NCBI GenBank assembly: GCA_037140515.1 | Contig: JBAXEI010000005.1 | Span: 1 to 49,252 of the forward strand | Direction of reading: 5' to 3' | Source of the DNA: Candidatus Berkelbacteria bacterium | Lineage (GTDB): Bacteria; Patescibacteriota; UBA1384; XYA2-FULL-43-10; 1-14-0-10-43-13 | Length of the DNA: 49,252 nt | Part shown: positions 1 to 49,252 of the stretch, piece after piece | Layout of the letters: each line of letters begins with the position of its first letter | How positions within the stretch are numbered: the first letter of the stretch is position 1 | Position numbers and translations under genes: made by a program | Notes under the pieces: model-generated | What the model saw: the letters and a program-made list of their open reading frames with translations, nothing else | Database searches by the model: none | What the model was told of the DNA's origin: nothing

Positions 1-1
1 T

Positions 2-89
2 TGGCGGAGAGAGTGGGATTCGAACCCACGAGACCTTTCGGCCTGGCTGTTTTCAAGACAGCTGCACTCGACCACTATGCGACCTCTCC
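2..89 (-). tRNA. tRNA-Ser(TGA)
   Basis: Reverse complement GGAGAGG...GCTGT-CTTGAAA-ACAGC, long variable arm, GGTTCGAATCC, ends CCA. Confidence 0.95.
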
Positions 90-144
90 GAACAGAGATA
101 TAATATCAGAAAAGAAGCGCTTTATCAATAAACGGAGGTCAGAG

Positions 145-372
145 ATGGGCAGAGGAATGCATACAAGCTATTCGAAGGGGACACCGTTACACATAATTCT
201 CAAAGACGGTTCAATAATCGAGGGTAAATTCTCCGATCACAAGAGCGGCAAAGTTTTGCTTGAAGATGGTCGTGGAATCAAACTAGATCAAGTACGCTCT
301 ATGTCAATTCGTAAGCTCGAAGCAACTACGACAAGTGATGACTCTGTGCCAAAAATTAAATGGCGAATTTGA
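145..372 (+). CDS. Small hypothetical protein, possible Sm/LSm-like or SH3-like beta fold
   Basis: GGAGG at 134-138 precedes ATG 145. LHIILKDGSIIEGKF resembles the Sm1 motif. The upstream part of the 1..372 ORF is antisense tRNA. Confidence 0.6.
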   Translation: MGRGMHTSYSKGTPLHIILKDGSIIEGKFSDHKSGKVLLEDGRGIKLDQVRSMSIRKLEATTTSDDSVPKIKWRI

Positions 373-412
373 CTCTCTCATCTCTGGACTTTAGGGAAGA
401 AATAGGCCCTAT

Positions 413-1027
413 CTACTTAGCTGCATTATTCAGAAATAAAACAGTTGCAATAACCACAACAAGAAAAACTAGCACCACGATTACAGTTGTCAAAGATTTG
501 TTGCTTTCTTTCTTTCCAAAAAAATCCTCATGAACTTTGGCCAGCTCCTCGATCGGACGCTCAGGCACTTTTTCTTCCACCTGGATAGGCGCGATGTGAT
601 TTATCGTAACCACATCTTCTGTTGGTGCCGAAATACGTGCCTGATTGTTCAGTTCCTCTTTTAGATTCAAGCCTTTTTCAATCAGGAGCTTCTGAGTCGA
701 TTGCATATCTCCAACACTGCTTGTGAGCGTGGTTATTTGCCCACGTAGGCTATCAAGGGTTTCTTTGTCGATCATGATGTAGCCATCTGGAATGTAGCTG
801 GCTGGTTTTGCATTTTGTTTCGCGGTTTGCTCAACTGCTTTCACTCTGGCCTCTTCCTCAACAGGATCAACGCCTTTGAGCTTATAAATTACGTCTTTCT
901 TGATTAGGCTCTTACCGTTCACTTCTTTTGCCTTTATTTGATCAGTTTTTATATATCGTTGAATTGTCCGGATGCTGACGCCAAGTATTTCGCCAGCTTC
1001 TTTGGTACTAAGTAAATCGCTCATCAA
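413..1027 (-). CDS. MerR/excisionase-like HTH protein with coiled coil and C-terminal TM helix
   Basis: LLSTKEAGEILGVSIRTIQRYIK HTH; hydrophobic C-terminus VIVVLVFLVVVIATVLFL. Confidence 0.8.
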   Translation of the reverse strand: MMSDLLSTKEAGEILGVSIRTIQRYIKTDQIKAKEVNGKSLIKKDVIYKLKGVDPVEEEARVKAVEQTAKQNAKPASYIPDGYIMIDKETLDSLRGQITTLTSSVGDMQSTQKLLIEKGLNLKEELNNQARISAPTEDVVTINHIAPIQVEEKVPERPIEELAKVHEDFFGKKESNKSLTTVIVVLVFLVVVIATVLFLNNAAK

Positions 1028-1059
1028 TATTCCCTCACATTAAATTAAATATAATGAAT

Positions 1060-1085
1060 TGGATCCCAGCTTTCGCTGGGATGAC
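1060..1085. repeat. REP-like palindrome
   Basis: GGATCCCAGC-TTTC-GCTGGGATGAC; GTCAT terminus on the minus strand. Confidence 0.75.
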
Positions 1086-1118
1086 GCGCCGAACGCGTCA
1101 GATTATATTAAACTAAAA

Positions 1119-1146
1119 AACCTGTCGCTTGGTCAAGCGACAGGTT
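1119..1146 (-). terminator. Intrinsic terminator after the 1156..1680 gene
   Basis: AACCTGTCGCTTG/CAAGCGACAGGTT stem with an A-run on the left (U-tract on minus). Confidence 0.7.
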
Positions 1147-1155
1147 GTCGACAAC

Positions 1156-1680
1156 TTACTCTATGCAGCAATCTATGGCTTTCTTTACGAGCTTACCAAG
1201 TTTGCCAAAAATTCCTTTCTTCTCGGTATCTTTGATGTCCATTTTGTCTTCATCAATTTTTTTCACCGCGCCCATGTCTACAACTTTTAAATTGATTCCC
1301 CAAAAGAGTGAGTAGAGATTATATGCTTTTTCAAACATTTCCTTTGCGTCCTCTTTTTTCCCACGGCCTAGCGCCTTCGTACCGACCTCCATTAGTCGCA
1401 TTGACGATGCCAGCAAATGCTTAGAAATACACCAAACTTCGCCTTCATATTCTTTGATAATTTTCTTGAGCAAATCTTTGCGCATGTCGCGAACTTCTTT
1501 GAGCAGGTCGAAATATTTGTCGTCGCCAGTTTTCTGCGCGGTGAAGAAGAAATGTTCTTCGATTGAGACAAGATTCATGATCGCGATCGATAGATCTTCG
1601 TCTGAGGATAAATCGAGCTTATTGTCCTTCTTTGAATCGTTTACTTTTTGGATAAACTTATCGATGTTGTCTATAGCCAT
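1156..1680 (-). CDS. Hypothetical helical protein with C-terminal CC motif
   Basis: 174-aa ORF, co-oriented with and 12 nt from the upstream gene; ends DCCIE. Confidence 0.8.
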   Translation of the reverse strand: MAIDNIDKFIQKVNDSKKDNKLDLSSDEDLSIAIMNLVSIEEHFFFTAQKTGDDKYFDLLKEVRDMRKDLLKKIIKEYEGEVWCISKHLLASSMRLMEVGTKALGRGKKEDAKEMFEKAYNLYSLFWGINLKVVDMGAVKKIDEDKMDIKDTEKKGIFGKLGKLVKKAIDCCIE

Positions 1681-1692
1681 ATAAAACCTTTT

Positions 1693-2223
1693 TTAATGAA
1701 TATCATTGATCGTAATGTAGTAAAAAATTAATGAAAGTATTGCGATGGGCAGGATTGGCCAAAGGGCTTTTTGAAATGGAAACCAAGCATGTCCGCCATT
1801 TTTTTCTTTGATAATCCGGTACCACCAGTCTCCGAGATAGAAGAAAATACTGCCGATCACAACACCGACAAGAGTCTTATCCATACCCCAGATTTCTTTG
1901 AGCGGATTTCCGACAATATGCTGATAGTAGAGGGGAAGAAATGTGCCAACATAGAAAAGCGCGAAAACTCCGACATTGATTGCCCAGTGGTATTTCCATT
2001 TTCGAAGCCAGTCGATAGTCATGATCGAGCAGAGCACTAGTGCTCCACCAATCCAAAGGCCAGAAATGACATTGTCGATGCCGAACCTCTCCATAAGCGT
2101 GAGTGTGCCAGCAACTACGATTGGACAGACCACTTGGCAAATCGCATAGGCCTTCACAGGCGCAGCAATAGCAAGGAGAGTAACGATAAGTAAAAGTCCA
2201 TAAAAATAGGATTTATTTCTCAT
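1693..2223 (-). CDS. Hypothetical multi-pass membrane protein with N-terminal CxxxC
   Basis: Signal-like N-terminus, AICQVVCP, 4-5 hydrophobic segments. Confidence 0.8.
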   Translation of the reverse strand: MRNKSYFYGLLLIVTLLAIAAPVKAYAICQVVCPIVVAGTLTLMERFGIDNVISGLWIGGALVLCSIMTIDWLRKWKYHWAINVGVFALFYVGTFLPLYYQHIVGNPLKEIWGMDKTLVGVVIGSIFFYLGDWWYRIIKEKNGGHAWFPFQKALWPILPIAILSLIFYYITINDIH

Positions 2224-2293
2224 AAATTCTGAAACCTCATAGTTTAATTAATTATATTATTACTGTTTTTTTTCCAATTATCAACCGATATGC

Positions 2294-2383
2294 TGTCGTC
2301 CCAGCCTGTGAGCTTGAGAGGTGGGATCTAGGAAGTTTTTTCCAAATTATATTCGCCTGGATCCCAGCCTGCGCTGGGATAAC
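2294..2383. repeat. REP-like inverted doublet
   Basis: TGTCGTCCCAGC...GGGATCT and TGGATCCCAGCCTGCGCTGGGATAAC. Confidence 0.7.
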
Positions 2384-2500
2384 GCAACAGTATTTTCTGC
2401 CGTCTAGAATTTGACAAAATATTATGTTAAAATATCGATGTTCACTTGAGAGAGATATGGAAGCCCATATCATTTAAATTTTGTTGTGTGATTTAGTCAT

Positions 2501-2593
2501 GGAAGGTTACCCAAGTGGCTTACGGGAGCGGTTTGCTAAACCGCCGGTGGTCTAAAAGCCGCCACGAGGGTTCGAATCCCTCACCTTCCGCCA
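2501..2593 (+). tRNA. tRNA-Ser(GCT)
   Basis: GGAAGGT acceptor, GCGGT-TTGCTAA-ACCGC anticodon arm, long variable arm, GGTTCGAATCC, CCA. Confidence 0.95.
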
Positions 2594-2765
2594 AACGACA
2601 TTGCATGAATCTCAGGTTAAATATTGCGCAAAGCAAAAATTAAGTCGGGATTCGAACAGGGATGGGGTTGGGAAACGGTAGTTTCCCGCGGAGGAAAGTA
2701 ATGAAAACCGTGGGTTGAGATAAGCGAGAGGGTTGCGACCGCTCAAGATCCCTCACCTTCCGCCA
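2594..2765 (+). mobile_element. tRNA-associated miniature element with duplicated tRNA 3' end (copy 1)
   Basis: ATCCCTCACCTTCCGCCA at 2576-2593 is repeated at 2748-2765. The core at 2648-2747 matches the element at 21499-21596. Confidence 0.7.
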
Positions 2766-2874
2766 CGCTTAGCGTGACAAAAGGGACGCTCAGCGTCCCG
2801 CCAACACAAAAAGTATTTGCATCGTTCGATTTAGAATAATCAACGTTCGTAATGAAACATGAAAGGTGGGGAAA

Positions 2875-3387
2875 ATGAGTGAAAAACTGAACCTTAAAAA
2901 GAGAATAGTCATTCCTGATATCCAAAATACTGCACCTACTTTATCTTGGGAATCACCTGATTTTGTGCTTCATCCACGAAGCGCCAAGTCTTATGTGATT
3001 ATCGTTGGTGGCGCACTTCTGATCTCAGGATTTATGTATGTTCAGCAGATATGGACGGGTCTTGCTCTTGTGCTTTTTGCATTGGTCTACATTGTTTTCA
3101 CAGGACGTCAGAAGCCAAAAAACGTCACGTGCGCGCTTTATGATGAGGGCGTAGTTGTAGATGGTAAAGTTTATGCGTATGAAGAGTTCAAATCATTTTG
3201 GACTGCATATGGGGATATCCCTAAGATCAAGCTGCAGTTGGTAGGACGATTCGCAGGGCAGGTCACAATGCCAGTATCTGAGCATGATCTGACTGTGGTT
3301 GGCCAATTTCTTACCGAGCACTTGCCCGAAGAAGAAGACAAAGGTGAAGATCTTGTAGACATCATCAACAGGTTGATTAAATTTTAG
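2875..3387 (+). CDS. Hypothetical membrane protein (2 TM plus small cytoplasmic domain)
   Basis: LSWESPDF...two TM helices...YDEGVVVDGKVYAYEEFKSFW. Confidence 0.8.
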   Translation: MSEKLNLKKRIVIPDIQNTAPTLSWESPDFVLHPRSAKSYVIIVGGALLISGFMYVQQIWTGLALVLFALVYIVFTGRQKPKNVTCALYDEGVVVDGKVYAYEEFKSFWTAYGDIPKIKLQLVGRFAGQVTMPVSEHDLTVVGQFLTEHLPEEEDKGEDLVDIINRLIKF

Positions 3388-3409
3388 TATATAATTCGAA
3401 TTATATTTT

Positions 3410-3485
3410 GCCCCTTTAGCTCAGTGGATAGAGCGCACGGTTGCGGTCCGTGAGGCCAGAGGTCCGATCCCTCTAAGGGGTACCA
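3410..3485 (+). tRNA. tRNA-Arg(GCG)
   Basis: GCCCCTT/AAGGGGT acceptor, CACGG-TTGCGGT-CCGTG anticodon arm, CCA; T-loop reads TCCGATC. Confidence 0.9.
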
Positions 3486-3513
3486 TTTGAATTATTATAA
3501 TTTTTATATACAC

Positions 3514-4791
3514 ATGCGAGACATAGAATTCAAAAAAATCATCTTGGAAAACAACATTCGGCTTATTTTGGTGCCCGACAGCGCCAAGCAGGTTGTGACA
3601 AGTATGATTCTTTTTGGTGTTGGCAGTCGCTACGAAGAAGAGGAATATGCAGGTATTTCTCATGTTCTCGAGCACATGTTTTACAAAGGATCGCAGAAGC
3701 GCCCTACAGCCTTAGACGTTTCAGAGTTTATCGAAAATATTGGCGGTGAGCACAATGCTTTTACTAGTAAAGAATACACTGGATATTATACAAAAGTTGC
3801 CTACAAACACGTTAAAAAAGCGATTGATTTTCTCTCTGATCTTGTTTCAAATCCCCTTTTTCCAGCTGCTGAGCTTGAGCGAGAGAAGAACGTAATCCTC
3901 CAGGAAGTCGATATGTATGAAGATTTGCCGATGGAGGTCGCTGCTAGCAATCTCGAAAAGGCACTTTTTGGCGATAATGCTCTCGGCCGAGATGTAATTG
4001 GCACAAAAAAGAGCATCCAAGATGTCAAAAGAGAAGACTTGGTAAACTATCGTGGCAAATACTATTCAGGCTCAAACACAGTCATAGTTTTGGCTGGAAA
4101 TTTTAATAAAATGACCGAAAAAGAAATAGTTGATCTCGTCGAGAAATCATTTGACATCAAAGAAGGTAAAAAATCCGAATATCCACTAGTGAAGCTCACT
4201 CTCAAAAAAGCTTCGAGTGTTGTCGAAAAACCGACTGAACAGTCCCACTTGCTAATCGGCTTCCGTGGCGTTTCATATGATGATGCTGATAGACACAAAT
4301 TACGTGTCCTTGCTTTAATCTTAGGCGGATCGATGAGCTCGCGTATGTTTACTGAGATACGTGAAAAACGGGGTCTCGCATATTCTGTCCATACTTCGAG
4401 CTCAAATTATCAGGACACGGGCGTGCTCGATACTTATGCTGGTGTTCCACATGCTCGTGTTGAAGAAGCAATCGCCGCGATTATCAACGAATATAGCCGA
4501 GTCAAGCTTGACGTGACAGAAAATGAGCTTACGAGAGCCAAGGAAATTATATTTGGACGAATGCTGATTGGTAGTGAAGATTCAAGTGAGCTTGCAAGCA
4601 TGTATGCGATGAACGAGCTCCTTACAGGCAAGATTATGACCATCAAGCAAATTACTGAAATATACGAAAAGATTACTATTGCTGATGTGATGCAAGTCGC
4701 CAAGAAATATTTAATCGACGAGAGAATGGCGCTTAGCTTCGTAGGGCCAAAAATTGATAAAAAAATGCTAAATAAAGTATTTAAGATATAG
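3514..4791 (+). CDS. M16 family (insulinase-like) zinc peptidase
   Basis: Inverted zinc motif HVLEH, NAFTSKEYT, SRMFTEIREKRGLAY. Confidence 0.95.
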   Translation: MRDIEFKKIILENNIRLILVPDSAKQVVTSMILFGVGSRYEEEEYAGISHVLEHMFYKGSQKRPTALDVSEFIENIGGEHNAFTSKEYTGYYTKVAYKHVKKAIDFLSDLVSNPLFPAAELEREKNVILQEVDMYEDLPMEVAASNLEKALFGDNALGRDVIGTKKSIQDVKREDLVNYRGKYYSGSNTVIVLAGNFNKMTEKEIVDLVEKSFDIKEGKKSEYPLVKLTLKKASSVVEKPTEQSHLLIGFRGVSYDDADRHKLRVLALILGGSMSSRMFTEIREKRGLAYSVHTSSSNYQDTGVLDTYAGVPHARVEEAIAAIINEYSRVKLDVTENELTRAKEIIFGRMLIGSEDSSELASMYAMNELLTGKIMTIKQITEIYEKITIADVMQVAKKYLIDERMALSFVGPKIDKKMLNKVFKI

Positions 4792-4798
4792 GAGAAAT

Positions 4799-5401
4799 AT
4801 GGACAAAAAGGTAAATCCTGCGCTTGAAAGAACATTCGTCATGGTCAAGCCAGACGGCGTTGAGCGTGGTATCATTGGTCAAGTAATTTCCCGAATAGAG
4901 CAGAGAGGGTTGAAGATTATTGCGATGAAAATGGTCAAGCCTACTCTCGAGCACATCGACAAGCATTATCCAACTGATGAAGCTTGGATCGCACGTCTAG
5001 GCGACAAGGGTTTCAATGTATTCAAAGAACTTGGCTTAGATCCAATGGAAGTGATGGGAACGGATAATAATTTAGAGGCTGGTAAGATGGTTCGTGGTTG
5101 GCTTGTAAGCTACATGGTAGAGGCACCAGTTGTTGCTATGGTAGTCGAAGGATTCCACGCCCGTGACATGGTCCGCAAGATCGCTGGTCACACTCTTCCT
5201 AGCAAGGCTGAAATTGGCACTGTAAGAGGCGATTTCTCCGTTGACTCACCGGCAGCTGCCAATACCCAAATGCGCGCAATTAAGAACATTATGCATGCTT
5301 CAGAAACTGTCGAAGAAGCCAAAAACGAGATCGCTCATTGGTTTGCCGAAGAGGAAATCTTCGACGACTATGCTCGTTCAGATCATTCTGCAATGTACTA
5401 A
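4799..5401 (+). CDS. ndk: Nucleoside diphosphate kinase
   Basis: ERTFVMVKPDGV, GTVRGDF, NIMHAS catalytic His. Confidence 0.95.
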   Translation: MDKKVNPALERTFVMVKPDGVERGIIGQVISRIEQRGLKIIAMKMVKPTLEHIDKHYPTDEAWIARLGDKGFNVFKELGLDPMEVMGTDNNLEAGKMVRGWLVSYMVEAPVVAMVVEGFHARDMVRKIAGHTLPSKAEIGTVRGDFSVDSPAAANTQMRAIKNIMHASETVEEAKNEIAHWFAEEEIFDDYARSDHSAMY

Positions 5402-5483
5402 ATTGTTTAGATTAGAAATATGCAAATCAGCTTCCAGAAGGGAGCTGATTTTCAATAACTCAATTTTTCGGTATAATAGAACA

Positions 5484-6587
5484 ATGAATTATATTCTACC
5501 TTTCCTAAGCGCTTTAGCTATCTCAGCTGTTCTGACAGGCTTTTTGCGACAAATCGGCTTGAAAAAAGGAATCGTCAGTCGTCCTAGAGCACGTGATATC
5601 CACAAGGAGGCGATTCCGCGTATCGGGGGTGTTGCGATAGCGAGCTCATTTATCTTTGTTACGATTATCGTTTTTTCTTTTATTTATCCAAATTTACATT
5701 TTACAGGGCTGAAGATCTTCGGAATAGATCGTCATCTTTCTGGTATTCTGCTTGGTGGTTTGCTGATCTCGGCAACAATGCTTTACGATGACATAGTTGG
5801 ACTGAAGTCCTATAAGAAGCTGGTAATTCAGATAATAATTTCCTTGGTTGTGATCGCATCTGGGATCGGGATCGATCACCTCGCAAATCCTTTTGGCAAC
5901 GCTCTTGATCTAAATTCAGTTTATGTTCCGATTTTTACACTTCACGGGATTGTTTATCACTTCTCCCTTTGGTCCGATCTCCTAACTCTTCTCTGGCTTG
6001 TCATGATGATGAACGTGATCAATTTTGTGGACGGCGTTGACGGTCTTGCTGGTGGCTTATCTAGTATCGCTGCTTTCGTAATATTTCTACTCTCAATCAC
6101 ACTTCTCGTAAATCAGCCAGCCACTGCCATGATCTCGATTATCCTTTGTGGCTCTGCACTTGGCTTCCTGATATGGAACTTCCCTCCAGCAAAAATATTT
6201 ATGGGCGATTCCGGTAGTATGTTCTTGGGCCTTATGCTTGGTATTTTGCCGTTACTTTCAGGCGGCAAGCTCGCAACCAGTTTTTTGGTACTTGGTTTTC
6301 CTATTGTTGATGGCATCTTTGTTGCTCTTAGCCGGCTACTTCGAGGCAAGAATCCTATTACCACGCCGGACAAGACGCATCTTCATCATCGGTTCCTTCT
6401 GGCTGGCTTCTCTCCTCGCCAAGCTGTCCTCTCGATTTATCTTATTGCAGCTCTTTTTGGCTGGGTTGCCCTTAGATCAACTACCTATGACAAGATGATT
6501 GCCTCGATCGTCTTAATAATTTCGCTTTTGATTTTGATTCTGGTTCTAAATTTAGTTTCGAAATACAAGAAAAACACCAAACTTTGA
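5484..6587 (+). CDS. Undecaprenyl-phosphate GlcNAc-1-phosphate transferase (WecA/TagO, MraY-like family)
   Basis: YDD, NFVDGVDGL, IFMGDSGS, HLHH motifs; many TM helices. Confidence 0.92.
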   Translation: MNYILPFLSALAISAVLTGFLRQIGLKKGIVSRPRARDIHKEAIPRIGGVAIASSFIFVTIIVFSFIYPNLHFTGLKIFGIDRHLSGILLGGLLISATMLYDDIVGLKSYKKLVIQIIISLVVIASGIGIDHLANPFGNALDLNSVYVPIFTLHGIVYHFSLWSDLLTLLWLVMMMNVINFVDGVDGLAGGLSSIAAFVIFLLSITLLVNQPATAMISIILCGSALGFLIWNFPPAKIFMGDSGSMFLGLMLGILPLLSGGKLATSFLVLGFPIVDGIFVALSRLLRGKNPITTPDKTHLHHRFLLAGFSPRQAVLSIYLIAALFGWVALRSTTYDKMIASIVLIISLLILILVLNLVSKYKKNTKL

Positions 6588-6608
6588 CTAATAACATATA
6601 ATATCAAC

Positions 6609-7124
6609 ATGGAAAAAGAATTTACGTTCAAAGGGCAGCACACCGATGAAAAGGTAATAGAAGTCGTGAATAGCCACCCATATGTGGTTTATCCAGCGGG
6701 GTTCAGAATGATGCTGATGCTTGTTGCCGCGGTTGGCTTGCTTTTATTTCCGCCACACATTGCTACGTGGTCAGTCACACTCGCAATTGCGATTACCGTT
6801 TTTGCTGTACTTTATTTTATAAATGCTTACTATTCTTTCAAAGAATCGCTTTTTATTGTGACAAATCAACGATTGGTTGCGATAACACAAAAGGGCTTTT
6901 TCGCGAAGAAGACAGTTGAAACTGATATTCGCAATATTATTGACATTTCTAGCGAGATGCACGGTTTTTTCAAGACGATGCTTTGTTATGGTGATCTGAT
7001 CATTCGTACCGCCGGCGCGAAGGAAAAGGGCGATATTATCGTTGAGAATATTCCAGACCCACAATATATTCAGGACAAAATAAGCTCCATGCGCCCTCAA
7101 ATACAAGAAGAAATCGTTACATAG
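6609..7124 (+). CDS. Membrane protein with bacterial PH domain
   Basis: Two TM helices, then IVTNQRLV...YGDLIIRTAG...IPDP. Confidence 0.8.
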   Translation: MEKEFTFKGQHTDEKVIEVVNSHPYVVYPAGFRMMLMLVAAVGLLLFPPHIATWSVTLAIAITVFAVLYFINAYYSFKESLFIVTNQRLVAITQKGFFAKKTVETDIRNIIDISSEMHGFFKTMLCYGDLIIRTAGAKEKGDIIVENIPDPQYIQDKISSMRPQIQEEIVT

Positions 7125-7128
7125 AACT

Positions 7129-7189
7129 TGTCATCCTGAACTTGCTGTGCCACTTCCGTAGCCTTGGCGAAGGGTGGTTTCAGAATCCC
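7129..7189. repeat. REP-like palindrome with nested 33-nt insert
   Basis: TGTCATCCTGAACTTG[CTGTGCCACTTCCGTAGCCTTGGCGAAGGGTGG]TTTCAGAATCCC. Confidence 0.8.
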
Positions 7190-7214
7190 TTTGCTATGTA
7201 AGCGGTCATAATCA

Positions 7215-10200
7215 CTAGTTGCTCTCAACTTTGTCTTTACCTACGAGGTCTTTTGTTTTATGAATTAGCACTGGGTCAATATTCACTTTGTTCTTGATTT
7301 TGATCTCTTTAGTCCCGCGAAGCCCATCGGGCGAAGTGGGGTCGGTTCCAATAAGAAGCACGACTGACGATTCGCCAGGGTGCTCGACGAGTATATCTTT
7401 GAGATCGACTAAATGCTCCTTGCTCCAGCCGGCAGGAATAGTGATTCTCAAAGTTTTCGGTCCAACGTTATAAACAGGCACATTGTTAGCGTTTGATGTC
7501 GCGCCAGAAGACGCTCCGCTGCCATTTCCGCCATTATTTCCACCTGACTGCCCATTCTTGTTGCCCCAGCCACCAAATCGGTTAGCGCGGCGCTTGTCCT
7601 TCGCGACGAAGGCCGGTATCTCAGCGGTATCAGTGATCTCATATAGTGCCTCAGAGACGATCTTGAGTGCGCCATCTTTGTAGCTGACGAAGCCATCTAC
7701 GCAAATGATCTTGTCAGGAGCGAGCCAAGTACAGTTTTCAAGTATTTTCGGAAAAACGAGTACCTCGGCTTTGCCCTGAAGGTCTTCAATCTTGGCGAAA
7801 ACCATATTTTGATTCGCTTTTGTCATAATTTTTTGCAAAGTAGTAATAACACCAGCGACACGAATATATTGGTTTTCATGCTCAGTATGGATTTCATTTA
7901 TCTTGATTGAACGATATTTCTCAAGCAAATTGCCAATATCAGCCAAAGGATGCTCAGAGATGTACATACCGAGAAGCTCGCGCTCCCACGAGAGAATTTG
8001 CTTTTTATCGGCGGGCTTCACTTCATCGAGTGTGATTGTCGCATGTTCAATTGTATTATCGTCGCCAAAAAGCGAATCCTGATTATTTTGTAGCATCTTG
8101 TGCATCGTGCTAGCAAAATTTAGTATTTTTTCACTGTTAAATATTACTGCGTTCCGCTCGACGAAGTCAGAAAGAGCGCCAGCCATTGCGAGGGACTCGA
8201 GTGCCTTTTTATTGATGACTTTGCTAGATAAACGAAGTAGAAAATCACGGAAATCCTTGAACGGTCCATTTATTTTCCGATCCTCGACGATCTCTTCTGC
8301 GACCGCCGTACCCACATTTTTAATAGCAGAAAGGCCAAAGCGAATATTCCCAGTCTCTTTCACTACACCGAAGTCGACAAATGATTCATTGATCGACGGG
8401 GCCATAACCTCGATTTTCATACGATTACACTCATCAATCTCGATTGCGAGCTTGTCCAAATCATCTTTGTTCGAAGTCATAAGCGCGGCCATAAACTCAG
8501 ATGGGTAATGCGCCTTAAGGTAGGCAGTTTGATAAGCGATAAGTGCGTAGCAGGCAGCATGTGATTTATTGAAAGCGTATTGTGCGAAATCTTGCATTGC
8601 GCTGTAGAGATCCTCGGCGATTTTCTGACTAACGCCATTTTTGATACAGCCTTCGACAAACTCGCGCCCCATCTTCTCCATGAGCTCTTTGATCTTCTTA
8701 CCCATTGCCTTACGCAGAGTATCAGCTTGGCCTCCTGTGAAACCCGCCATATCCTTACTCATTTGCATAACCTGCTCCTGATAGACAATAATACCATATG
8801 TATTGCCGAGAGCGGCTTCCATCTTCGGGTGGGCAAAAGTTACTGCTTCGCGACCGTGTTTTCTGGCAACAAAAGAATCTATCCATTGCATAGGACCTGG
8901 ACGATAGAGGGCTACCATCGCGATAATGTCTTCAAATACAGTTGGTTTGAGCTCTTTTAGATATCGTCGCATGCCATCACTTTCCAACTGAAAGATGCCA
9001 GTTGTGAAGCCTTTTGTTAGAAGCTGATATGAAGGCTTGTCGTCCATTGGGATCTTGGCAATATCAATATCAATTCCGCGTGTTTTCTTGATAATTGATA
9101 GGGCGTTCTGAATAATGGTTAAGTTTGAAAGCCCCAGAAAGTCCATTTTCAATAGGCCGAGGTGCTCGATAGGATTCATTGAATACTGCGTCACAGTCGA
9201 AATATCGCCTTTTTGTGCTTCTTGTACGGGACAGTATTGAACTATTGGTTCTTTGGAGATCACGACACCAGCCGCGTGTGTTGAAGCGTGGCGAACAACG
9301 CCTTCAAGCTTCTTTGCGATGTCGATACACTGCTTCACGTTTGCATCAGAATCGTAGAGCGATTTGAGCTCAGCAATATTATCAAGCGACTCCTGCAGGC
9401 CCATGCCCTGAGGAATTAGTTTCGCGATCGTATCCACTTCAGAATATGTAAGTCCAAGAACACGACCGACGTCCCGAACAGCCATTCTAGCTGCCATCGT
9501 ACCAAAGGTAATAATCTGAGCAACGCGATCCTTGCCGTATTTCTCCGTCACGTATTGAATTACCTCACTTCTACGAGAGTCAGCGAAGTCCATATCAATA
9601 TCAGGCATTGAAATACGATCTGGATTCAAGAAACGTTCGAAAAGGAGGCCAAAGGGGAGCGGATCGAGCTCAGTAATATTAAATGCATAGCAGATGATTG
9701 AGCCGGCTCCTGAGCCACGACCAGGTCCTACCGCGATTCCCTGATCTTTTGCCCACTGTACATAGTCAGCCACGATTAGAAGATAGCCCTGATAGCCCAT
9801 TTTTTCGATCACGCTAAATTCATATTTGTAGCGTTCCCAAAGCTCAGGGGTGAGATAGAGTTCCTCGGGTGTAGGTTCTTTGCCTTTTGTAATATCGTCG
9901 ATAGTAATTTTTTGGGTACCATAGCGGTTGTTCAGGCCAAGATAACACTTTGTTCGAAACCAGCTTTCGAGATTATAGCCCTCTGGTACCTCAAAATCAG
10001 GAATCAGAATTCCGCCAAGCTCGATCTTTACGTTGCATTTTTCGGCAATTTCCAGTGTATTGGCCATCACCTCTGGATGATCTGGAAAATTATTGAACAT
10101 TTGTTCTCGAGTGAGAAGAGAATAGTCGTCGCCCATCATGCCCATTCGGTTCGTATCAGAGACCTGTTTGCCGATCTGCAGGCAGAGAAGCGCATCTTGT

Positions 10201-10868
10201 GCAATAGCGTCATCGGTATTTACATAATGTGGGTCGTTGGTGGCAATAACCTTGAGATCAAATTCTTTTGCAAGTTTGAAAATATTTTCATTCGCAATTT
10301 TCTGTTCTGGCACGGTATTTGGATGATGTTGGACTTCAAGATAGAAATCTTCTTTTGGGAAAATTTCCAAATACTCCATCAAAGCCGCTCTTCCAGACTC
10401 GTAGCTCTCAAGCGACTTGCGAGTTACTTCTCCTTGGATACAAGCGGTCGAGGCGATCAAGCCCTCAGAATGTTTTTTCAATAATTCTTTGTCAATTCTT
10501 GGTTTATAATAATATCCCTCGAGATTTGCCTTTGTTACTAGCTGAAGTAGGTTTCTGTAGCCAACCTCGTTTTTGGCTAGCAAGATTAAATGGTAGGCTT
10601 TTTGATCAATCGAGGGCTGTTTGTCAGTCATTTTTCGAGGCGAAACGTATGCTTCAACGCCTAGAATCGGTTTGATTCCCTCTTTCAGGCAAGTTTCGTA
10701 AAATTCGATAATGCCGTACATTGCGCCATGGTCCGTGAGGGCGAGTGCTGTCATTCCGTCGCTCTTGGCCTTTTTTATAAGATCAGGAACTTTGCCCATG
10801 CCGTCGAGCATAGAATAGTGTGAGTGAACGTGTAGATGGACGAATTGTGGAAATTCTTTTTCTGGCAT
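7215..10868 (-). CDS. dnaE: DNA polymerase III alpha subunit
   Basis: PHP HLHVHSHYS, GRGSGAGS, MPDIDMD, FNKSH, OB-fold C-terminus. Confidence 0.98.
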   Translation of the reverse strand: MPEKEFPQFVHLHVHSHYSMLDGMGKVPDLIKKAKSDGMTALALTDHGAMYGIIEFYETCLKEGIKPILGVEAYVSPRKMTDKQPSIDQKAYHLILLAKNEVGYRNLLQLVTKANLEGYYYKPRIDKELLKKHSEGLIASTACIQGEVTRKSLESYESGRAALMEYLEIFPKEDFYLEVQHHPNTVPEQKIANENIFKLAKEFDLKVIATNDPHYVNTDDAIAQDALLCLQIGKQVSDTNRMGMMGDDYSLLTREQMFNNFPDHPEVMANTLEIAEKCNVKIELGGILIPDFEVPEGYNLESWFRTKCYLGLNNRYGTQKITIDDITKGKEPTPEELYLTPELWERYKYEFSVIEKMGYQGYLLIVADYVQWAKDQGIAVGPGRGSGAGSIICYAFNITELDPLPFGLLFERFLNPDRISMPDIDMDFADSRRSEVIQYVTEKYGKDRVAQIITFGTMAARMAVRDVGRVLGLTYSEVDTIAKLIPQGMGLQESLDNIAELKSLYDSDANVKQCIDIAKKLEGVVRHASTHAAGVVISKEPIVQYCPVQEAQKGDISTVTQYSMNPIEHLGLLKMDFLGLSNLTIIQNALSIIKKTRGIDIDIAKIPMDDKPSYQLLTKGFTTGIFQLESDGMRRYLKELKPTVFEDIIAMVALYRPGPMQWIDSFVARKHGREAVTFAHPKMEAALGNTYGIIVYQEQVMQMSKDMAGFTGGQADTLRKAMGKKIKELMEKMGREFVEGCIKNGVSQKIAEDLYSAMQDFAQYAFNKSHAACYALIAYQTAYLKAHYPSEFMAALMTSNKDDLDKLAIEIDECNRMKIEVMAPSINESFVDFGVVKETGNIRFGLSAIKNVGTAVAEEIVEDRKINGPFKDFRDFLLRLSSKVINKKALESLAMAGALSDFVERNAVIFNSEKILNFASTMHKMLQNNQDSLFGDDNTIEHATITLDEVKPADKKQILSWERELLGMYISEHPLADIGNLLEKYRSIKINEIHTEHENQYIRVAGVITTLQKIMTKANQNMVFAKIEDLQGKAEVLVFPKILENCTWLAPDKIICVDGFVSYKDGALKIVSEALYEITDTAEIPAFVAKDKRRANRFGGWGNKNGQSGGNNGGNGSGASSGATSNANNVPVYNVGPKTLRITIPAGWSKEHLVDLKDILVEHPGESSVVLLIGTDPTSPDGLRGTKEIKIKNKVNIDPVLIHKTKDLVGKDKVESN

Positions 10869-10904
10869 AGTGACTTAGTGAGCTGATTGTGTTATGATAA
10901 AAAA

Positions 10905-12194
10905 ATGGAAAACGTGAATACAAATCAAAATAAATTGGCGATCACCGAAGGGCAATATGTTGTTGTCCTTGGTCGCGAGATAGAACTATGTTTCAACGAG
11001 TTTCTAGCAACTATGAAGCGGTTTTGTTTTGATTTTGATAACTATACTCTATCGGACAATTTGCTTTTCTTCAACTCTAAAAATTCCGTTTCCGAAATTG
11101 CCGGCCTTATGCCACTTCTTGGCGGAACAACGAAGATTTATGAGCTTCTTTTCGACACAACTTATGATAAATTCCAGAAAGATACACTCATTTACATTCG
11201 TGATATTGCTTATAACGATCGTAAAAACAAAGAAAGTTCCCGAATCGACTTTGGCATTTCTTCCTATGATCGAAAAATCAGCACTTTGAAGACAAACCAA
11301 ACTGGCTTTTCTATCAAGAAGGATCTGAAAAAGTCTGGCATTTCTGCTCGTTATAATGAGCTGAAAAATGAATCAGAGGTCCCTACAATTATTTCTTCTG
11401 GGCAGTTAATGAAGGGCAATTCGCTTGAGATCGGTCTTTTTTGGCAGCCACGCGGAGTTGTCGTTGTCGGCAAGATGATTGCTTCAACAAATCCACGAGG
11501 TTGGGCTGAGCGCGATTTCGAGAAGCCCGCTGGAGATAAGGTTTCTGGAATGCTTCCACCAAAACTCGCCAGAATCATGCTAAATCTGGCCCTCGACAGA
11601 CCCTCTTCTGAAATTAAAACCTTGGTTATTGATCCTTTTTGCGGCTCAGGCAATATGTTGATGGAGGCTTACGATCTCGGTATCGACTTTTTGGGCAGTG
11701 ATTTATCGCCTCGCGCAGTCCAAGACTCGATTGATAATATCGAGTGGCTTGCGGCCAGATCAAAAAGTGATATGAAGCCAACCTTCGAGATTATCGAAGC
11801 TGATGCCACAACAGCTGATTTTGCTACGTTAATTGAAAATTCCAAGCTCAAGATCGATGATTATAACCAAATTTTAATCGTGGCCGAGCCTTATTTGGGT
11901 GAACCGAAGAAATATACCCCAAATTCCAACGCTGTGCGCGGAGAATATCGAAAAGTCAAAGAAATTTACCTGAAATTCCTAGAGAATATTGCAAAATTAG
12001 AGAAAATCAAGCCAGTTATTTGCCTAGTTTTTCCGCTTGTGGAAACAGTAGACAAGGGACAATTCAGTTTATACAATGATAGTGTTGACGAAATTGGAAA
12101 AATTGGTTATACTCTCCTTCAGTCACCCCTTATTTATGGGCGTGATTATCAAGTTGTAAAACGAGAGATCGTTTTATTGTCGTTCAATTCATAA
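10905..12194 (+). CDS. SAM-dependent RNA methyltransferase (Trm11/UPF0020-like)
   Basis: GMLPPKLARIMLNL, IDPFCGSG, EPYLG. Confidence 0.8.
   Translation: MENVNTNQNKLAITEGQYVVVLGREIELCFNEFLATMKRFCFDFDNYTLSDNLLFFNSKNSVSEIAGLMPLLGGTTKIYELLFDTTYDKFQKDTLIYIRDIAYNDRKNKESSRIDFGISSYDRKISTLKTNQTGFSIKKDLKKSGISARYNELKNESEVPTIISSGQLMKGNSLEIGLFWQPRGVVVVGKMIASTNPRGWAERDFEKPAGDKVSGMLPPKLARIMLNLALDRPSSEIKTLVIDPFCGSGNMLMEAYDLGIDFLGSDLSPRAVQDSIDNIEWLAARSKSDMKPTFEIIEADATTADFATLIENSKLKIDDYNQILIVAEPYLGEPKKYTPNSNAVRGEYRKVKEIYLKFLENIAKLEKIKPVICLVFPLVETVDKGQFSLYNDSVDEIGKIGYTLLQSPLIYGRDYQVVKREIVLLSFNS
12085..12113 (+). promoter_or_regulatory. sigma70-like promoter inside the MTase gene, probably for rpmA-rplS
   Basis: TTGACG-17 nt-TATACT. 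Confidence 0.5.
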
Positions 12195-12305
12195 ATTATA
12201 AATCGTTTTTCACTTCTCGATTGCCAACTATTTCTCAGCTAAAAGGCTGAAAATGAGCTGAAAATTGAGAACTGTTAAATTTAAAATTATTCCGAAGGAA
12301 TCGTT

Positions 12306-12590
12306 ATGGCACATAAAAAAGCTGCCGGTAGTACCCGGTTAGGTCGAGATTCACAATCCAAGAGACTTGGAGTGAAAATTTTTGGTGGCGCCAAGGCAAT
12401 CTCTGGCAACATCATCATTCGTCAAACTGGTACAAAGTTTCACCCAGGTGAAAACGTTGGTATCGGCGATGACTATACAATCTACGCTGCAAAAGATGGC
12501 GTTGTTAAGTTTCAACAGAAGCGCGTAGTCGCTTTTAACGGAAACAAAGCAAAGCGAACTTTTGTTCACGTTGTAGATGCTCTGAAATAA
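12306..12590 (+). CDS. rpmA: 50S ribosomal protein L27
   Basis: [24 protein letters not shown]. Confidence 0.98.
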
Positions 12591-12612
12591 GTAAGAATAG
12601 ACTAGGAAAACA

Positions 12613-13122
12613 ATGTTAAAACTATTAGAAAAATACTTCAAGAAAAACGTTCCAGACGTTCGAAGCGGTGACACAGTCAAGGTACACATCATCGTCAAGG
12701 AAGGTGTCAAAGAGCGTGTACAGATCTTTGAAGGCCTAGTAATTGCAGTCAAACATGGCAAAGGCCTTGATGGCACATTTACTGTTCGAAAAGAATCTTT
12801 TGGCATCGGCGTAGAGCGTGTATTTCCTTTGCACTCACCTCGAGTTGTAAAGATTGAGCGCATCAAGCAGTCAAAAGTTCGAAGAAGCAAACTTTACTAC
12901 ATGCGTGAACTTCATGGCAAAAATGCTCGTCTCAAAGACGTAAATCGTGATCATGCTGTTTGGGAAGAAAAAGGCGCCGAAGAAGAGCTAGAGAAAATTG
13001 CTGCTGAAACAGCTGCTGCCGCTGAAGCTGCTGCAGAAGAGAAGGCCGCAGAAGAAGCTGAGATTAATGCAAAAGTTGAAGCAGTTGCAGGTGACCGAAT
13101 CGTCGACGACAAAAAAGAATAA
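12613..13122 (+). CDS. rplS: 50S ribosomal protein L19 with Ala/Glu-rich tail
   Basis: [36 protein letters not shown]. Confidence 0.97.
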
Positions 13123-13228
13123 TAACTTACCAAGTTATACATAGTGCTCCCAAAAATGCTCAGTCGAAAGATAATGGGCATTTTTGTTATAAAAAATGGA
13201 AGTTTGCTATTGCAAACTTCCAAATTAT

Positions 13229-13657
13229 TTAATTTCTGCCAAAGGCAGCGGACACTACTTCTGGCAGTGTCAGAATTTCATTCTTGATTACAGACACATT
13301 TGCGCCTGCTTGAAGCATCTTTTTGTTGCTCTCTGTTTCGCCACTGTGAGCGATAATATGGAGTTTGTCTCCAAATTCCATGCTCCGCAGGTGGCGGACG
13401 ACTTCATGGCCTAAGCGATAAAAACCACTATCAAGACTTAGGTTGCCATCGATTATTACGATGGTTGGGACTAGCGTTTCATTCCTTGAGCGCTCTTGGA
13501 GTTCATTTACTGCAGCTTCGGCAGTGTTAAATAGTGTTATGTCACAATCTGTGCAGTCTCTATTCAACAATTTCTTAGCAAGCCGTAAGATACACTCCTC
13601 GTCGTCAATTACGATAACTTGTTGCAGGCTCAATCCCGCGGCATTAATTATAGGCAT
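13229..13657 (-). CDS. Single-domain response regulator receiver
   Basis: VIVIDDEE, IIDGNL (phospho-Asp), IIAHSG, AGANVSVIK. Confidence 0.8.
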   Translation of the reverse strand: MPIINAAGLSLQQVIVIDDEECILRLAKKLLNRDCTDCDITLFNTAEAAVNELQERSRNETLVPTIVIIDGNLSLDSGFYRLGHEVVRHLRSMEFGDKLHIIAHSGETESNKKMLQAGANVSVIKNEILTLPEVVSAAFGRN

Positions 13658-13785
13658 CTTCTTAACCTCTGACTAGTATTATACCACTTACGAATAAATA
13701 AGTCAATCTAGCAGCCGTATAAAATCGTTTGTCATCCAACGATAATAGCGATATTATTAGACAGGAATTAATATTTTTTTAAATT

Positions 13786-14148
13786 ATGTTTGATAAATCA
13801 AAAAATAAGCAGACAGGGAATCTTGGCGAAGACACTGCTACCGATTTCTTGATCAGCAAAGGCTATAAGATTCTTGCAAGAAATCTGTTTTTTGCGTTTG
13901 GCGAGATCGATATTTTGGCGGAGAAGGACAGATCGATCGTGATTGTAGAGGTCAAGACTGTGCGTGGATCTGGCTTTGGTCTTGCACAGGACTTAGTTCG
14001 TTTTGCAAAGCAAAATAAGCTGAGAATGCTTGCGCGGGCGGTCGAGCAGCAATATCCAGGAAAGACGATTCGTATCGACGTTATTGCAATCGATTTTAGT
14101 GGAAGTGAGCCAAAAATAGAACACATTGAGAGCGCGGTAGAAGGGTAA
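13786..14148 (+). CDS. yraN: YraN/UPF0102 family PD-(D/E)xK nuclease-like protein
   Basis: GNLGED, GEIDIL, VEVKT, RIDVIAI. Confidence 0.9.
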   Translation: MFDKSKNKQTGNLGEDTATDFLISKGYKILARNLFFAFGEIDILAEKDRSIVIVEVKTVRGSGFGLAQDLVRFAKQNKLRMLARAVEQQYPGKTIRIDVIAIDFSGSEPKIEHIESAVEG

Positions 14149-14154
14149 TTTTTC

Positions 14155-14230
14155 TGTCATCCTGAACTTGTTTCAGGATCTTGTAACCGTTTAAATATCG
14201 ACGGGATCCTGAAACAAGTTCAGGATGACA
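14155..14230. repeat. REPIN-like inverted doublet
   Basis: TGTCATCCTGAACTTGTTTCAGGATC...GATCCTGAAACAAGTTCAGGATGACA. Confidence 0.85.
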
Positions 14231-14273
14231 AGGCGCATTTGAGATCTTTCTGGATTTGTGCTAATTTATAATC

Positions 14274-15701
14274 ATGAATACACAAGAACCAATCATCACA
14301 CGTTTTGCACCAAGTCCAACTGGCGAGCTTCATATCGGAAGTGCCCGTACGGCTCTTTTTGCTTATTTGGCTGCCAAGAATACTGGCGGGAAATTTTATC
14401 TTCGTATCGAAGATACTGACCGCACACGCTATGTTGAAGGCTCTGAGTTTCGTGTTATCGAATCTCTTGATTGGCTCGGTTTCGCTATCGAAAACAGAGA
14501 CAATATCGTTTTCCAGTCAAAGCGACTCCCAATATACAAAAAACATGCTTTTGATCTCGTGAAAGCAGGCAAAGCTTATGTTTGCACCTGCACAAAGGAG
14601 CATTTGACTGAGGCTCGCGCCACTCAGGAGGCAGCAGGCAAATTACCTCGTTATGATGGCCACTGCCGTGAGCTTGGCCTTGATCCAGAGAAACAAGAAG
14701 AAGGAACCTTTGTAATTCGCTTGAAAATGCCAGAAAATGGCAAAGTTGTGGTAAATGATCTTGTTCGAGGGGATGTTGAGTTCGATTTATCCTTATTTGA
14801 CGATCAAATATTATTCAAATCTGATGGCTATCCAACATATCATTTGTGCTCAATCATCGATGATCACGAGATGGAAATCACATATGTCCTTCGAGCTGAG
14901 GAGTGGCTCTCATCGACGCCAAAACATCTCGTTTTGTACGAGGCTTTCGGCTGGAAACCACCAAAGTTTGGTCACTTTTCGATGATTCTCGCGACTGATC
15001 ATAGCAAGCTTTCAAAACGTCATGGTGCAGTTAGCATTGAAGAATTTCGTCGTCTTGGCTACTTGAAGGAAGCGATTATAAATTTTACTGCACTGCTCGG
15101 TTGGAATCCGAAGACTGAGCGTGAATTATTCACGCTGGATGAGCTTGTAGAGGAATTTAAGATCGTAAATCTAAATAAAGCACCGGCGATATTTGACATA
15201 AACAAATTGAACTCGTTTAACGAGCATTATATTGTTGAAAAGGTTAAAGAAGCACCTGCTGAAATGGTGGAGCTCCTAAAAGAATATAGTTTGGATACAA
15301 TCTCTGATACAGAGCTAGACTTGATCGGTCGTGGTGGACACACAACGCTGAAAGAAGCTGCAGACTACATCCTAAAACTTAGAAAGACACCAGAATATGA
15401 CAGTTCAATCCTAGTCTTCAAAAAATCCGACAAAGACAAGACATTGACGGGACTCACTGCGTCACTAGACAAATTATCCAAAATAGATAAATGGGAAACA
15501 GATACTTTACAAGAAGCGCTGAGCTCGGTTGTTGCGGATAACGCGCTCACAAATGGTGACGTCTTCTGGCCAGTAAGAGTCGCTCTATCTGGCGCGGAGA
15601 AGTCGCCGTCTCCTGTAGAGCTCTTGCTTGCACTTGGCAAAAATGAATCGATAAAAAGAATCGAAACTGCTCTCGAAAAAGTCAAACAGATCGCGATCTA
15701 G
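14274..15701 (+). CDS. gltX: Glutamate--tRNA ligase
   Basis: RFAPSPTG, HIGS, LRIEDTD, KLSKR. Confidence 0.97.
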   Translation: MNTQEPIITRFAPSPTGELHIGSARTALFAYLAAKNTGGKFYLRIEDTDRTRYVEGSEFRVIESLDWLGFAIENRDNIVFQSKRLPIYKKHAFDLVKAGKAYVCTCTKEHLTEARATQEAAGKLPRYDGHCRELGLDPEKQEEGTFVIRLKMPENGKVVVNDLVRGDVEFDLSLFDDQILFKSDGYPTYHLCSIIDDHEMEITYVLRAEEWLSSTPKHLVLYEAFGWKPPKFGHFSMILATDHSKLSKRHGAVSIEEFRRLGYLKEAIINFTALLGWNPKTERELFTLDELVEEFKIVNLNKAPAIFDINKLNSFNEHYIVEKVKEAPAEMVELLKEYSLDTISDTELDLIGRGGHTTLKEAADYILKLRKTPEYDSSILVFKKSDKDKTLTGLTASLDKLSKIDKWETDTLQEALSSVVADNALTNGDVFWPVRVALSGAEKSPSPVELLLALGKNESIKRIETALEKVKQIAI

Positions 15702-15707
15702 TCCTAA

Positions 15708-16448
15708 TCACTTCTGCGAAATCTCGTAGAGTTTCAAATATAGTTCTTTGTTGGCGGTAAAAAAGCCCTCAGCATATTTTCCTGCATCGTACATGCCAGC
15801 TCGATACTTATTTAGCCCAAGAATTGCTTCAAGGTAGGAGCGATCTTCGAGCTGAGATTTGTGTGCAGCTATGGCTGTAGACTTTTGTGTGACTGCATCA
15901 TCAATCGTGACTAAGCGATTCGCATAGAGTGGCTGCCAAACTTCGTATTGCCAAATCTCGCCACGATAATCGATTGATTCCAAAGCTTTGGCCAGAATCT
16001 CGCATGTAGCATTGTGGTCAGGATGAGGGTCGGAGAGTGAGGGTACAAAGATAATATTTGGTTGAGTTTTTTCAATTATTTCTTTGATGATAGAGATTGA
16101 TTTTGATTCTGCAACTAGATTTCCGTCGCTATAATCAAGAAAGTTTGTGATACTAGAACCCAAAATCTTTGAGGCCTGTTCTGCCTCATGTTTTCTCGTA
16201 ATGTTTTTCCCGTTAGTCAGATGTAAGGTCGTGACATTTTGTGAGTTTTTAGCCGCCTTAGAGATTATGCCCCCGCAACCAAAGATATCATCATCAGGAT
16301 GTGGCGAGAGTACTAAATAACTTCCCAAGGGGGCATCCTTCAATATCTCGAGCTTGATCTCAGACTTGATAGCCGCTGAGATCATAAGATGTCCGAATGA
16401 TTTTCGAAGGTTGTTGAGGTGTAGCAAAATTTTTAGATATTTTTTCAT
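15708..16448 (-). CDS. PIG-L/LmbE family deacetylase
   Basis: SPHPDD, HPDH, AHKSQ. Confidence 0.9.
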   Translation of the reverse strand: MKKYLKILLHLNNLRKSFGHLMISAAIKSEIKLEILKDAPLGSYLVLSPHPDDDIFGCGGIISKAAKNSQNVTTLHLTNGKNITRKHEAEQASKILGSSITNFLDYSDGNLVAESKSISIIKEIIEKTQPNIIFVPSLSDPHPDHNATCEILAKALESIDYRGEIWQYEVWQPLYANRLVTIDDAVTQKSTAIAAHKSQLEDRSYLEAILGLNKYRAGMYDAGKYAEGFFTANKELYLKLYEISQK

Positions 16449-16552
16449 AGATAAATATTACCATAAACTATTACTGATTTGTACTGTCCTTTGTCCGCTT
16501 CAATAGGCTGCCCTCTTTTCTTATCAGATAATTTAATGCTAAAATATTGGAG

Positions 16553-17686
16553 ATGAAAAATGCACGAAATAAGCTAGTTTTAGTGATTGCAGATTCGGGA
16601 TTGGGCGGAGGCACAAGCCACGTTTTGAGTTTGCTGAAAAACGTTGATAAGGACAAATTTGAGACTCACCTGATCTGCCCCGCAGGATATTTATCTAAGA
16701 CAGCTAAAGCGCTCCGTGATGTTGAGGTTTACAATATCTCAATGCACTCAAAGTTTGACCTGATCTCCTTTTTGCAGCTTCGCGAGACGATTGCAAAGAT
16801 CCAATCAGAGGGAAATCCCTTTGGTCCGATGATTGTTCACGCTCATGGCCAAAGAGCCGGTCTTTTTACAGCTTTTGCTGCTAGAAAATATGTACGGAAA
16901 ATCTATACCGAGCACAACTTTGACGACACCTATCAGCTAAAAAATCCAATAAATAATTTTATTCAGAAGCAGATTTTGAGGGCAGTATGTCGCAGATACG
17001 ATCTGATTATTGCAGTGTCTGAAGCAGTAAAAAAATATTTAGTAGGTCATCGTTTTGCCGAAAACGATGAGGTGGTTGTTATGCCAAACGGTATTGATCT
17101 GACTCATTGGCTTGATCTCAAGAAAAAGCACAAGATCGAGACTGTAAATCGTCATCCAGTTATTGGCACGGTTGGGTCTTTGGTAGTTCCGAAAGGCCAG
17201 AAATACCTGATTCAAGCATTTGCACAGTTTACGAAGAAATACCCACTTGCTCGGCTTGAGATAGTTGGTGACGGTCCAGAGAAGACGAGCTTGCAGGAGC
17301 TTGCCACAGGAATGTTACTAAACAAAAATGTCAGTTTTCTTGGCGTACAGAAGGACGTAGCTCCTATTATTTCAAAGTGGGATATGTTTGTTTTACCTTC
17401 AGTATCTGAAACATTTGGTATAGTTATATTAGAAGCCATGGCGCTTGGTCTTCCTGTAGTTGCTACCAAGGTTGGCGGTGTGCCAGATATAATCGACAAT
17501 GGTAAAAACGGAATACTCGTTGAGAGCAAGGATTCGATTGCGCTCTGCAAGGCAATGGAGAAAATCCTAGATCATCCTGCACTTGCGGCAGAGCTAAAGA
17601 GAGGTGGCGAGAAGAGGATTGCTGACTTTGACATTACAAAAATTGTAGAAAAAATTGAAAATATTTATTTAAGGTTAATAGGGTAG
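16553..17686 (+). CDS. Glycosyltransferase family 4
   Basis: ETFGIVILEAMALGLPVVATKVGG; GT-B fold motifs. Confidence 0.93.
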   Translation: MKNARNKLVLVIADSGLGGGTSHVLSLLKNVDKDKFETHLICPAGYLSKTAKALRDVEVYNISMHSKFDLISFLQLRETIAKIQSEGNPFGPMIVHAHGQRAGLFTAFAARKYVRKIYTEHNFDDTYQLKNPINNFIQKQILRAVCRRYDLIIAVSEAVKKYLVGHRFAENDEVVVMPNGIDLTHWLDLKKKHKIETVNRHPVIGTVGSLVVPKGQKYLIQAFAQFTKKYPLARLEIVGDGPEKTSLQELATGMLLNKNVSFLGVQKDVAPIISKWDMFVLPSVSETFGIVILEAMALGLPVVATKVGGVPDIIDNGKNGILVESKDSIALCKAMEKILDHPALAAELKRGGEKRIADFDITKIVEKIENIYLRLIG

Positions 17687-17696
17687 GGTTTCTGAA

Positions 17697-18002
17697 ATGA
17701 AAAAAATTTTAGTCAAGATTGGTCCAGACGGCGTCGAGGTTTATAAGGATAATGAGACAAACAAAGAGTTGATAATCCAAAAAGAGATCGCCTTTAGCGA
17801 TAATTTTAACGAAATACGAGGATTGAATTTTAACGATGAAGAAGCGCTAGTTCGTCTTCTCGAGCGTGTTTCCGCTAATTATTTTGACTGTAAGATTGAG
17901 GCCGAGGCTAGCGAGTTTTTTCGCCGTATTAAGCCAAGCTTTCTTGTCGACCTGAAAAAAGAGATCAAAAAGAGAGCCAAAATTGAGATAGCATTTGACT
18001 AA
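17697..18002 (+). CDS. Hypothetical protein
   Basis: 101-aa ORF in operon orientation, 10 nt after the GT gene. Confidence 0.65.
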   Translation: MKKILVKIGPDGVEVYKDNETNKELIIQKEIAFSDNFNEIRGLNFNDEEALVRLLERVSANYFDCKIEAEASEFFRRIKPSFLVDLKKEIKKRAKIEIAFD

Positions 18003-18040
18003 TAATCGATTAAATATATAAAAACTATTTTGGAGGGAAG

Positions 18041-18382
18041 ATGACAGATATAAATCAATCAGATGAGACGAAAAACACTGTAGCGGGTAACCTTTTTGAA
18101 GAGATCGGAATGGGAGACCTTAGCGACATTGAAAAAGGTGCCGTTCTAGCAGATCTTCTTGAGTCGATTCAAACTCGGGCATTGCAGAGGACAGTAGAAG
18201 GACTTACGGATGCTCAGATTGAAAGTCTTGCTGAGGTAATAAAAACTGATGATCCAACGAAACTCGAGGATTTTTTGCTCGAAAATGCTCCAAATTTTCC
18301 TACAATATATGAAGAAGAGGCTAAGAAGTTGCGAGAAGAGTTGATTATTAAGTTTTCAGGCGACCAAAAGCAGAAAGAGTAG
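18041..18382 (+). CDS. Small acidic helical hypothetical protein
   Basis: RBS GGAGG; 2 nt from the next gene. Confidence 0.8.
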   Translation: MTDINQSDETKNTVAGNLFEEIGMGDLSDIEKGAVLADLLESIQTRALQRTVEGLTDAQIESLAEVIKTDDPTKLEDFLLENAPNFPTIYEEEAKKLREELIIKFSGDQKQKE

Positions 18383-18384
18383 CA

Positions 18385-21300
18385 ATGAGTACTGAAAAAA
18401 GCAGTGGTTATGTCGACCCATCTTCTTCTTACGAAGCAGAAGTCGCTTCAGAAGATTCAAAATATGAATCATCTGGATATGAAGGTAGTACTTATGAAGC
18501 TGACCCAACTCTAAAAACGTCTGAATATGAAGCTGATAAAGATAAAAGCGAGGCAGAAAAAAGACGAGATGAGGTTCTTAGCTATACTCGTGATCGTACT
18601 GAACGCGATCGCGAAAAAATTGAGAAAAGAGCCGAAGGATTGCCAGGGTTATTTGATAAATTCCGCCGCAACTCGTCTGCGAGGATGGTCACCGGAATTG
18701 CTCTCGCCGTCGTCTCGAACGGAATTCCAGGAGCTAGTTTGCCATTTCAGCTCGCACGAACCGCTTTAGCTGCTGTTGGTGGCGGTACTTCAGGTGAGGC
18801 GATGTATCTAAACAAAACAGAAAATTCATTTTTGAATAAATTTACGACAAAAGACAGCGCCGGCAAGATTGAAGTAAATGAAGGGGCCCTTAGCAAATTG
18901 ACTCCAGAGGAGCTCGCTGAGCTCTTGGGTGGCTTATCGCAAATAGCAACGCTGAAAGGTCTAAAGGTTGACCTTGAAGCGCTCAAGGCTGATGAGGCGA
19001 TGATCGCGAAGATAAAAGAAGATGAGAGCAAAAACGCGGTAAAGAAAAACATTGAGGCCATGAGAGAGTGGTTTGCAAAAATGCCTTGGTATATGAAAAT
19101 CGGTTTGCCACTGGCCGCAGCATCTCTCGGGTTTGCTGGCGGAGCTTTTGCGGTTGCTGGCGCGGCAGTGAGCTATGGCTTAGGTTTTCTCGGTACGAAA
19201 AGAATGTATGCTCAGACAGCCTATGAAAACACAGGAGTTTTGAAGGCTGTCGAGGAAGAAATATTGAACAGAGCTGGAAAAGGTGAGATTACTGCAGAGC
19301 AGCTTCGTTTGGAAATGGATAAAAGCAGCGACAAAGTTGAGGCTGGCAGAAAGAAGTGGCTGGTCGGCGGAGCAGCAATTGGTGGAGGCGTTTCAGCACT
19401 GCTTTATGGTGTTACTAAGAGCGGCATGCTGCATCAAGCTGATAAACATGCGCCAGGTTTTATTTCCGACAAAGATGGAGATCAGCCTCAAACATTGACT
19501 AGCGGCCATACTTTAGACGCTTCGCATAACAACGCTCCGAGCATCGTGCCAGGAGAAGAAGACAAACCTCTCATTGCGCAGGGTGTTGATCATGCTTCGA
19601 TGCCTCACGCTCCAGTGAGTGCAGAGCATCATCTTGCTACACCGCCTGCTACGCCTGCTTCAGAACAGGGAGAACCAACATTACATCTCAAAAATCAGGA
19701 CCATCTTTATCATGAAGGGCCTGGTGCTGCGCACAATCTAGCGAAAGAAGTTCTTAAGGCGACAGATTCTAAGCTTAGCCCAGAACAACTAGAGAAGGCA
19801 CAGGATCATTTGGCAGCTGATTGGGAAAAGAGAGGTCTCTTCAAGTCAGATGGTTCACTCGCGGTACCTGTAAAAGAGCTTATCCATGAGATAAATGGCC
19901 CTGCTGAAGGGCATGAAGCTGCTCTGTTAGCGAGAGCACAAACTCCAGAAATTCACCATGCTACAGACCAAACTAATAGTACTGAAGTCGTGGGGCCAGA
20001 AGTCAAAAAAGGAGAACCTGACTATGATCCTAGGGCTCATTTGCTAAAGAATGAGATGGACTCCCCAACCACAGAATCCGGTATTGGTACACCAAAAGTA
20101 GAAGGTGCTGAGGGAGTAATTGCCCATAATCCGAGCGCTCTTGTTGATCATGCAGAAAATAAATTTGAGAGCGGCGATCATGATAATTATGACGATACAG
20201 ACGTTCGTACAGTTGACGGCGGAATAGGTGTGCCAAGCTCGCCAGACTCTCATATAGCTGTTGACGCGCCAAATATTCACAATGAGGTCGTTGCCCCACA
20301 TGTAGAAAGTATTCCGACCATGAGCTTCATTTCTGAGCTTGGCCCAGATGAAAAAGCGATAGGTAGCCATTTGTATCAAATCGCGGAGCGTGGTGATGTT
20401 GATAAACTCAGGCATCTGTCTGAGCACGTTCATGATGGAGGATTCTGGCGCTCAATCCCTCGTGAAACTGAGTGGAAGTGGCTTTTACCAGATCCTAAGA
20501 CCGCTCCTGATGTGATGCCTGCCAAAGAAGGTGAGATCAACGGAGAGTGGATCGGTCACCGTCCTGGATTTATTTTCCGTGGTAAGCTAAATTGGGAGCC
20601 ACGAATTGAGCATGATAAATCTTTCCTAAATCATATTGCAAAAGCAAACGAAATCATTTTGAATAAATTCGATCATTCCAAATTGCCTGACGAGGTTCCT
20701 ATGGCAAAGGGTGTTGAACTTCCTCATGCTGTTAAGGAGACAGGCCCAGATAGCTATGAGACGCCAGAGAGTAGCAAACCGACTGCAGAAGAGATAGCGG
20801 CGGCCGCGCGAAAGCCGATGCCAGATGACTCGATTCTAGATGGCGGTAGATCAACTATTCGTCACGAGGAAGTCATATTACAACCATCCGGGGCCGAAGA
20901 GCACATAGGCAAACCTTCAACAGCTTCAGCTTTTGAACAAAAGCAGATTGATGCAGCGATTGCCGACGAAAAGAAGCTCAACGAGATTCAGAATAATGTT
21001 GATTTTTTTAGAACAACGCCTGAGGAGATCGACAAAATGAAGGCTACGCTTTTCACACCAGATATGAGTGATCCAGTGTCTAAGCTTACCGAGCCAGTTT
21101 ATCATGGCATTAAGATCCCGAGGATTGAGGATGCTTTGGTGGACATGTGGAAACATGACGGAAACACGGCGAAAATTGTCGAATTACAAAACTCTGTCGG
21201 ACCGAACAGAGTTCCTTCGCAAGCAGAGTGGTCTATACTCTGGCCAAAGTCAGATTCTATGCCAAAAGAAGTGCCTACTGAAGTCGGATCAAAAGTGGGT

Positions 21301-21426
21301 GAGTGGATCTCTATCAAGAATTTGCAGAATAAATTTGTCTGGGAACCTAGAGTTGAATACGATGCATCGTTTCGTGGTGCGATAGTTGATCGTGCTTGGC
21401 ACATCATTCGGACGAATCTTAAATAA
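18385..21426 (+). CDS. Large membrane-associated protein with SxYE repeats and a duplicated C-terminal domain
   Basis: 1013-aa ORF; Gly/Ala-rich hydrophobic segments; two GEWI...WEPR(I/V)E(H/Y)D domains. Confidence 0.85.
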   Translation: MSTEKSSGYVDPSSSYEAEVASEDSKYESSGYEGSTYEADPTLKTSEYEADKDKSEAEKRRDEVLSYTRDRTERDREKIEKRAEGLPGLFDKFRRNSSARMVTGIALAVVSNGIPGASLPFQLARTALAAVGGGTSGEAMYLNKTENSFLNKFTTKDSAGKIEVNEGALSKLTPEELAELLGGLSQIATLKGLKVDLEALKADEAMIAKIKEDESKNAVKKNIEAMREWFAKMPWYMKIGLPLAAASLGFAGGAFAVAGAAVSYGLGFLGTKRMYAQTAYENTGVLKAVEEEILNRAGKGEITAEQLRLEMDKSSDKVEAGRKKWLVGGAAIGGGVSALLYGVTKSGMLHQADKHAPGFISDKDGDQPQTLTSGHTLDASHNNAPSIVPGEEDKPLIAQGVDHASMPHAPVSAEHHLATPPATPASEQGEPTLHLKNQDHLYHEGPGAAHNLAKEVLKATDSKLSPEQLEKAQDHLAADWEKRGLFKSDGSLAVPVKELIHEINGPAEGHEAALLARAQTPEIHHATDQTNSTEVVGPEVKKGEPDYDPRAHLLKNEMDSPTTESGIGTPKVEGAEGVIAHNPSALVDHAENKFESGDHDNYDDTDVRTVDGGIGVPSSPDSHIAVDAPNIHNEVVAPHVESIPTMSFISELGPDEKAIGSHLYQIAERGDVDKLRHLSEHVHDGGFWRSIPRETEWKWLLPDPKTAPDVMPAKEGEINGEWIGHRPGFIFRGKLNWEPRIEHDKSFLNHIAKANEIILNKFDHSKLPDEVPMAKGVELPHAVKETGPDSYETPESSKPTAEEIAAAARKPMPDDSILDGGRSTIRHEEVILQPSGAEEHIGKPSTASAFEQKQIDAAIADEKKLNEIQNNVDFFRTTPEEIDKMKATLFTPDMSDPVSKLTEPVYHGIKIPRIEDALVDMWKHDGNTAKIVELQNSVGPNRVPSQAEWSILWPKSDSMPKEVPTEVGSKVGEWISIKNLQNKFVWEPRVEYDASFRGAIVDRAWHIIRTNLK

Positions 21427-21445
21427 CAATTTCTGATTTCAATAA

Positions 21446-21480
21446 TAATAAAAACACCTCGAGAAAAGGTGTTTTTATTA
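21446..21480. terminator. Bidirectional terminator
   Basis: TAATAAAAACACC/GGTGTTTTTATTA between convergent units. Confidence 0.7.
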
Positions 21481-21639
21481 TGGTTCCGAGACTAGGATCT
21501 CGAGCGGTCGCAACCCTCCCTTATGACAACCCAAGGTTTTCATTACTTTCCTCTACGGGAAACTTCCGTTTCCCGACCCCTTCCCCGTTCGAATCCACAA
21601 ACCATAAAAAAAAGACCAAAAATAATGGTCTTCTTTTTA
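21481..21639 (-). mobile_element. tRNA-associated miniature element with duplicated tRNA 3' end (copy 2)
   Basis: TGGTTCCGAGACTAGGAT at 21481-21498 and 21640-21657; core homologous to 2648-2747. Confidence 0.7.
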
Positions 21640-21713
21640 TGGTTCCGAGACTAGGATTCGAACCTAGGTAAGCAGATCCAGAATCTGCTGTCCTGCCACT
21701 AGACGATCTCGGA
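21640..21713 (-). tRNA. tRNA-Gln(CTG)
   Basis: Reverse complement TCCGAGA...GCAGA-TTCTGGA-TCTGC...GGTTCGAATCC...TCTCGGAACCA. Confidence 0.95.
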
Positions 21714-21827
21714 ATACAAAAGTGATAATAACATTTTCATTGGAATTTCTCAAGTCGTAGGCTAGAGGCGTTTTGAGCAAAAAAATAGGACGTTGACAAC
21801 TTTTATAGTTGAAAACGTCCATTTGGG

Positions 21828-22337
21828 TTATTTGGTTTTTTTCTTGACGATTATCGCCGGCGGCAATTCATCATCAGGTAGCATCGCTGCAATCTGATTT
21901 CTCATCGCCATTCGATTCAGAATCTGGAATCCAGCATCGAGCGCTTTTTGCCGCTCTTCTGCATTGCCTGACTTCATTAGCCGAAATTTTGCCATATCAG
22001 CCCGGTCAAGTGGTCGCCATTCAAGCTCCAGCACATCAAGGCCTTCTCGGATTTGAGTCGTAGTCATGCCGAGACTGATCACATTCAGGCCATATGTTTG
22101 GCCGACAAATAGTGCTTCGGCATACTGTTTTTTACCAATTAACGCTTTGATCAAGCCTTTTAACTGATAATTTACAGCGTTGCGTGCTCGATATTCGATC
22201 GAGCTGTCAGACCTGGTTGCTTGTACAGATGGTGTCGTTTTTACGGCATCAACGGTAACAGCGACAGCTGCGTCTGCAGCAAAGGTGGACAAACTGAGTG
22301 TGATTACAACTGCAATTAGGATAAGAAATTTCTGCAT
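21828..22337 (-). CDS. Hypothetical exported protein
   Basis: Signal peptide MQKFLILIAVVITLSLSTFA; RBS GGAGG. Confidence 0.75.
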   Translation of the reverse strand: MQKFLILIAVVITLSLSTFAADAAVAVTVDAVKTTPSVQATRSDSSIEYRARNAVNYQLKGLIKALIGKKQYAEALFVGQTYGLNVISLGMTTTQIREGLDVLELEWRPLDRADMAKFRLMKSGNAEERQKALDAGFQILNRMAMRNQIAAMLPDDELPPAIIVKKKTK

Positions 22338-22437
22338 GTTGCCCTCCAGAAACGTTTTGGTTTGAATTTCTCACATGTGAGTTACCAAAACATAATACTA
22401 TATCACCAATCAACTATTGTGTCAATATAGTGCGCTC

Positions 22438-22546
22438 CGTCATCCTGAACTTGTTTCAGTATCCCGTCGCTATTTAAACGGTTACAAGATCCTGAAACCA
22501 CCCTTCGCCAAGGCTACGGAAGTGGCACGGCAAGTTCAGGATGACA
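22438..22546. repeat. REPIN-like doublet with nested 33-nt insert
   Basis: Same arms and spacer as 14155-14230 (inverted), plus the reverse complement of the 7145-7177 insert. Confidence 0.85.
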
Positions 22547-22645
22547 ATATTGTTGAGAATGAGCTACAATGTATTTGTTCGGCTTTTCATTTTTACTATT
22601 TTAAAGTTTTTTAAATTATAAATTATAAATTGTAAATTAATTACC

Positions 22646-23932
22646 ATGTGTTTAACCATTCCCGGTAAAATTGAATCAATAGACAAGGGCATCGCCACTG
22701 TAATATCCGCCCGTGAAAGGGCTCAGATTGACTTGTCCCTTGTTTTTCAGGCGCAGGTGGGCGATTGGATATTGTATGCAACAAACAGGGCTGTGAAGGT
22801 CATTTCGGAGGAAGATGCGAAAGAGATTATCTCTTTGCTAGAAGACAAGTATCACCCCGTCGATGTGAGTAAATTACCTCTCAAATTTAAGAAAATAATT
22901 TTTAAAGTCAGAAGTGGCAATTCCAATCTCACTAAAGATGAAATTTTGTATTTATTGAGTCTGAAGGGTCAGAACAACCTCGAAACACTTTTTGCTGAGG
23001 CAAACACTCTCAGGAAAGAAAGAATTAAGGACTTTATCTGCATTCATGGCATTATTGAATTTTCAAATTATTGCAAAAATAGCTGTCTCTATTGCGGAAT
23101 TCGTAAGGAAAACAAGGTTCCTCGTTATCGATTAAATAGCGAGGAGATTATAGATACGGCGTTTGACGCAGTCGAAAATGAGGGCTACAAATTGCTCGTA
23201 TTACAGAGTGGCGAAGATGATTCATATTCTGACGCAGATCTGATCGATCTGATCGTGAAAATCAAGCAGAAAATGAAGGTTTTTGTATTTATTTCTGTTG
23301 GCGAGAGATCTGAGAAATTTTATCAAGAGGCCTATGAAGCTGGGGCGACTGGCTCACTGATTCGCTTCGAAACATCAAATTCAGAATTGTATACAAAATT
23401 ACGACCAAATAAGCTTCTTAAAGATCGGATCAAGCTCGTCAAAGCCATGATAAAAATGGGGTATTACGTCGCTTCGGGCAGTATGGTCGGCCTTCCCGGG
23501 CAGTCTCTTGAAGATTTGGCTGACGATCTTCTCACGATTAAGAGTTTGGGTGTGCCGATGATCTCGGCCGGACCATGGCTAGCCGCAGAAGGAACGCCGC
23601 TAGCAAGCTCAAATGTTATGCACAATAATGCTAAAACACAGCTAGAGCTGATGCTTAAGTTTGTCGCCGTGGCGAGATTTATGATGCCAGACGTGAAGAT
23701 TCCAGTCACGACGGCGCTCGAAACCCTTGATCCAGAAAATGGCCGGCACAAAGGGCTTCTTGCGGGAGCAAACGCGCTCATGTTTAACCTGACCCCAGAG
23801 AAATTTGCGGAAAACTACTCAATTTATGATAATAAATATCGTGAAAGAGAGAAAGTATGGCAAAAATACGGTTTGTTCAAGGGCGAAGAGAGCTGGGAGA
23901 TGCTTGAAGAAAAATTAATGTTGGATAAATAA
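22646..23932 (+). CDS. HypC/HupF-like domain fused to a HydE/BioB/PylB-like radical SAM enzyme
   Basis: MCLTIPGKI...VGDWIL (HypC-like); IEFSNYCKNSCLYCG, LQSGED, MVGLPGQ, TTALETL, AGAN, YSIY (HydE-like). Confidence 0.85.
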   Translation: MCLTIPGKIESIDKGIATVISARERAQIDLSLVFQAQVGDWILYATNRAVKVISEEDAKEIISLLEDKYHPVDVSKLPLKFKKIIFKVRSGNSNLTKDEILYLLSLKGQNNLETLFAEANTLRKERIKDFICIHGIIEFSNYCKNSCLYCGIRKENKVPRYRLNSEEIIDTAFDAVENEGYKLLVLQSGEDDSYSDADLIDLIVKIKQKMKVFVFISVGERSEKFYQEAYEAGATGSLIRFETSNSELYTKLRPNKLLKDRIKLVKAMIKMGYYVASGSMVGLPGQSLEDLADDLLTIKSLGVPMISAGPWLAAEGTPLASSNVMHNNAKTQLELMLKFVAVARFMMPDVKIPVTTALETLDPENGRHKGLLAGANALMFNLTPEKFAENYSIYDNKYREREKVWQKYGLFKGEESWEMLEEKLMLDK

Positions 23933-23940
23933 GGAGACCT

Positions 23941-24471
23941 ATGTCAAACGAAAAAAGAGTTTTGATGGTGATTGCACCCCGTGACTTTCAGGATCATGAG
24001 TACTTTGATACTAAGGTGAGTCTGGCAAACATCGGTATAAATGCTGATACCGCTTCAACCCGTGCGGGGTATTGCGTGAGCACACATGGCAAAACAGCAG
24101 CTGTGAGCCTTAGCTTAGAGGCGGTTGATCAGCACCTTTATGACGGAATTGTTTTTGTGGGTGGGTCTGGAGTTGAAGAGCTATTCCACAATCAAGAAGC
24201 GCTTGACTTGGCTTCAGACTTTTATAAATCAGAAAAAATAGTAGCTGCAATTTGTTGGGCACCAGTCGTTTTGGTGAAGGCAGGTGTTTTGGGTGCGGGT
24301 AAGAAGGCAACATGTTGGGAGGGCGCAAAGCAAGATCTGATCGATGCAGGCGTCGAATACTTGGAACAAGATGTCGTAACTGACGGCAAGATTATCACTG
24401 CTGAGGGTCCGACAGTGGCCCATCAATTTGGCCAAGCCATCGCAGATGCAATTCTCAAAGGATTACGCTAG
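23941..24471 (+). CDS. DJ-1/PfpI family protein
   Basis: DFQDHE, IVFVGGSG, AAICWAP, VVTDGKIITAEGP. Confidence 0.92.
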   Translation: MSNEKRVLMVIAPRDFQDHEYFDTKVSLANIGINADTASTRAGYCVSTHGKTAAVSLSLEAVDQHLYDGIVFVGGSGVEELFHNQEALDLASDFYKSEKIVAAICWAPVVLVKAGVLGAGKKATCWEGAKQDLIDAGVEYLEQDVVTDGKIITAEGPTVAHQFGQAIADAILKGLR

Positions 24472-24482
24472 ACATGAAAACA

Positions 24483-24511
24483 TTGACGTAAATGGCGTAA
24501 TGTGATATAAA
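24483..24511 (+). promoter_or_regulatory. sigma70-like promoter
   Basis: TTGACG-17 nt-TATAAA with extended TG. Confidence 0.55.
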
Positions 24512-24557
24512 TTTCACAGCGAAAACATGGCTGAATTTTCAGCAAAAGGAGAATAGC

Positions 24558-25046
24558 ATGCATTTCGATTATACAGAGATTGATAGATATCACTCTGAGT
24601 TTGAGGAGTCCTTGCGCAGAATCATTCCGATTTGTAGCGATCCATTAAGGACTGGGGCATTTTGTTCGATCGGCAACGAAAAAGGTTTAGTTCTTGTTAC
24701 TTTTCCATTGTTGCTTCCACCTGTAGAAAAGTGGGAAAAGTACCATCGTCTGGCTGGCAAAAAAGTTTGGTGTCTTGGCCAGCACCCTGATCACATGTTT
24801 GGTCGGGAGAGTATGAATTCTTCTCTTGAAGAATTCGGCGGAGCTTTCCGCACAGCGCCATATGGTGCAAATGGTCTGATTATCGCCGTTTCTGGTCTCC
24901 CTTTGGTTGAAGAAGATGAGGCTGTTGGGATGTACGGTTTTTGGCAGATCAACGATGTATTCTTGATGTCTGAACCTCTTCGCCAAAACATGAGAACAAA
25001 CATAATCTGTAATCAACTGTGCAAACAGTATCATGGCTTTGCCTAA
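24558..25046 (+). CDS. Hypothetical protein, possible GlcG/heme-degrading-like fold
   Basis: FGGAF...IAVSGLP...EDEA resembles the family's C-terminal motif; RBS AGGAG. Confidence 0.6.
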   Translation: MHFDYTEIDRYHSEFEESLRRIIPICSDPLRTGAFCSIGNEKGLVLVTFPLLLPPVEKWEKYHRLAGKKVWCLGQHPDHMFGRESMNSSLEEFGGAFRTAPYGANGLIIAVSGLPLVEEDEAVGMYGFWQINDVFLMSEPLRQNMRTNIICNQLCKQYHGFA

Positions 25047-25156
25047 ATCCAGAATCCGATTCGATATAGAAATATGTCTGATCGGATTTTTTTTAATCCT
25101 AATCCTGTCGGCTTGTCTAAAATCAATTTTTTTGTTACTATATCTGTGCTTTCTAT

Positions 25157-25231
25157 GGCGTCATCGTATAACGGTTAGTACGCCGCCCTCTCACGGCGGT
25201 AATTGGGGTTCGATTCCCCATGACGCTACCA
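25157..25231 (+). tRNA. tRNA-Glu(CTC)
   Basis: GGCGTCA/TGACGCT, CCGCC-CTCTCAC-GGCGG, GGTTCGATTCC, CCA. Confidence 0.95.
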
Positions 25232-25232
25232 T

Positions 25233-25265
25233 AAAAAAACTACAACTCAGGTTGTAGTTTTTTTT
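25233..25265. terminator. Bidirectional terminator
   Basis: AAAAAAACTACAAC-TCAG-GTTGTAGTTTTTTT. Confidence 0.8.
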
Positions 25266-25273
25266 GTAGAAAT

Positions 25274-25855
25274 TTACTTACTCTTTTTGATAAAAAGCAG
25301 TGCGCTATAGCCGTTTTTGTTTTTTGTAAATTTATTAACAATTATGTCCCTAGCAATTTGTTTGTCTGATTTGGCTTTCAGCTTGCAAGGCAAAGCTTCG
25401 GATGGTGCTTCTAATATGGCTTTTGCGAGGGTCATTTTGCCGTCAAATTCTAGGGCGACGGTGTGTTCGAAGCTAAGGCCAATTAGTTCTTTGTTCATAT
25501 ATCCAAGATCTTCCGAAAGACTGTCGGAAATTAATGCAATTTTATGATCTGCATCAAGCAAAACTAAGCCATCTTTCGAGTGTTCAAACAGGTCTTGCAG
25601 TATGGAAGTGTTGTCCTCAGCCTTAATGTTTTCTGTGAGAATAGTCTCAACAAATTCGGTCTGTGATTGAAATAGATTCCGATAGACAAAGTAGCCACAT
25701 GCACAGAAGAAAAGTGCGATCAGTGCGATGATTTTGATGGCGTCAGAGAGGACAGAGCGGGGAAGAAAAAAGTAGGCAAATATCATAATTATGATTACGC
25801 CGATCCAGATGATCGTTTCTAGAAGATGAAATTTTTTCAGGTCAATTTTGTTCAT
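25274..25855 (-). CDS. Membrane protein with a stand-alone PAS domain
   Basis: Two TM helices, then LFEHSKDGLVLLDADHKI...LGYMNKELIG. Confidence 0.75.
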   Translation of the reverse strand: MNKIDLKKFHLLETIIWIGVIIIMIFAYFFLPRSVLSDAIKIIALIALFFCACGYFVYRNLFQSQTEFVETILTENIKAEDNTSILQDLFEHSKDGLVLLDADHKIALISDSLSEDLGYMNKELIGLSFEHTVALEFDGKMTLAKAILEAPSEALPCKLKAKSDKQIARDIIVNKFTKNKNGYSALLFIKKSK

Positions 25856-25900
25856 TAGCTATATTATAACATGGCTTTTGAATATTGAAAATGTATTTTT

Positions 25901-26009
25901 TGTCATCCTCCGGGAGGACGAGCTGCTAAATATTGAATCTAATAGAAAGGCGAGCCATAACCTGGGGATCCAGGCTGATATATAGATTCCCGGCTTCGTG
26001 GGAATGACA
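25901..26009. repeat. REPIN-like doublet with ~50-nt loop insert
   Basis: TGTCATCC...GGATCC...GATTCCC...GGGAATGACA; insert shared with 43373-43438. Confidence 0.8.
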
Positions 26010-26075
26010 GAATATTTGTTTTTGCAAATGACAAATAATTAAACTATAATTGAATCAATCTAAATATTTCCAAAT

Positions 26076-27185
26076 ATGATGAAAAAGCAGAGGGGTACTG
26101 CCCTAATTATTGCAATCCTTTTAATCTCAGCGGTCGGCGCTGTGGGATTTTCTTTTGGACGTGTTTTCCTATCTGAGTATATCAACGCCAAGCTACACGA
26201 AAGCAGCATAGTTGCGTACTATGCTGCAGAGTCAGGTATCGAAGAGGGTTTCTTGCGTTATCGTTACTCTAGAAATGCTGAGGTGCCGTTTGTAAACTGG
26301 AAGATGGATAGTGTAAACAGGACACGATACAATCGAGTTAATATTACCACTCCAACGATACCTATCGGAGCAGGTGTTGATAAGACAACAGACACTCCAC
26401 CTGCTGGTGGCGATCAGGTGTACTATCTGCGCATGGGCTATGCCGGGACTGCGAACAAGCTACCTTTTTTTGGCCAGGACATGAATTCAGACACAAATTT
26501 AAACGCCCTTGATATTGCTGACCAAAATTATGGAGTCGGAGACGCTAGCTTGACTATTCTGCGGGATGATTCATACAAAATTGACCTATCAAACATGTTG
26601 TCTGCTACAGACAAGGATATAAATCTGTATACAAAGTTTGTTGGCACTACGCTTGACTCCGCTAGTGATGCTAAATCTTTTTTTCAGGCCAAGCTAGTGA
26701 TAGATATCGATGGCACTGGCTCAACAGTAAAGGAATACAAGACGATCATATCAAAGAATCCGACAGCTACCTGCGCAATTTTGAGCCCAGTGCGAATCAG
26801 CTCATGCAGCGATAGTGTGATTCCGGCAACGCAGATAAATCTTGTTCAGTCTCTACCAAAAGATTACGGCTGGGGGATCAATAATCTTCTCGCAACTTGG
26901 AGGGCTAGAGACGGTTTTCCAAACGTCAACTCAAATTCTAAAGTTACATTGACTTTGAAACCGTCTTACTATGACACTAAAATCGGTATTGTTTCGACAG
27001 ATTGTTCCGTGTCTAGTAGCAGTACATGTCATTACGACTCCAAAACAGTTATCCCGGGTCCCTATACCATCGTTTCCTCTGTCGGGTATTATAAAGGTGT
27101 TTATCGGACGATCGAGGCAAACATTGACCGCCAATCTGGTTCTTTGTATGATTTGTATGACTACGTTATTTATAAAGCAAAATAA
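26076..27185 (+). CDS. PilX-like minor pilin / pilus-associated protein
   Basis: Class III-like signal KKQRG|TALIIAILL; AYYAAESGIEEG. Confidence 0.8.
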   Translation: MMKKQRGTALIIAILLISAVGAVGFSFGRVFLSEYINAKLHESSIVAYYAAESGIEEGFLRYRYSRNAEVPFVNWKMDSVNRTRYNRVNITTPTIPIGAGVDKTTDTPPAGGDQVYYLRMGYAGTANKLPFFGQDMNSDTNLNALDIADQNYGVGDASLTILRDDSYKIDLSNMLSATDKDINLYTKFVGTTLDSASDAKSFFQAKLVIDIDGTGSTVKEYKTIISKNPTATCAILSPVRISSCSDSVIPATQINLVQSLPKDYGWGINNLLATWRARDGFPNVNSNSKVTLTLKPSYYDTKIGIVSTDCSVSSSSTCHYDSKTVIPGPYTIVSSVGYYKGVYRTIEANIDRQSGSLYDLYDYVIYKAK

Positions 27186-27203
27186 TAATATTTTTAGGAG
27201 GCG

Positions 27204-27593
27204 ATGATGGCAACACCTGCAACAATTTTACTTGCTGACGACGACACAACTCTTCACGGAATGTATTCTGAGAGACTACATGCTGAGGGATACACGATAG
27301 TCGATGCATTTGATGGCGAAGAGGCACTAGAGAAAGTAGCTGCTGGCAAGCCAGACCTTATCTTACTCGACATTATGATGCCAAAGCTAAATGGTATCGA
27401 TGTAATGAAAAAATTACGGGAGGATTCTGCAACTGCTGATATTCCAATCATCCTGTTGACAGCACTTGTTCAAGAGATCAACAAGCTGAAAGATATGATG
27501 AAGCCAGCTGACCATTATTTGGTAAAAAGCGAAGTAGTTCCAGCCGACATTGTGAAAACGATTGAAGAAAGCCTCGCTGAAGCAAAGAAATAA
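27204..27593 (+). CDS. Single-domain response regulator (CheY/PilH-like)
   Basis: ILLADDD, PDLILLDIMMPKLNG, IILLTA, YLVK. Confidence 0.93.
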   Translation: MMATPATILLADDDTTLHGMYSERLHAEGYTIVDAFDGEEALEKVAAGKPDLILLDIMMPKLNGIDVMKKLREDSATADIPIILLTALVQEINKLKDMMKPADHYLVKSEVVPADIVKTIEESLAEAKK

Positions 27594-27639
27594 CAATTTG
27601 TAGTACATTCTATATAAAATAAGGCATCGAGATGATGTC

Positions 27640-27894
27640 TTATTTTAGTAACTCAAATGGGCTTTTTATAGTGTTTGTTGTGGTTGCGTTGTTTGTAGCA
27701 GAGAGACTCGGATTCACTATCTCGTAGTAATTATTTTGGTCGAGAAGCTTATCTTGGTCAGCTGAGCTGATAGAGCTTCGAGAAGGCTCGTTAGCGATTG
27801 CTTGAAAAAAGACAATTCCGGCCCAAAATATCTCAATTACGATCAAGATGATGAAGAAAACTTCGACAGGATTGATTTTTGGCTTATTCTCCAT
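27640..27894 (-). CDS. Small membrane-anchored protein at the end of the pilMNO operon
   Basis: Single TM helix, C-terminal KSPF; overlaps pilO. Confidence 0.65.
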   Translation of the reverse strand: MENKPKINPVEVFFIILIVIEIFWAGIVFFQAIANEPSRSSISSADQDKLLDQNNYYEIVNPSLSATNNATTTNTIKSPFELLK

Positions 27895-28396
27895 AGTAAA
27901 TCTCTCCCAATATCTTGAAGCTTAATTTTTGATTTTCGTTGTTCGCTATAGTTAGTAGCGGAATCGTGTTGAACCGATCTATTTTTTCTATTGATTCTAC
28001 AAAATTAAAAATATCGCTATAACTGCCAGTTCCTTCGAGGCTATATTCTGCTTTGCCTTCAGTCGGTACAGAGAAGCTAAAGCTAGAAATGCTGATGCCA
28101 TTACTCTTGGCCGCACTCTTCAGCTTGACCGAAAATATATCCGTGCTACTCTCTGCCGGCCAAAGATGATCAACATTTGCAACCATGACATCAAGAATAT
28201 TTTTGTTTTTTTCCCATTTCTCTAGCTCTGTCTTCACGCCCTGAAGCTGTGAAATGTTTGAATAGCCATTTTCCAATTTCTTCTGGCTATCGTGAATCCC
28301 TGTGATTGTTGGAGAAACAACAAAAAAGATGAGAGCGCAGTAGGTTAACGCAATGATAGAGAGCAACATGATTAGATTTTTTGTATAATGCTTCAT
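27884..28396 (-). CDS. pilO: Type IV pilus assembly protein PilO-like
   Basis: TM, coiled coil, GSYSDIFNFVESIEKIDR; operon position. Confidence 0.8.
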   Translation of the reverse strand: MKHYTKNLIMLLSIIALTYCALIFFVVSPTITGIHDSQKKLENGYSNISQLQGVKTELEKWEKNKNILDVMVANVDHLWPAESSTDIFSVKLKSAAKSNGISISSFSFSVPTEGKAEYSLEGTGSYSDIFNFVESIEKIDRFNTIPLLTIANNENQKLSFKILGEIYYGE

Positions 28397-28923
28397 TTGT
28401 TACTCAGTGTCACTATGGTTGTAAAAATGTATCGTTCACTTGTGCTTGACTCATCTATTTTGAGGCTCACTTCCTTAACCATCTCATCGGTTTGTAAGGC
28501 CGACTGCATCAAGCTCAGGCTATCTGTCGATTTGGCGACCCCAGAAATCGTCAGCTGATCATTTATGGTATCGGAGCTTATGGATTGTATCTGGATCGAG
28601 TCTGAAACAGCGTGATTGATGACAGCCAGTATCTGACTCTGCGGTGCAGGATTATTTTTGAGACTGACCATTTCTGAAGATTTGGTTTGAACTCTTGTGA
28701 GATCTTTCTGTATCTGGCTGAACTTAGAGATTTCCGTCGTTAGTTTGGTGATCTCGTTGGAAGCGTCATTTACCTTTTTTGTCAAAGTCGTGTTGTAGGT
28801 ATAAAAAAGAATCTCAGCGATTATAATGAAAATAAATATCGCAAATACACCGACAAATATTTCGTTCACGAATAGTACGAAACGTCTCTCCTCTTTATGT
28901 TTTTGTGGCAATAGATTTATCAT
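28393..28923 (-). CDS. pilN: Type IV pilus assembly protein PilN-like
   Basis: MINLLP motif, TM, LTISGVA. Confidence 0.85.
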   Translation of the reverse strand: MINLLPQKHKEERRFVLFVNEIFVGVFAIFIFIIIAEILFYTYNTTLTKKVNDASNEITKLTTEISKFSQIQKDLTRVQTKSSEMVSLKNNPAPQSQILAVINHAVSDSIQIQSISSDTINDQLTISGVAKSTDSLSLMQSALQTDEMVKEVSLKIDESSTSERYIFTTIVTLSNK

Positions 28924-28932
28924 AAGTGTTTT

Positions 28933-29934
28933 TTAAGCTTCGTTTCTGAGGGCGAGACCATAGGCAGTGATGAATTCTGGCCCAATTTTGTAGTTGTTTG
29001 TGAATTTTACGGTTTTAATGATAGTAGGAATCCTAAATTCTTTCTCAAAAATCCGATCAATTTTTGGCAAATATGCGCCTGGGCCAGAAAGAAATATTTT
29101 GCTAATTGGTAGCTTCTCTGACTCTGCTGACCTTGGCTTTGCTAGTATGCAAACTACACTATCAACAATCTTCCGTATAGAATCCATAAACTTCTCCGTC
29201 TCTAGGTTCAGCTTGCTAATTTCTTCATAGCTAAGCATTTGACTGCCAATATTATTTTTATCTAGGATGTCGTTTAGTCCAAGATTTCGAAGATCGTCAA
29301 GTGCGATAAGCTGGCCTTTGTCCCACAGCGCCACAAAAGTATTGCTGTGGTCGATACAGATCGAAATTGTTAGAGCATTTTGTAGGGGATAGCTGAGGCG
29401 AACCCGTCCATTGGCGACCGCTGCTGGCTCGATCGCTATTGGCGTAATATTTAGCAGTCTCGAAAGCTTGATAATCTCCTGAACATTTTCGATACTCGCA
29501 GCCGCCGCCATCACCTCAAAGCCAATGTTTTTGTGCTCGACCGTAAGCTGGGTGTCGATATAGTAATCATCCTCGTTAAGCTTTTTTAATTTTGCAAAAG
29601 CAGAAGATGCAACCGCTTTTATCTCATTTTTTGATACGATCGGTATGGAAACATGGCCAACATCCAATATTTTGTCAGGAAAAGAAATGCTAAATGAAGT
29701 TGCAGAGATCTGACTTGGTTCTGCTTTCAGTCGAGCTTCAGTGATGTGATTCGCAATACCTGCAATATTTTTTAGCTTACCTTGACGAATGATTGGATCA
29801 GAAAACGGCAACTCAATTGCACCGACTAGAGCTACCCCGTTGGCTTCGAAAGATGCCTCGACTAGACGTAGACAGTTCTCTGTAATTTCTAGGCCGAATC
29901 TCTTAACTGATTTTTTTAATATGTTTATTGGCAT
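28933..29934 (-). CDS. pilM: Type IV pilus assembly protein PilM-like (actin fold)
   Basis: FGLEI, IFLSGPGA, AYGLALR. Confidence 0.85.
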   Translation of the reverse strand: MPINILKKSVKRFGLEITENCLRLVEASFEANGVALVGAIELPFSDPIIRQGKLKNIAGIANHITEARLKAEPSQISATSFSISFPDKILDVGHVSIPIVSKNEIKAVASSAFAKLKKLNEDDYYIDTQLTVEHKNIGFEVMAAAASIENVQEIIKLSRLLNITPIAIEPAAVANGRVRLSYPLQNALTISICIDHSNTFVALWDKGQLIALDDLRNLGLNDILDKNNIGSQMLSYEEISKLNLETEKFMDSIRKIVDSVVCILAKPRSAESEKLPISKIFLSGPGAYLPKIDRIFEKEFRIPTIIKTVKFTNNYKIGPEFITAYGLALRNEA

Positions 29935-29935
29935 G

Positions 29936-32077
29936 CTACTTATTTGTGGAGTTTAAGACCTCATCAATAGTCGTCAGTCCAAGGCTTGCTTTCAGAATGC
30001 CGTCTTGGAGCAAGTCCATCGTGTGAGCATAAACTAGGCTTTTTAACTTTGCTCTATCGAGCTTTGCAAAAGCATCCTTTTTTGTGGTTTTCGGAAGTTT
30101 GTATAGCTCAAAGAGTCCCATCAGCCCTTTATATCCAGTATGATGACAGCGAGAGCAGCCTTTGCCATGATAAAATCTTAGGCCATTTTTTCTAAGAATT
30201 TCTTTCTCAACTGATGGCATCTTCTCGATCTCGGCTCTGACCAATTTCTTTTCTTGTTCTGTAAGCTCAATTTCCTCTTTGCAGTGATTACAAAGTTTCT
30301 TTACTAATCTTTGGTTTATAATCAGATTTATCGCGGAAAATACGAGAGTCGGGTCGAGATCATTTGAGAGAAGAAACGAAAGCGCTTCGTCAAGACTCCC
30401 TGACTTCATAGTCGCGACGACCATTCGTCCGTTTGTGCTAGCTTTGAGTAGCTTGCCGGCGATTTTTTTGGTTGTGATCTCGCTTACAGCAAGTACATCA
30501 GGGTCTTGGCGTAAAACGGAATCGATTCCAGTGTTGAAATCATATCCGAGTACATCGTCAATCTCGCTTTGATCGATTCTTTTGATTTTGCACTCAATCG
30601 GGTCTTCAAGGCTGGTAATGTTTATTCCCTCAAAATATGTAGCATCTAGTATCGAGTAAAATGTAGTCGACTTGCCAGAATTTTCTGGTCCAGTGAGCAG
30701 GATCAAGCCGTGAAGTTTTTGACAAGCCGTGGTGGCTGTTTGTAAGTCATTTCCGAGCAAGCCTAGCTCCTCAAGCTTCTTTAGTTCGAGTAGTTTATTG
30801 GTAATTTTGATTACAATTTTTTCACCGTCTGAGATAGGCAGAGTCGAAATATTGAATCTGAGCGTATATCCATTATATTTCTGCTTGAAATAGCCTGTTT
30901 GAGGCAGACTTTTGATATTTGGGTCCATCTGACCGATATTTTTGATCGCCCCAATAATTTCTGTTGCAATATCTTTTGGAAAAACTGTAATGTTTTTTAG
31001 AGCGTGGTCAAGACGGTATATCATCGCAACTTCTGACCCTTGTGGTTCGAAATGGATTTCTGAGGCTTCTTCTCGTATCGCTCTGGTAATTATCATGTTT
31101 ACGAGCCTGATTATAGGTGAGCTAGAGTTAGACAGCGTGAGAAAGGCAGTGGTAGGTGATTGATCCGCTGGAATCTGAATCTCTGGCAACTGCTGATCTT
31201 CAGTCGGCTCAAATTTCTTCAAATATTTTTCAATATCACTAGTAGAACTAAGCTTTGGCAAGATTTTCTTTTTCAGGAACCCCTCGATAAGTTTGATCGT
31301 ATCTTGGTCATCTGGGTGAGTCATGGCGACGACGATATGATCAGGCTCAACGCTTAGTGGCAGTACTCGAAAATTCCGGATTATCTCTTTTGGAAGCAAC
31401 GAAAACGATTCTTCCGGTATTTCAATTCCCTCAAGATCTATATAAGAAATATCTTTTTTACCCGACTGGGTGATCTCGCGAAATAAATTTTCTAAGCTCA
31501 GAGAGCTGTTTTGTATATCTTCACCCTCGATGCGATCCACTGAGTTCGCTTCAACATTTTCAAAATCAAGAATCTCAGTTGGCGCTTGCTCTTGAACAAT
31601 TTGCGTCCGCACAATTTTGATCGGAATTGTGTATTCCTCATCTTCAATTTCTGCCTGTTGCTTCTTCATTTCTTCCTGTACAGAAACTTCGTCATCAGTC
31701 AGCTCTCTGGCTTTGATCTCAGCAATTCCTGCTTTGCGATTTTCCTCTTTGTGCTTCTTGGTCGCGCCAAAAGCAGTCGCACTTTCGACTTCTTGGCTAG
31801 TCTGAACAAGCTCTTTGATATTGCCAGAGGGCATCCACTTCACAGCATCAGTTGGCAGCATGACCATTTGCTTCTTCTTGCCGAGAACAGGGTGATATAT
31901 GACTTTGGAAGGGTAGTGAACAGTATAAAATGTTCCAAAGTTGGAATAAATAACTTTTTCTTTTTTTTGTAGAACTTCGGCAATCGTATCGCCAAAAGAG
32001 ACTATCAGTTTTTCTGCATCGTCTAAGCTCAGCTTTGCCTGCTTTGCAAGCGCTTTTGCCAAATCGTTTCTATTCAT
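29936..32077 (-). CDS. HU/IHF-like domain fused to a GspE/PilB-family ATPase
   Basis: N-terminal MNRNDLAKALA...FGTF...HP; T2SSE_N region; Walker A GPENSGKS; LEDPIE; LRQDPD; CNHC/CSRC zinc motif; RBS GGAG. Confidence 0.88.
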   Translation of the reverse strand: MNRNDLAKALAKQAKLSLDDAEKLIVSFGDTIAEVLQKKEKVIYSNFGTFYTVHYPSKVIYHPVLGKKKQMVMLPTDAVKWMPSGNIKELVQTSQEVESATAFGATKKHKEENRKAGIAEIKARELTDDEVSVQEEMKKQQAEIEDEEYTIPIKIVRTQIVQEQAPTEILDFENVEANSVDRIEGEDIQNSSLSLENLFREITQSGKKDISYIDLEGIEIPEESFSLLPKEIIRNFRVLPLSVEPDHIVVAMTHPDDQDTIKLIEGFLKKKILPKLSSTSDIEKYLKKFEPTEDQQLPEIQIPADQSPTTAFLTLSNSSSPIIRLVNMIITRAIREEASEIHFEPQGSEVAMIYRLDHALKNITVFPKDIATEIIGAIKNIGQMDPNIKSLPQTGYFKQKYNGYTLRFNISTLPISDGEKIVIKITNKLLELKKLEELGLLGNDLQTATTACQKLHGLILLTGPENSGKSTTFYSILDATYFEGINITSLEDPIECKIKRIDQSEIDDVLGYDFNTGIDSVLRQDPDVLAVSEITTKKIAGKLLKASTNGRMVVATMKSGSLDEALSFLLSNDLDPTLVFSAINLIINQRLVKKLCNHCKEEIELTEQEKKLVRAEIEKMPSVEKEILRKNGLRFYHGKGCSRCHHTGYKGLMGLFELYKLPKTTKKDAFAKLDRAKLKSLVYAHTMDLLQDGILKASLGLTTIDEVLNSTNK

Positions 32078-32368
32078 ACCCACTCCTTTTATAAATAAAT
32101 TATAAACTACTGGTTTCGACAAATCAACCGAAAAAAGCGGAAATATAAGCATTTCCTTAAAAATATTTTAAATAATATATTCTCAGTTGTTCACATCCCT
32201 GTGGACTGTCTGGGGATAAGATCAGTCGATTCAGAAAGAGTTGTCTCTGGTACTTATAAAAAGTACTCCACTTTTCGAGCCATGGCTTATCTTCCTGTAA
32301 ACGAATTATAATGGTTAGGCCGAAAGTTTCCTTCTCGGTATTAGCTAAACACAAAGAGTATAAATTTT

Positions 32369-34045
32369 ATGGCTTTTTATCAAAAATATAGAGCAAAGAA
32401 CTTCAGCGAGATGATCGGTCAGGAGCATGTGATCGGGACTATTTTGCAGAGCATCAAGGCGGACAAGCTCGTTCATGCATATTTGCTGACAGGGCCTCGT
32501 GGTATCGGCAAGACTTCGACAGCGAGATTACTTGCGAAGGCGATCAACTGTGAAACCATCGCTGCTGATATGAAGGCCGGCAAAGACACCACTGGCGAGC
32601 CATGCAACACGTGTGACTCATGCTTAGAGATTGCAAGCGGGCGATCTATCGATGTTTTGGAGATCGATGCTGCATCACACACTGGCGTTGAGGATATTCG
32701 TGATCTGATTGAGAAAGCGAGAATGGCGCCGACCAAGAGTGCGAAGAAAGTCTACATCATCGATGAGGTTCATATGCTCTCGAAAAGCGCTTTCAACGCA
32801 TTGCTAAAAACGCTTGAAGAGCCACCAGCCCATGTAGTCTTCATTATGGCGACGACTGAAGTGCACAAGATTCCTGCCACCATCCTCTCTCGAGCTCAGC
32901 GTTTTGATTTCAAGCGTGCTGAGAAGAAGGACGTGATTGCGAACCTAGCCAATATTGTAAAGAGCGAGAAAATTGATATTGACGCTGAGTCGCTTGAGCT
33001 TATTGCCGTCGCGGCAAATGGCGGACATCGAGATGCCGTCGGCCTTTTGGAGCAGGTTTCATCCGTCGAAAACAAGATCACCATAGATATTACCAAGAAA
33101 ATTCTTGGAATCGCTGAGTCGGTCGAAGTTTACAAGTTTGTGGGGGCGATTTTTAATAACTTTCCGGAGGAGGGATTAAAAATCGCCCACGAGCTGTTCG
33201 ACAAGGGCTATGATCTTGGCGAATTCTTGAAAAGCATTATCGAAAAGACAAGACAGGTGATCCTGATGCAAGTTTCAGGAGAAATGTTTATTGAGGATAC
33301 GGCTGAAAATATAAACAAGATCAAGGAGCTCAGCAAATCCGTTTCACAGACAGAGGCTCTTGAGGTCCTAATGATCTTCATTGGTTCGCTGTCGCTCATG
33401 AAGGAGACAAATAATCCTTTGCTACCTATCGAAATAGCCGTTGTAAAGGCCTGCAAGGCCCTAGGTGGCACGATTTCGCCTGAAACCAACAAAGTACCAG
33501 AGGTTAAAGTTGCTCCTGTAGAGAAGCCTGCTAGCGCCCCTGAGAAGATTGTTGAGGTGAAAACTGAGCCGATGATAGCGCAGAAGCCTGTCCCGGAGAT
33601 CAAAAATGAAGAAATATCGATTGATGATATAGTTCTTGACGAAGAGGTTGAAATCGCGCCAGCTAAGGTTACTGAAAAGGCAGCGGTCAAAGCTGCAGAG
33701 GAGACTGATGACGTTCCTGTGCCTGTGCTTGAGATGACCAAGGACATCTGGCAGCAGATTGTCGATACGACCAAGCGTGAGAATTCTACGCTTGCTGCAC
33801 TCCTTCGAGACGCGCGCCCAGCACAGGTGACGAAGAATCGCCTGACTTTAGGAGTTAAGTTCAAATTTCACAAAGATAAGATATCAGAAGCACAAAATAC
33901 GGCAATTTTAGAAAAAATTGTCTGTGATGTGACAGGCTGTACCTATACGATCGGTTGCGAGATTGATAGCGAGAAGAAGCCAGCCCTTTCTACCGCACCA
34001 GCAGGCGATCTCGAAAAAGCAGTAACAGAGGTATTTGAGGTTTAA
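32369..34045 (+). CDS. dnaX: DNA polymerase III gamma/tau
   Basis: YQKYR, GPRGIGKT, EIDAAS, IIDEVHML, LKTLEEPP. Confidence 0.97.
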   Translation: MAFYQKYRAKNFSEMIGQEHVIGTILQSIKADKLVHAYLLTGPRGIGKTSTARLLAKAINCETIAADMKAGKDTTGEPCNTCDSCLEIASGRSIDVLEIDAASHTGVEDIRDLIEKARMAPTKSAKKVYIIDEVHMLSKSAFNALLKTLEEPPAHVVFIMATTEVHKIPATILSRAQRFDFKRAEKKDVIANLANIVKSEKIDIDAESLELIAVAANGGHRDAVGLLEQVSSVENKITIDITKKILGIAESVEVYKFVGAIFNNFPEEGLKIAHELFDKGYDLGEFLKSIIEKTRQVILMQVSGEMFIEDTAENINKIKELSKSVSQTEALEVLMIFIGSLSLMKETNNPLLPIEIAVVKACKALGGTISPETNKVPEVKVAPVEKPASAPEKIVEVKTEPMIAQKPVPEIKNEEISIDDIVLDEEVEIAPAKVTEKAAVKAAEETDDVPVPVLEMTKDIWQQIVDTTKRENSTLAALLRDARPAQVTKNRLTLGVKFKFHKDKISEAQNTAILEKIVCDVTGCTYTIGCEIDSEKKPALSTAPAGDLEKAVTEVFEV

Positions 34046-34049
34046 CACT

Positions 34050-35462
34050 ATGGCACGACAAACAGAAAAATTTAAGAACGATAAACCGGAGAGAGCGCCA
34101 AGCCCTTTCGGTTTGCGGATGCCTCCTCAAAACATAGATGCCGAGAGAAGTATTCTTGGCGCAATTTTGCTGGACAAGGATGCGATCATCAAGATGGCAG
34201 ATATTGTGACTGCAGAGGACTTTTACGACAACCGTCACGGTATGATTTACGCGGCTATAGCCAACTTATTTGAAAAACGTATGCCGATTGATATCGTTAC
34301 ATTATCCGAGATTTTGGAGAGTGCGGGCCAGATCAAAGAGGTTGGCGGCTCAGGCTACTTGGCTGAGCTCGTAAATAGCACCCCGTCAGCTGCCAATATC
34401 GTTTACTACGCCCAAATCGTTCGAGATAAGGCGATTCTTCGCCGTTTGGCTTCGGCCGGTGCAGATATTTCTGAGTGTAGCTACGACGAAGATGGCGAAG
34501 TCTCCGAAACTCTCGATCGAGCCGAGCAGGCACTTTTTGCTGTCTCTCAGAAATCATTGAAAAATAAGTTTGCTCCGATCAAAGATGTGCTCACAGAAGC
34601 TTTTGATCGTATTGATAAGATTCACAAGGATAAGGACAAGGGCGCGATTCGTGGTGTGCCAAGTGGCTTTCGTGATCTTGATACGATGACGGCCGGCTTC
34701 AATAAATCTGACTTGATCATTCTCGCTGCTCGTCCTTCGATGGGTAAGACCTCATTTGCGCTCAATTTGGCAGAGAATGCTGCTATCAATGAGAAGCTGC
34801 CAATTGCTGTTTTCTCCCTCGAGATGAGCAAGGATCAGCTCGTTGATAGACTTCTTGCTTCTCAGGCTGGCGTTGATTCGTGGAAATTTCGTACAGGAAA
34901 CCTGACAGATGAGGATTTTCCGAAGATCGGCTATGCGATGGGTGTGCTCTCAGAAGCGCCGATATTTATTGACGATTCTGCTTCTGGCAATATTATGGAG
35001 ATCAGAGCCAAGGCTAGACGACTTCAGATGGAGCATGGCCTCTCGATGATCATCATCGACTACTTGCAGCTGATGTCTGGCCACTCTCGAAATAGTGAGG
35101 GCAATCGTGTTCAGGAGATCTCAGAAATTTCTCGTGGCCTCAAGGGATTAGCACGTGAGCTTGATGTACCTGTGATTGCGCTTTCCCAGCTCTCTCGTGC
35201 GGTTGAGCACAGGGACGATAAGAGACCTCAGCTCTCTGACCTTCGTGAATCTGGCTCTATCGAGCAAGATGCTGATATTGTAATGTTCCTATATCGAGAT
35301 GAGTACTACCATCCAGACACAGATCGCAAAGGCATTACCGAAGTTCTCATTCGCAAACATAGAAACGGCGCTATCGGCAACGTTGAGCTCTTTTTCAATC
35401 CTGCACAGATGCGCTTCACTGATCTCGACAAAAACCATGTAAAGCACGACAGCGGCGAATAA
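34050..35462 (+). CDS. dnaB: Replicative DNA helicase
   Basis: AARPSMGKT, IIDYLQL, SDLRESGSIEQDAD. Confidence 0.98.
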   Translation: MARQTEKFKNDKPERAPSPFGLRMPPQNIDAERSILGAILLDKDAIIKMADIVTAEDFYDNRHGMIYAAIANLFEKRMPIDIVTLSEILESAGQIKEVGGSGYLAELVNSTPSAANIVYYAQIVRDKAILRRLASAGADISECSYDEDGEVSETLDRAEQALFAVSQKSLKNKFAPIKDVLTEAFDRIDKIHKDKDKGAIRGVPSGFRDLDTMTAGFNKSDLIILAARPSMGKTSFALNLAENAAINEKLPIAVFSLEMSKDQLVDRLLASQAGVDSWKFRTGNLTDEDFPKIGYAMGVLSEAPIFIDDSASGNIMEIRAKARRLQMEHGLSMIIIDYLQLMSGHSRNSEGNRVQEISEISRGLKGLARELDVPVIALSQLSRAVEHRDDKRPQLSDLRESGSIEQDADIVMFLYRDEYYHPDTDRKGITEVLIRKHRNGAIGNVELFFNPAQMRFTDLDKNHVKHDSGE

Positions 35463-35760
35463 CGCCACTAACTGATATTTAATTTGACCTCAAAATCCGT
35501 TCTTCTCCGTTGCATAAACGGGTCTTTTTTGGTATGAATATCGCAGATTATCGGAGGAGGAAAGAGTAGCGGCAGAAGAAAAGGGCGGCACAAGTGTCGC
35601 GAGAACGAAGTCCAGTCGGTCTGATAAGGCCAAAAACAGGCATTCGACTTTCAACCAAATCGAACTTCGCCTAAGAACAGGCGATGGGAAAGTCGACTCC
35701 AAGCTCATTCATGATTCATTCAGAGGTGAGCTGATCAATGAGGAACAAGCGTATCTGCTT

Positions 35761-36357
35761 ATGCGGAGATATGCTGAAAAGATTGAGGTTCACACCATTG
35801 AGGTGTTTACCGACTTGCTGACTGGAGTCGGTACAAGCAAGGTTATGTCGAGAGCGCTTGAGTTGCTATATCGAGATTTTCGGCTCAAGCGGCCGCAAAA
35901 GCCAAATGACCCGACCTGTGCACGGCTCATTTTCTTTGACATGGATGGCCTTAGTTATTTAAACAACAAGTATGGCCATGCAGTCGGTGACCTTGCCCTC
36001 AAGACATTGGCGGAGGGGATCCGAAACTCTCTAAGGGGCGCGGATTTGGTAACCAGAGAGACCAAGGGCGGAGATGAATTTAGAGCACTGATCAAGGCTC
36101 TGTCACCAGATATTCTTGATCTGGCCTATGAACGACTTGAACGGAATGTTCATCAGGGCTTCAAGATGACCTTCAGTTATGTTGATCCCACAGATGGCAT
36201 CACAAAAACCGAAAGCTATCTCGTGACCGCTGGCATCGGGTATGCCGATGTCTCAAGGGAGACAGTGGACACCATTACGGCCAGAGAGCTGACACACTTT
36301 GCAGACATGGCCTGTAATCAAGACAAAGAAGACAGAGGCAAGCGCAGAAAACCATGA
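35761..36357 (+). CDS. GGDEF domain protein (diguanylate cyclase-like); start uncertain
   Basis: TDLLTG, DMDG, NNKYGHAVGD, GGDEF. The frame is open upstream to 35518. Confidence 0.85.
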   Translation: MRRYAEKIEVHTIEVFTDLLTGVGTSKVMSRALELLYRDFRLKRPQKPNDPTCARLIFFDMDGLSYLNNKYGHAVGDLALKTLAEGIRNSLRGADLVTRETKGGDEFRALIKALSPDILDLAYERLERNVHQGFKMTFSYVDPTDGITKTESYLVTAGIGYADVSRETVDTITARELTHFADMACNQDKEDRGKRRKP

Positions 36358-36367
36358 CAATAGTCCG

Positions 36368-36402
36368 ACCGCCCTAGTGTTTCGACACTTCGGCGGTTTT
36401 TT
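36368..36402 (+). terminator. Intrinsic terminator
   Basis: ACCGCC..AGTGT-TTCG-ACACT..GGCGGT followed by a T-run. Confidence 0.7.
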
Positions 36403-36425
36403 ATTATAGATATTGCAGATAAATG

Positions 36426-37184
36426 TTAGTCTTTGGCAAGCTCCCAGAGCATCTCGAAGAGCTGTTTTTCACCATTTGCGAGGGTTGAGCTCTCGATGAC
36501 GGTGGCGAATGGCTCTTTCACAGAGTGAGCAAGGTAGACTATCATATCGCCAAATATCATCATTTCATGTGCTGCGAACTCGTATTTGTCTTGTGGTAAA
36601 AACTTTGTGGTAATACTCTGCTTTGACAGCTCGCGGTTCAGAAAATCACGACATTCCGGTGTGTCTGGGTAGAGAAGCCGAGTTGGAATACCATGCTTGA
36701 CTCTATTCGCGGCAAATTCGTTTAGAAATTCCTCATATTCTTTTTCCATAATCAAACTCGCATAGACCTTGAGCTCAGTTCCTCTCGGTTGAAGCAAGAC
36801 AAGATTGCAGGCCTCTTTTACCCCTTCAACGCCAGAATACTGGCGTATATTTGGCTTCTCGGTCGATTTGCTCGCTATAGCTTCGAGTTCAGTGGCAACT
36901 TGCAGAGCACGCTTGTGTCTGCGCTCCTCATATTGCATCAGCTGCTTCGTGGAAGCGACGGTGTAGAGCACACGTTTGCCGTCATTTGTGCTCGAAGCAA
37001 GGCCACGCCACATTAGCTCTTCGAGGAGAACATAGCAGGTTGGCCGCTTCACACCGCTCTTTTTGCTTATATCCCAAATCGAAGAAGCCCCTAGCTCCAG
37101 GTTGGCTAGGTAGACAGCTGCTTGGTTTTCGGAGAGCCCCATACTCTCCAAAGCCCTCAAGATTTCATCGTTTTGTGTAGTCAT
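36426..37184 (-). CDS. TrmB-family transcriptional regulator (module 1)
   Basis: MGLSENQAAVYLANLELG...ISKKSGVKRPTCY winged HTH; C-terminal effector-like domain. Confidence 0.88.
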   Translation of the reverse strand: MTTQNDEILRALESMGLSENQAAVYLANLELGASSIWDISKKSGVKRPTCYVLLEELMWRGLASSTNDGKRVLYTVASTKQLMQYEERRHKRALQVATELEAIASKSTEKPNIRQYSGVEGVKEACNLVLLQPRGTELKVYASLIMEKEYEEFLNEFAANRVKHGIPTRLLYPDTPECRDFLNRELSKQSITTKFLPQDKYEFAAHEMMIFGDMIVYLAHSVKEPFATVIESSTLANGEKQLFEMLWELAKD

Positions 37185-37286
37185 AATTATTGACAGTAAT
37201 ATATCGCACATTTAGATAATTGTCAAATCTGAGATCAAAAATGCAAAGAAACGCACAAAATTTACGTAAAAACATTGTCATAATTG

Positions 37287-37315
37287 TTGACGTTTTGGTC
37301 GCGACGTGTTAGAAT
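37287..37315 (+). promoter_or_regulatory. sigma70 promoter of module 1 cargo operon
   Basis: TTGACG-17 nt-TAGAAT with extended TG. Confidence 0.75.
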
Positions 37316-37321
37316 ATGCTT

Positions 37322-37402
37322 GTCACAGTGAGAGACCGATAAGGCGACTTACAGTGAAGACGAGGTGCAGATGCAAAATGGCATCGACCTCAGGAGAAAG
37401 AA
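37322..37402 (+). promoter_or_regulatory. Conserved structured 5' leader (copy A)
   Basis: Highly similar to 39796-39876; its 3' hairpin recurs at 37866 and 38498. Confidence 0.75.
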
Positions 37403-37777
37403 ATGGCAAAGATAGAGACAATCAAAATACAGGGAAAAAAACCAGAAGTATACAAGAATATCGTTTCCATCGTTGATACTGAGTATGACTTTTGGCAAAT
37501 TATCCCAACAAAAGAAATCGACGACCTCGATTTGTGCGCAATAGTGCGTCTCATGCCCGCTGGAAGTGATAGGAAGGGCAAGCTCGACGTGATTAGATTG
37601 GATGCGGCTAAGGAACTGGCTAGGCGCTTAGGACACGAATTAGTCTTGTCCGAAACCTATGCTACAGAAGAAGAGCGTAGCGCAAATTACCGAGCACTGG
37701 GATCGAGAGAGACTCTCGAGTGGTCAGACTTCAGGCATGGTACGCCTTGGTATAGGAACGCAAATTTTGCTCGATAA
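37403..37777 (+). CDS. Hypothetical protein
   Basis: RBS AGGAG; 124 aa. Confidence 0.8.
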   Translation: MAKIETIKIQGKKPEVYKNIVSIVDTEYDFWQIIPTKEIDDLDLCAIVRLMPAGSDRKGKLDVIRLDAAKELARRLGHELVLSETYATEEERSANYRALGSRETLEWSDFRHGTPWYRNANFAR

Positions 37778-37810
37778 TGAGCATTCACCCTCGCACCCTA
37801 AAAAGTGCGA

Positions 37811-37855
37811 GGCAACCTCGAGTCATTAATTACAAATTGATGACTAGAGCGTTGA
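37811..37855 (+). repeat. Intergenic hairpin repeat (copy 1)
   Basis: GGCAACCTCGAGTCATTAATTACAAATTGATGACTAGAGCGTTGA. Confidence 0.85.
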
Positions 37856-37906
37856 AAAACGCAATGAGGTGCAGGTACAGAATGGTACCGGCCTCAGGAG
37901 AAAGAA

Positions 37907-38347
37907 ATGATTAATTGGCTGAAAAAGGTCCTTGGCGTCAAAGAAAACAAAATCGTCGTTCAGGAAGAGATTGTTATCGAAGAAATCGAAATAATAAGTG
38001 AAGAAAAGCAGGAAGCAATCAATTTCTTCACACTCATTTTTGAGCAAGCAGCTTCAAAAGCGACTGATCCTAGCGATCAGGAATACTGCAAAGATGTTGC
38101 AAAGCTATTGATGAGAATCTATGGCCTTTTAAAGGCAAGGAGAGAAGGAGTCATAGAAATCTGGGGCAATCCTAGCACAACGCTAGGTGGGTTCTACTGG
38201 GCAAGGCTGATGGAGGAGCAGCAGCATGTTGCGCTTAGTTCATATGCCAGAATGGTTACTGACAAAGAGATGAGCATAGTGTGTGAAGGGATTCAACCAG
38301 CCTTAATCAGAGTAGTAAAACATAATCAAACCCCCGCTCAAGAATGA
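37907..38347 (+). CDS. Hypothetical protein
   Basis: RBS AGGAG; 146 aa. Confidence 0.8.
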   Translation: MINWLKKVLGVKENKIVVQEEIVIEEIEIISEEKQEAINFFTLIFEQAASKATDPSDQEYCKDVAKLLMRIYGLLKARREGVIEIWGNPSTTLGGFYWARLMEEQQHVALSSYARMVTDKEMSIVCEGIQPALIRVVKHNQTPAQE

Positions 38348-38351
38348 GCGG

Positions 38352-38397
38352 GGCAACCTCGAGTCATTAATTACAAAATTGATGGCTAGAGCGTTGA
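38352..38397 (+). repeat. Intergenic hairpin repeat (copy 2)
   Basis: GGCAACCTCGAGTCATTAATTACAAAATTGATGGCTAGAGCGTTGA. Confidence 0.85.
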
Positions 38398-38538
38398 GAA
38401 AATTTAATATAGGCGCTTGACCTAAAGAAAAACGAGCCGTGTCACCCGTAAGGTGAGCCATGGAAGCAGATCCACAGGTAATTTCGAGATTACCAATAAG
38501 GTGCAGGCATAAATTGATGCCGGCCTAAGGAGTCAGAA

Positions 38539-38844
38539 ATGACTAACGAAAACATCATCACCATTACATATAGAACCGAACATGGTTGTAGAATGGAATG
38601 GTCTGACATGGCGGGACCGCAGAGAGTCGCCCCCAAACATTCAGGCGAAAAAGTTGAGATCATCGGCAATGAAGTTCGACTTATCGACTGGCAATACGCC
38701 GGAGGCCCAGACAAAGGCTGGTCGCCTATAAACATGGGCGAATTGACTACTTATAAAGCTGAGAGCGTAAATTGCGGAGACAATTCTGTGTATTTCGTTC
38801 GCAACGGAGTTAGCTACGCGATAACTGGCCTTCGAAAAATTTGA
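38539..38844 (+). CDS. Hypothetical protein
   Basis: RBS AAGGAG; 101 aa. Confidence 0.75.
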   Translation: MTNENIITITYRTEHGCRMEWSDMAGPQRVAPKHSGEKVEIIGNEVRLIDWQYAGGPDKGWSPINMGELTTYKAESVNCGDNSVYFVRNGVSYAITGLRKI

Positions 38845-38852
38845 GCTCATCG

Positions 38853-38883
38853 TCCCTCACTATTAATTTGGTGGGGGATTTTT
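38853..38883 (+). terminator. Intrinsic terminator of module 1
   Basis: TCCCTCACTA/TGGTGGGGGA followed by TTTTT. Confidence 0.65.
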
Positions 38884-38887
38884 GTAT

Positions 38888-39649
38888 TCACTTGTTTGCG
38901 ATCTGCCAGAGCATCTCGAAGCGCTGCCTCTCAGCGAGTGCAAATGCGCGTGATTCGATCAAGAGTGCATACGGCTCACTCTCGCCAGGAGCAGTAAAGG
39001 TGAGGATATTGCCGAAAATGCACGTTTCTGAGTGAATGTCCTGATAATCAGTCTCGGGCAAGAAACGGATGTCTCTGATCTCGTCGGCGTTATCGCGCGC
39101 CAAGATTTTTCGATGCTCAGGCGTGTCGCTATATAGTAAACGTATATGTATATTATGTTTTTTTCTTTTCTCAGTGAACTCTTGGTAGAAAATCGGGTCT
39201 GCGAAGAAGATCGTGCTGCCATAAACCAAGATCTCGGTGCCTTTTGGCTCTAGAAATACTAGATTGAGCGCTTCTTCTATACCCTTTTTGCCTATGAATT
39301 GACGGACAGAAGGCTTGCTCACCTCAGAATTTGCCAGCGCTTCGAGCTCGTTGAACGTGCCAACCACCTTCTTATGTCGGCGCTCTTCGATCTGCATAAG
39401 CTGTTTCGGGGAAGCGACTGAATAAATGATGCGTTTGCCATCGTTTGAGCTCGAGGCGAATCCTCTGATTGAGAGAACTTCGAGAATATCATAACAAGTC
39501 GGCCGTTTGATGCCGCTCTTTTGGCTTATATCCCAGATAGACGTGGCACCTAGTTCTAGGTTTGCCAAATAGACCTTCACCTCATTGTTTGTGAGGCCAA
39601 GGCTCTGGAGGGCCAAGGATAAATTTTCGTTGTTTAGTGTAGTCGCCAT
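38888..39649 (-). CDS. TrmB-family transcriptional regulator (module 2)
   Basis: Paralog of 36426..37184: YLANLELGATSIWDISQKSGIKRPTCY. Confidence 0.88.
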   Translation of the reverse strand: MATTLNNENLSLALQSLGLTNNEVKVYLANLELGATSIWDISQKSGIKRPTCYDILEVLSIRGFASSSNDGKRIIYSVASPKQLMQIEERRHKKVVGTFNELEALANSEVSKPSVRQFIGKKGIEEALNLVFLEPKGTEILVYGSTIFFADPIFYQEFTEKRKKHNIHIRLLYSDTPEHRKILARDNADEIRDIRFLPETDYQDIHSETCIFGNILTFTAPGESEPYALLIESRAFALAERQRFEMLWQIANK

Positions 39650-39761
39650 TACCGACACATCATATAAAATATTGTACAAAAAGTCAATACATATGCATAT
39701 TTTGATCTCAAATATAACTCTTTTCGTATAGCAAGCAAGGACAATGCTACTGTCGGTAGTA

Positions 39762-39790
39762 TTGACAAAATAGGTAGGAAGTGTTACAAT
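39762..39790 (+). promoter_or_regulatory. sigma70 promoter of module 2 cargo operon
   Basis: TTGACA-17 nt-TACAAT with extended TG. Confidence 0.8.
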
Positions 39791-39795
39791 GGCTA

Positions 39796-39876
39796 GTCAC
39801 GATGAGAGACCGATAAGGCGACTCAAAGTGAAGATGAGGTGCAGGTACAAAATGGTACCGACCTTGGAGACAACAA
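39796..39876 (+). promoter_or_regulatory. Conserved structured 5' leader (copy D)
   Basis: Highly similar to 37322-37402. Confidence 0.75.
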
Positions 39877-40659
39877 ATGAATACTTATAGACCAATGAAT
39901 GATGAGAACAAAGAATTTCTCAACTATGTCATCGCGATGTACAAAGGCCAAGAGGACGATTCTTGCTTTGATGCAACAGGCGAAATCGTTGTTGATTTGC
40001 CGGGCTTGCCTGGCTTCATAGTTAAAAAATTCGTCTATAGCCCACCACATGTAAATGTGGCTATGGCTCATCCCAAAACCATCGCAGCTCGGCTGCAGGG
40101 GAAATCATTTCTTGAGATTGGCACTGGAACCGGAATCTGTGGTGTATATGTTGCTCTTCATGGGCAGCCGTCACATGTCACAGTGACAGATATCAGTCCA
40201 TTAGCTGTCGCAAATGCGCAAGCAAATGCAGTTCGTTATGAGCTCAGTGAGCCAAACTTTCGAGTGATCGAAAGCGACGTTTATTCGGCGCTTACGGCAG
40301 GACAGAAATTTGATTGTATGTTTTGGAATTTCCCTTGGAATGCACAGGATAAGTCTGTAGAAGACACCTTGATTGAAAAAGGTATTGAAGTCACTCCAGA
40401 ACGTGTCTGGCAATTACGAGCGGGGCTCGACCAACAGTACAAAGGGCTTTGCACCTTCATTCGTGAAGGGAAAGAGCACTTAAATGCTGATGGCGAAATT
40501 CTGCTCGGTGCTGGGACTCCGTCTCGGCACGACATCATCTTTGGCGAAGCCAAAAGATGGGGTTATAACATCGAGGTAATTTCTCGCCAGGCTATGGAAA
40601 TAGACAAAATTGGCAACATGCTGTGTGAGACGATCCTCTACCGTCTCACCGTAAAATAA
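39877..40659 (+). CDS. Class I SAM-dependent methyltransferase (HemK/MTS-like)
   Basis: LEIGTGTG, VTDIS, SDVY, FDCMFWNFPW. Confidence 0.88.
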   Translation: MNTYRPMNDENKEFLNYVIAMYKGQEDDSCFDATGEIVVDLPGLPGFIVKKFVYSPPHVNVAMAHPKTIAARLQGKSFLEIGTGTGICGVYVALHGQPSHVTVTDISPLAVANAQANAVRYELSEPNFRVIESDVYSALTAGQKFDCMFWNFPWNAQDKSVEDTLIEKGIEVTPERVWQLRAGLDQQYKGLCTFIREGKEHLNADGEILLGAGTPSRHDIIFGEAKRWGYNIEVISRQAMEIDKIGNMLCETILYRLTVK

Positions 40660-40747
40660 GAAAACTCTGGATCAAACATGAGGTTTGATCCACCTTTCCT
40701 TGCTTCGCAATAGTGCGGAGCAAAGACGAGGTCCTTAGGAGATCGAA

Positions 40748-41272
40748 ATGAGAACATTAATTTTAGCCGCTGCGCTTCTCATCGCAGCATTCACCGCATC
40801 AGCTTTCGGCACCGTCGAAGTTGAAGCTGGACTCGCCAATGGTGGCGAAACAATCCGTTTCTATCAGGCGACACCGCCGAATAAGAATGGGTTCGGGACT
40901 TTCGGTTTCGCCGTGATTAGCAAATTCTATTCACAGGCATACGCAGGCGCAACCTATAGCCCAAACCAGCACATCTGGCTGGAACTGGGGTACGGATTAG
41001 AATCAGTTCCAGGCAACAGTGGAAGAATCGGCGGAACAGCCATTCTATCCTCAGGCCAATTCAGTTTAGTCCACTGCCAAGAGAGTGGCGGGTCAGGTAA
41101 TTTCAACAAGACAGTTCTTAATTACCAAATCAGCCCAAAAGTCACCCTCGGTGTCGTTGACGACAAATTCAACGGCACCGGCCCAAAAGTCGAGTATAAG
41201 CTCGATGGGTACGTTATCCGCTTTGTTGCTTTCCCTGACAAACCATGCTTGTCAGTTATAAAAAGCTTCTAA
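40748..41272 (+). CDS. Exported beta-strand-rich hypothetical protein
   Basis: Signal peptide, alternating Gly/aromatic strands, terminal Phe. Confidence 0.75.
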   Translation: MRTLILAAALLIAAFTASAFGTVEVEAGLANGGETIRFYQATPPNKNGFGTFGFAVISKFYSQAYAGATYSPNQHIWLELGYGLESVPGNSGRIGGTAILSSGQFSLVHCQESGGSGNFNKTVLNYQISPKVTLGVVDDKFNGTGPKVEYKLDGYVIRFVAFPDKPCLSVIKSF

Positions 41273-41280
41273 GCACATCT

Positions 41281-41313
41281 AGGACCGTCTGATTCATTTC
41301 AGCGGTCCTTTTT
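41281..41313 (+). terminator. Intrinsic terminator of module 2
   Basis: AGGACCG(T)CTGA/TCAGCGGTCCT followed by a T-run. Confidence 0.7.
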
Positions 41314-43143
41314 CTATTTCAAAATCTCAGACAGCTTATCTCTACCTATCACATGCAGCTCTTTGATTGCGCGAGTGAGGGCGACATAGATCAGATCTTT
41401 GTTTATTTTAATATTTTCTTCTACAAGCCCTGCTGGCAGATCATCACTATCAGTATCTGCATAATCTTTGCGAGAAACATCGGCGAGGACAACGATGTCA
41501 AACTCTACCCCCTGCGCCTCTCTGATGGTCATTACATGCACTTTTTCATCATCTTCAAACTCTTCATCAAACAGAGCTAACTTCTCGTCATCCTTGAGCA
41601 GGACACCCATCGTGCCGAAGTGCTTTGTAGCTATCAAATTTCGAATATATTTGAACTCAAGAAATGTGTCGAGATCGCCAACTTCAGAGACTGGCTCACC
41701 GACAGCAATTTCCTTGGGAATTGTGATCTTGTAGTCGAGATTTTCGATAAAATGTAATATATTTTGGGTATTTCTATAAACTTTGTGCATAATGACTTTG
41801 CGCTCAGCAGAGATGTTTTCGTTGATATCAGCAAAGTCGCGTAGTGTGCCAATTCGTACCTGCTGAGCGAGATCACCGACATAGATCATCGACTTCAGTT
41901 GCTGGTTTAGGCAAAATTTCATGAGCTTCAGCTGTTCTGGCAGATAGTTTTGAAATTCATCGACTAGAATCAGAGAGTATTTGAGAGCAATCGGTCCACG
42001 TTTCTTCTTATACTGACCGTTTTTCTGCTCGATGTAGTAATCTTGGACAATCTGCAAGATGCCGTCTTGCTGTTTCTTCGCCATCAACAAGATAGTGAGA
42101 TCAATCCGATCATAGATATTATTCTTTTTTTGATCCTGAAAAATCTTCTTTTGATAGTGATTCAAAAAAGGAGAGTAGATCAATTCTAGAAGTTCAAAGC
42201 CAGATTTTGCCGGTAATTCACTCTTGATTTCCCGCAAGGCCTCGATCTTCGCATATTCATAATGATCTTTTTCGATCTCAGAGTGTCCAATTCTCGCCGA
42301 AAAGCTCCCCCTGAGCTCAAGGATAGAGAAAGCCCAGTCAGAATAAGTTGTGATCAGGACGTCGTCGATACCAAGTGAGGGCAGGAGGCTCGAGAAATAT
42401 TCTTTTGTGCCAGTATCTTGGACAAATACAATTATTTTCTCGCTGCTATATGTGTCGATGAGGTCGGGAGATTGGAGAAGAAAGGCGATGCGGTGCAGAG
42501 CAAGCGTGGTCTTGCCACTTCCAGCTGGTCCTGAGATCAAGAAAGGCCCTAAGTGATTGGCACGGATTACGACGTCCTGGCTTTTTTCCATCTCAGCAAC
42601 AATCTCTGGCAGCATGAAGCCAGACTTTCGATCAGAAAAGTATTCCTGATATATTAGCTCACGAGGAGAACCTATGCTCTCAGTCGAGAGGAACTTGATC
42701 TCCTTATTTGAGATTAGGTATTGGTCCTTTTCTTCGAGATCGAGATATTCCATCTCGCCGTCTGGGCGCAAGTATGAGACTGGGCCTGGATCGTCAAATC
42801 TGATCTCGGCAGCTGGCGTTACCCAAGAGTATATACCATCTTCGCTGCTGCCAAATTTGCCAAACTTCAAGACACTTTTTTCCTTTGTCTGGATATTTGT
42901 GACTTCGCAACGGATAAAAAATGGTGAATTTTTCAGATACTCGAGCTCGGAGAAGCGTTTGAGATTTTGTTTCGTAATCTCGTTTTGGAACATTTTGCCT
43001 TCGCTGTCCTTCTTTTTGAAGGTTTCCTTGCTCTTCTCGATTTGAATCTCGACAAGATCCTGCTTCTTTTCTAGGACATCGCAAACTCGAGCGACTTGCT
43101 CTTTCGCTTTGTTGAGGATTTCATCTTTTTGTGCTTGATTCAT
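41314..43143 (-). CDS. HelD-like SF1/UvrD-family ATPase
   Basis: GPAGSGKTTLALHRIAFLL, VDEFQ, VGDLAQ, QGVEFD, YVALTRA. Confidence 0.85.
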   Translation of the reverse strand: MNQAQKDEILNKAKEQVARVCDVLEKKQDLVEIQIEKSKETFKKKDSEGKMFQNEITKQNLKRFSELEYLKNSPFFIRCEVTNIQTKEKSVLKFGKFGSSEDGIYSWVTPAAEIRFDDPGPVSYLRPDGEMEYLDLEEKDQYLISNKEIKFLSTESIGSPRELIYQEYFSDRKSGFMLPEIVAEMEKSQDVVIRANHLGPFLISGPAGSGKTTLALHRIAFLLQSPDLIDTYSSEKIIVFVQDTGTKEYFSSLLPSLGIDDVLITTYSDWAFSILELRGSFSARIGHSEIEKDHYEYAKIEALREIKSELPAKSGFELLELIYSPFLNHYQKKIFQDQKKNNIYDRIDLTILLMAKKQQDGILQIVQDYYIEQKNGQYKKKRGPIALKYSLILVDEFQNYLPEQLKLMKFCLNQQLKSMIYVGDLAQQVRIGTLRDFADINENISAERKVIMHKVYRNTQNILHFIENLDYKITIPKEIAVGEPVSEVGDLDTFLEFKYIRNLIATKHFGTMGVLLKDDEKLALFDEEFEDDEKVHVMTIREAQGVEFDIVVLADVSRKDYADTDSDDLPAGLVEENIKINKDLIYVALTRAIKELHVIGRDKLSEILK

Positions 43144-43168
43144 AAGAATATTTTAACGATTAATACGC

Positions 43169-43286
43169 AAAAAATAAAGCTCGCTCCCAGTAAGTTTATT
43201 GGCTAATTGGGTCAGCGAACTTCTTCAATATTTCATTGTGCAACATGTAACAAATTTATTATGATACTGAGGAGAATAGATGTCAA
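43169..43286 (-). promoter_or_regulatory. Promoter and putative leader-peptide attenuator of the helD-like gene
   Basis: TTGACA-17 nt-CATAAT (43286-43258); uORF 43246-43196; hairpin with U-tract. Confidence 0.6.
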
Positions 43287-43313
43287 GAGAGGCATTGAAC
43301 GATGATTATATTC

Positions 43314-43438
43314 TGTCATTCCGGACTCGATCCGGAATCCAGGAAGACTTTTTCCGAATTGTATTCTGGATCCTCGGGTTATGGCTCGCTTTTCTATTAG
43401 ATTTAATATGTGATAGCTCGTCCTCCCCAAGGATGACA
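43314..43438. repeat. REPIN-like doublet with ~50-nt loop insert
   Basis: TGTCATTCCGGACTCGATCCGGAATCC...GGATGACA; insert shared with 25901. Confidence 0.8.
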
Positions 43439-43502
43439 AAAAAACGAATAATGACAGCTTGTAGTGGTCAAAACAGGACTTTTTTGCTATAGTCATATGA
43501 CT

Positions 43503-44501
43503 ATGAACGATTTTTATCAATATCTCGAGACTATGACTCCTCTCCGCCAGAAACAAATGAAGGCGGCGGTTTTCGTGAATCTCATCGATAAGGTTGAAAA
43601 TATTACGACTCTCTCCAAGTTTGAACGCGAAAAAATCGCAAGCGAGTTGAAGCTTGTGCCTTTCGAAGTTCGGGATGAGCAAGTGTCAAAAGATGGCTCG
43701 ACGAAGTGGGCCTTTGTCTGTGAGGGTGGCAGCGTGATCGAGACTGTTCTGCTCGAGTTTCGTGACGGTCGCAACACGGTCTGCATCTCTTCTCAGGTCG
43801 GCTGCGCCTCTGGCTGTCTTTTTTGTGCGACTGGTCAGCTTGGCTTCAAGCGCAACTTAAGCGCATGGGAGATTGTCTCACAAGTCCTTTTCGCGGCTCG
43901 AAAGCTGAAGGAAAAAGGCAAGAAGCTGACAAATGTAGTCTTCATGGGCATGGGCGAGCCATTATTAAACCTAGGTAATGTATTGCAAGCGATCAAAGAG
44001 CTAAATGATCCAGCATATTTCAATCTCGGCCGTCGTCATATGACCGTCTCGACTTGCGGCGTGATCGAAAATTTGAAGAAGTTTATCGAAGCTGATACTG
44101 GCACGACGCTAGCAATAAGTCTCCATGCGCCAAATCAAGCACTTCGAGAAAAGCTGATGCCCGTTGCTAAGGCTCATCCGCTCGATCAGCTTATCAAAGT
44201 GCTCGACGATTTTGTGCGCAAAAACAAGAAACGTGTTAGCTATGAATATTTGCTGCTTGATGGTATCAACGATAGTGAGAAAGAAGCTCTTGAGCTCGTA
44301 AAGCTTTTCCGCGGACGTCTCGCATTTATCAATCTGATCACATTTAATCCGATAGATGGCTCTACTTTCCGCTCAAGCTCAAGAGAAAAAGCAAATGAGT
44401 TCCGCGCGATATTAGAGAAAAATGGACTAGAAGTTACGATCCGAGTTAGTCTTGGAGACGAAATTTCCGCTGCCTGCGGTCAGCTTGCAGGGAAACAGTA
44501 A
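43503..44501 (+). CDS. rlmN: 23S rRNA A2503 radical SAM methyltransferase, RlmN-like
   Basis: CISSQVGCASGCLFCATG, FMGMGEP, LAISLHAP, AACGQL. Confidence 0.88.
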   Translation: MNDFYQYLETMTPLRQKQMKAAVFVNLIDKVENITTLSKFEREKIASELKLVPFEVRDEQVSKDGSTKWAFVCEGGSVIETVLLEFRDGRNTVCISSQVGCASGCLFCATGQLGFKRNLSAWEIVSQVLFAARKLKEKGKKLTNVVFMGMGEPLLNLGNVLQAIKELNDPAYFNLGRRHMTVSTCGVIENLKKFIEADTGTTLAISLHAPNQALREKLMPVAKAHPLDQLIKVLDDFVRKNKKRVSYEYLLLDGINDSEKEALELVKLFRGRLAFINLITFNPIDGSTFRSSSREKANEFRAILEKNGLEVTIRVSLGDEISAACGQLAGKQ

Positions 44502-44567
44502 AATTTCGCTTGCAGTTTTGGGCAAGTTTCTCCTATAATAACTTGGTAAGCTCTAACAAGGAGAAAT

Positions 44568-45077
44568 ATGCTTGAGGAAAACAAGAATCAGCTAGAAAAT
44601 CTGATGAATAGCTATGAGACTGATCTACAAGGGATGATGTCAAAGAAGCAGGCGGAGAAGGCAGCTCAGGACGAGTTTGCAAAGCAATTCGAGGCCATAA
44701 AAACCGAAATTATTTGGCCTGTCATTGTCGATGTAGGCAATCAGCTAAATCAATATGGTCACGATTATCATGTTTCTGAACAGACAGAGTATCTCGACGC
44801 CACGGCAGTTTTTCACGCTGGCAGCATCACACTAAACATTTATCCCGCAATCCTTCCTGAAGCACTTCATAAGCCTGAGAGTACGCCGTACATCTCTTTT
44901 GTGGCTGACCGATATGCACAGAAGGTGGGCGTAATGGTTTCGACGATGATGCCTGGGCAGGGTGGCTCCGTCGGCTCGCATGGATACTATCCAATCTCGG
45001 ACATCACGAAGGATTTCGTAGAGAAGGAAATGGTGGACGTTCTCAAGAATGCTTTTATTTTTCGTAAAGCCAGCTAG
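44568..45077 (+). CDS. Hypothetical protein
   Basis: RBS AAGGAG; 169 aa. Confidence 0.8.
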   Translation: MLEENKNQLENLMNSYETDLQGMMSKKQAEKAAQDEFAKQFEAIKTEIIWPVIVDVGNQLNQYGHDYHVSEQTEYLDATAVFHAGSITLNIYPAILPEALHKPESTPYISFVADRYAQKVGVMVSTMMPGQGGSVGSHGYYPISDITKDFVEKEMVDVLKNAFIFRKAS

Positions 45078-45109
45078 GGAATAGATATTTAGCTTGAATC
45101 AATCTTCTT

Positions 45110-45205
45110 TGTCATCCTCGGGACCAGTGATGCCCTCGAGAATGGTGCCCGGGGATCTTGAGCGATTGTATTAGATACAAGATTCCCGCCTTCGCGGGAA
45201 TGACA
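45110..45205. repeat. REPIN-like doublet
   Basis: TGTCATCCTCGGG...CCCGGGGATCT...AGATTCCCGCCTTCGCGGGAATGACA. Confidence 0.8.
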
Positions 45206-45253
45206 AAAGAGGTGCGGGAGTGACAATTAATTTTTATATTATTATGGAGGCAT

Positions 45254-45634
45254 ATGGATTTATCAACAGTACAGAAGAGAATCGAGCAGCTCGAGAAGTT
45301 GCAAGAGGAAGTCAAGATTTCGAGAGAGATGCTCAAGGGTGAGCTTGAAAATGAGCCAGAATTTGTCGAAGCATCCGATGAGGCAAAGGCTGTAACTCAG
45401 AAGAGAAAACAGATCAAGGATGAGATTCTTGCTCGAGGTCCAAACCAACAAATTCTTGCTACTATCAAGGAAAATCAGGAAGAGATAAACACTACCAAAG
45501 AGATTCTTTCAGCTGAGCTCATGGAGTACTACGAAGAGTCGAAAACTGATGAATTTGCCGATCGCAAGTTCAAAGTTGAGGCAACGCTACTTCCAAAGAA
45601 ATTTTCTTACGACAAATACGAAAAGAAAGACTAG
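45254..45634 (+). CDS. Coiled-coil hypothetical protein
   Basis: RBS GGAGG; charged heptad-rich sequence. Confidence 0.8.
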   Translation: MDLSTVQKRIEQLEKLQEEVKISREMLKGELENEPEFVEASDEAKAVTQKRKQIKDEILARGPNQQILATIKENQEEINTTKEILSAELMEYYEESKTDEFADRKFKVEATLLPKKFSYDKYEKKD

Positions 45635-45647
45635 TCCAGAATACTTT

Positions 45648-45766
45648 TGTCATCCTGAGCGTCAGCGAAGGATCTCCCTGCGCTGTCATCCCGTACTGTA
45701 AGCTTGAGATACGGGATCTTGAGCTGGTATATTCGCTACAAGATTCCCGCCTTCGCGGGAATGACA
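45648..45766. repeat. REP cluster (three units)
   Basis: TGTCATCCTGAGCGTCAGCGAAGGATCT; TGTCATCCCGTA...TACGGGATCT; AGATTCCCGCCTTCGCGGGAATGACA. Confidence 0.8.
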
Positions 45767-45918
45767 GATGAACGCTTACTAGGCCGAATAAAACAAATAC
45801 CCTGCATGAAAATTGCAGGGTATTTGTTTGTGTTTCTTGACAAATTTGGAAAAAGTGGTATCCTCAGGCTGTATCGACATCTACAAATATATTCTGTGTC
45901 GATAAGTGGAGGTGCGCT

Positions 45919-46251
45919 ATGGTCATGTTTGCTGATGCAGTAAAGAACCCACTTGGGTTTATAGTTGAAAGCTTGAAGAAGCTTTGCCTGTTTCACGCTG
46001 TGAAGCTGGAAATTTCTCCGGAAGAATTATCTGAAGAGAAAATCATCGCGGTCAAAAATATTTGCCGCGAAACACTTTTGTCTAATCCGGAGAATACCGG
46101 CCCACCAGCCGACTATCTCTTCGACATACTGGTGACAGTATTTCGAGCCGGAAAAGACTTCAACAAACTTTCTTACTTGATTCCGAAATACACTTCTGAA
46201 GAAGCAGAATTCGCAGAATCTTTTCTCATTATACAAAAGTATAAAGAGTAA
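45919..46251 (+). CDS. Hypothetical protein
   Basis: RBS GGAGG; followed by a terminator at 46264-46291. Confidence 0.7.
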   Translation: MVMFADAVKNPLGFIVESLKKLCLFHAVKLEISPEELSEEKIIAVKNICRETLLSNPENTGPPADYLFDILVTVFRAGKDFNKLSYLIPKYTSEEAEFAESFLIIQKYKE

Positions 46252-46263
46252 CCCTAAGCCACA

Positions 46264-46291
46264 AGGCGGACACGGATGTCCGCTTTTTTTT
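46264..46291 (+). terminator. Intrinsic terminator
   Basis: GGCGGACA-CGGA-TGTCCGCT followed by a T-run. Confidence 0.8.
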
Positions 46292-46366
46292 ATTGTAAAA
46301 ATATGAAATAATATAATCAGGGACTATATATTTACATATTATACAACTGTTCTCCCTCTATAAGTG

Positions 46367-46395
46367 TTGACAAGTCGTGTTGTAGTTGATATAAT
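46367..46395 (+). promoter_or_regulatory. Consensus sigma70 promoter
   Basis: TTGACA-17 nt-TATAAT with TGn extension. Confidence 0.85.
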
Positions 46396-46401
46396 TGCTT
46401 A

Positions 46402-47039
46402 ATTTAGTACATTGAAAATTCAATAGAAAGAGCGTCTGGAGGGACAAAGCAGCAAATTATGCATTCCTCCGTGGAATGCTTTTTTTAGCTAGAATGAGAT
46501 GGGATTACTGGAGGGTTTTACCGGCCTTTCAAGAGAGGAGATCAATAACTGATAAAATATCTGGTTATAATCTTGTACAAAGTCAACGCCATGTGAATTG
46601 GTACAAGACTTCTCCTCCCCAGCTCATTCTTGCTAAATTAAAAACAAGCAAGAAGCCACTTTCGAACAATGTAAATTGTTTGAAGGTAAAAAACAAAAAG
46701 GATGAACATACAACAAAGCAGAGTTTAAAATAAATAAACAATAGACTCTATAAGCTATAATGTTGAATCTAATCCGACAAAAGACATGAGAGGTTGTGAC
46801 TCTTTCTCTTACTCGATGTAAATCAGGTAGGGGATCCCAAAGTCCATACCTCTCAATGAGGGCATAAGATGAAGCAGCCGAGGTAATATTTAAAAACTAT
46901 ATCTCGATTAGTCTGCAAATCATTTTTTGCCCAACCCAAAACATCCAAATGGAGGGAAATCATATTGGATTTTTTGGTGTTAATAGTTCTGATCACTAGC
47001 ACATAGTCTCGAAACAATTCGAGGCTATTTTTGTTTTTT
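46402..47039 (+). ncRNA. Candidate long structured ncRNA (multi-hairpin)
   Basis: Promoter, boxA-like GTACATTGAAAA, at least seven long stems with short or A-rich linkers, terminator; no convincing ORF. Confidence 0.6.
47003..47039 (+). terminator. Intrinsic terminator closing the candidate ncRNA
   Basis: ATAGTCTCGAA/TTCGAGGCTAT followed by TTTTGTTTTTT. Confidence 0.8.
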
Positions 47040-47078
47040 GGCTTGACAGTGGGGCTAGGGTTTAGGACTTCATTATTT

Positions 47079-47206
47079 TTCATCCTGAACACAGCATCGT
47101 CATCCTGAACTTGCCGTGCCACTTCCGTAGCCTTGGCGAAGGGTGGATTCAGGATGACGATGCTGTCTAAATGGTGACGGGATGCTGAAATGAATTCAGC
47201 ATGACA
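47079..47206. repeat. Rearranged REPIN-like cluster with nested insert
   Basis: ACAGCATCGTCATCCTGAA...TTCAGGATGACGATGCTGT inverted repeat around the CCGTAGCCTTGGCGAAGG insert. Confidence 0.8.
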
Positions 47207-47315
47207 GGATGTAAAGTTGCGGAGATCAATCTTGCCTCAATCAATTTTTTGTGGTACAGTATCGCACGAATTGTAGCAAGGCTACATTTCGAATTTTGAC
47301 GAGGAGGGAAAGCCA

Positions 47316-48701
47316 ATGCTTACCCCAAAAAAACCTGGAGAATCGAAAAAAATTGTGTACGATGTCGGCGAGGTAATCGCCGAAGGCAAGACCAAGACGA
47401 TCAGCGCTATCGTCGATCAGCCAGATCTCGTGATGATCACGAATAAGGACGCTATTACTGCGCATGATAACGCGCAGTTTACCAGAACGTTCGACAGCAA
47501 AGCTGCGTCAGCAACTGCGACTACAGTCAATGTGTTCAAGTTTCTCAAAGATTGTAGTATGAACGTTGCTTTCGTTGAGCAAGTTGGCCCAACTCAGTTT
47601 GTGGCAAATAAGGGTGAAATGATCCCTCTCGAAGTCGTTGCCCGGCGCCATGCTGTTGGCTCAATGCTAAAGCGTGATCCGGAGTTGGCGAGAGAAGGTG
47701 ATATTCCTTATCGCTTTACAAATGTGCGGGTTGAATTTTTCCTGAAGACTAAAGACGGAAAATTTACCGACCGGCATGGCGAAGTTCACGATCTGCATCT
47801 TGATCCGCTGAAGGGCGAAGAAGACCCAATCATTGCCAATCCTGGCGATGAGACTTGGGTGCTTCATCATCCGAAGATGCCGATATCTGCAGAAACCATT
47901 CTCGGTTTTGTTCAGGCTGATCTTGTCGTTTGTACCTCCGAAGAGATCAAGATTATGAGAGATATGACAAAGCAAGCATTTCTCTTACTTGAAAAAGCTT
48001 GGGAGGTTCTCCATCATACTTTGATCGATTTCAAAATTGAATTCGCTTGGGGTGCCGAAAACGGTTTGATGATTGCAGATGTGATCGACAATGATAGCTG
48101 GCGTCTTCGCGATGGAGATTGGCAGGAGCAGAGCAAGGAAGTTTTCCGGCAAAATGGCTTGACCGACGAAGTCGTTGCGAAGTATGCGCGAATCGCTACT
48201 CTCTCCGAGCTTCTTCGCCTGCCAAAGCAAGCCCTGGTGCTCTGGGGTGAGCCGACTGAGCAAGACGAAACACTTGCGACAATGTGTGCCTTCATCGATG
48301 GTTTGAACATCTTGTGCGAAGAAGAAGTCGAAGGCGATAAGACTGAGCAAGTGAATAATTTGCTTTCGGAATATCGTGGCGGTGGCGTGATACTCTACTG
48401 CGGTCCAGAAAACGAAGGTTCAGTCATTGACGATATTCTTTGGCCAATCTTTGTTGGCCTTGGTGAAGATCCTGAAGAAAACGCAGCGTCAGACAAGTTT
48501 TCTGGGATTGTCACCGTGTTAGCGATAAATAATCCAGCTGCTTATGCATGGATGGAAATGATCAACGATCCGGACATCGACTATGCTGACGGAGATCCGG
48601 TATATGATCTCGAAGAGATCGAGGAAGCGAAGAATGACGAAGTCCTCGACCATGGCATGACAAAGAAAGAAATTGTTGAGGAAGCTGGTAACCGAGGCTG
48701 A
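47316..48701 (+). CDS. purC: SAICAR synthetase with C-terminal extension
   Basis: EGKTK, IPLEVVARR, LIDFKIEF, ADVIDNDSWRL. Confidence 0.88.
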   Translation: MLTPKKPGESKKIVYDVGEVIAEGKTKTISAIVDQPDLVMITNKDAITAHDNAQFTRTFDSKAASATATTVNVFKFLKDCSMNVAFVEQVGPTQFVANKGEMIPLEVVARRHAVGSMLKRDPELAREGDIPYRFTNVRVEFFLKTKDGKFTDRHGEVHDLHLDPLKGEEDPIIANPGDETWVLHHPKMPISAETILGFVQADLVVCTSEEIKIMRDMTKQAFLLLEKAWEVLHHTLIDFKIEFAWGAENGLMIADVIDNDSWRLRDGDWQEQSKEVFRQNGLTDEVVAKYARIATLSELLRLPKQALVLWGEPTEQDETLATMCAFIDGLNILCEEEVEGDKTEQVNNLLSEYRGGGVILYCGPENEGSVIDDILWPIFVGLGEDPEENAASDKFSGIVTVLAINNPAAYAWMEMINDPDIDYADGDPVYDLEEIEEAKNDEVLDHGMTKKEIVEEAGNRG

Positions 48702-48718
48702 GCGCTCGAAAAACCCTA

Positions 48719-48757
48719 CCCGGTGCGACTAGAAATAGTTTCATCGGGTTTTTTTTA
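48719..48757 (+). terminator. Intrinsic terminator
   Basis: CCCGGTG..ACTA-GAAA-TAGT..CATCGGG followed by a T-run. Confidence 0.7.
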
Positions 48758-48782
48758 TTGTTCTTTTTGTCATTCCAAATTT

Positions 48783-48858
48783 TGTCATCCTGAACTTGTT
48801 TCAGGATCTCGCAATAGTCTAAATGACAACGGGATCCTGAAACAAGTTCAGGATGACA
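48783..48858. repeat. REPIN-like inverted doublet
   Basis: Arms identical to 14155-14230. Confidence 0.85.
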
Positions 48859-48971
48859 AAGCTTATGTGCTGAATCGACAAAACTCCCCTTTATTGTCAG
48901 AAAATCATCGCTGTGTTATGTTATTTTGCAATGGTGGCAAGGCTACCAAATATTGCAAAGGAGGTAGGCCG

Positions 48972-49223
48972 ATGCTTACTTCAAAAAATGGCGAGACAGC
49001 TGCCCATTGTCCTATTGCCGCCGCGGTTATCCGTGGAATGAAGTCTGATCCTGATCAAGAAAAAGCACGGGTGCCTTCCAATGCACCATTTCAGGTCGGG
49101 ACTGATGCTATCACTCGTGAAGTCATGAGAAGTATGAGTCCATCTCGAAAGAATATTCGGCCTTCTGTTCAATTAGATGGCAACAAATCATCTCAATTTC
49201 TGATGTGTGATTACCTTAGGTAA
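48972..49223 (+). CDS. Small hypothetical protein
   Basis: RBS AAGGAGG; the start region resembles that of purC. Confidence 0.55.
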   Translation: MLTSKNGETAAHCPIAAAVIRGMKSDPDQEKARVPSNAPFQVGTDAITREVMRSMSPSRKNIRPSVQLDGNKSSQFLMCDYLR

Positions 49224-49252
49224 CTATCCTTGCCGGCTTATCAAATATGATA

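Follow-up and report, generated by a model that had tools for sequence, protein, structure and literature searches.

A protein-less element family behind tRNA and protein genes of CPR bacteria: a possible miniature integrative cassette that supplies replacement gene ends

Why does the 3' end of a serine tRNA gene occur a second time, letter for letter, shortly behind the gene itself? The question arises at the beginning of the window, by which we mean the whole 49,252-nucleotide stretch analysed here (contig JBAXEI010000005.1 of the Candidatus Berkelbacteria assembly GCA_037140515.1). ARAGORN predicts an intact tRNA-Ser(GCT) gene with an encoded CCA at 2501–2593 on the plus strand. Its last 18 nt (tRNA positions 59–76, 2576–2593), which we call the proximal repeat DR1, recur 172 nt downstream at 2748–2765 as an exact distal repeat, DR2. 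The DNA in between, read on the same strand, starts with a spacer (2594–2646) in which no plus-strand terminator-like site was found. Read as its reverse complement, the 5' arm X' (2647–2657) gives exactly the T-loop and 3' T-stem strand of this very tRNA. Next come a conserved G-rich junction of near-invariant alignment columns (J1/2, 2658–2669), a 7-bp helix P2 with a GNNA/GNRA-type tetraloop cap, assigned by folding and covariation (2670–2687), and a helix P3, assigned by alignment and covariation and partly degenerate in this copy (2701–2721). A variable P4 region and a T-loop-like 3' box with one extra base (2722–2747) complete the segment. The initial annotation of this DNA had pointed out the 18-nt duplicate and the T-arm complement; both proved exact, to a degree well beyond chance.

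It had also reported the same element behind a tRNA-Gln gene, which holds as well. The intact tRNA-Gln(CTG) gene (ARAGORN; 21640–21713, minus strand) ends in its own DR1, the last 18 nt at 21640–21657. On the same strand follow an S1 spacer with a terminator-like hairpin (21597–21639), the arm X' (21587–21596), the conserved core with J1/2, P2, P3, P4 and 3' box (21499–21586) and an exact 18-nt copy of the tRNA-Gln 3' end (DR2, 21481–21498), after which comes a different, locus-specific hairpin. The two cores (2646–2748 against 21498–21596, minus strand) are 87% identical over query positions 3–103 with an E value of 2e-29, or 5e-30 by nhmmer. No ORF was found within 2594–2747 or 21499–21639. 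We take 2576–2765 and 21481–21657 (minus strand) as complete copies of one protein-less family of about 110–190 nt. Just past the serine DR2, the hairpin-rich stretch 2766–2815 resembles the spacer behind tRNA-Ser(TGA) in a relative (L016), and its short final part looks like the 3' end of a tRNA-Ser. This stretch could represent an earlier insertion, the third layer at tRNA-Ser(GCT).

A profile search of the 1.17-Mb assembly (labelled G000; other G numbers denote other genomes and L numbers individual loci) returned nine copies, and a covariance model recovered the identical nine. All of them begin 37–60 nt behind a same-strand tRNA gene in a genome with 41 tRNA genes in total, a linkage that chance does not explain. 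The hosts are tRNAs for Ser, Gln (two), Ile, Leu, Arg, Pro, Trp and Lys. The 5' segment tracks the T-arm sequence of the respective tRNA in all nine (17/17 for tRNA-Arg), and in seven the core is followed by a repeat of the tRNA's own 3' end (8–18 nt). The tRNA-Ile and tRNA-Lys copies (G000:C1:92812-92928 and G000:C4:48637-48806) have no recognisable distal repeat, and the tRNA-Lys copy is truncated past helix P2. The copies behind tRNA-Gln(CTG) and behind tRNA-Gln(TTG) on contig C3 share an S1 that is identical at 39 of 43 nt, while the two tRNA-Gln genes themselves are identical at just 58 of 74 positions; no relationship is seen between their upstream flanks, their S2 or the sequences further out.

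The family extends far beyond this genome. BLAST detected the core in 26 of 41 related genomes at 0–10 copies per genome; it was also present in 13 of 151 genomes sampled over the phylum under strict filters, and in 16 of 41 genomes of another order. An exact-pattern scan with one genome per species gave at least 120 stretches, and nearly all of the 80 titled matches listed belong to CPR lineages. Those named among the matches listed are Saccharibacteria, Paceibacteria/Parcubacteria, Nomura-, Yanofsky-, Taylor-, Colwell-, Kaiser-, Jorgensen-, Nealson- and Berkelbacteria, Moraniibacteriota and "Patescibacteria group". Among the matches listed, five (L151, L195, L199, L216 and L224) come from MAGs that carry the labels Clostridia, Bdellovibrionales (two), Bacteriovorax and Bacillota; they could reflect wrong binning of CPR contigs, or the element could genuinely occur beyond CPR. 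Among 102 non-redundant copies in a first data set from relatives, 83 lie within 120 nt behind a same-strand tRNA gene, 2 at contig edges and 17 in neither position. A Ser-specific spacer hairpin recurs in different families, even though neutral intergenic DNA cannot be aligned between members of a single genus.

The proposal of a non-autonomous element that uses different tRNAs is well supported by these data, with no ORF and 17 tRNA types among the 83 tRNA-linked copies. The further expectation that copies always follow a tRNA with a matched duplication is borne out for position in all nine copies of G000; the duplicate is present in seven of these, and 17 of the 102 copies lie elsewhere. 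The alternative that such copies are remnants does not agree with a core that is conserved phylum-wide with compensatory changes, given that neutral intergenic DNA nearby is unalignable already within one genus. We found no match to the element in phage records, plasmid records or IMG/VR viral contigs. Rfam 15 covariance models returned only tRNAs from the window at gathering thresholds, and a scan of 2590–2800 up to E = 10 added three chance-level hits only. The literature outside subscription journals yielded no description of such an element. Identity with a described tRNA-linked repeat family, which the initial annotation had named as a refuting outcome, found no match in any of the searched catalogues or publications.

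What is conserved in all these copies? Outward from the gene the order of parts is DR1 (the functional end of the gene), S1, X', the G-rich junction, P2, an A-rich junction, P3, P4, the T-loop-like box and DR2. S1 is often a terminator-like hairpin and sometimes absent. P2 comprises 7–8 bp with a GNRA-type loop, P3 comprises 9 bp and P4 is a small variable hairpin; the T-loop-like box is confined to tRNA-associated copies. Pairing between the arm and the 3' box leaves either one bulged nucleotide or a purine-rich internal loop. In 103 aligned copies, 97.2% of the cells are paired compared to 85.2% in shuffles, and 15 of 20 pairs vary on both sides with 237 compensatory cells, which none of 500 shuffles and no slid register reached; the alignment was fitted to the model and so favours it, but the compensatory classes of both P2 and P3 can be read directly from the raw sequences. 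Both helices covary strongly. Since the folding energies of the two window copies as single sequences are no better than those of shuffles (z = +0.63 and −1.30 as RNA, +0.23 as DNA), the evidence for structure is comparative. The loops of the core tolerate large insertions. One copy behind tRNA-Gln(TTG) (L115, G031:C7, 1620–1830) has large insertions in the P2 loop and in P3 and keeps the junctions and both repeats.

Two details of the core deserve mention. The conserved GG..U in J1/2 can pair with N73-C74-C75 of the copied tail (83–88 G-C cells; U-A in 56 and U-G in 37; alignment A3), at junction positions that are invariant, so that covariation cannot be scored there. RNase P and T-box RNAs read tRNA 3' ends, and the putative pairing resembles that. 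Secondly, the minimal P4 is often GCGAAGC (for example in L012, L016, L027 and L100), which is an unusually stable DNA mini-hairpin. This motif hints that the fold may matter as single-stranded DNA.

The first of these details also fits an alternative explanation. The element could be a host-serving non-coding RNA that is co-transcribed with the tRNA, acts as a mimic or partner of the tRNA 3' half, and affects maturation, stability or 3'-end handling, with the duplicate and the antisense arm as functional RNA parts. Judged by sequence, pairing of the arm with the T-arm is possible, as the initial annotation had suggested. Such an RNA would account for the covarying P2 and P3, for G-U pairs and GNRA-type loops on the tRNA strand, for 83 of 102 copies lying just behind a tRNA on the same strand, for the potential contact between GG..U and the tail, and for the fact that the tRNA-like tail of DR2 is usually perfect. 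One RNA-library contig (2521–2704) indeed crosses from the tRNA into the core, at a depth of 2.5 and possibly as DNA carry-over; contigs from this library are thin in general (depth about 2) and may be DNA, and the stretches they leave uncovered are uninformative. A host function is harder to reconcile with the patchy occurrence of the element. Only 9 of the 41 tRNA genes in G000 have one, and 15 of 41 relatives gave no BLAST match. Within one genus, the element stands behind tRNA-Gln(TTG) in G027 and G031 and was not found there in G029, where the flanks are too diverged to define an empty-site junction. Together with the protein-gene hosts described below, this makes the RNA explanation unlikely in our judgement. 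The GNRA-type loops, the G-U pairs and the RNA-library contig would nonetheless be compatible with a role at the RNA level, which counts against the DNA-level explanation proposed below.

The variable parts of the element follow the host gene. Across the phylum, the arm repeats in inverted form the beginning of the duplicated host segment (its first 10–24 nt, or 8–24 nt of the coding segment at protein genes), and the T-loop-like appearance of the 5' arm is a trait of one subfamily only. For 59 of 66 clear cases, DR1 begins 15–23 nt before the tRNA end; it stops no more than 9 nt past that end in 40 of the 66 and extends 10–69 nt further in 24. Complementarity of the arm scores 21.6 on average with the own tRNA against 14.2 with other tRNAs, and in 61 of 66 copies the arm is a better match to the tRNA of that copy than to its DR2 region. 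Against this trend, L021 has an arm that fits DR2 and not the upstream tRNA. Repeats are 12–87 nt long. In some young-looking copies, perfect repeats of 43–87 nt include the terminator, others are partial tandem units, and in L041 and L052 the perfect repeat also takes in the arm and the start of a second core.

Repeats of this kind might be made by reverse transcription. In such a copy-choice process, a template switch onto the 3' end of an abundant transcript, followed by snap-back synthesis, would produce the inverted arm, and the product would recombine into the source gene. The hosts are indeed abundant RNAs or highly expressed genes, the long repeats often stop near the terminator U-tract with lengths that vary between the limits given above, and the arms of L022 and L094 fold back on the gene end almost without a gap. 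Yet reverse transcriptase was not found in 8 of the 26 carrier relatives, nor in G117, G128 and G222, which have young or many copies. Of 27 copies at tRNA genes that do not encode CCA, only 4 contain it, so the copies follow the gene and not the mature tRNA; copying from mature tRNA was ruled out on this count. Capture of 3' ends also conflicts with antisense hosts at 5' ends, and intragenomic duplication with neutral decay would not yield repeats that differ at synonymous sites only. We therefore consider copy-choice distinctly unlikely.

The last two arguments come from copies at protein genes. Targeting of tRNA genes, as first proposed, is true of 83 of the 102 copies, but ends of protein genes, both 3' and 5', serve as hosts as well. 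In sense orientation, the core directly follows the rpsI stop codon in at least 10 genomes, and it has the same position at fusA (L161, L168), rplL (L196, L216), secA (L041) and an H+-pyrophosphatase gene (L263). It also occurs behind a tmRNA-like end (L110). Where translational GTPase genes (L156, L162, L180, L186, L256, L266) or a glycosyltransferase gene (L239, L242) are the hosts, it stands at their 5' end, in antisense orientation. The identity of those protein hosts that were tested was confirmed by Pfam. The protein-host copies have no T-loop-like boxes, and their arm side faces the body of the conserved gene irrespective of the direction of that gene. This geometry and its independence of gene direction speak for an event at the level of DNA instead of an RNA in a 3' untranslated region. 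The non-coding RNA explanation is at odds both with the identical core type lying antisense at GTPase and glycosyltransferase 5' ends and with cores behind protein genes that have no CCA tail.

Protein hosts also allow the history of the two repeats to be read from their codons. DR1 and DR2 of 25 such cases were compared over 428 aligned codons, of which 224 are identical, 128 differ synonymously and 76 differ non-synonymously, many of the latter where the edge of an alignment extends into the core. By codon position, the nucleotide differences amount to 72/51/166. In L130, 7 of 8 codons differ and all differences are silent (7 synonymous, 0 non-synonymous). The corresponding counts are 13 and 1 in L263, 5 and 0 in L168, and 4 and 0 in L196. 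Arginine and serine codons even switch codon families between the repeats. Two-fold codons differ in 11 of 12 instances in L161; over all cases 31 differ and 90 are the same, so that the excess, striking in L161, is not general and was dropped. Judged by this codon pattern, both repeats have served as real coding ends. Divergence so biased towards synonymous sites does not stem from a fresh intragenomic duplication followed by neutral decay. By the same measure, either the two ends evolved in separate lineages, each as a functional end, or both must be in use. A DNA-level history of this sort is a further point against a purely host-serving RNA. The repeats in L130 and L161 share no identical stretch longer than about 5 nt, so homologous crossover inside the repeat cannot explain those copies.

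Silent differences could also point to processing of the RNA. An intron-like or 3'-exon-swapping RNA would use the arm as an internal guide, remove itself along with DR1, and leave DR2 as the real RNA end. Consistent with this idea, DR2 keeps frame and stop despite many synonymous changes, the arm of L130 pairs perfectly with DR1 and by way of G-U wobbles with DR2, and the succession of guide, core and 3' exon resembles the layout of trans-splicing group I designs. Antisense copies at 5' ends nevertheless share the same synonymous pattern, and the splicing explanation, which this pattern had first suggested, was abandoned in view of those hosts. Several distal copies are decaying by loss of the stop codon, indels, replacement or non-synonymous changes (L106, L121, L257, L242). 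The core of about 85 nt matches no Rfam ribozyme family, and searches for RtcB (PF01139) and splicing endonuclease (PF01974) gave no hit in G000, which is 94.9% complete. Removal at the RNA level is thus very unlikely.

Which of the two repeats arrived with the element? The stop codons of rpsI provide one indication. TAG is the rpsI stop in 2 of 16 element-free genomes versus the DR1 of 8 of 10 carriers, while the DR2 carries the common TAA in 6 of 10 carriers. GC content at third codon positions was inconsistent as to which repeat is native. Because of these stop codons and the shared S1 of the two tRNA-Gln copies, we infer that the proximal copy is element-borne, making DR1 the probable replacement end and DR2 the displaced native end.

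Based on these observations we propose the following model. The element would enter the T-loop region of a tRNA gene, or the end of another conserved gene. The host gene would then be completed by the element's own copy of that end, and the native end would be pushed downstream to become DR2. The moving unit would consist of the replacement end, S1, the arm X' and the core, because these are shared between copies while DR2 and the flank beyond are locus-specific. Lineages specialised for particular conserved gene ends would spread between genomes, and the X'-X inverted repeat together with the core may act as a folded recombination site, or as a guide for recombination or replication functions of the host. 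The target would be split and restored at the DNA level as by tRNA-gene islands, though without an integrase. We put the probability of this explanation, a miniature integrative cassette that acts at the DNA level, encodes no protein and brings a replacement gene end, at roughly 0.5. Horizontal spread of the element would be part of it. The source of an arm and a replacement end that match a new target is left unexplained by the cassette model.

The initial annotation had proposed to look for longer versions that encode an integrase or transposase; none of the candidate enzymes sought is linked to the element. A Pfam phage-integrase family search found a single tyrosine recombinase in G000, on another contig than the window. 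The reverse transcriptases of this genome likewise lie on other contigs. Y1 transposase was not found in 12 of the 26 carriers, and the IS110-type family (PF01548) occurs in 3 of 41 relatives compared to 26 of 41 for the element. TnpB (PF07282) gave no hit in G000, and no ORF adjoins the element. As movers, reverse transcriptase, Y1 and IS110 were rejected for lack of co-occurrence, and TnpB for its absence from the G000 search. Small contigs of G000 (C83, C28, C75, C55 and C34) carry mobile-element genes, namely a group-II-intron-like reverse transcriptase (420 aa), a second reverse transcriptase beside a serine recombinase, two IS110-type genes and one Y1 transposase-like gene, none of them near an element copy. 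As to empty sites and excision, which it had also proposed to look for in reads, the reads of the DNA run contain no joint that skips the element, and the element-free site in G029 has the diverged flanks mentioned above.

A conventional origin would be that the repeats are decayed attL/attR scars of ordinary integrase-carrying islands or prophages at tRNA genes. Direct repeats of a tRNA 3' end are the classic island signature according to the Islander report (PMC4383910), and gene-bearing insertions do occur at the same tRNA ends (L033, L036). Scars of unrelated islands would hardly present one core of about 85 nt, with compensatory changes, beside as many tRNA types as the 17 seen and several protein genes in many CPR classes. 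The ends are precise, the arm is matched to each host and no integrase fragment was found. For these reasons we hold this origin to be highly improbable.

In three genomes, gene-bearing insertions separate the element from the tRNA or from an end remnant with terminator (L033 in G019, L036 in G031 and L082 in G204). At L033 an ORF of about 170 aa lies behind tRNA-Trp; G000 has no such insert. The arrangement at these loci looks like cassette-style stacking at one docking point. At L047 (G174), a partial second tRNA 3' half stands between the tRNA-Ile(TAT) gene and the element, and the arm of the element overlaps the CCA of this half.

The integrative cassette may be taken one step further, to a version that we regard as possible but rather doubtful. 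The folded core and the target-matched arm, as single-stranded DNA or RNA, would form a self-sufficient, programmable module that either guides the recombination or replication machinery of the host or acts catalytically. Such a module might insert at any conserved gene end with a recoded spare end, might have spread across the CPR radiation with no recombinase gene, and might provide a docking system for integrase-less cassettes at the same tRNA ends.

CPR bacteria represent a large share of bacterial diversity, have tiny genomes and contain few recognised mobile elements. Here an abundant family, with 0–10 copies per genome of about 1 Mb, occurs across many CPR groups. The ends of the most conserved genes, including those for tRNAs, S9, EF-G, L7/L12, SecA and GTPases, appear to be edited by it and yet stay unbroken, and the element contributes no gene. 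If it is true that a short, re-matchable arm sets the target, the element would choose its sites by a new principle and would be a candidate tool. In annotation, the duplicates resemble pseudo-tRNAs or att scars, and where an end is element-borne, the terminal codons or bases of a core gene can have a foreign origin.

How does this element compare with known systems? It is small, non-coding, multi-copy and structured as are MITEs and REP-like repeats. In contrast to these, its arm is target-derived and changes with the host instead of being constant for the element, its repeats are gene-end copies of variable length instead of short, fixed target duplications, and Y1/RAYT genes do not co-occur with it. 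Group I introns and trans-splicing ribozymes share with it the series of 5' guide, core and copy of a downstream exon, but its core is far too small, matches no Rfam entry and occurs antisense at 5' ends. The element neither overlaps nor abuts tnpB as an omega RNA would, is not tied to an IS110/IS1111 recombinase as is bridge RNA, and is not adjoined by a reverse transcriptase as are retrons and other RT-associated non-coding RNAs. An archaeal-type BHB tRNA intron would call for the splicing endonuclease and RtcB that gave no hit in G000.

The closest resemblance is to islands. According to the Islander report, islands at tRNA and tmRNA genes insert in the 3' part of the gene, which is restored, and the displaced fragment becomes the far direct repeat (PMC4383910). 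Regeneration of the target tRNA, a displaced 3' fragment as direct repeat and a crossover region in the T-loop are common to tyrosine-integrase islands and to the present element. Unlike these islands, the element measures 110–190 nt, has no integrase or other ORF inside and none flanking it, and combines a conserved folded core with a target-matched inverted arm. Islands have one att core per integrase clade, whereas one core family serves dozens of targets here, with 17 tRNA types and several protein genes among them. Protein genes can be targets too; for example, e14 and phage 21 integrate at icd and the end of this protein gene is restored. Islands at the 5' end of dusA similarly enter and restore a protein-gene end, as described in PMC4482086. 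Like the islands at dusA and icd, the element enters a conserved coding end and brings a replacement that differs mainly at synonymous sites. Those islands are kilobases long and encode a dedicated integrase, while no enzyme is linked to the element.

Integron attC and the attP of CTX phage are recombination sites that fold from single-stranded DNA. The element may resemble them in a putative imperfect hairpin built as arm, variable or structured loop and arm with an extra-helical base, in an arm that would pair with neighbouring or target sequence, and in cassette-like stacking. Of the attC R-box consensus, the element resembles only the AAC/GT pair. The likeness to a folded single-stranded site is a lead and not a result, and it comes with an inversion of parts. 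In attC the stem is conserved and the loop is variable; in the element the loop, which is the core, is conserved and the stem is variable.

Follow-up and report, generated by a model that had tools for sequence, protein, structure and literature searches.

A stretch of DNA from an ultra-small bacterial lineage carries two adjacent operons in which a divergently oriented TrmB-family regulator gene, a transcript leader and a set of repeated hairpins enclose open reading frames (ORFs) that change from strain to strain. Relatives with an 87% identical regulator keep the regulator, the leader and the junctions but have other ORFs between them; within the genome searched, the junction hairpins HP1 and HP2 and the ribosome-site hairpin R1 were found only in TrmB-headed modules. 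We propose, with a probability of roughly 0.55, that these are lineage-specific modular operons whose junctions act at the RNA level and whose ORFs are exchanged by homologous recombination between junction copies.

Anatomy of the TrmB-headed modules

The window is the whole stretch of 49,252 nt that was analysed; its source is an ultra-small (CPR) lake bacterium. The features of the two modules are as follows.

36426-37184, minus strand: T1, TrmB-family regulator of 252 aa in a short TrmBL2-like form, with its ATG at 37184 (PF01978, E 1.1e-11)
37180-37194, no strand: O1, operator-like palindrome GTCATAATTATTGAC over the T1 start codon (sequence; putative binding site)
37277-37291, no strand: O2, operator-like palindrome GTCATAATTGTTGAC overlapping the -35 box of the module 1 cargo promoter (repeat and promoter scan)
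37287-37315, plus strand: module 1 cargo promoter TTGACG-17-TAGAAT, TG-extended (10/12 consensus matches)
37322-37359, plus strand: L5 of module 1, rod-like hairpin at the predicted transcript 5' end (RNAfold)
37360-37405, plus strand: R1 copy 1, comprising hairpin, Shine-Dalgarno (SD) site and ATG of m1g1 (covariance model [CM] 72.9 bits, E 1.8e-17)
37403-37777, plus strand: m1g1, orphan cargo, 124 aa (no family match; absent from relatives L033-L035)
37789-37812, plus strand: HP1 copy 1, GC-rich hairpin without a T-run (RNAfold, -13.7 kcal/mol)
37813-37857, plus strand: HP2 copy 1, CAAC-CTCGAGTCAT..ATGACTAGAG-CGTTGAAA (junction line-up)
37864-37909, plus strand: R1 copy 2, before m1g2 (CM 72.1 bits, E 3.1e-17)
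37907-38347, plus strand: m1g2, orphan cargo, 146 aa (one relative, 79% identity, among 5.8 billion proteins)
38332-38353, plus strand: HP1 copy 2, with the m1g2 stop codon inside (-17.3 kcal/mol)
38354-38399, plus strand: HP2 copy 2 (HP2 search)
38400-38495, plus strand: spacer B, an additional conserved segment that includes two more hairpins (also on contig C24 and in L033 and L035)
38496-38541, plus strand: R1 copy 3, before m1g3 (CM 64.4 bits, E 5.6e-15)
38539-38844, plus strand: m1g3, orphan cargo, 101 aa (88% identical ortholog in the same place in L035)
38852-38889, plus strand: module 1 terminator, 11-pair stem (38852-38879) followed by a T-run (terminator scan)
38888-39649, minus strand: T2, second TrmB-family regulator (PF01978, E 2.5e-13; 51.8% identity to T1)
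39642-39656, no strand: O1', palindrome GTCGCCATTACCGAC over the T2 start codon (sequence)
39752-39766, no strand: O2', palindrome GTCGGTAGTATTGAC over the -35 box of module 2 (sequence and promoter scan)
39762-39790, plus strand: module 2 cargo promoter TTGACA-17-TACAAT, preceded by TG (11/12 consensus matches)
39796-39833, plus strand: L5 of module 2 (leader repeat and RNAfold)
39834-39879, plus strand: R1 copy 4, before the methyltransferase gene (CM 62.7 bits, E 1.7e-14)
39877-40659, plus strand: HemK/MTS-type class I methyltransferase, 260 aa (PF05175, E 5.3e-12; NCBIfam HemK-related models)
40726-40750, plus strand: degenerate R1, outer stem and SD kept, inner hairpin missing (CM 21.1 bits, E 0.028)
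40748-41272, plus strand: exported protein, predicted 12-stranded beta-barrel (AF2 pLDDT 86.5; Foldseek KdgM 4fqe, E 2.6e-6, TMq 0.60)
41282-41313, plus strand: terminator-like hairpin GGACCG..CGGTCC plus TTTTT at the end of module 2 (read from the sequence)

All the elements from which the sequence-only reading had built two tandem modules were present: paralogous regulator genes with similar HTH segments (76% DNA identity over 97 nt), each facing away from a near-consensus sigma70 promoter; predicted transcripts that both open, at 37322 and 39796, with a shared leader (37318-37405 and 39792-39879, 88 nt at 81% identity); entirely different cargo, with three small proteins of no known family in module 1 and a methyltransferase plus a signal-peptide protein in module 2; and a terminator closing each operon, that of module 2 having been missed by the terminator scan because its loop exceeds 8 nt. 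That account was incomplete, as it lacked the R1 repeats, the composite junctions and a third module of the genome on contig C24.

The regulators T1 and T2 share 51.8% identity across 255 aa, and the N-terminal winged HTH of PF01978 is present in both above the curated cut-off. An AF2 model of T1 (pLDDT 87.9) showed an HTH, a long dimerisation helix and a PLD-like effector domain, and matched TrmBL2 (5bpd, E 1e-13) and TrmB (3qph, E 1.6e-10) in Foldseek; the TM score was only 0.38, owing to a differing domain orientation. A phmmer search of T1 against PDB sequences gave no match because identity to the solved structures is too low, and NCBIfam equivalog models scored 25 bits against cut-offs of 600-650. 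The winged HTH, the long helix and a PLD-like domain without catalytic residues are shared with TrmB and TrmBL2 of Thermococcales; by alignment and fold, the C-terminal domain of the regulator has lost the HxK motif. Unlike those proteins, the regulator described here is bacterial, and at 252 aa, against 335 in 3qph, it is without the sugar-binding subdomain of full-length TrmB/TrmBL1. TrmBL2 is about 260 aa long, near the length of T1, and we conclude that the regulator is a short TrmBL2-like form of the TrmB family. The operator-like palindromes recur in at least 12 related loci, and in most related loci the word GTCA-N7-8-TGAC stands at the TrmB start. The regulator probably binds two such palindromes, one at its own start codon and one at the cargo promoter's -35 box; from their positions we infer that it controls both its own gene and the divergent cargo.

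The cargo transcript would open with the rod-like hairpin L5. Of the whole leaders folded with RNAfold, three gave z scores of -4.2, -3.8 and -4.9, and the outer stem changes from TCAC/GTGA to TTCAAG/CTTGAA in locus L041; the L5 structure is drawn from single-sequence folds, RNAalifold having returned no consensus structure for eight L5 sequences. Among the cargo, m1g1, m1g2 and m1g3 matched nothing in Pfam, NCBIfam, PADLOC or PHROGs. Overall, PADLOC and PHROGs were uninformative: apart from weak receiver-like matches they yielded only one to mad2, through a methyltransferase domain. For m1g1 the ESM Atlas was of no use, its model having a pLDDT of 0.37 and its feature matches scoring about 0.9. 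The beta-barrel protein carries a signal peptide and has a paralog on contig C24 and orthologs in L018, L030 and L036. It adjoins a methyltransferase in four modules; the cargo is thus not entirely free.

R1 and the intercistronic junctions

A 32-nt hairpin, R1, makes up the 3' half of the leader and lies directly against the SD site. A 53-nt motif stands before four cargo genes in the window and not just in the two leaders; R1 likewise precedes four, and a degenerate remnant precedes the fifth. A covariance model of R1 gave six strong matches in the 1.17-Mb genome (E 1e-14 to 1e-17), all inside modules, which excludes a chance origin of these matches. The hairpin has 5+5 bp around a fixed GCA/G internal loop and ends 1-3 nt before a GGAG site. 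In the six copies of this genome, 98.3% of cells are paired and four of the five inner pairs have changed on both sides; across 24 copies the figures are 96.2% and nine of ten pairs, with outer-stem variants that include AGAGT/ACTCT and AAGCC/GGCTT. None of 500 shuffles reached the covariation score, and slid controls paired at 29-43%. This covariation shows that selection acts on the hairpins themselves. R1 is not obligatory, being absent or degenerate before two of the genome's nine cargo genes.

In whole-genome searches at E <= 0.1, the weak remnant aside, eight of nine R1 matches lay in TrmB-headed modules of three genomes (G000, G006 and G007), and the ninth (G001, E 0.025) fell within a recombinase ORF. 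Pattern searches returned 63 viral loci, none of which passed the R1 model, and at least 120 genome loci, scattered among taxa. At gathering score, Rfam 15 recognised only tRNAs in the window, and at E <= 10 over 37200-40000 it gave two chance-level matches, none on R1, HP2 or L5. By eye, hammerhead and K-turn folds were dropped for R1, whose copies do not keep the core nucleotides, as was a coding reading, the frame not being kept and the R1-to-ATG spacing varying.

The genes of module 1 are parted by a composite junction, conserved 3' of genes 1 and 2, that consists of the variable GC hairpin HP1 and the conserved imperfect palindrome HP2. We lined up 20 HP2 copies from nine sequences. An HP1-type hairpin of differing sequence was present in 20 of 20 junctions examined; HP2 has a fixed G-A mismatch and flanks CAAY...RTTGA, and at its position 7 ten of the 20 copies have T-G and one has C-A. 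Given these wobble pairs and the 14 G-U cells of R1, the sense strand appears to be the folding strand. In L041, three junctions run from HP2 directly to the SD site without R1. Junction copies are 81% identical within records versus 78% between them and therefore bear no signature of ongoing gene conversion or of concerted evolution. A promoter within the junction was rejected, the promoter scan having found no promoter-like site in any of them. The HP2 pattern occurred at 51 loci in genome contigs and 7 in viral contigs, as single scattered matches in unrelated taxa that we read as chance.

Each cistron is framed by HP1, which is a strong GC hairpin lacking a U-tract, by HP2, by a linker rich in A and, in most cases, by R1. 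HP1 and HP2 most likely act on RNA, protecting 3' ends or signalling processing, and R1, as a 5' hairpin, may keep the ribosome site free whatever ORF lies downstream. Such a frame would allow any inserted ORF to be expressed.

Distribution and turnover of cargo

The leader adjoins three of the four TrmB paralogs of the genome; it also accompanies relatives of TrmB in two further genera of the family, and 6 of 13 metagenome loci have it, in good agreement with the earlier suggestion of a reusable expression platform. HP2 was found in 2 of 121 related genomes; the elements were found only in a narrow lineage. The cargo turnover that the platform idea predicts was observed: homology to relatives stops at the start codon and restarts no more than a few bases from the stop. 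The match between the window and L035 extends to 37403 (the m1g1 ATG), returns at the junctions and then spans 38332-39880 (the latter at the methyltransferase ATG). L033 and L034 share 94.4% identity as far as the gene 2 start codon, and their homology returns 2-6 nt after the stops. In this pair, and for the long junction in four contexts, the junction/R1 type keeps its position while the adjoining ORF changes. Among 18 cargo proteins of relatives, 12 had no tblastn match in this genome, which is 95% complete. The relatives are metagenome assemblies throughout, and repeated junctions could yield some mis-joins in them; the gene-content differences are independent of gene order. DNA runs from lake water contain contigs of co-occurring strains that diverge into other sequence at 37403, 37813, 37864 and 40668; no RNA run was found to carry the locus. 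The joints in run X1 are consistent with a co-occurring strain whose array is L036-like and give no evidence of excision.

The same junction, 80-190 nt long, recurs ahead of every gene in the three modules of a genome and from strain to strain. Homologous recombination between the copies would therefore allow a precise swap of ORFs. It leaves unexplained how unrelated ORFs first gained the same flanks.

Alternative readings and related systems

The modules might be ordinary paralogous regulator-operon pairs, with the repeats as leftovers of tandem duplication and the differences as indels or assembly chimeras. CPR genomes commonly contain divergent TrmB-target pairs, the leaders of more distant TrmB loci are plain, and raw-assembly contigs break at junctions; however, the ORFs between junctions have unrelated folds and so are not diverged duplicates, the breakpoints coincide with start and stop codons in independent pairs, and both the covariation and the cargo absent from this genome speak against this explanation, which we regard as very improbable. 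A more plausible, though still tentative, alternative concerns R1, which may be a sensor, either a small riboswitch or an operator for one RNA-binding protein, through which a single signal would switch the translation of all cistrons, rather than a passive insulator. Its unpaired nucleotides are conserved while its stems covary (GCA opposite G, an invariant G-C closing pair, a loop near AAAAUG), its distance to the SD site is fixed, and its size is comparable to that of the smallest known riboswitches. On the other hand, the folded hairpin leaves the SD site free with no alternative SD pairing evident, the functionally heterogeneous cargo suggests no common ligand, and R1 is dispensable at some cistrons and matches no Rfam family.

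Integron-like site-specific exchange, in which HP2 or HP1 plus HP2 would fold as an attC-like single-stranded DNA site and some recombinase would move the cassettes, is unlikely. As in integron arrays, including integrase-less attC clusters, unidirectional promoterless ORFs follow one promoter, imperfect palindromes lie between them and a divergent gene stands at the head; in L041, a membrane-protein gene lies between two nearly identical junctions. The attC core sites have the consensus RYYYAAC / GTTRRRY, and attC acts via its bottom strand. The HP2 flanks (CAAY / RTTGAAA) loosely resemble this consensus, with a match in part only, and the wobble pairs favour the top, sense strand. The head gene is TrmB rather than IntI, and its PLD-like domain is without the HxK motif. 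The sequence-only reading saw no recombinase in the window, and we found none in or beside any module. Other contigs carry one tyrosine recombinase, one large serine recombinase, one Y1 transposase-like gene and two reverse transcriptases, none of them module-linked; contig C8 carries the genome's sole PF00589 match. Of 23 family genomes, 14 have Y1_Tnp, but the R1-bearing G006 is without it, and the presence of Y1_Tnp does not track that of R1. Moreover, the hairpins do not travel with the ORF as attC does, the same junction type bordering different ORFs. Since no recombinase is linked and the junction is tied to position, recombination between repeated junctions, as in phages with PeSL motifs, fits better than an integron. 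REP/BIME elements of enterobacterial operons are likewise transcribed palindromes between cistrons, which can protect upstream mRNA, but REPs are dispersed genome-wide, whereas HP1, HP2 and R1 are confined to the modules; REP elements with RAYT were rejected on this ground and on the Y1_Tnp distribution.

Homologous recombination between junction copies, the reading we prefer, would resemble the shuffling at PeSL motifs of T4-type phages. According to Arbiol et al. (2010, PMC2839356), PeSL is a short conserved stem-loop regulatory motif that flanks non-essential, mostly orphan ORFs and bounds insertions, deletions and replacements between close relatives. Here too, a conserved motif bounds ORFs replaced in close relatives, with breakpoints at junction edges; the earlier analogy with integrons is not supported as a mechanism. 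The PeSL motif combines a strong early promoter with a terminator stem-loop, whereas our junctions are without a sigma70 promoter and HP1 is without a T-run; unlike phage PeSLs, the modules are chromosomal in a CPR bacterium, and their junctions bear translation signals (R1 and SD) within one regulated operon. A bolder view, which we consider doubtful, is that this is an undescribed chromosomal CPR gene-cassette system, with ORF-exact exchange through a new hairpin-directed mechanism or homology alone, a TrmB-type switch, and R1 as a new class of riboregulator answering one common factor at every cistron.

In CPR bacteria (Patescibacteria) genomes are tiny, and few means of gene regulation or gene exchange are known. 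The modules add three undescribed structured elements, L5, HP1-HP2 and R1, the last with strong covariation support, and hold a pool of strain-variable orphan genes, including receiver-like proteins and a porin-like barrel together with its methyltransferase partners, that are candidates for host interaction. With a regulatory junction that persists while the ORF changes, they would represent a cellular counterpart of phage modular shuffling and a context-independent expression frame that may be usable for gene expression in CPR bacteria or their hosts.

TrmB modules and their paralogs in the genome

Two tandem modules had been proposed by the sequence-only reading, each with a TrmB gene, a divergent promoter and a shared leader, and all of these components were present. 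Profile and pairwise comparison found a TrmB HTH in both regulators, T1 (36426-37184, minus strand) and T2 (38888-39649, minus strand), which are 51.8% identical to each other, and a promoter scan placed a near-consensus TG-extended promoter opposite each. The two predicted cargo transcripts have 88 nt in common at 81% identity, and the cargo genes and terminators of both modules were as described, the module-2 terminator having been read by eye from the sequence. The repeat finder that detected the common 88 nt also uncovered two features absent from that reading: a 53-nt motif upstream of four cargo genes (37360, 37864, 38496 and 39834), and a second repeat located 3' of genes 1 and 2 of module 1. 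The window is contig C5 of the genome, and a scan of the whole genome (1.17 Mb, 95% complete, 112 contigs) detected two further copies of the 53-nt motif, with the same spacers, on contig C24, where a third TrmB paralog (24% identical) stands at the head of a divergent operon with the following cargo:

75-aa protein
79-aa membrane protein
paralog of the exported protein (33% identical)
methyltransferase, different

The leader thus accompanies T1, T2 and the C24 paralog; a fourth TrmB paralog, on contig C13, has none of the leader, R1 (a hairpin abutting the SD) or junction elements beside it. The gene at 35761-36357, convergent with T1, encodes a stand-alone GGDEF protein of 198 aa whose GGDEF motif is intact and which lacks a sensor domain.

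The AF2 model of T1 (pLDDT 87.9) matched TrmBL2 and TrmB, and its C-terminal domain matched PLD-fold nucleases. The HxK motif is not conserved in an alignment of T1, T2 and the protein of a related genome, G007, so a nuclease reading was dropped and T1 is read as a regulator. Operator-like GTCA-N7-8-TGAC palindromes cover the regulator start codon (O1) and the cargo -35 box in both modules, and the same arrangement occurs in most related loci, distant ones included. The predicted regulator promoters on the minus strand (37182-37226 and 39647-39687) end, with the -10 box, 9-13 nt upstream of the ATG, which lies inside O1; this probably leaves the T1 and T2 mRNAs with no leader or almost none.

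Hairpins of the leader and the junctions

The leader begins with L5, a rod-like hairpin starting at base two of the predicted transcript; folding of the whole leader gave z scores of -3.8 to -4.9 in three leaders and weaker values in two. In R1, which follows, an outer and an inner stem, each of 5 bp, are separated by an internal loop in which GCA faces G, and the inner stem is capped by a loop of 6 nt; GGAG lies 1-3 nt beyond the hairpin, and 6-11 nt further on stands the ATG. Among the six copies of the genome, 98.3% of cells were paired and four of the five inner pairs had changed on both sides. A covariance model recovered all six (E 1e-14 to 1e-17), together with a weak remnant at 40726-40750. 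When 23 genomes of the family were searched, the model matched in three others: G007 (E 9.7e-8) and G006 (E 2.7e-4), in each directly 3' of a TrmB gene, and G001 (E 0.025), a match that was discounted as it lies inside a recombinase ORF. No other genome matched among 61 relatives up to class level, in a run with stricter filters, and no Rfam family matched R1.

In an alignment of 24 copies, fitted to the covariance model and to that extent favouring pairing, 96.2% of cells were paired and nine of the ten pairs had changed on both sides. The covariation score was reached by none of 500 shuffles, and slid controls paired at 29-43%. Despite the fitting, the outer-stem variants AGAGT/ACTCT, AAGCC/GGCTT and TGGC/GCCA are evident in the raw sequences. 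We take R1 to be a sense-strand, non-coding element, because G-U cells are common and the R1-to-ATG spacing varies by 1-2 nt. Most R1 loops carry AUG or UUG (37371-37380 in the window, the equivalent site elsewhere), from which short uORFs start that are out of frame and differ in length. The barrel gene of G007 lacks an ATG after its SD, and an AUG within R1 is in its reading frame.

A line-up of R1-upstream regions and a palindrome search yielded 20 junctions from nine sequences, with the order stop codon, HP1, (T)CAAY, HP2, YRTTGAAA, optional spacer B, R1, SD and ATG; three junctions of the metagenome locus L041 lack R1. HP1 is a GC-rich hairpin of 7-11 bp (-12.6 to -20.4 kcal/mol), variable in sequence and without a T-run. 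HP2 consists of CTCGAGYCAT, a loop and ATGRCTAGAG; its G-A mismatch is retained in 18 of the 20 copies, and position 7 is T-G in 10, C-G in 5, T-A in 4 and C-A in 1. The HP2 loop of loci L033 and L034 (rc 1535-1633) is enlarged by roughly 70 nt of structured sequence, and the stem persists, lengthened to 13 bp. The HP2 pattern was found in two of 121 related genomes (G000, the genome of the window, and G007) with no control matches; beyond these, only scattered matches appeared, which we judged to be chance.

Cargo turnover and a proposed route of exchange

Relatives of the regulators were found in 13 metagenome loci, six of which carry R1, in every case on the cargo strand, with five copies in L035 and four in L036. 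The regulators of L033, L034 and L035 are 86-87% identical to T1 and share its promoter, L5 and R1, yet the first cargo gene differs from that of module 1. The window and L035 matched over 36426-37403, as far as the ATG of the first module-1 gene, then at junctions only until 38332, and from there across the third gene, T2 and the second leader up to the methyltransferase ATG at 39880; the L036 match began at 40654, at the stop codon of the methyltransferase, and ran across the barrel gene. Over the 1,682 nt that end at the start codon of gene 2, L033 and L034 are 94.4% identical; they then differ wholly and re-align 2-6 nt past the stop codons. R1 identity immediately before this break drops to about 83%, which fits crossovers inside the junctions. 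Among contigs from DNA runs of lake water, those of lower-depth strains diverged from the window at 37403, 37813, 37864 and 40668. The same junction type adjoins different ORFs in four contexts, so the hairpins go with the place in the array rather than with the ORF. For 12 of 18 cargo proteins of relatives, tblastn gave no match in the 95%-complete genome. Cargo turnover among relatives, which the sequence-only reading had put forward for checking, was seen as ORFs that differ between shared leader and junctions (L033-L035 versus the window, and L033 versus L034), in comparisons drawn entirely from metagenome assemblies, where repeats could produce mis-joins.

Such exchange could be directed by the hairpins themselves, or could proceed by homologous recombination between repeated junctions, as in PeSLs, the stem-loop cassettes of T4-type phages, for which PMC2839356 provides a precedent of recombination between repeated motifs. 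The search for a recombinase or reverse transcriptase elsewhere in the genome turned up a tyrosine recombinase, a serine recombinase, a Y1 transposase and two reverse transcriptases, all on contigs other than that of the window. Y1_Tnp presence does not follow R1 presence, and a comparison of junction identities detected no homogenisation within arrays. Based on these results we favour homologous recombination between the junctions, by analogy with PeSLs, and keep hairpin-directed exchange as a rival; the function of the elements, like this mechanism, is what we infer.

Cargo proteins

The cargo is mostly orphan; identifiable members are HemK-type and UbiE-type methyltransferases, receiver-like domains, a Sigma70_r4-receiver protein, AAA_28 and CYTH. 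The exported protein (40748-41272; also L008 6387-6896, minus strand), which has seven relatives among 5.8 billion proteins and ends in Phe, is predicted to form a transmembrane beta-barrel of 12 strands, with KdgM/NanC porins as the closest match of the model. Despite this prediction, no match to Omp85/BamA was found in the 95%-complete genome. The barrel gene adjoins a methyltransferase in four modules (module 2, C24, G006 and L036), and these methyltransferases are only in part related to each other. AAA_28 and CYTH are fused in one 367-aa ORF on contig C1 (4439-5542); in L041 (rc 925-2704) each has its own cistron in an array headed by TrmB, and between the two lie a membrane-protein gene and two HP1-HP2 junctions that are almost identical. 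Several small and very basic cargo proteins form one family, encoded on the minus strand of L034 (2844-3077), L035 (3280-3480 and 3605-3781) and L041 (1659-1928); three share a WSDDPRD tail, indicating that the conserved junction extends into the last ORF codons there.

We found no prior description of these elements in the open-access literature. The modular operon architecture is real and lineage-restricted, with new structured elements and ORF-precise variation of cargo.

Follow-up and report, generated by a model that had tools for sequence, protein, structure and literature searches.

Uncultivated bacteria with small genomes are thought to be poor in regulatory RNA and to have little room for accessory genes. 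Regarding the described systems that come closest to the locus reported here, cggR-gapA and the aprE and ermC 5' stabilisers of Bacillus subtilis are hairpin-guided or hairpin-stabilised systems of the RNase Y type. In integrons, the attC site is folded, and it is the bottom strand, with respect to the cassette genes, that recombines. The coat-protein operators of phages such as MS2 and PP7 are small hairpins at the ribosome-binding site that have a short loop and, on the 5' strand, one or more bulged purines; the start region is itself part of the operator, and the coat protein that binds it is known. T4-type phages are reported to carry PeSL (promoter-early stem-loop) cassettes, in which a sigma-70 promoter is combined with a terminator stem-loop (PMC2839356, PMC4122927). 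In the sae mRNA of Staphylococcus aureus, a double-stranded element lying 6 nt downstream is reported to determine the RNase Y cleavage, and the fragment downstream of the cut is stabilised (PMC5449607). RNase J1 is reported to be blocked by ribosomes that initiate at a strong Shine-Dalgarno (SD) sequence (PMC5737220).

The window, that is, the whole stretch of 49,252 nt analysed here, contains a repeated hairpin, H, with a lower and an upper stem of 5 bp each, a G-Y-A/G internal loop between them and an apical loop, 10-11 pairs in total (the internal loop is possibly one C-G pair between two bulges). A previous sequence-only reading had placed four copies with starts at 37362, 37866, 38498 and 39836, and both our reading of the sequence and an exact pattern search bear this out: the pattern matched four times in the window, always on the + strand (at 37363, 37867, 38499 and 39837), and never in 100 dinucleotide shuffles of it. 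Including the first base, the copies span 37362-37391, 37866-37895, 38498-38527 and 39836-39865, and they score 68.6, 66.8, 57 and 58.9 bits respectively with R2, our covariance model of H. As had been claimed, all four start 41 nt before an ATG (at 37403, 37907, 38539 and 39877) and adjoin a GGAG-type SD; the GGAG comes 1-2 nt after the hairpin, and in general the SD begins 1-3 nt past the base of H. The distances from H to the SD and to the ATG are fixed. Two further exact copies were found on contig C24 of the same genome. Furthermore, positions 40721-40750 (+ strand; 20.5 bits and E 0.0016 with the R1 model, and alignment), before the ORF at 40748, retain the outer arms and the SD and have no inner part, and from these remains they are a probable deletion relic of H. 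The genome holds six or seven copies, confined to two loci, C5 and C24.

Regarding the helices, the inner stems that had been read from the four copies (GATGC/GCATC, GGTAC/GTACC, GGCAT/ATGCC and GGTAC/GTACC) were correct, and the compensation between their arms was confirmed. In the six aligned copies of the own genome the inner helix was 100% paired, with four of its five pairs changed on both sides; over all of H, 98.3% of the cells were paired and the covariation score was matched by none of 500 shuffles. Nine copies from four genera showed compensatory changes in eight of the ten pairs, including four of the five in the outer stem. The largest alignment comprised 16 distinct copies, some of the own genome and the others from five contigs of lake metagenomes and from three further genera of the family: 95.0% of the cells were paired, eight of the ten pairs were compensatory and again none of 500 shuffles matched the score. 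The slid-partner controls for these alignments (6, 9 and 16 copies) were only 24-50% paired. The wobble pairs show that the sense strand is the one that folds, with six G-U-type versus zero A-C-type cells in H and 18 versus three in the long hairpin I described below, and this asymmetry points to RNA. Judged by these alignments, H is a real, evolutionarily maintained RNA structure.

Rfam 15, searched with the whole window at gathering thresholds, returned only four tRNAs and no match to H, and the region 37200-40000 searched at E<=10 gave two unrelated weak hits (17.3 and 15.1 bits), neither of them on H. The suggestion of an unrecognised structured motif thus stands, since H has no Rfam match, both helices covary and the transcribed strand folds.

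A different explanation is that H is a functionless passenger in a locally duplicated intergenic segment that has been homogenised by gene conversion. The confinement of the own-genome copies to two loci would agree with this, as would the flanks of the copies, which are alike too, in three context types, and the presence of one copy per genome in other genera. However, in four genera and in many strains compensatory changes have preserved the two helices, and H is kept before orthologous porin-like genes in genomes G006 and G012 with new outer stems. Besides, H is identical at 30 of 30 positions in two strain-level relatives, whereas the adjoining regulator gene is only 85-86% identical. This perfect identity between strains could reflect gene conversion among copies rather than selection. 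Nevertheless, a passenger is already disfavoured by the covariation of the aligned copies, and we regard it as improbable.

The internal loop GCA/G had been described as invariant. This is true for the four copies of the window but not over the 16 distinct copies, in which the first G, the G facing the loop and the closing G-C pair are constant, while the middle position may be either C or U and A occupies the third with one exception. Such fixed bases between two covarying stems, together with the fixed spacing to the SD and ATG, would suit an operator for a dedicated RNA-binding repressor or activator of translation that reads the internal loop and co-regulates all the H genes. The layout of lower stem, purine bulges on the 5' strand, upper stem and 6-nt loop also resembles the coat-protein operators. 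However, the operons yielded no candidate for such an RNA-binding protein, the neighbouring proteins belong to no family, and the TrmB-like proteins linked to H come from a family of DNA-binding proteins. Moreover, the apical loop in G006 and G012 is quite unlike that of the other copies, and there is no evident common function among the H-bearing genes. We therefore consider an operator rather unlikely as the explanation of H, although it is compatible with the adaptor explanation given below and could form a further layer on top of it.

Several other candidates for H were tried and rejected. A kink-turn, which has a 3-nt bulge and then tandem sheared G-A/A-G pairs, does not fit the internal loop, because the would-be conserved A varies to a G that pairs with U and there is no G-A/A-G tandem (inspection of alignments A4 and A7). 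A preQ1-like pseudoknot was discarded since no part of the loop was seen by eye to complement the tail downstream and Rfam was blank. Mimicry of the SD or anti-SD by the outer stem was dismissed as well: the 5' arm is SD-like in the own genus but not in G006, G007 and G012, so this is not a conserved feature of H. Neither is H a palindromic TrmB-like operator, as its stems covary without fixed bases, the intra-operon copies are far from promoters and the element is asymmetric.

When the leader and H were folded together we obtained z = -3.7, and the region 37775-37912 folded into three distinct hairpins and left the SD unpaired (z = -6.1). These folds also bear on the idea of H as a small sensor that gates access to the SD, be it a riboswitch that binds a ligand or an RNA thermometer. 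H does adjoin the SD and has a small conserved internal loop, but the SD is outside the hairpin and predicted to be unpaired, and by eye the loop had no apparent alternative partner in the tail downstream. In addition, Rfam gave no riboswitch family even at E<=10 and the downstream genes are functionally unrelated. A sensor is thus very improbable.

The H copies of the window are found in two operons, each of them divergent from a gene for a TrmB-like regulator. The regulator gene beside operon 1 (36426-37211, - strand) codes for 261 aa (Pfam TrmB HTH, E 1.1e-11) and the one beside operon 2 (38888-39679, - strand) for 263 aa (E 2.5e-13), and the two proteins are 52% identical. This regulator family reaches as many as 13 copies per genome in the relatives, with a genome of 1.1 Mb, and it is in operons divergent from these expanded genes that the intergenic blocks containing H sit. 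Operon 1 has a sigma-70-type promoter at 37287-37315 (+ strand) with 10 of 12 consensus positions, a 17-nt spacer and a TG before the -10 box; that of operon 2, at 39762-39790 (+ strand), has 11 of 12 consensus positions and also the TG. At the predicted transcript start lies a 5' stem-loop, L (37322-37359, + strand, MFE fold), with a second copy in the leader of operon 2 (39796-39833, + strand). Its closing helices are retained in nine leaders from six genomes or contigs, with inserts of variable length and one compensatory pair.

Behind the H copies of operon 1 there are ORFs of 124 aa (37403-37777), 146 aa (37907-38347) and 101 aa (38539-38844), all on the + strand and without a known family. 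Copy 4 precedes an ORF of 260 aa (39877-40659, + strand) for a SAM-dependent methyltransferase (Pfam MTS, E 5.3e-12; NCBIfam HemK-like, below the cut-offs), the sole Pfam family among the four H-headed proteins of the window. That these four proteins are dissimilar, as the sequence-only reading had it, agrees with an all-against-all blastp, in which no pair reached E<1e-3. The relic is followed by an ORF of 174 aa (40748-41272, + strand) of a secreted porin-like family (blastp, alignment A9 and fold), with homologs at E 1e-9 to 5e-17; the same family follows H in other genera.

Rather than standing alone, H is the last module, on the 3' side, of a larger block that is repeated between genes and in which a gene-specific GC hairpin, T, is followed by the long covarying hairpin I, an A-rich linker, H and the SD, with an optional extra element. 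In the first block, T (37789-37812, + strand) is GC-rich, has no U tract, was not called as a + strand terminator and abuts I in the predicted fold; I itself (37813-37859, + strand) is a long imperfect hairpin with an A-rich tail, scoring 70.4 bits with the R3 model. In the second block, T was predicted at 38332-38353 (+ strand, fold) and I lies at 38354-38401 (+ strand, 69.4 bits with R3), and between I and H there is a conserved extra element of about 95 nt (38405-38497, + strand). This element is also present on C24 and in the metagenome locus L184 (blastn, 86-90% identity); a multi-hairpin fold is predicted for it and it has no Rfam match. Regarding I, 12 of its 18 pairs showed compensatory changes in a 10-copy alignment; a Xer/dif-type site was considered for it and rejected because its arm and spacer lengths, and also its covariation, are at odds with a dif site. 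The only + strand promoters of the operons are those at 37287 and 39762, and no promoter-like site was found between I and H or within T, I or H. Real terminators occur only at the operon ends (that of operon 1, an intrinsic hairpin with a T tract, at 38852-38886, + strand), and no T tract follows T or I. Thus, the blocks lie inside transcripts.

The genome codes for RNase Y (644 bits), RNase J (553 bits) and RNase III (126 bits), and RNase E/G was not found in this 94.9%-complete genome; the decay machinery is of the Bacillus type. The two enzymes required by the class of RNase Y-guiding elements and 5' stabilisers, RNase Y and RNase J, are therefore present according to the genome search. 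We infer, at roughly even odds, that H is an adaptor for mRNA processing, stability and translation in an organism with RNases Y, J and III, in which the repeated modules double as recombination points. Long transcripts would be cut at I or the linker, or close to them: either RNase Y would be directed there by the neighbouring structure, or RNase III would cleave inside I. T and I would then cap the 3' end of the upstream fragment and H the new 5' end of the downstream one, where H and a ribosome on the adjacent strong SD would block the 5'-to-3' exonuclease RNase J. The outcome would be an insulated, stable and translatable mRNA for each gene, irrespective of its neighbours. Since the blocks from I to the SD are about 100 nt long and 85-95% alike, we propose that they may also act as sites of homologous recombination by which genes are swapped, inserted or deleted, and this would give the look of a cassette format with a standard head. 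However, a plain exonuclease roadblock needs neither an invariant internal loop nor an invariant closing G-C pair, which hints at specific recognition. Furthermore, H copies 1 and 4 follow a leader with a 5'-terminal stem-loop, so a second protective hairpin seems redundant there.

Regarding the distribution, H heads at least 11 unrelated gene groups in the own genus, and the gene content after H differs between strains. In the other genera H occurs once per genome, before a clear porin-like secreted protein in two of the three genera. Therefore, its spread to unrelated genes is specific to the own lineage. The R2 model found no match in 19 of the 23 family genomes, and several I-to-gene junctions have no H, two observations that speak against the adaptor reading. 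The exact pattern gave two matches outside the own genome among 100 relatives, neither of which can form the hairpin, as judged by eye. An overly degenerate pattern, with at least 120 chance matches in unrelated, mostly high-GC genomes, was set aside. Weak R1 matches in G086, G008, G022 and G019 were rejected because mainly the SD and start region were aligned or the inner stem was absent, and the other weak R1 and R2 matches were left out on score alone (the weak set as a whole had E values of 0.004-1). In viral contigs, where at least 120 stretches matched, none of the 80 loci listed reached the R2 scores of true copies (the best had 25 bits versus at least 38), although this is not evidence of absence.

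The region is listed in 12 sequencing runs, all of them of lake-water DNA. Gene content differs in the metagenome loci L184, L186 and L188 and in contigs from the sequencing runs. In L188 a segment of 7.4 kb replaces positions 37405-38886, one break falling at the ATG that follows H and the other at the end of the operon. In L186 a leader of the C24 type is joined directly to H and the third C24 gene. The lake-metagenome contigs also show H copy 1 behind an I module, other genes after H copies 1 and 2, and new compensated stem variants of H. The notion of H as the standard head of a cassette format is thus right in that H heads genes exchanged between strains, but this head is not universal, as several genes with an I module lack it. 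It is possible, though doubtful, that T-I-H is an undescribed cassette format of this uncultivated family with its tiny genomes, made of portable expression adaptors by which any gene of unknown function, once inserted, would be processed, stabilised and translated independently. Recombination between the adaptors would make TrmB-controlled operons the strain-specific swap sites, and the invariant internal loop of H would in addition be read by a dedicated factor. In the literature on Patescibacteria with TrmB, or on integrons or attC in Patescibacteria, we found no prior description.

This exchange also raises the question of a DNA recombination site, that is, H or the I-H block folding in single-stranded DNA and being cut by a site-specific or HUH-type recombinase, with the genes as mobile cassettes. 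The content behind H and between I modules is strain-variable with junctions at the module borders, the genes between modules are promoterless, I is an attC-like, long imperfect palindrome at each gene's 3' end and a RAYT-like Y1 transposase gene is present in the genome. Nevertheless, no integron integrase was found: the only PF00589 gene in the 94.9%-complete genome is Xer-like (XerD 253 bits, XerC 250 bits) and reaches 122 bits on the integron-integrase model TIGR02249, whose cut-off is 265. The I triplet at the would-be attC core differs in three of the 10 aligned copies; pairing is kept in two of them (copy 2 of C24 and copy 2 of L184), and in the third (G006) one pair is kept and one broken. 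The sense strand is the one that folds according to the wobble asymmetry, whereas the active strand of integrons is the bottom one. The RAYT-like gene scores 67 bits, below the cut-off of 80, and no H-like or I-like inverted repeat was found beside it. With only six or seven H copies per genome, and with a fixed spacing to the SD and ATG that would be purposeless for a DNA element, we find such a site very improbable.

The locus shows, in a lake bacterium with a small genome, covarying mRNA structures that are specific to the family and have no Rfam entry, TrmB-like regulators that are markedly expanded and tied to these structures, and an exchange between strains of genes without known function, located precisely at the structured modules. 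If the adaptor explanation is true, the modules would be a natural plug-and-play insulator for operon genes, relevant to RNA decay outside the model Firmicutes and to the turnover of accessory genes in reduced genomes, and they would offer a compact part for the design of synthetic operons.

Compared with the known systems, integrons share with this locus the small promoterless genes behind one promoter, a palindrome after each gene and the strain-variable content. However, they have an invariant core triplet and use the bottom strand, while the I triplet varies and its sense strand folds, and attC has no fixed spacing to the start codon, whereas H stands at the 5' head with a fixed one. REP and REPIN elements are, like H, short imperfect intergenic palindromes, often within operons, that can affect mRNA stability, and their RAYT partner has a sub-threshold counterpart in this genome. 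Nevertheless, REP/RAYT systems consist of many dispersed copies, and H has few, with fixed orientation and SD distance. Unlike the MS2 and PP7 operators, H leaves the SD outside the hairpin.

PeSL is similar in that short repeated structured modules lie beside small genes without known function within variable regions, and in that recombination between these modules accounts for the insertions, deletions and replacements by which close relatives differ. In contrast, T, I and H are modules without promoter or terminator inside operons, and they belong to a cellular genome and not to phages (H was in none of the 80 viral loci among the matches listed). Sites cut by RNase Y beside a guiding or stabilising hairpin, such as that of saePQRS in S. 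aureus (PMC5449607), resemble H in being intercistronic, with a stable hairpin after a single-stranded A-rich stretch and a strong SD next to it. The sae guide element has 24 bp versus the 10-11 pairs of H, a difference that speaks against the adaptor reading, and cleavage at H is only proposed. The bacterium studied here has RNase Y and RNase J, and RNase E was not found in its 94.9%-complete genome. The RNase Y sites are single and gene-specific, whereas H is a repeated family with an invariant internal loop, common to unrelated genes.

The four hairpins described by the sequence-only reading (hereafter H), which start at 37362, 37866, 38498 and 39836, were confirmed when we read 37200-40100, and an exact pattern search recovered all of them on the forward strand (37363, 37867, 38499 and 39837) and nothing in 100 shuffles. 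In the four cases the ATG lies 41 nt after the start of H, as had been claimed, GGAG follows the hairpin within 1-2 nt, and the ORFs opened encode 124, 146, 101 and 260 aa. The four proteins are mutually dissimilar (no blastp pair at E<1e-3); for three of them neither Pfam nor NCBIfam gave a family, and the 260-aa one is a SAM methyltransferase. Regarding known RNA families, Rfam 15 returned only four tRNAs over the whole window at gathering thresholds, and at E<=10 the hairpins had no match in 37200-40000. The scan was extended to the rest of the genome (1.17 Mb, 112 contigs, 42.6% GC, 94.9% completeness, the window being its contig C5), where two more exact copies were found on contig C24, both with new stem variants and one with a loop 1 nt shorter. 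Furthermore, an apparent deletion relic of H lies at 40721-40750 before a porin-like gene, with the outer arms and the SD kept and around 19 inner bases missing; the same relic is found in the lake-metagenome locus L188.

The sequence-only reading had left room for a simple local duplication, to be recognised by a lack of further copies and of covariation in homologs; actually, both were found. In the six copies of this genome 98.3% of the cells were paired, 4 of the 5 pairs of the inner helix were changed on both sides, and the covariation score was reached by none of 500 shuffles. The six copies were used to build a covariance model, which, run against 100 relatives (all with genomes of 0.5-1.5 Mb), gave a single strong match, in G007 (same family, different genus, E 1.6e-8), and the loci obtained via the linked regulator gene added G006 (E 1.7e-5) and G012 (E 0.086). 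In these three genomes of other genera the outer stem is rebuilt from other bases, with the internal loop and the closing G-C pair retained. Over nine H sequences, 8 of the 10 pairs showed compensatory change and 95.6% of the cells were paired.

With a refined model, strong matches were found in 4 of the 23 family genomes and weak ones (E 0.09-0.36) in 5 others, which were left out on their scores, and the 44 genomes of the order gave H in the same 4 genomes only. The sequencing runs that hold the region are lake-water metagenomes, and one exact-pattern scan of metagenome contigs gave six loci, namely one chance match and five close relatives (L184-L188, of which L187 is a duplicate of L185), in which the refined model found nine strong copies and the relic. 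The pooled alignment of 17 copies (16 distinct) was 95.0% paired, with 8 of 10 pairs compensatory, although it was fitted to the model and is thus biased toward structure; slid-partner controls (26-47% paired) and an independent MAFFT alignment agree with the structure. Its score was also reached by 0 of 500 shuffles, and since the relatives are few and kin to one another, such shuffle results should not be read as probabilities. H has 6 pairs of the G-U type and I, the long imperfect hairpin described below, has 18, against 0 and 3 cells, respectively, of the A-C type, which would be wobbles on the opposite strand; therefore, it is the sense strand of the genes that folds, an indication of RNA. 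We regard H as a structured mRNA motif that is new, and we assign it to no named family.

When the genes downstream of H were listed, 17 copies had an ORF, one of which leaves its contig, and the others formed at least 11 mutually dissimilar groups, mostly without a Pfam family. Two H operons end in SAM methyltransferases. One family of signal-peptide proteins of around 170 aa (pairwise blastp E 1e-9 to 2e-80) is found behind H in G006, G012, C24 (6384-6896 of its locus L001) and L186, as well as behind the relic in the window (40748-41272), with homologs in L195-L198. With the C24 member as query, the family was found in 4 of the 23 family genomes (G000, to which the window belongs, G006, G012 and G017). 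The gene behind H in G007 also encodes a signal-peptide protein, whose similarity to the family falls short of significance (E 0.2-0.9). The most economical history has H starting out as the leader hairpin of this family and, in the window's genus, later spreading to other genes.

The structure predicted for the family from a 7-sequence alignment is a 12-strand beta-barrel (pLDDT 84.4, pTM 0.74), which in structure comes closest to the KdgM and NanC porins (E 3.7e-6, TM 0.61). Yet Omp85/BamA and LpxC were not found in the 94.9%-complete genome; the predicted secreted porin-like barrel, with the usual outer-membrane assembly genes lacking, might act in the membrane of a partner.

We aligned the upstream flanks and compared the intergenic segments with the genome by blastn, and three recurring contexts of H emerged. 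In context (a), H stands behind a promoter and a leader of around 38 nt that folds as a 5'-terminal stem-loop. The sigma-70-type promoters are at 37287-37315 and 39762-39790 on the forward strand, and the leader stem-loops, at 37322-37359 and 39796-39833, lie directly 3' of the -10 box. Nine leaders from six genomes and contigs retain the two closing helices, with one compensatory pair, inserts of 0 to around 45 nt and an apical part of around 12 to 60 nt. The genes of the TrmB-like regulators (36426-37211 and 38888-39679) lie on the strand opposite to the operons, and many such regulators are head-to-head with an operon whose transcript begins with the same leader motif; the conserved leader could be an RNA element or an operator of these regulators. 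The regulators, of around 260 aa, have matches in 16 of the 23 family genomes, up to 13 in the 1.1-Mb G007 and 8 in G011, a strong expansion in this small-genome family (loci L144-L173 besides the window genes). Regulator 1 adjoins a 198-aa GGDEF-domain protein (35761-36357, E 7.3e-16), an unusual gene for a genome this small to carry.

In context (b), between genes, the ORF is followed by a GC-rich, gene-specific hairpin (T) without a T tract, the abutting I, an A-rich tail and H; one such block (37775-37912) folds into three hairpins that leave the SD unpaired (z = -6.1). In context (c), also between genes, an extra conserved element of around 95 nt (38405-38497) separates I from H. This element recurs on C24 and in L184 with 86-90% identity, is predicted to form several hairpins and had no Rfam match; one portion resembles a promoter-plus-leader region in shortened form. 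I also covaries, with compensatory change in 12 of its 18 predicted pairs over ten copies. Its model matched 7 of the 23 family genomes (G000 five times, G007 four, G006 three, G012 two, and G013, G014 and G021 once each) and, at E<=0.001, 8 of 101 relatives, all but one within the family; a GC hairpin abuts I in every newly found case. No promoter-like site was seen between I and H, and true terminators, made of a hairpin and a T tract, were found only where an operon ends (38852-38886 for operon 1 and, by reading, just 3' of 41272 after operon 2).

The proposal that H is the standard head of a gene cassette holds in that H heads the genes that are exchanged, yet H is optional: several I modules lead to the SD directly, or to another small hairpin and then the SD, without H. 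Cassette content does differ between strains, in L184, L186, L188 and the lake-run contigs. L188 is 99% identical to the window over 38886-41367 and 88% over 35507-37405, and between these stretches 7.4 kb replaces 1.48 kb, from the ATG after the first H to the operon terminator. The replacement starts with a 169-aa gene, followed by a T-I block whose I loop carries an insertion of around 57 nt, then H and a 77-aa gene; next come a T-I block lacking H, a 119-aa gene and its terminator, and lastly a separate gene of 1911 aa. In the 1911-aa protein (L188 2561-8296, reverse strand) an ABC1 kinase-like domain was recognised, along with a weak match to M48 peptidases, and a direct repeat of around 25 nt (8800-8900) spans the start of the 119-aa gene preceding it. 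L184 has the leader and H of copy 1, then the same first gene as L188 and two further H-headed genes. L186 joins a C24-type leader straight to a copy-1-type H and a homolog of the third C24 gene, without the first two. L184 and L188 have H identical at 30/30 positions and the leader at 39/40, and the adjacent regulator gene is 84.7-85.9% identical.

Contigs from four lake-water DNA runs, which probably come from related samples, also break at module borders. Their loose ends and joints place an I tail before H copy 1, put other genes behind the SD at copies 1 and 2 (one a homolog of the second C24 gene) and add more compensated stem variants; the junctions are mostly single contigs of depth 3-20, each alone weakly supported. 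Given the length and similarity of the I-linker-H-SD blocks, homologous recombination from one block to another suffices to account for the shuffling.

As for the role, genes for RNase J, RNase III and RNase Y are all present, with scores above their cut-offs (553, 126 and 644 bits, respectively), and RNase E/G was not found in this 94.9%-complete genome; the decay machinery is of the Bacillus type. In such decay, according to PMC5737220 and PMC3997798, endonucleolytic cuts by RNase Y make 5' ends accessible to RNase J, and RNA is shielded by 5'-proximal hairpins and by ribosomes at a strong SD. In S. aureus, an RNase Y cut is reported to be placed 6 nt upstream by a double-stranded element, with the downstream fragment stabilised (PMC5449607). 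The T-I-H anatomy fits a punctuation role, whose steps we infer: T and I would be 3' caps, I possibly an RNase III substrate as well, the A-rich linker would be the cut site, and H would be a 5' cap that also leaves the SD free. A simple roadblock does not account for the invariant internal loop, and a specific binder, or a specific nuclease determinant, may be involved.

Kink-turns and small riboswitches were also considered, and H fits neither. REP/RAYT elements were rejected too: a RAYT-like Y1 (HUH) transposase gene (219 aa, contig C34 906-1565, locus L190) scores 67 bits against a cut-off of 80, and no repeats akin to H or I were seen in its flanks. The likeness to integrons is one of array logic only: no integron integrase is found in the genome, whose sole tyrosine recombinase is Xer-like, the triplet of I that would correspond to the core varies, and here it is the sense strand that folds. 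The evolutionary behaviour is like that of PeSL cassettes, between which recombination has been shown in T4-type phages (PMC2839356), although the module here has neither promoter nor terminator and this is not a phage. Thus, we file the T-I-H block as a new form of regulatory-cassette-mediated shuffling.
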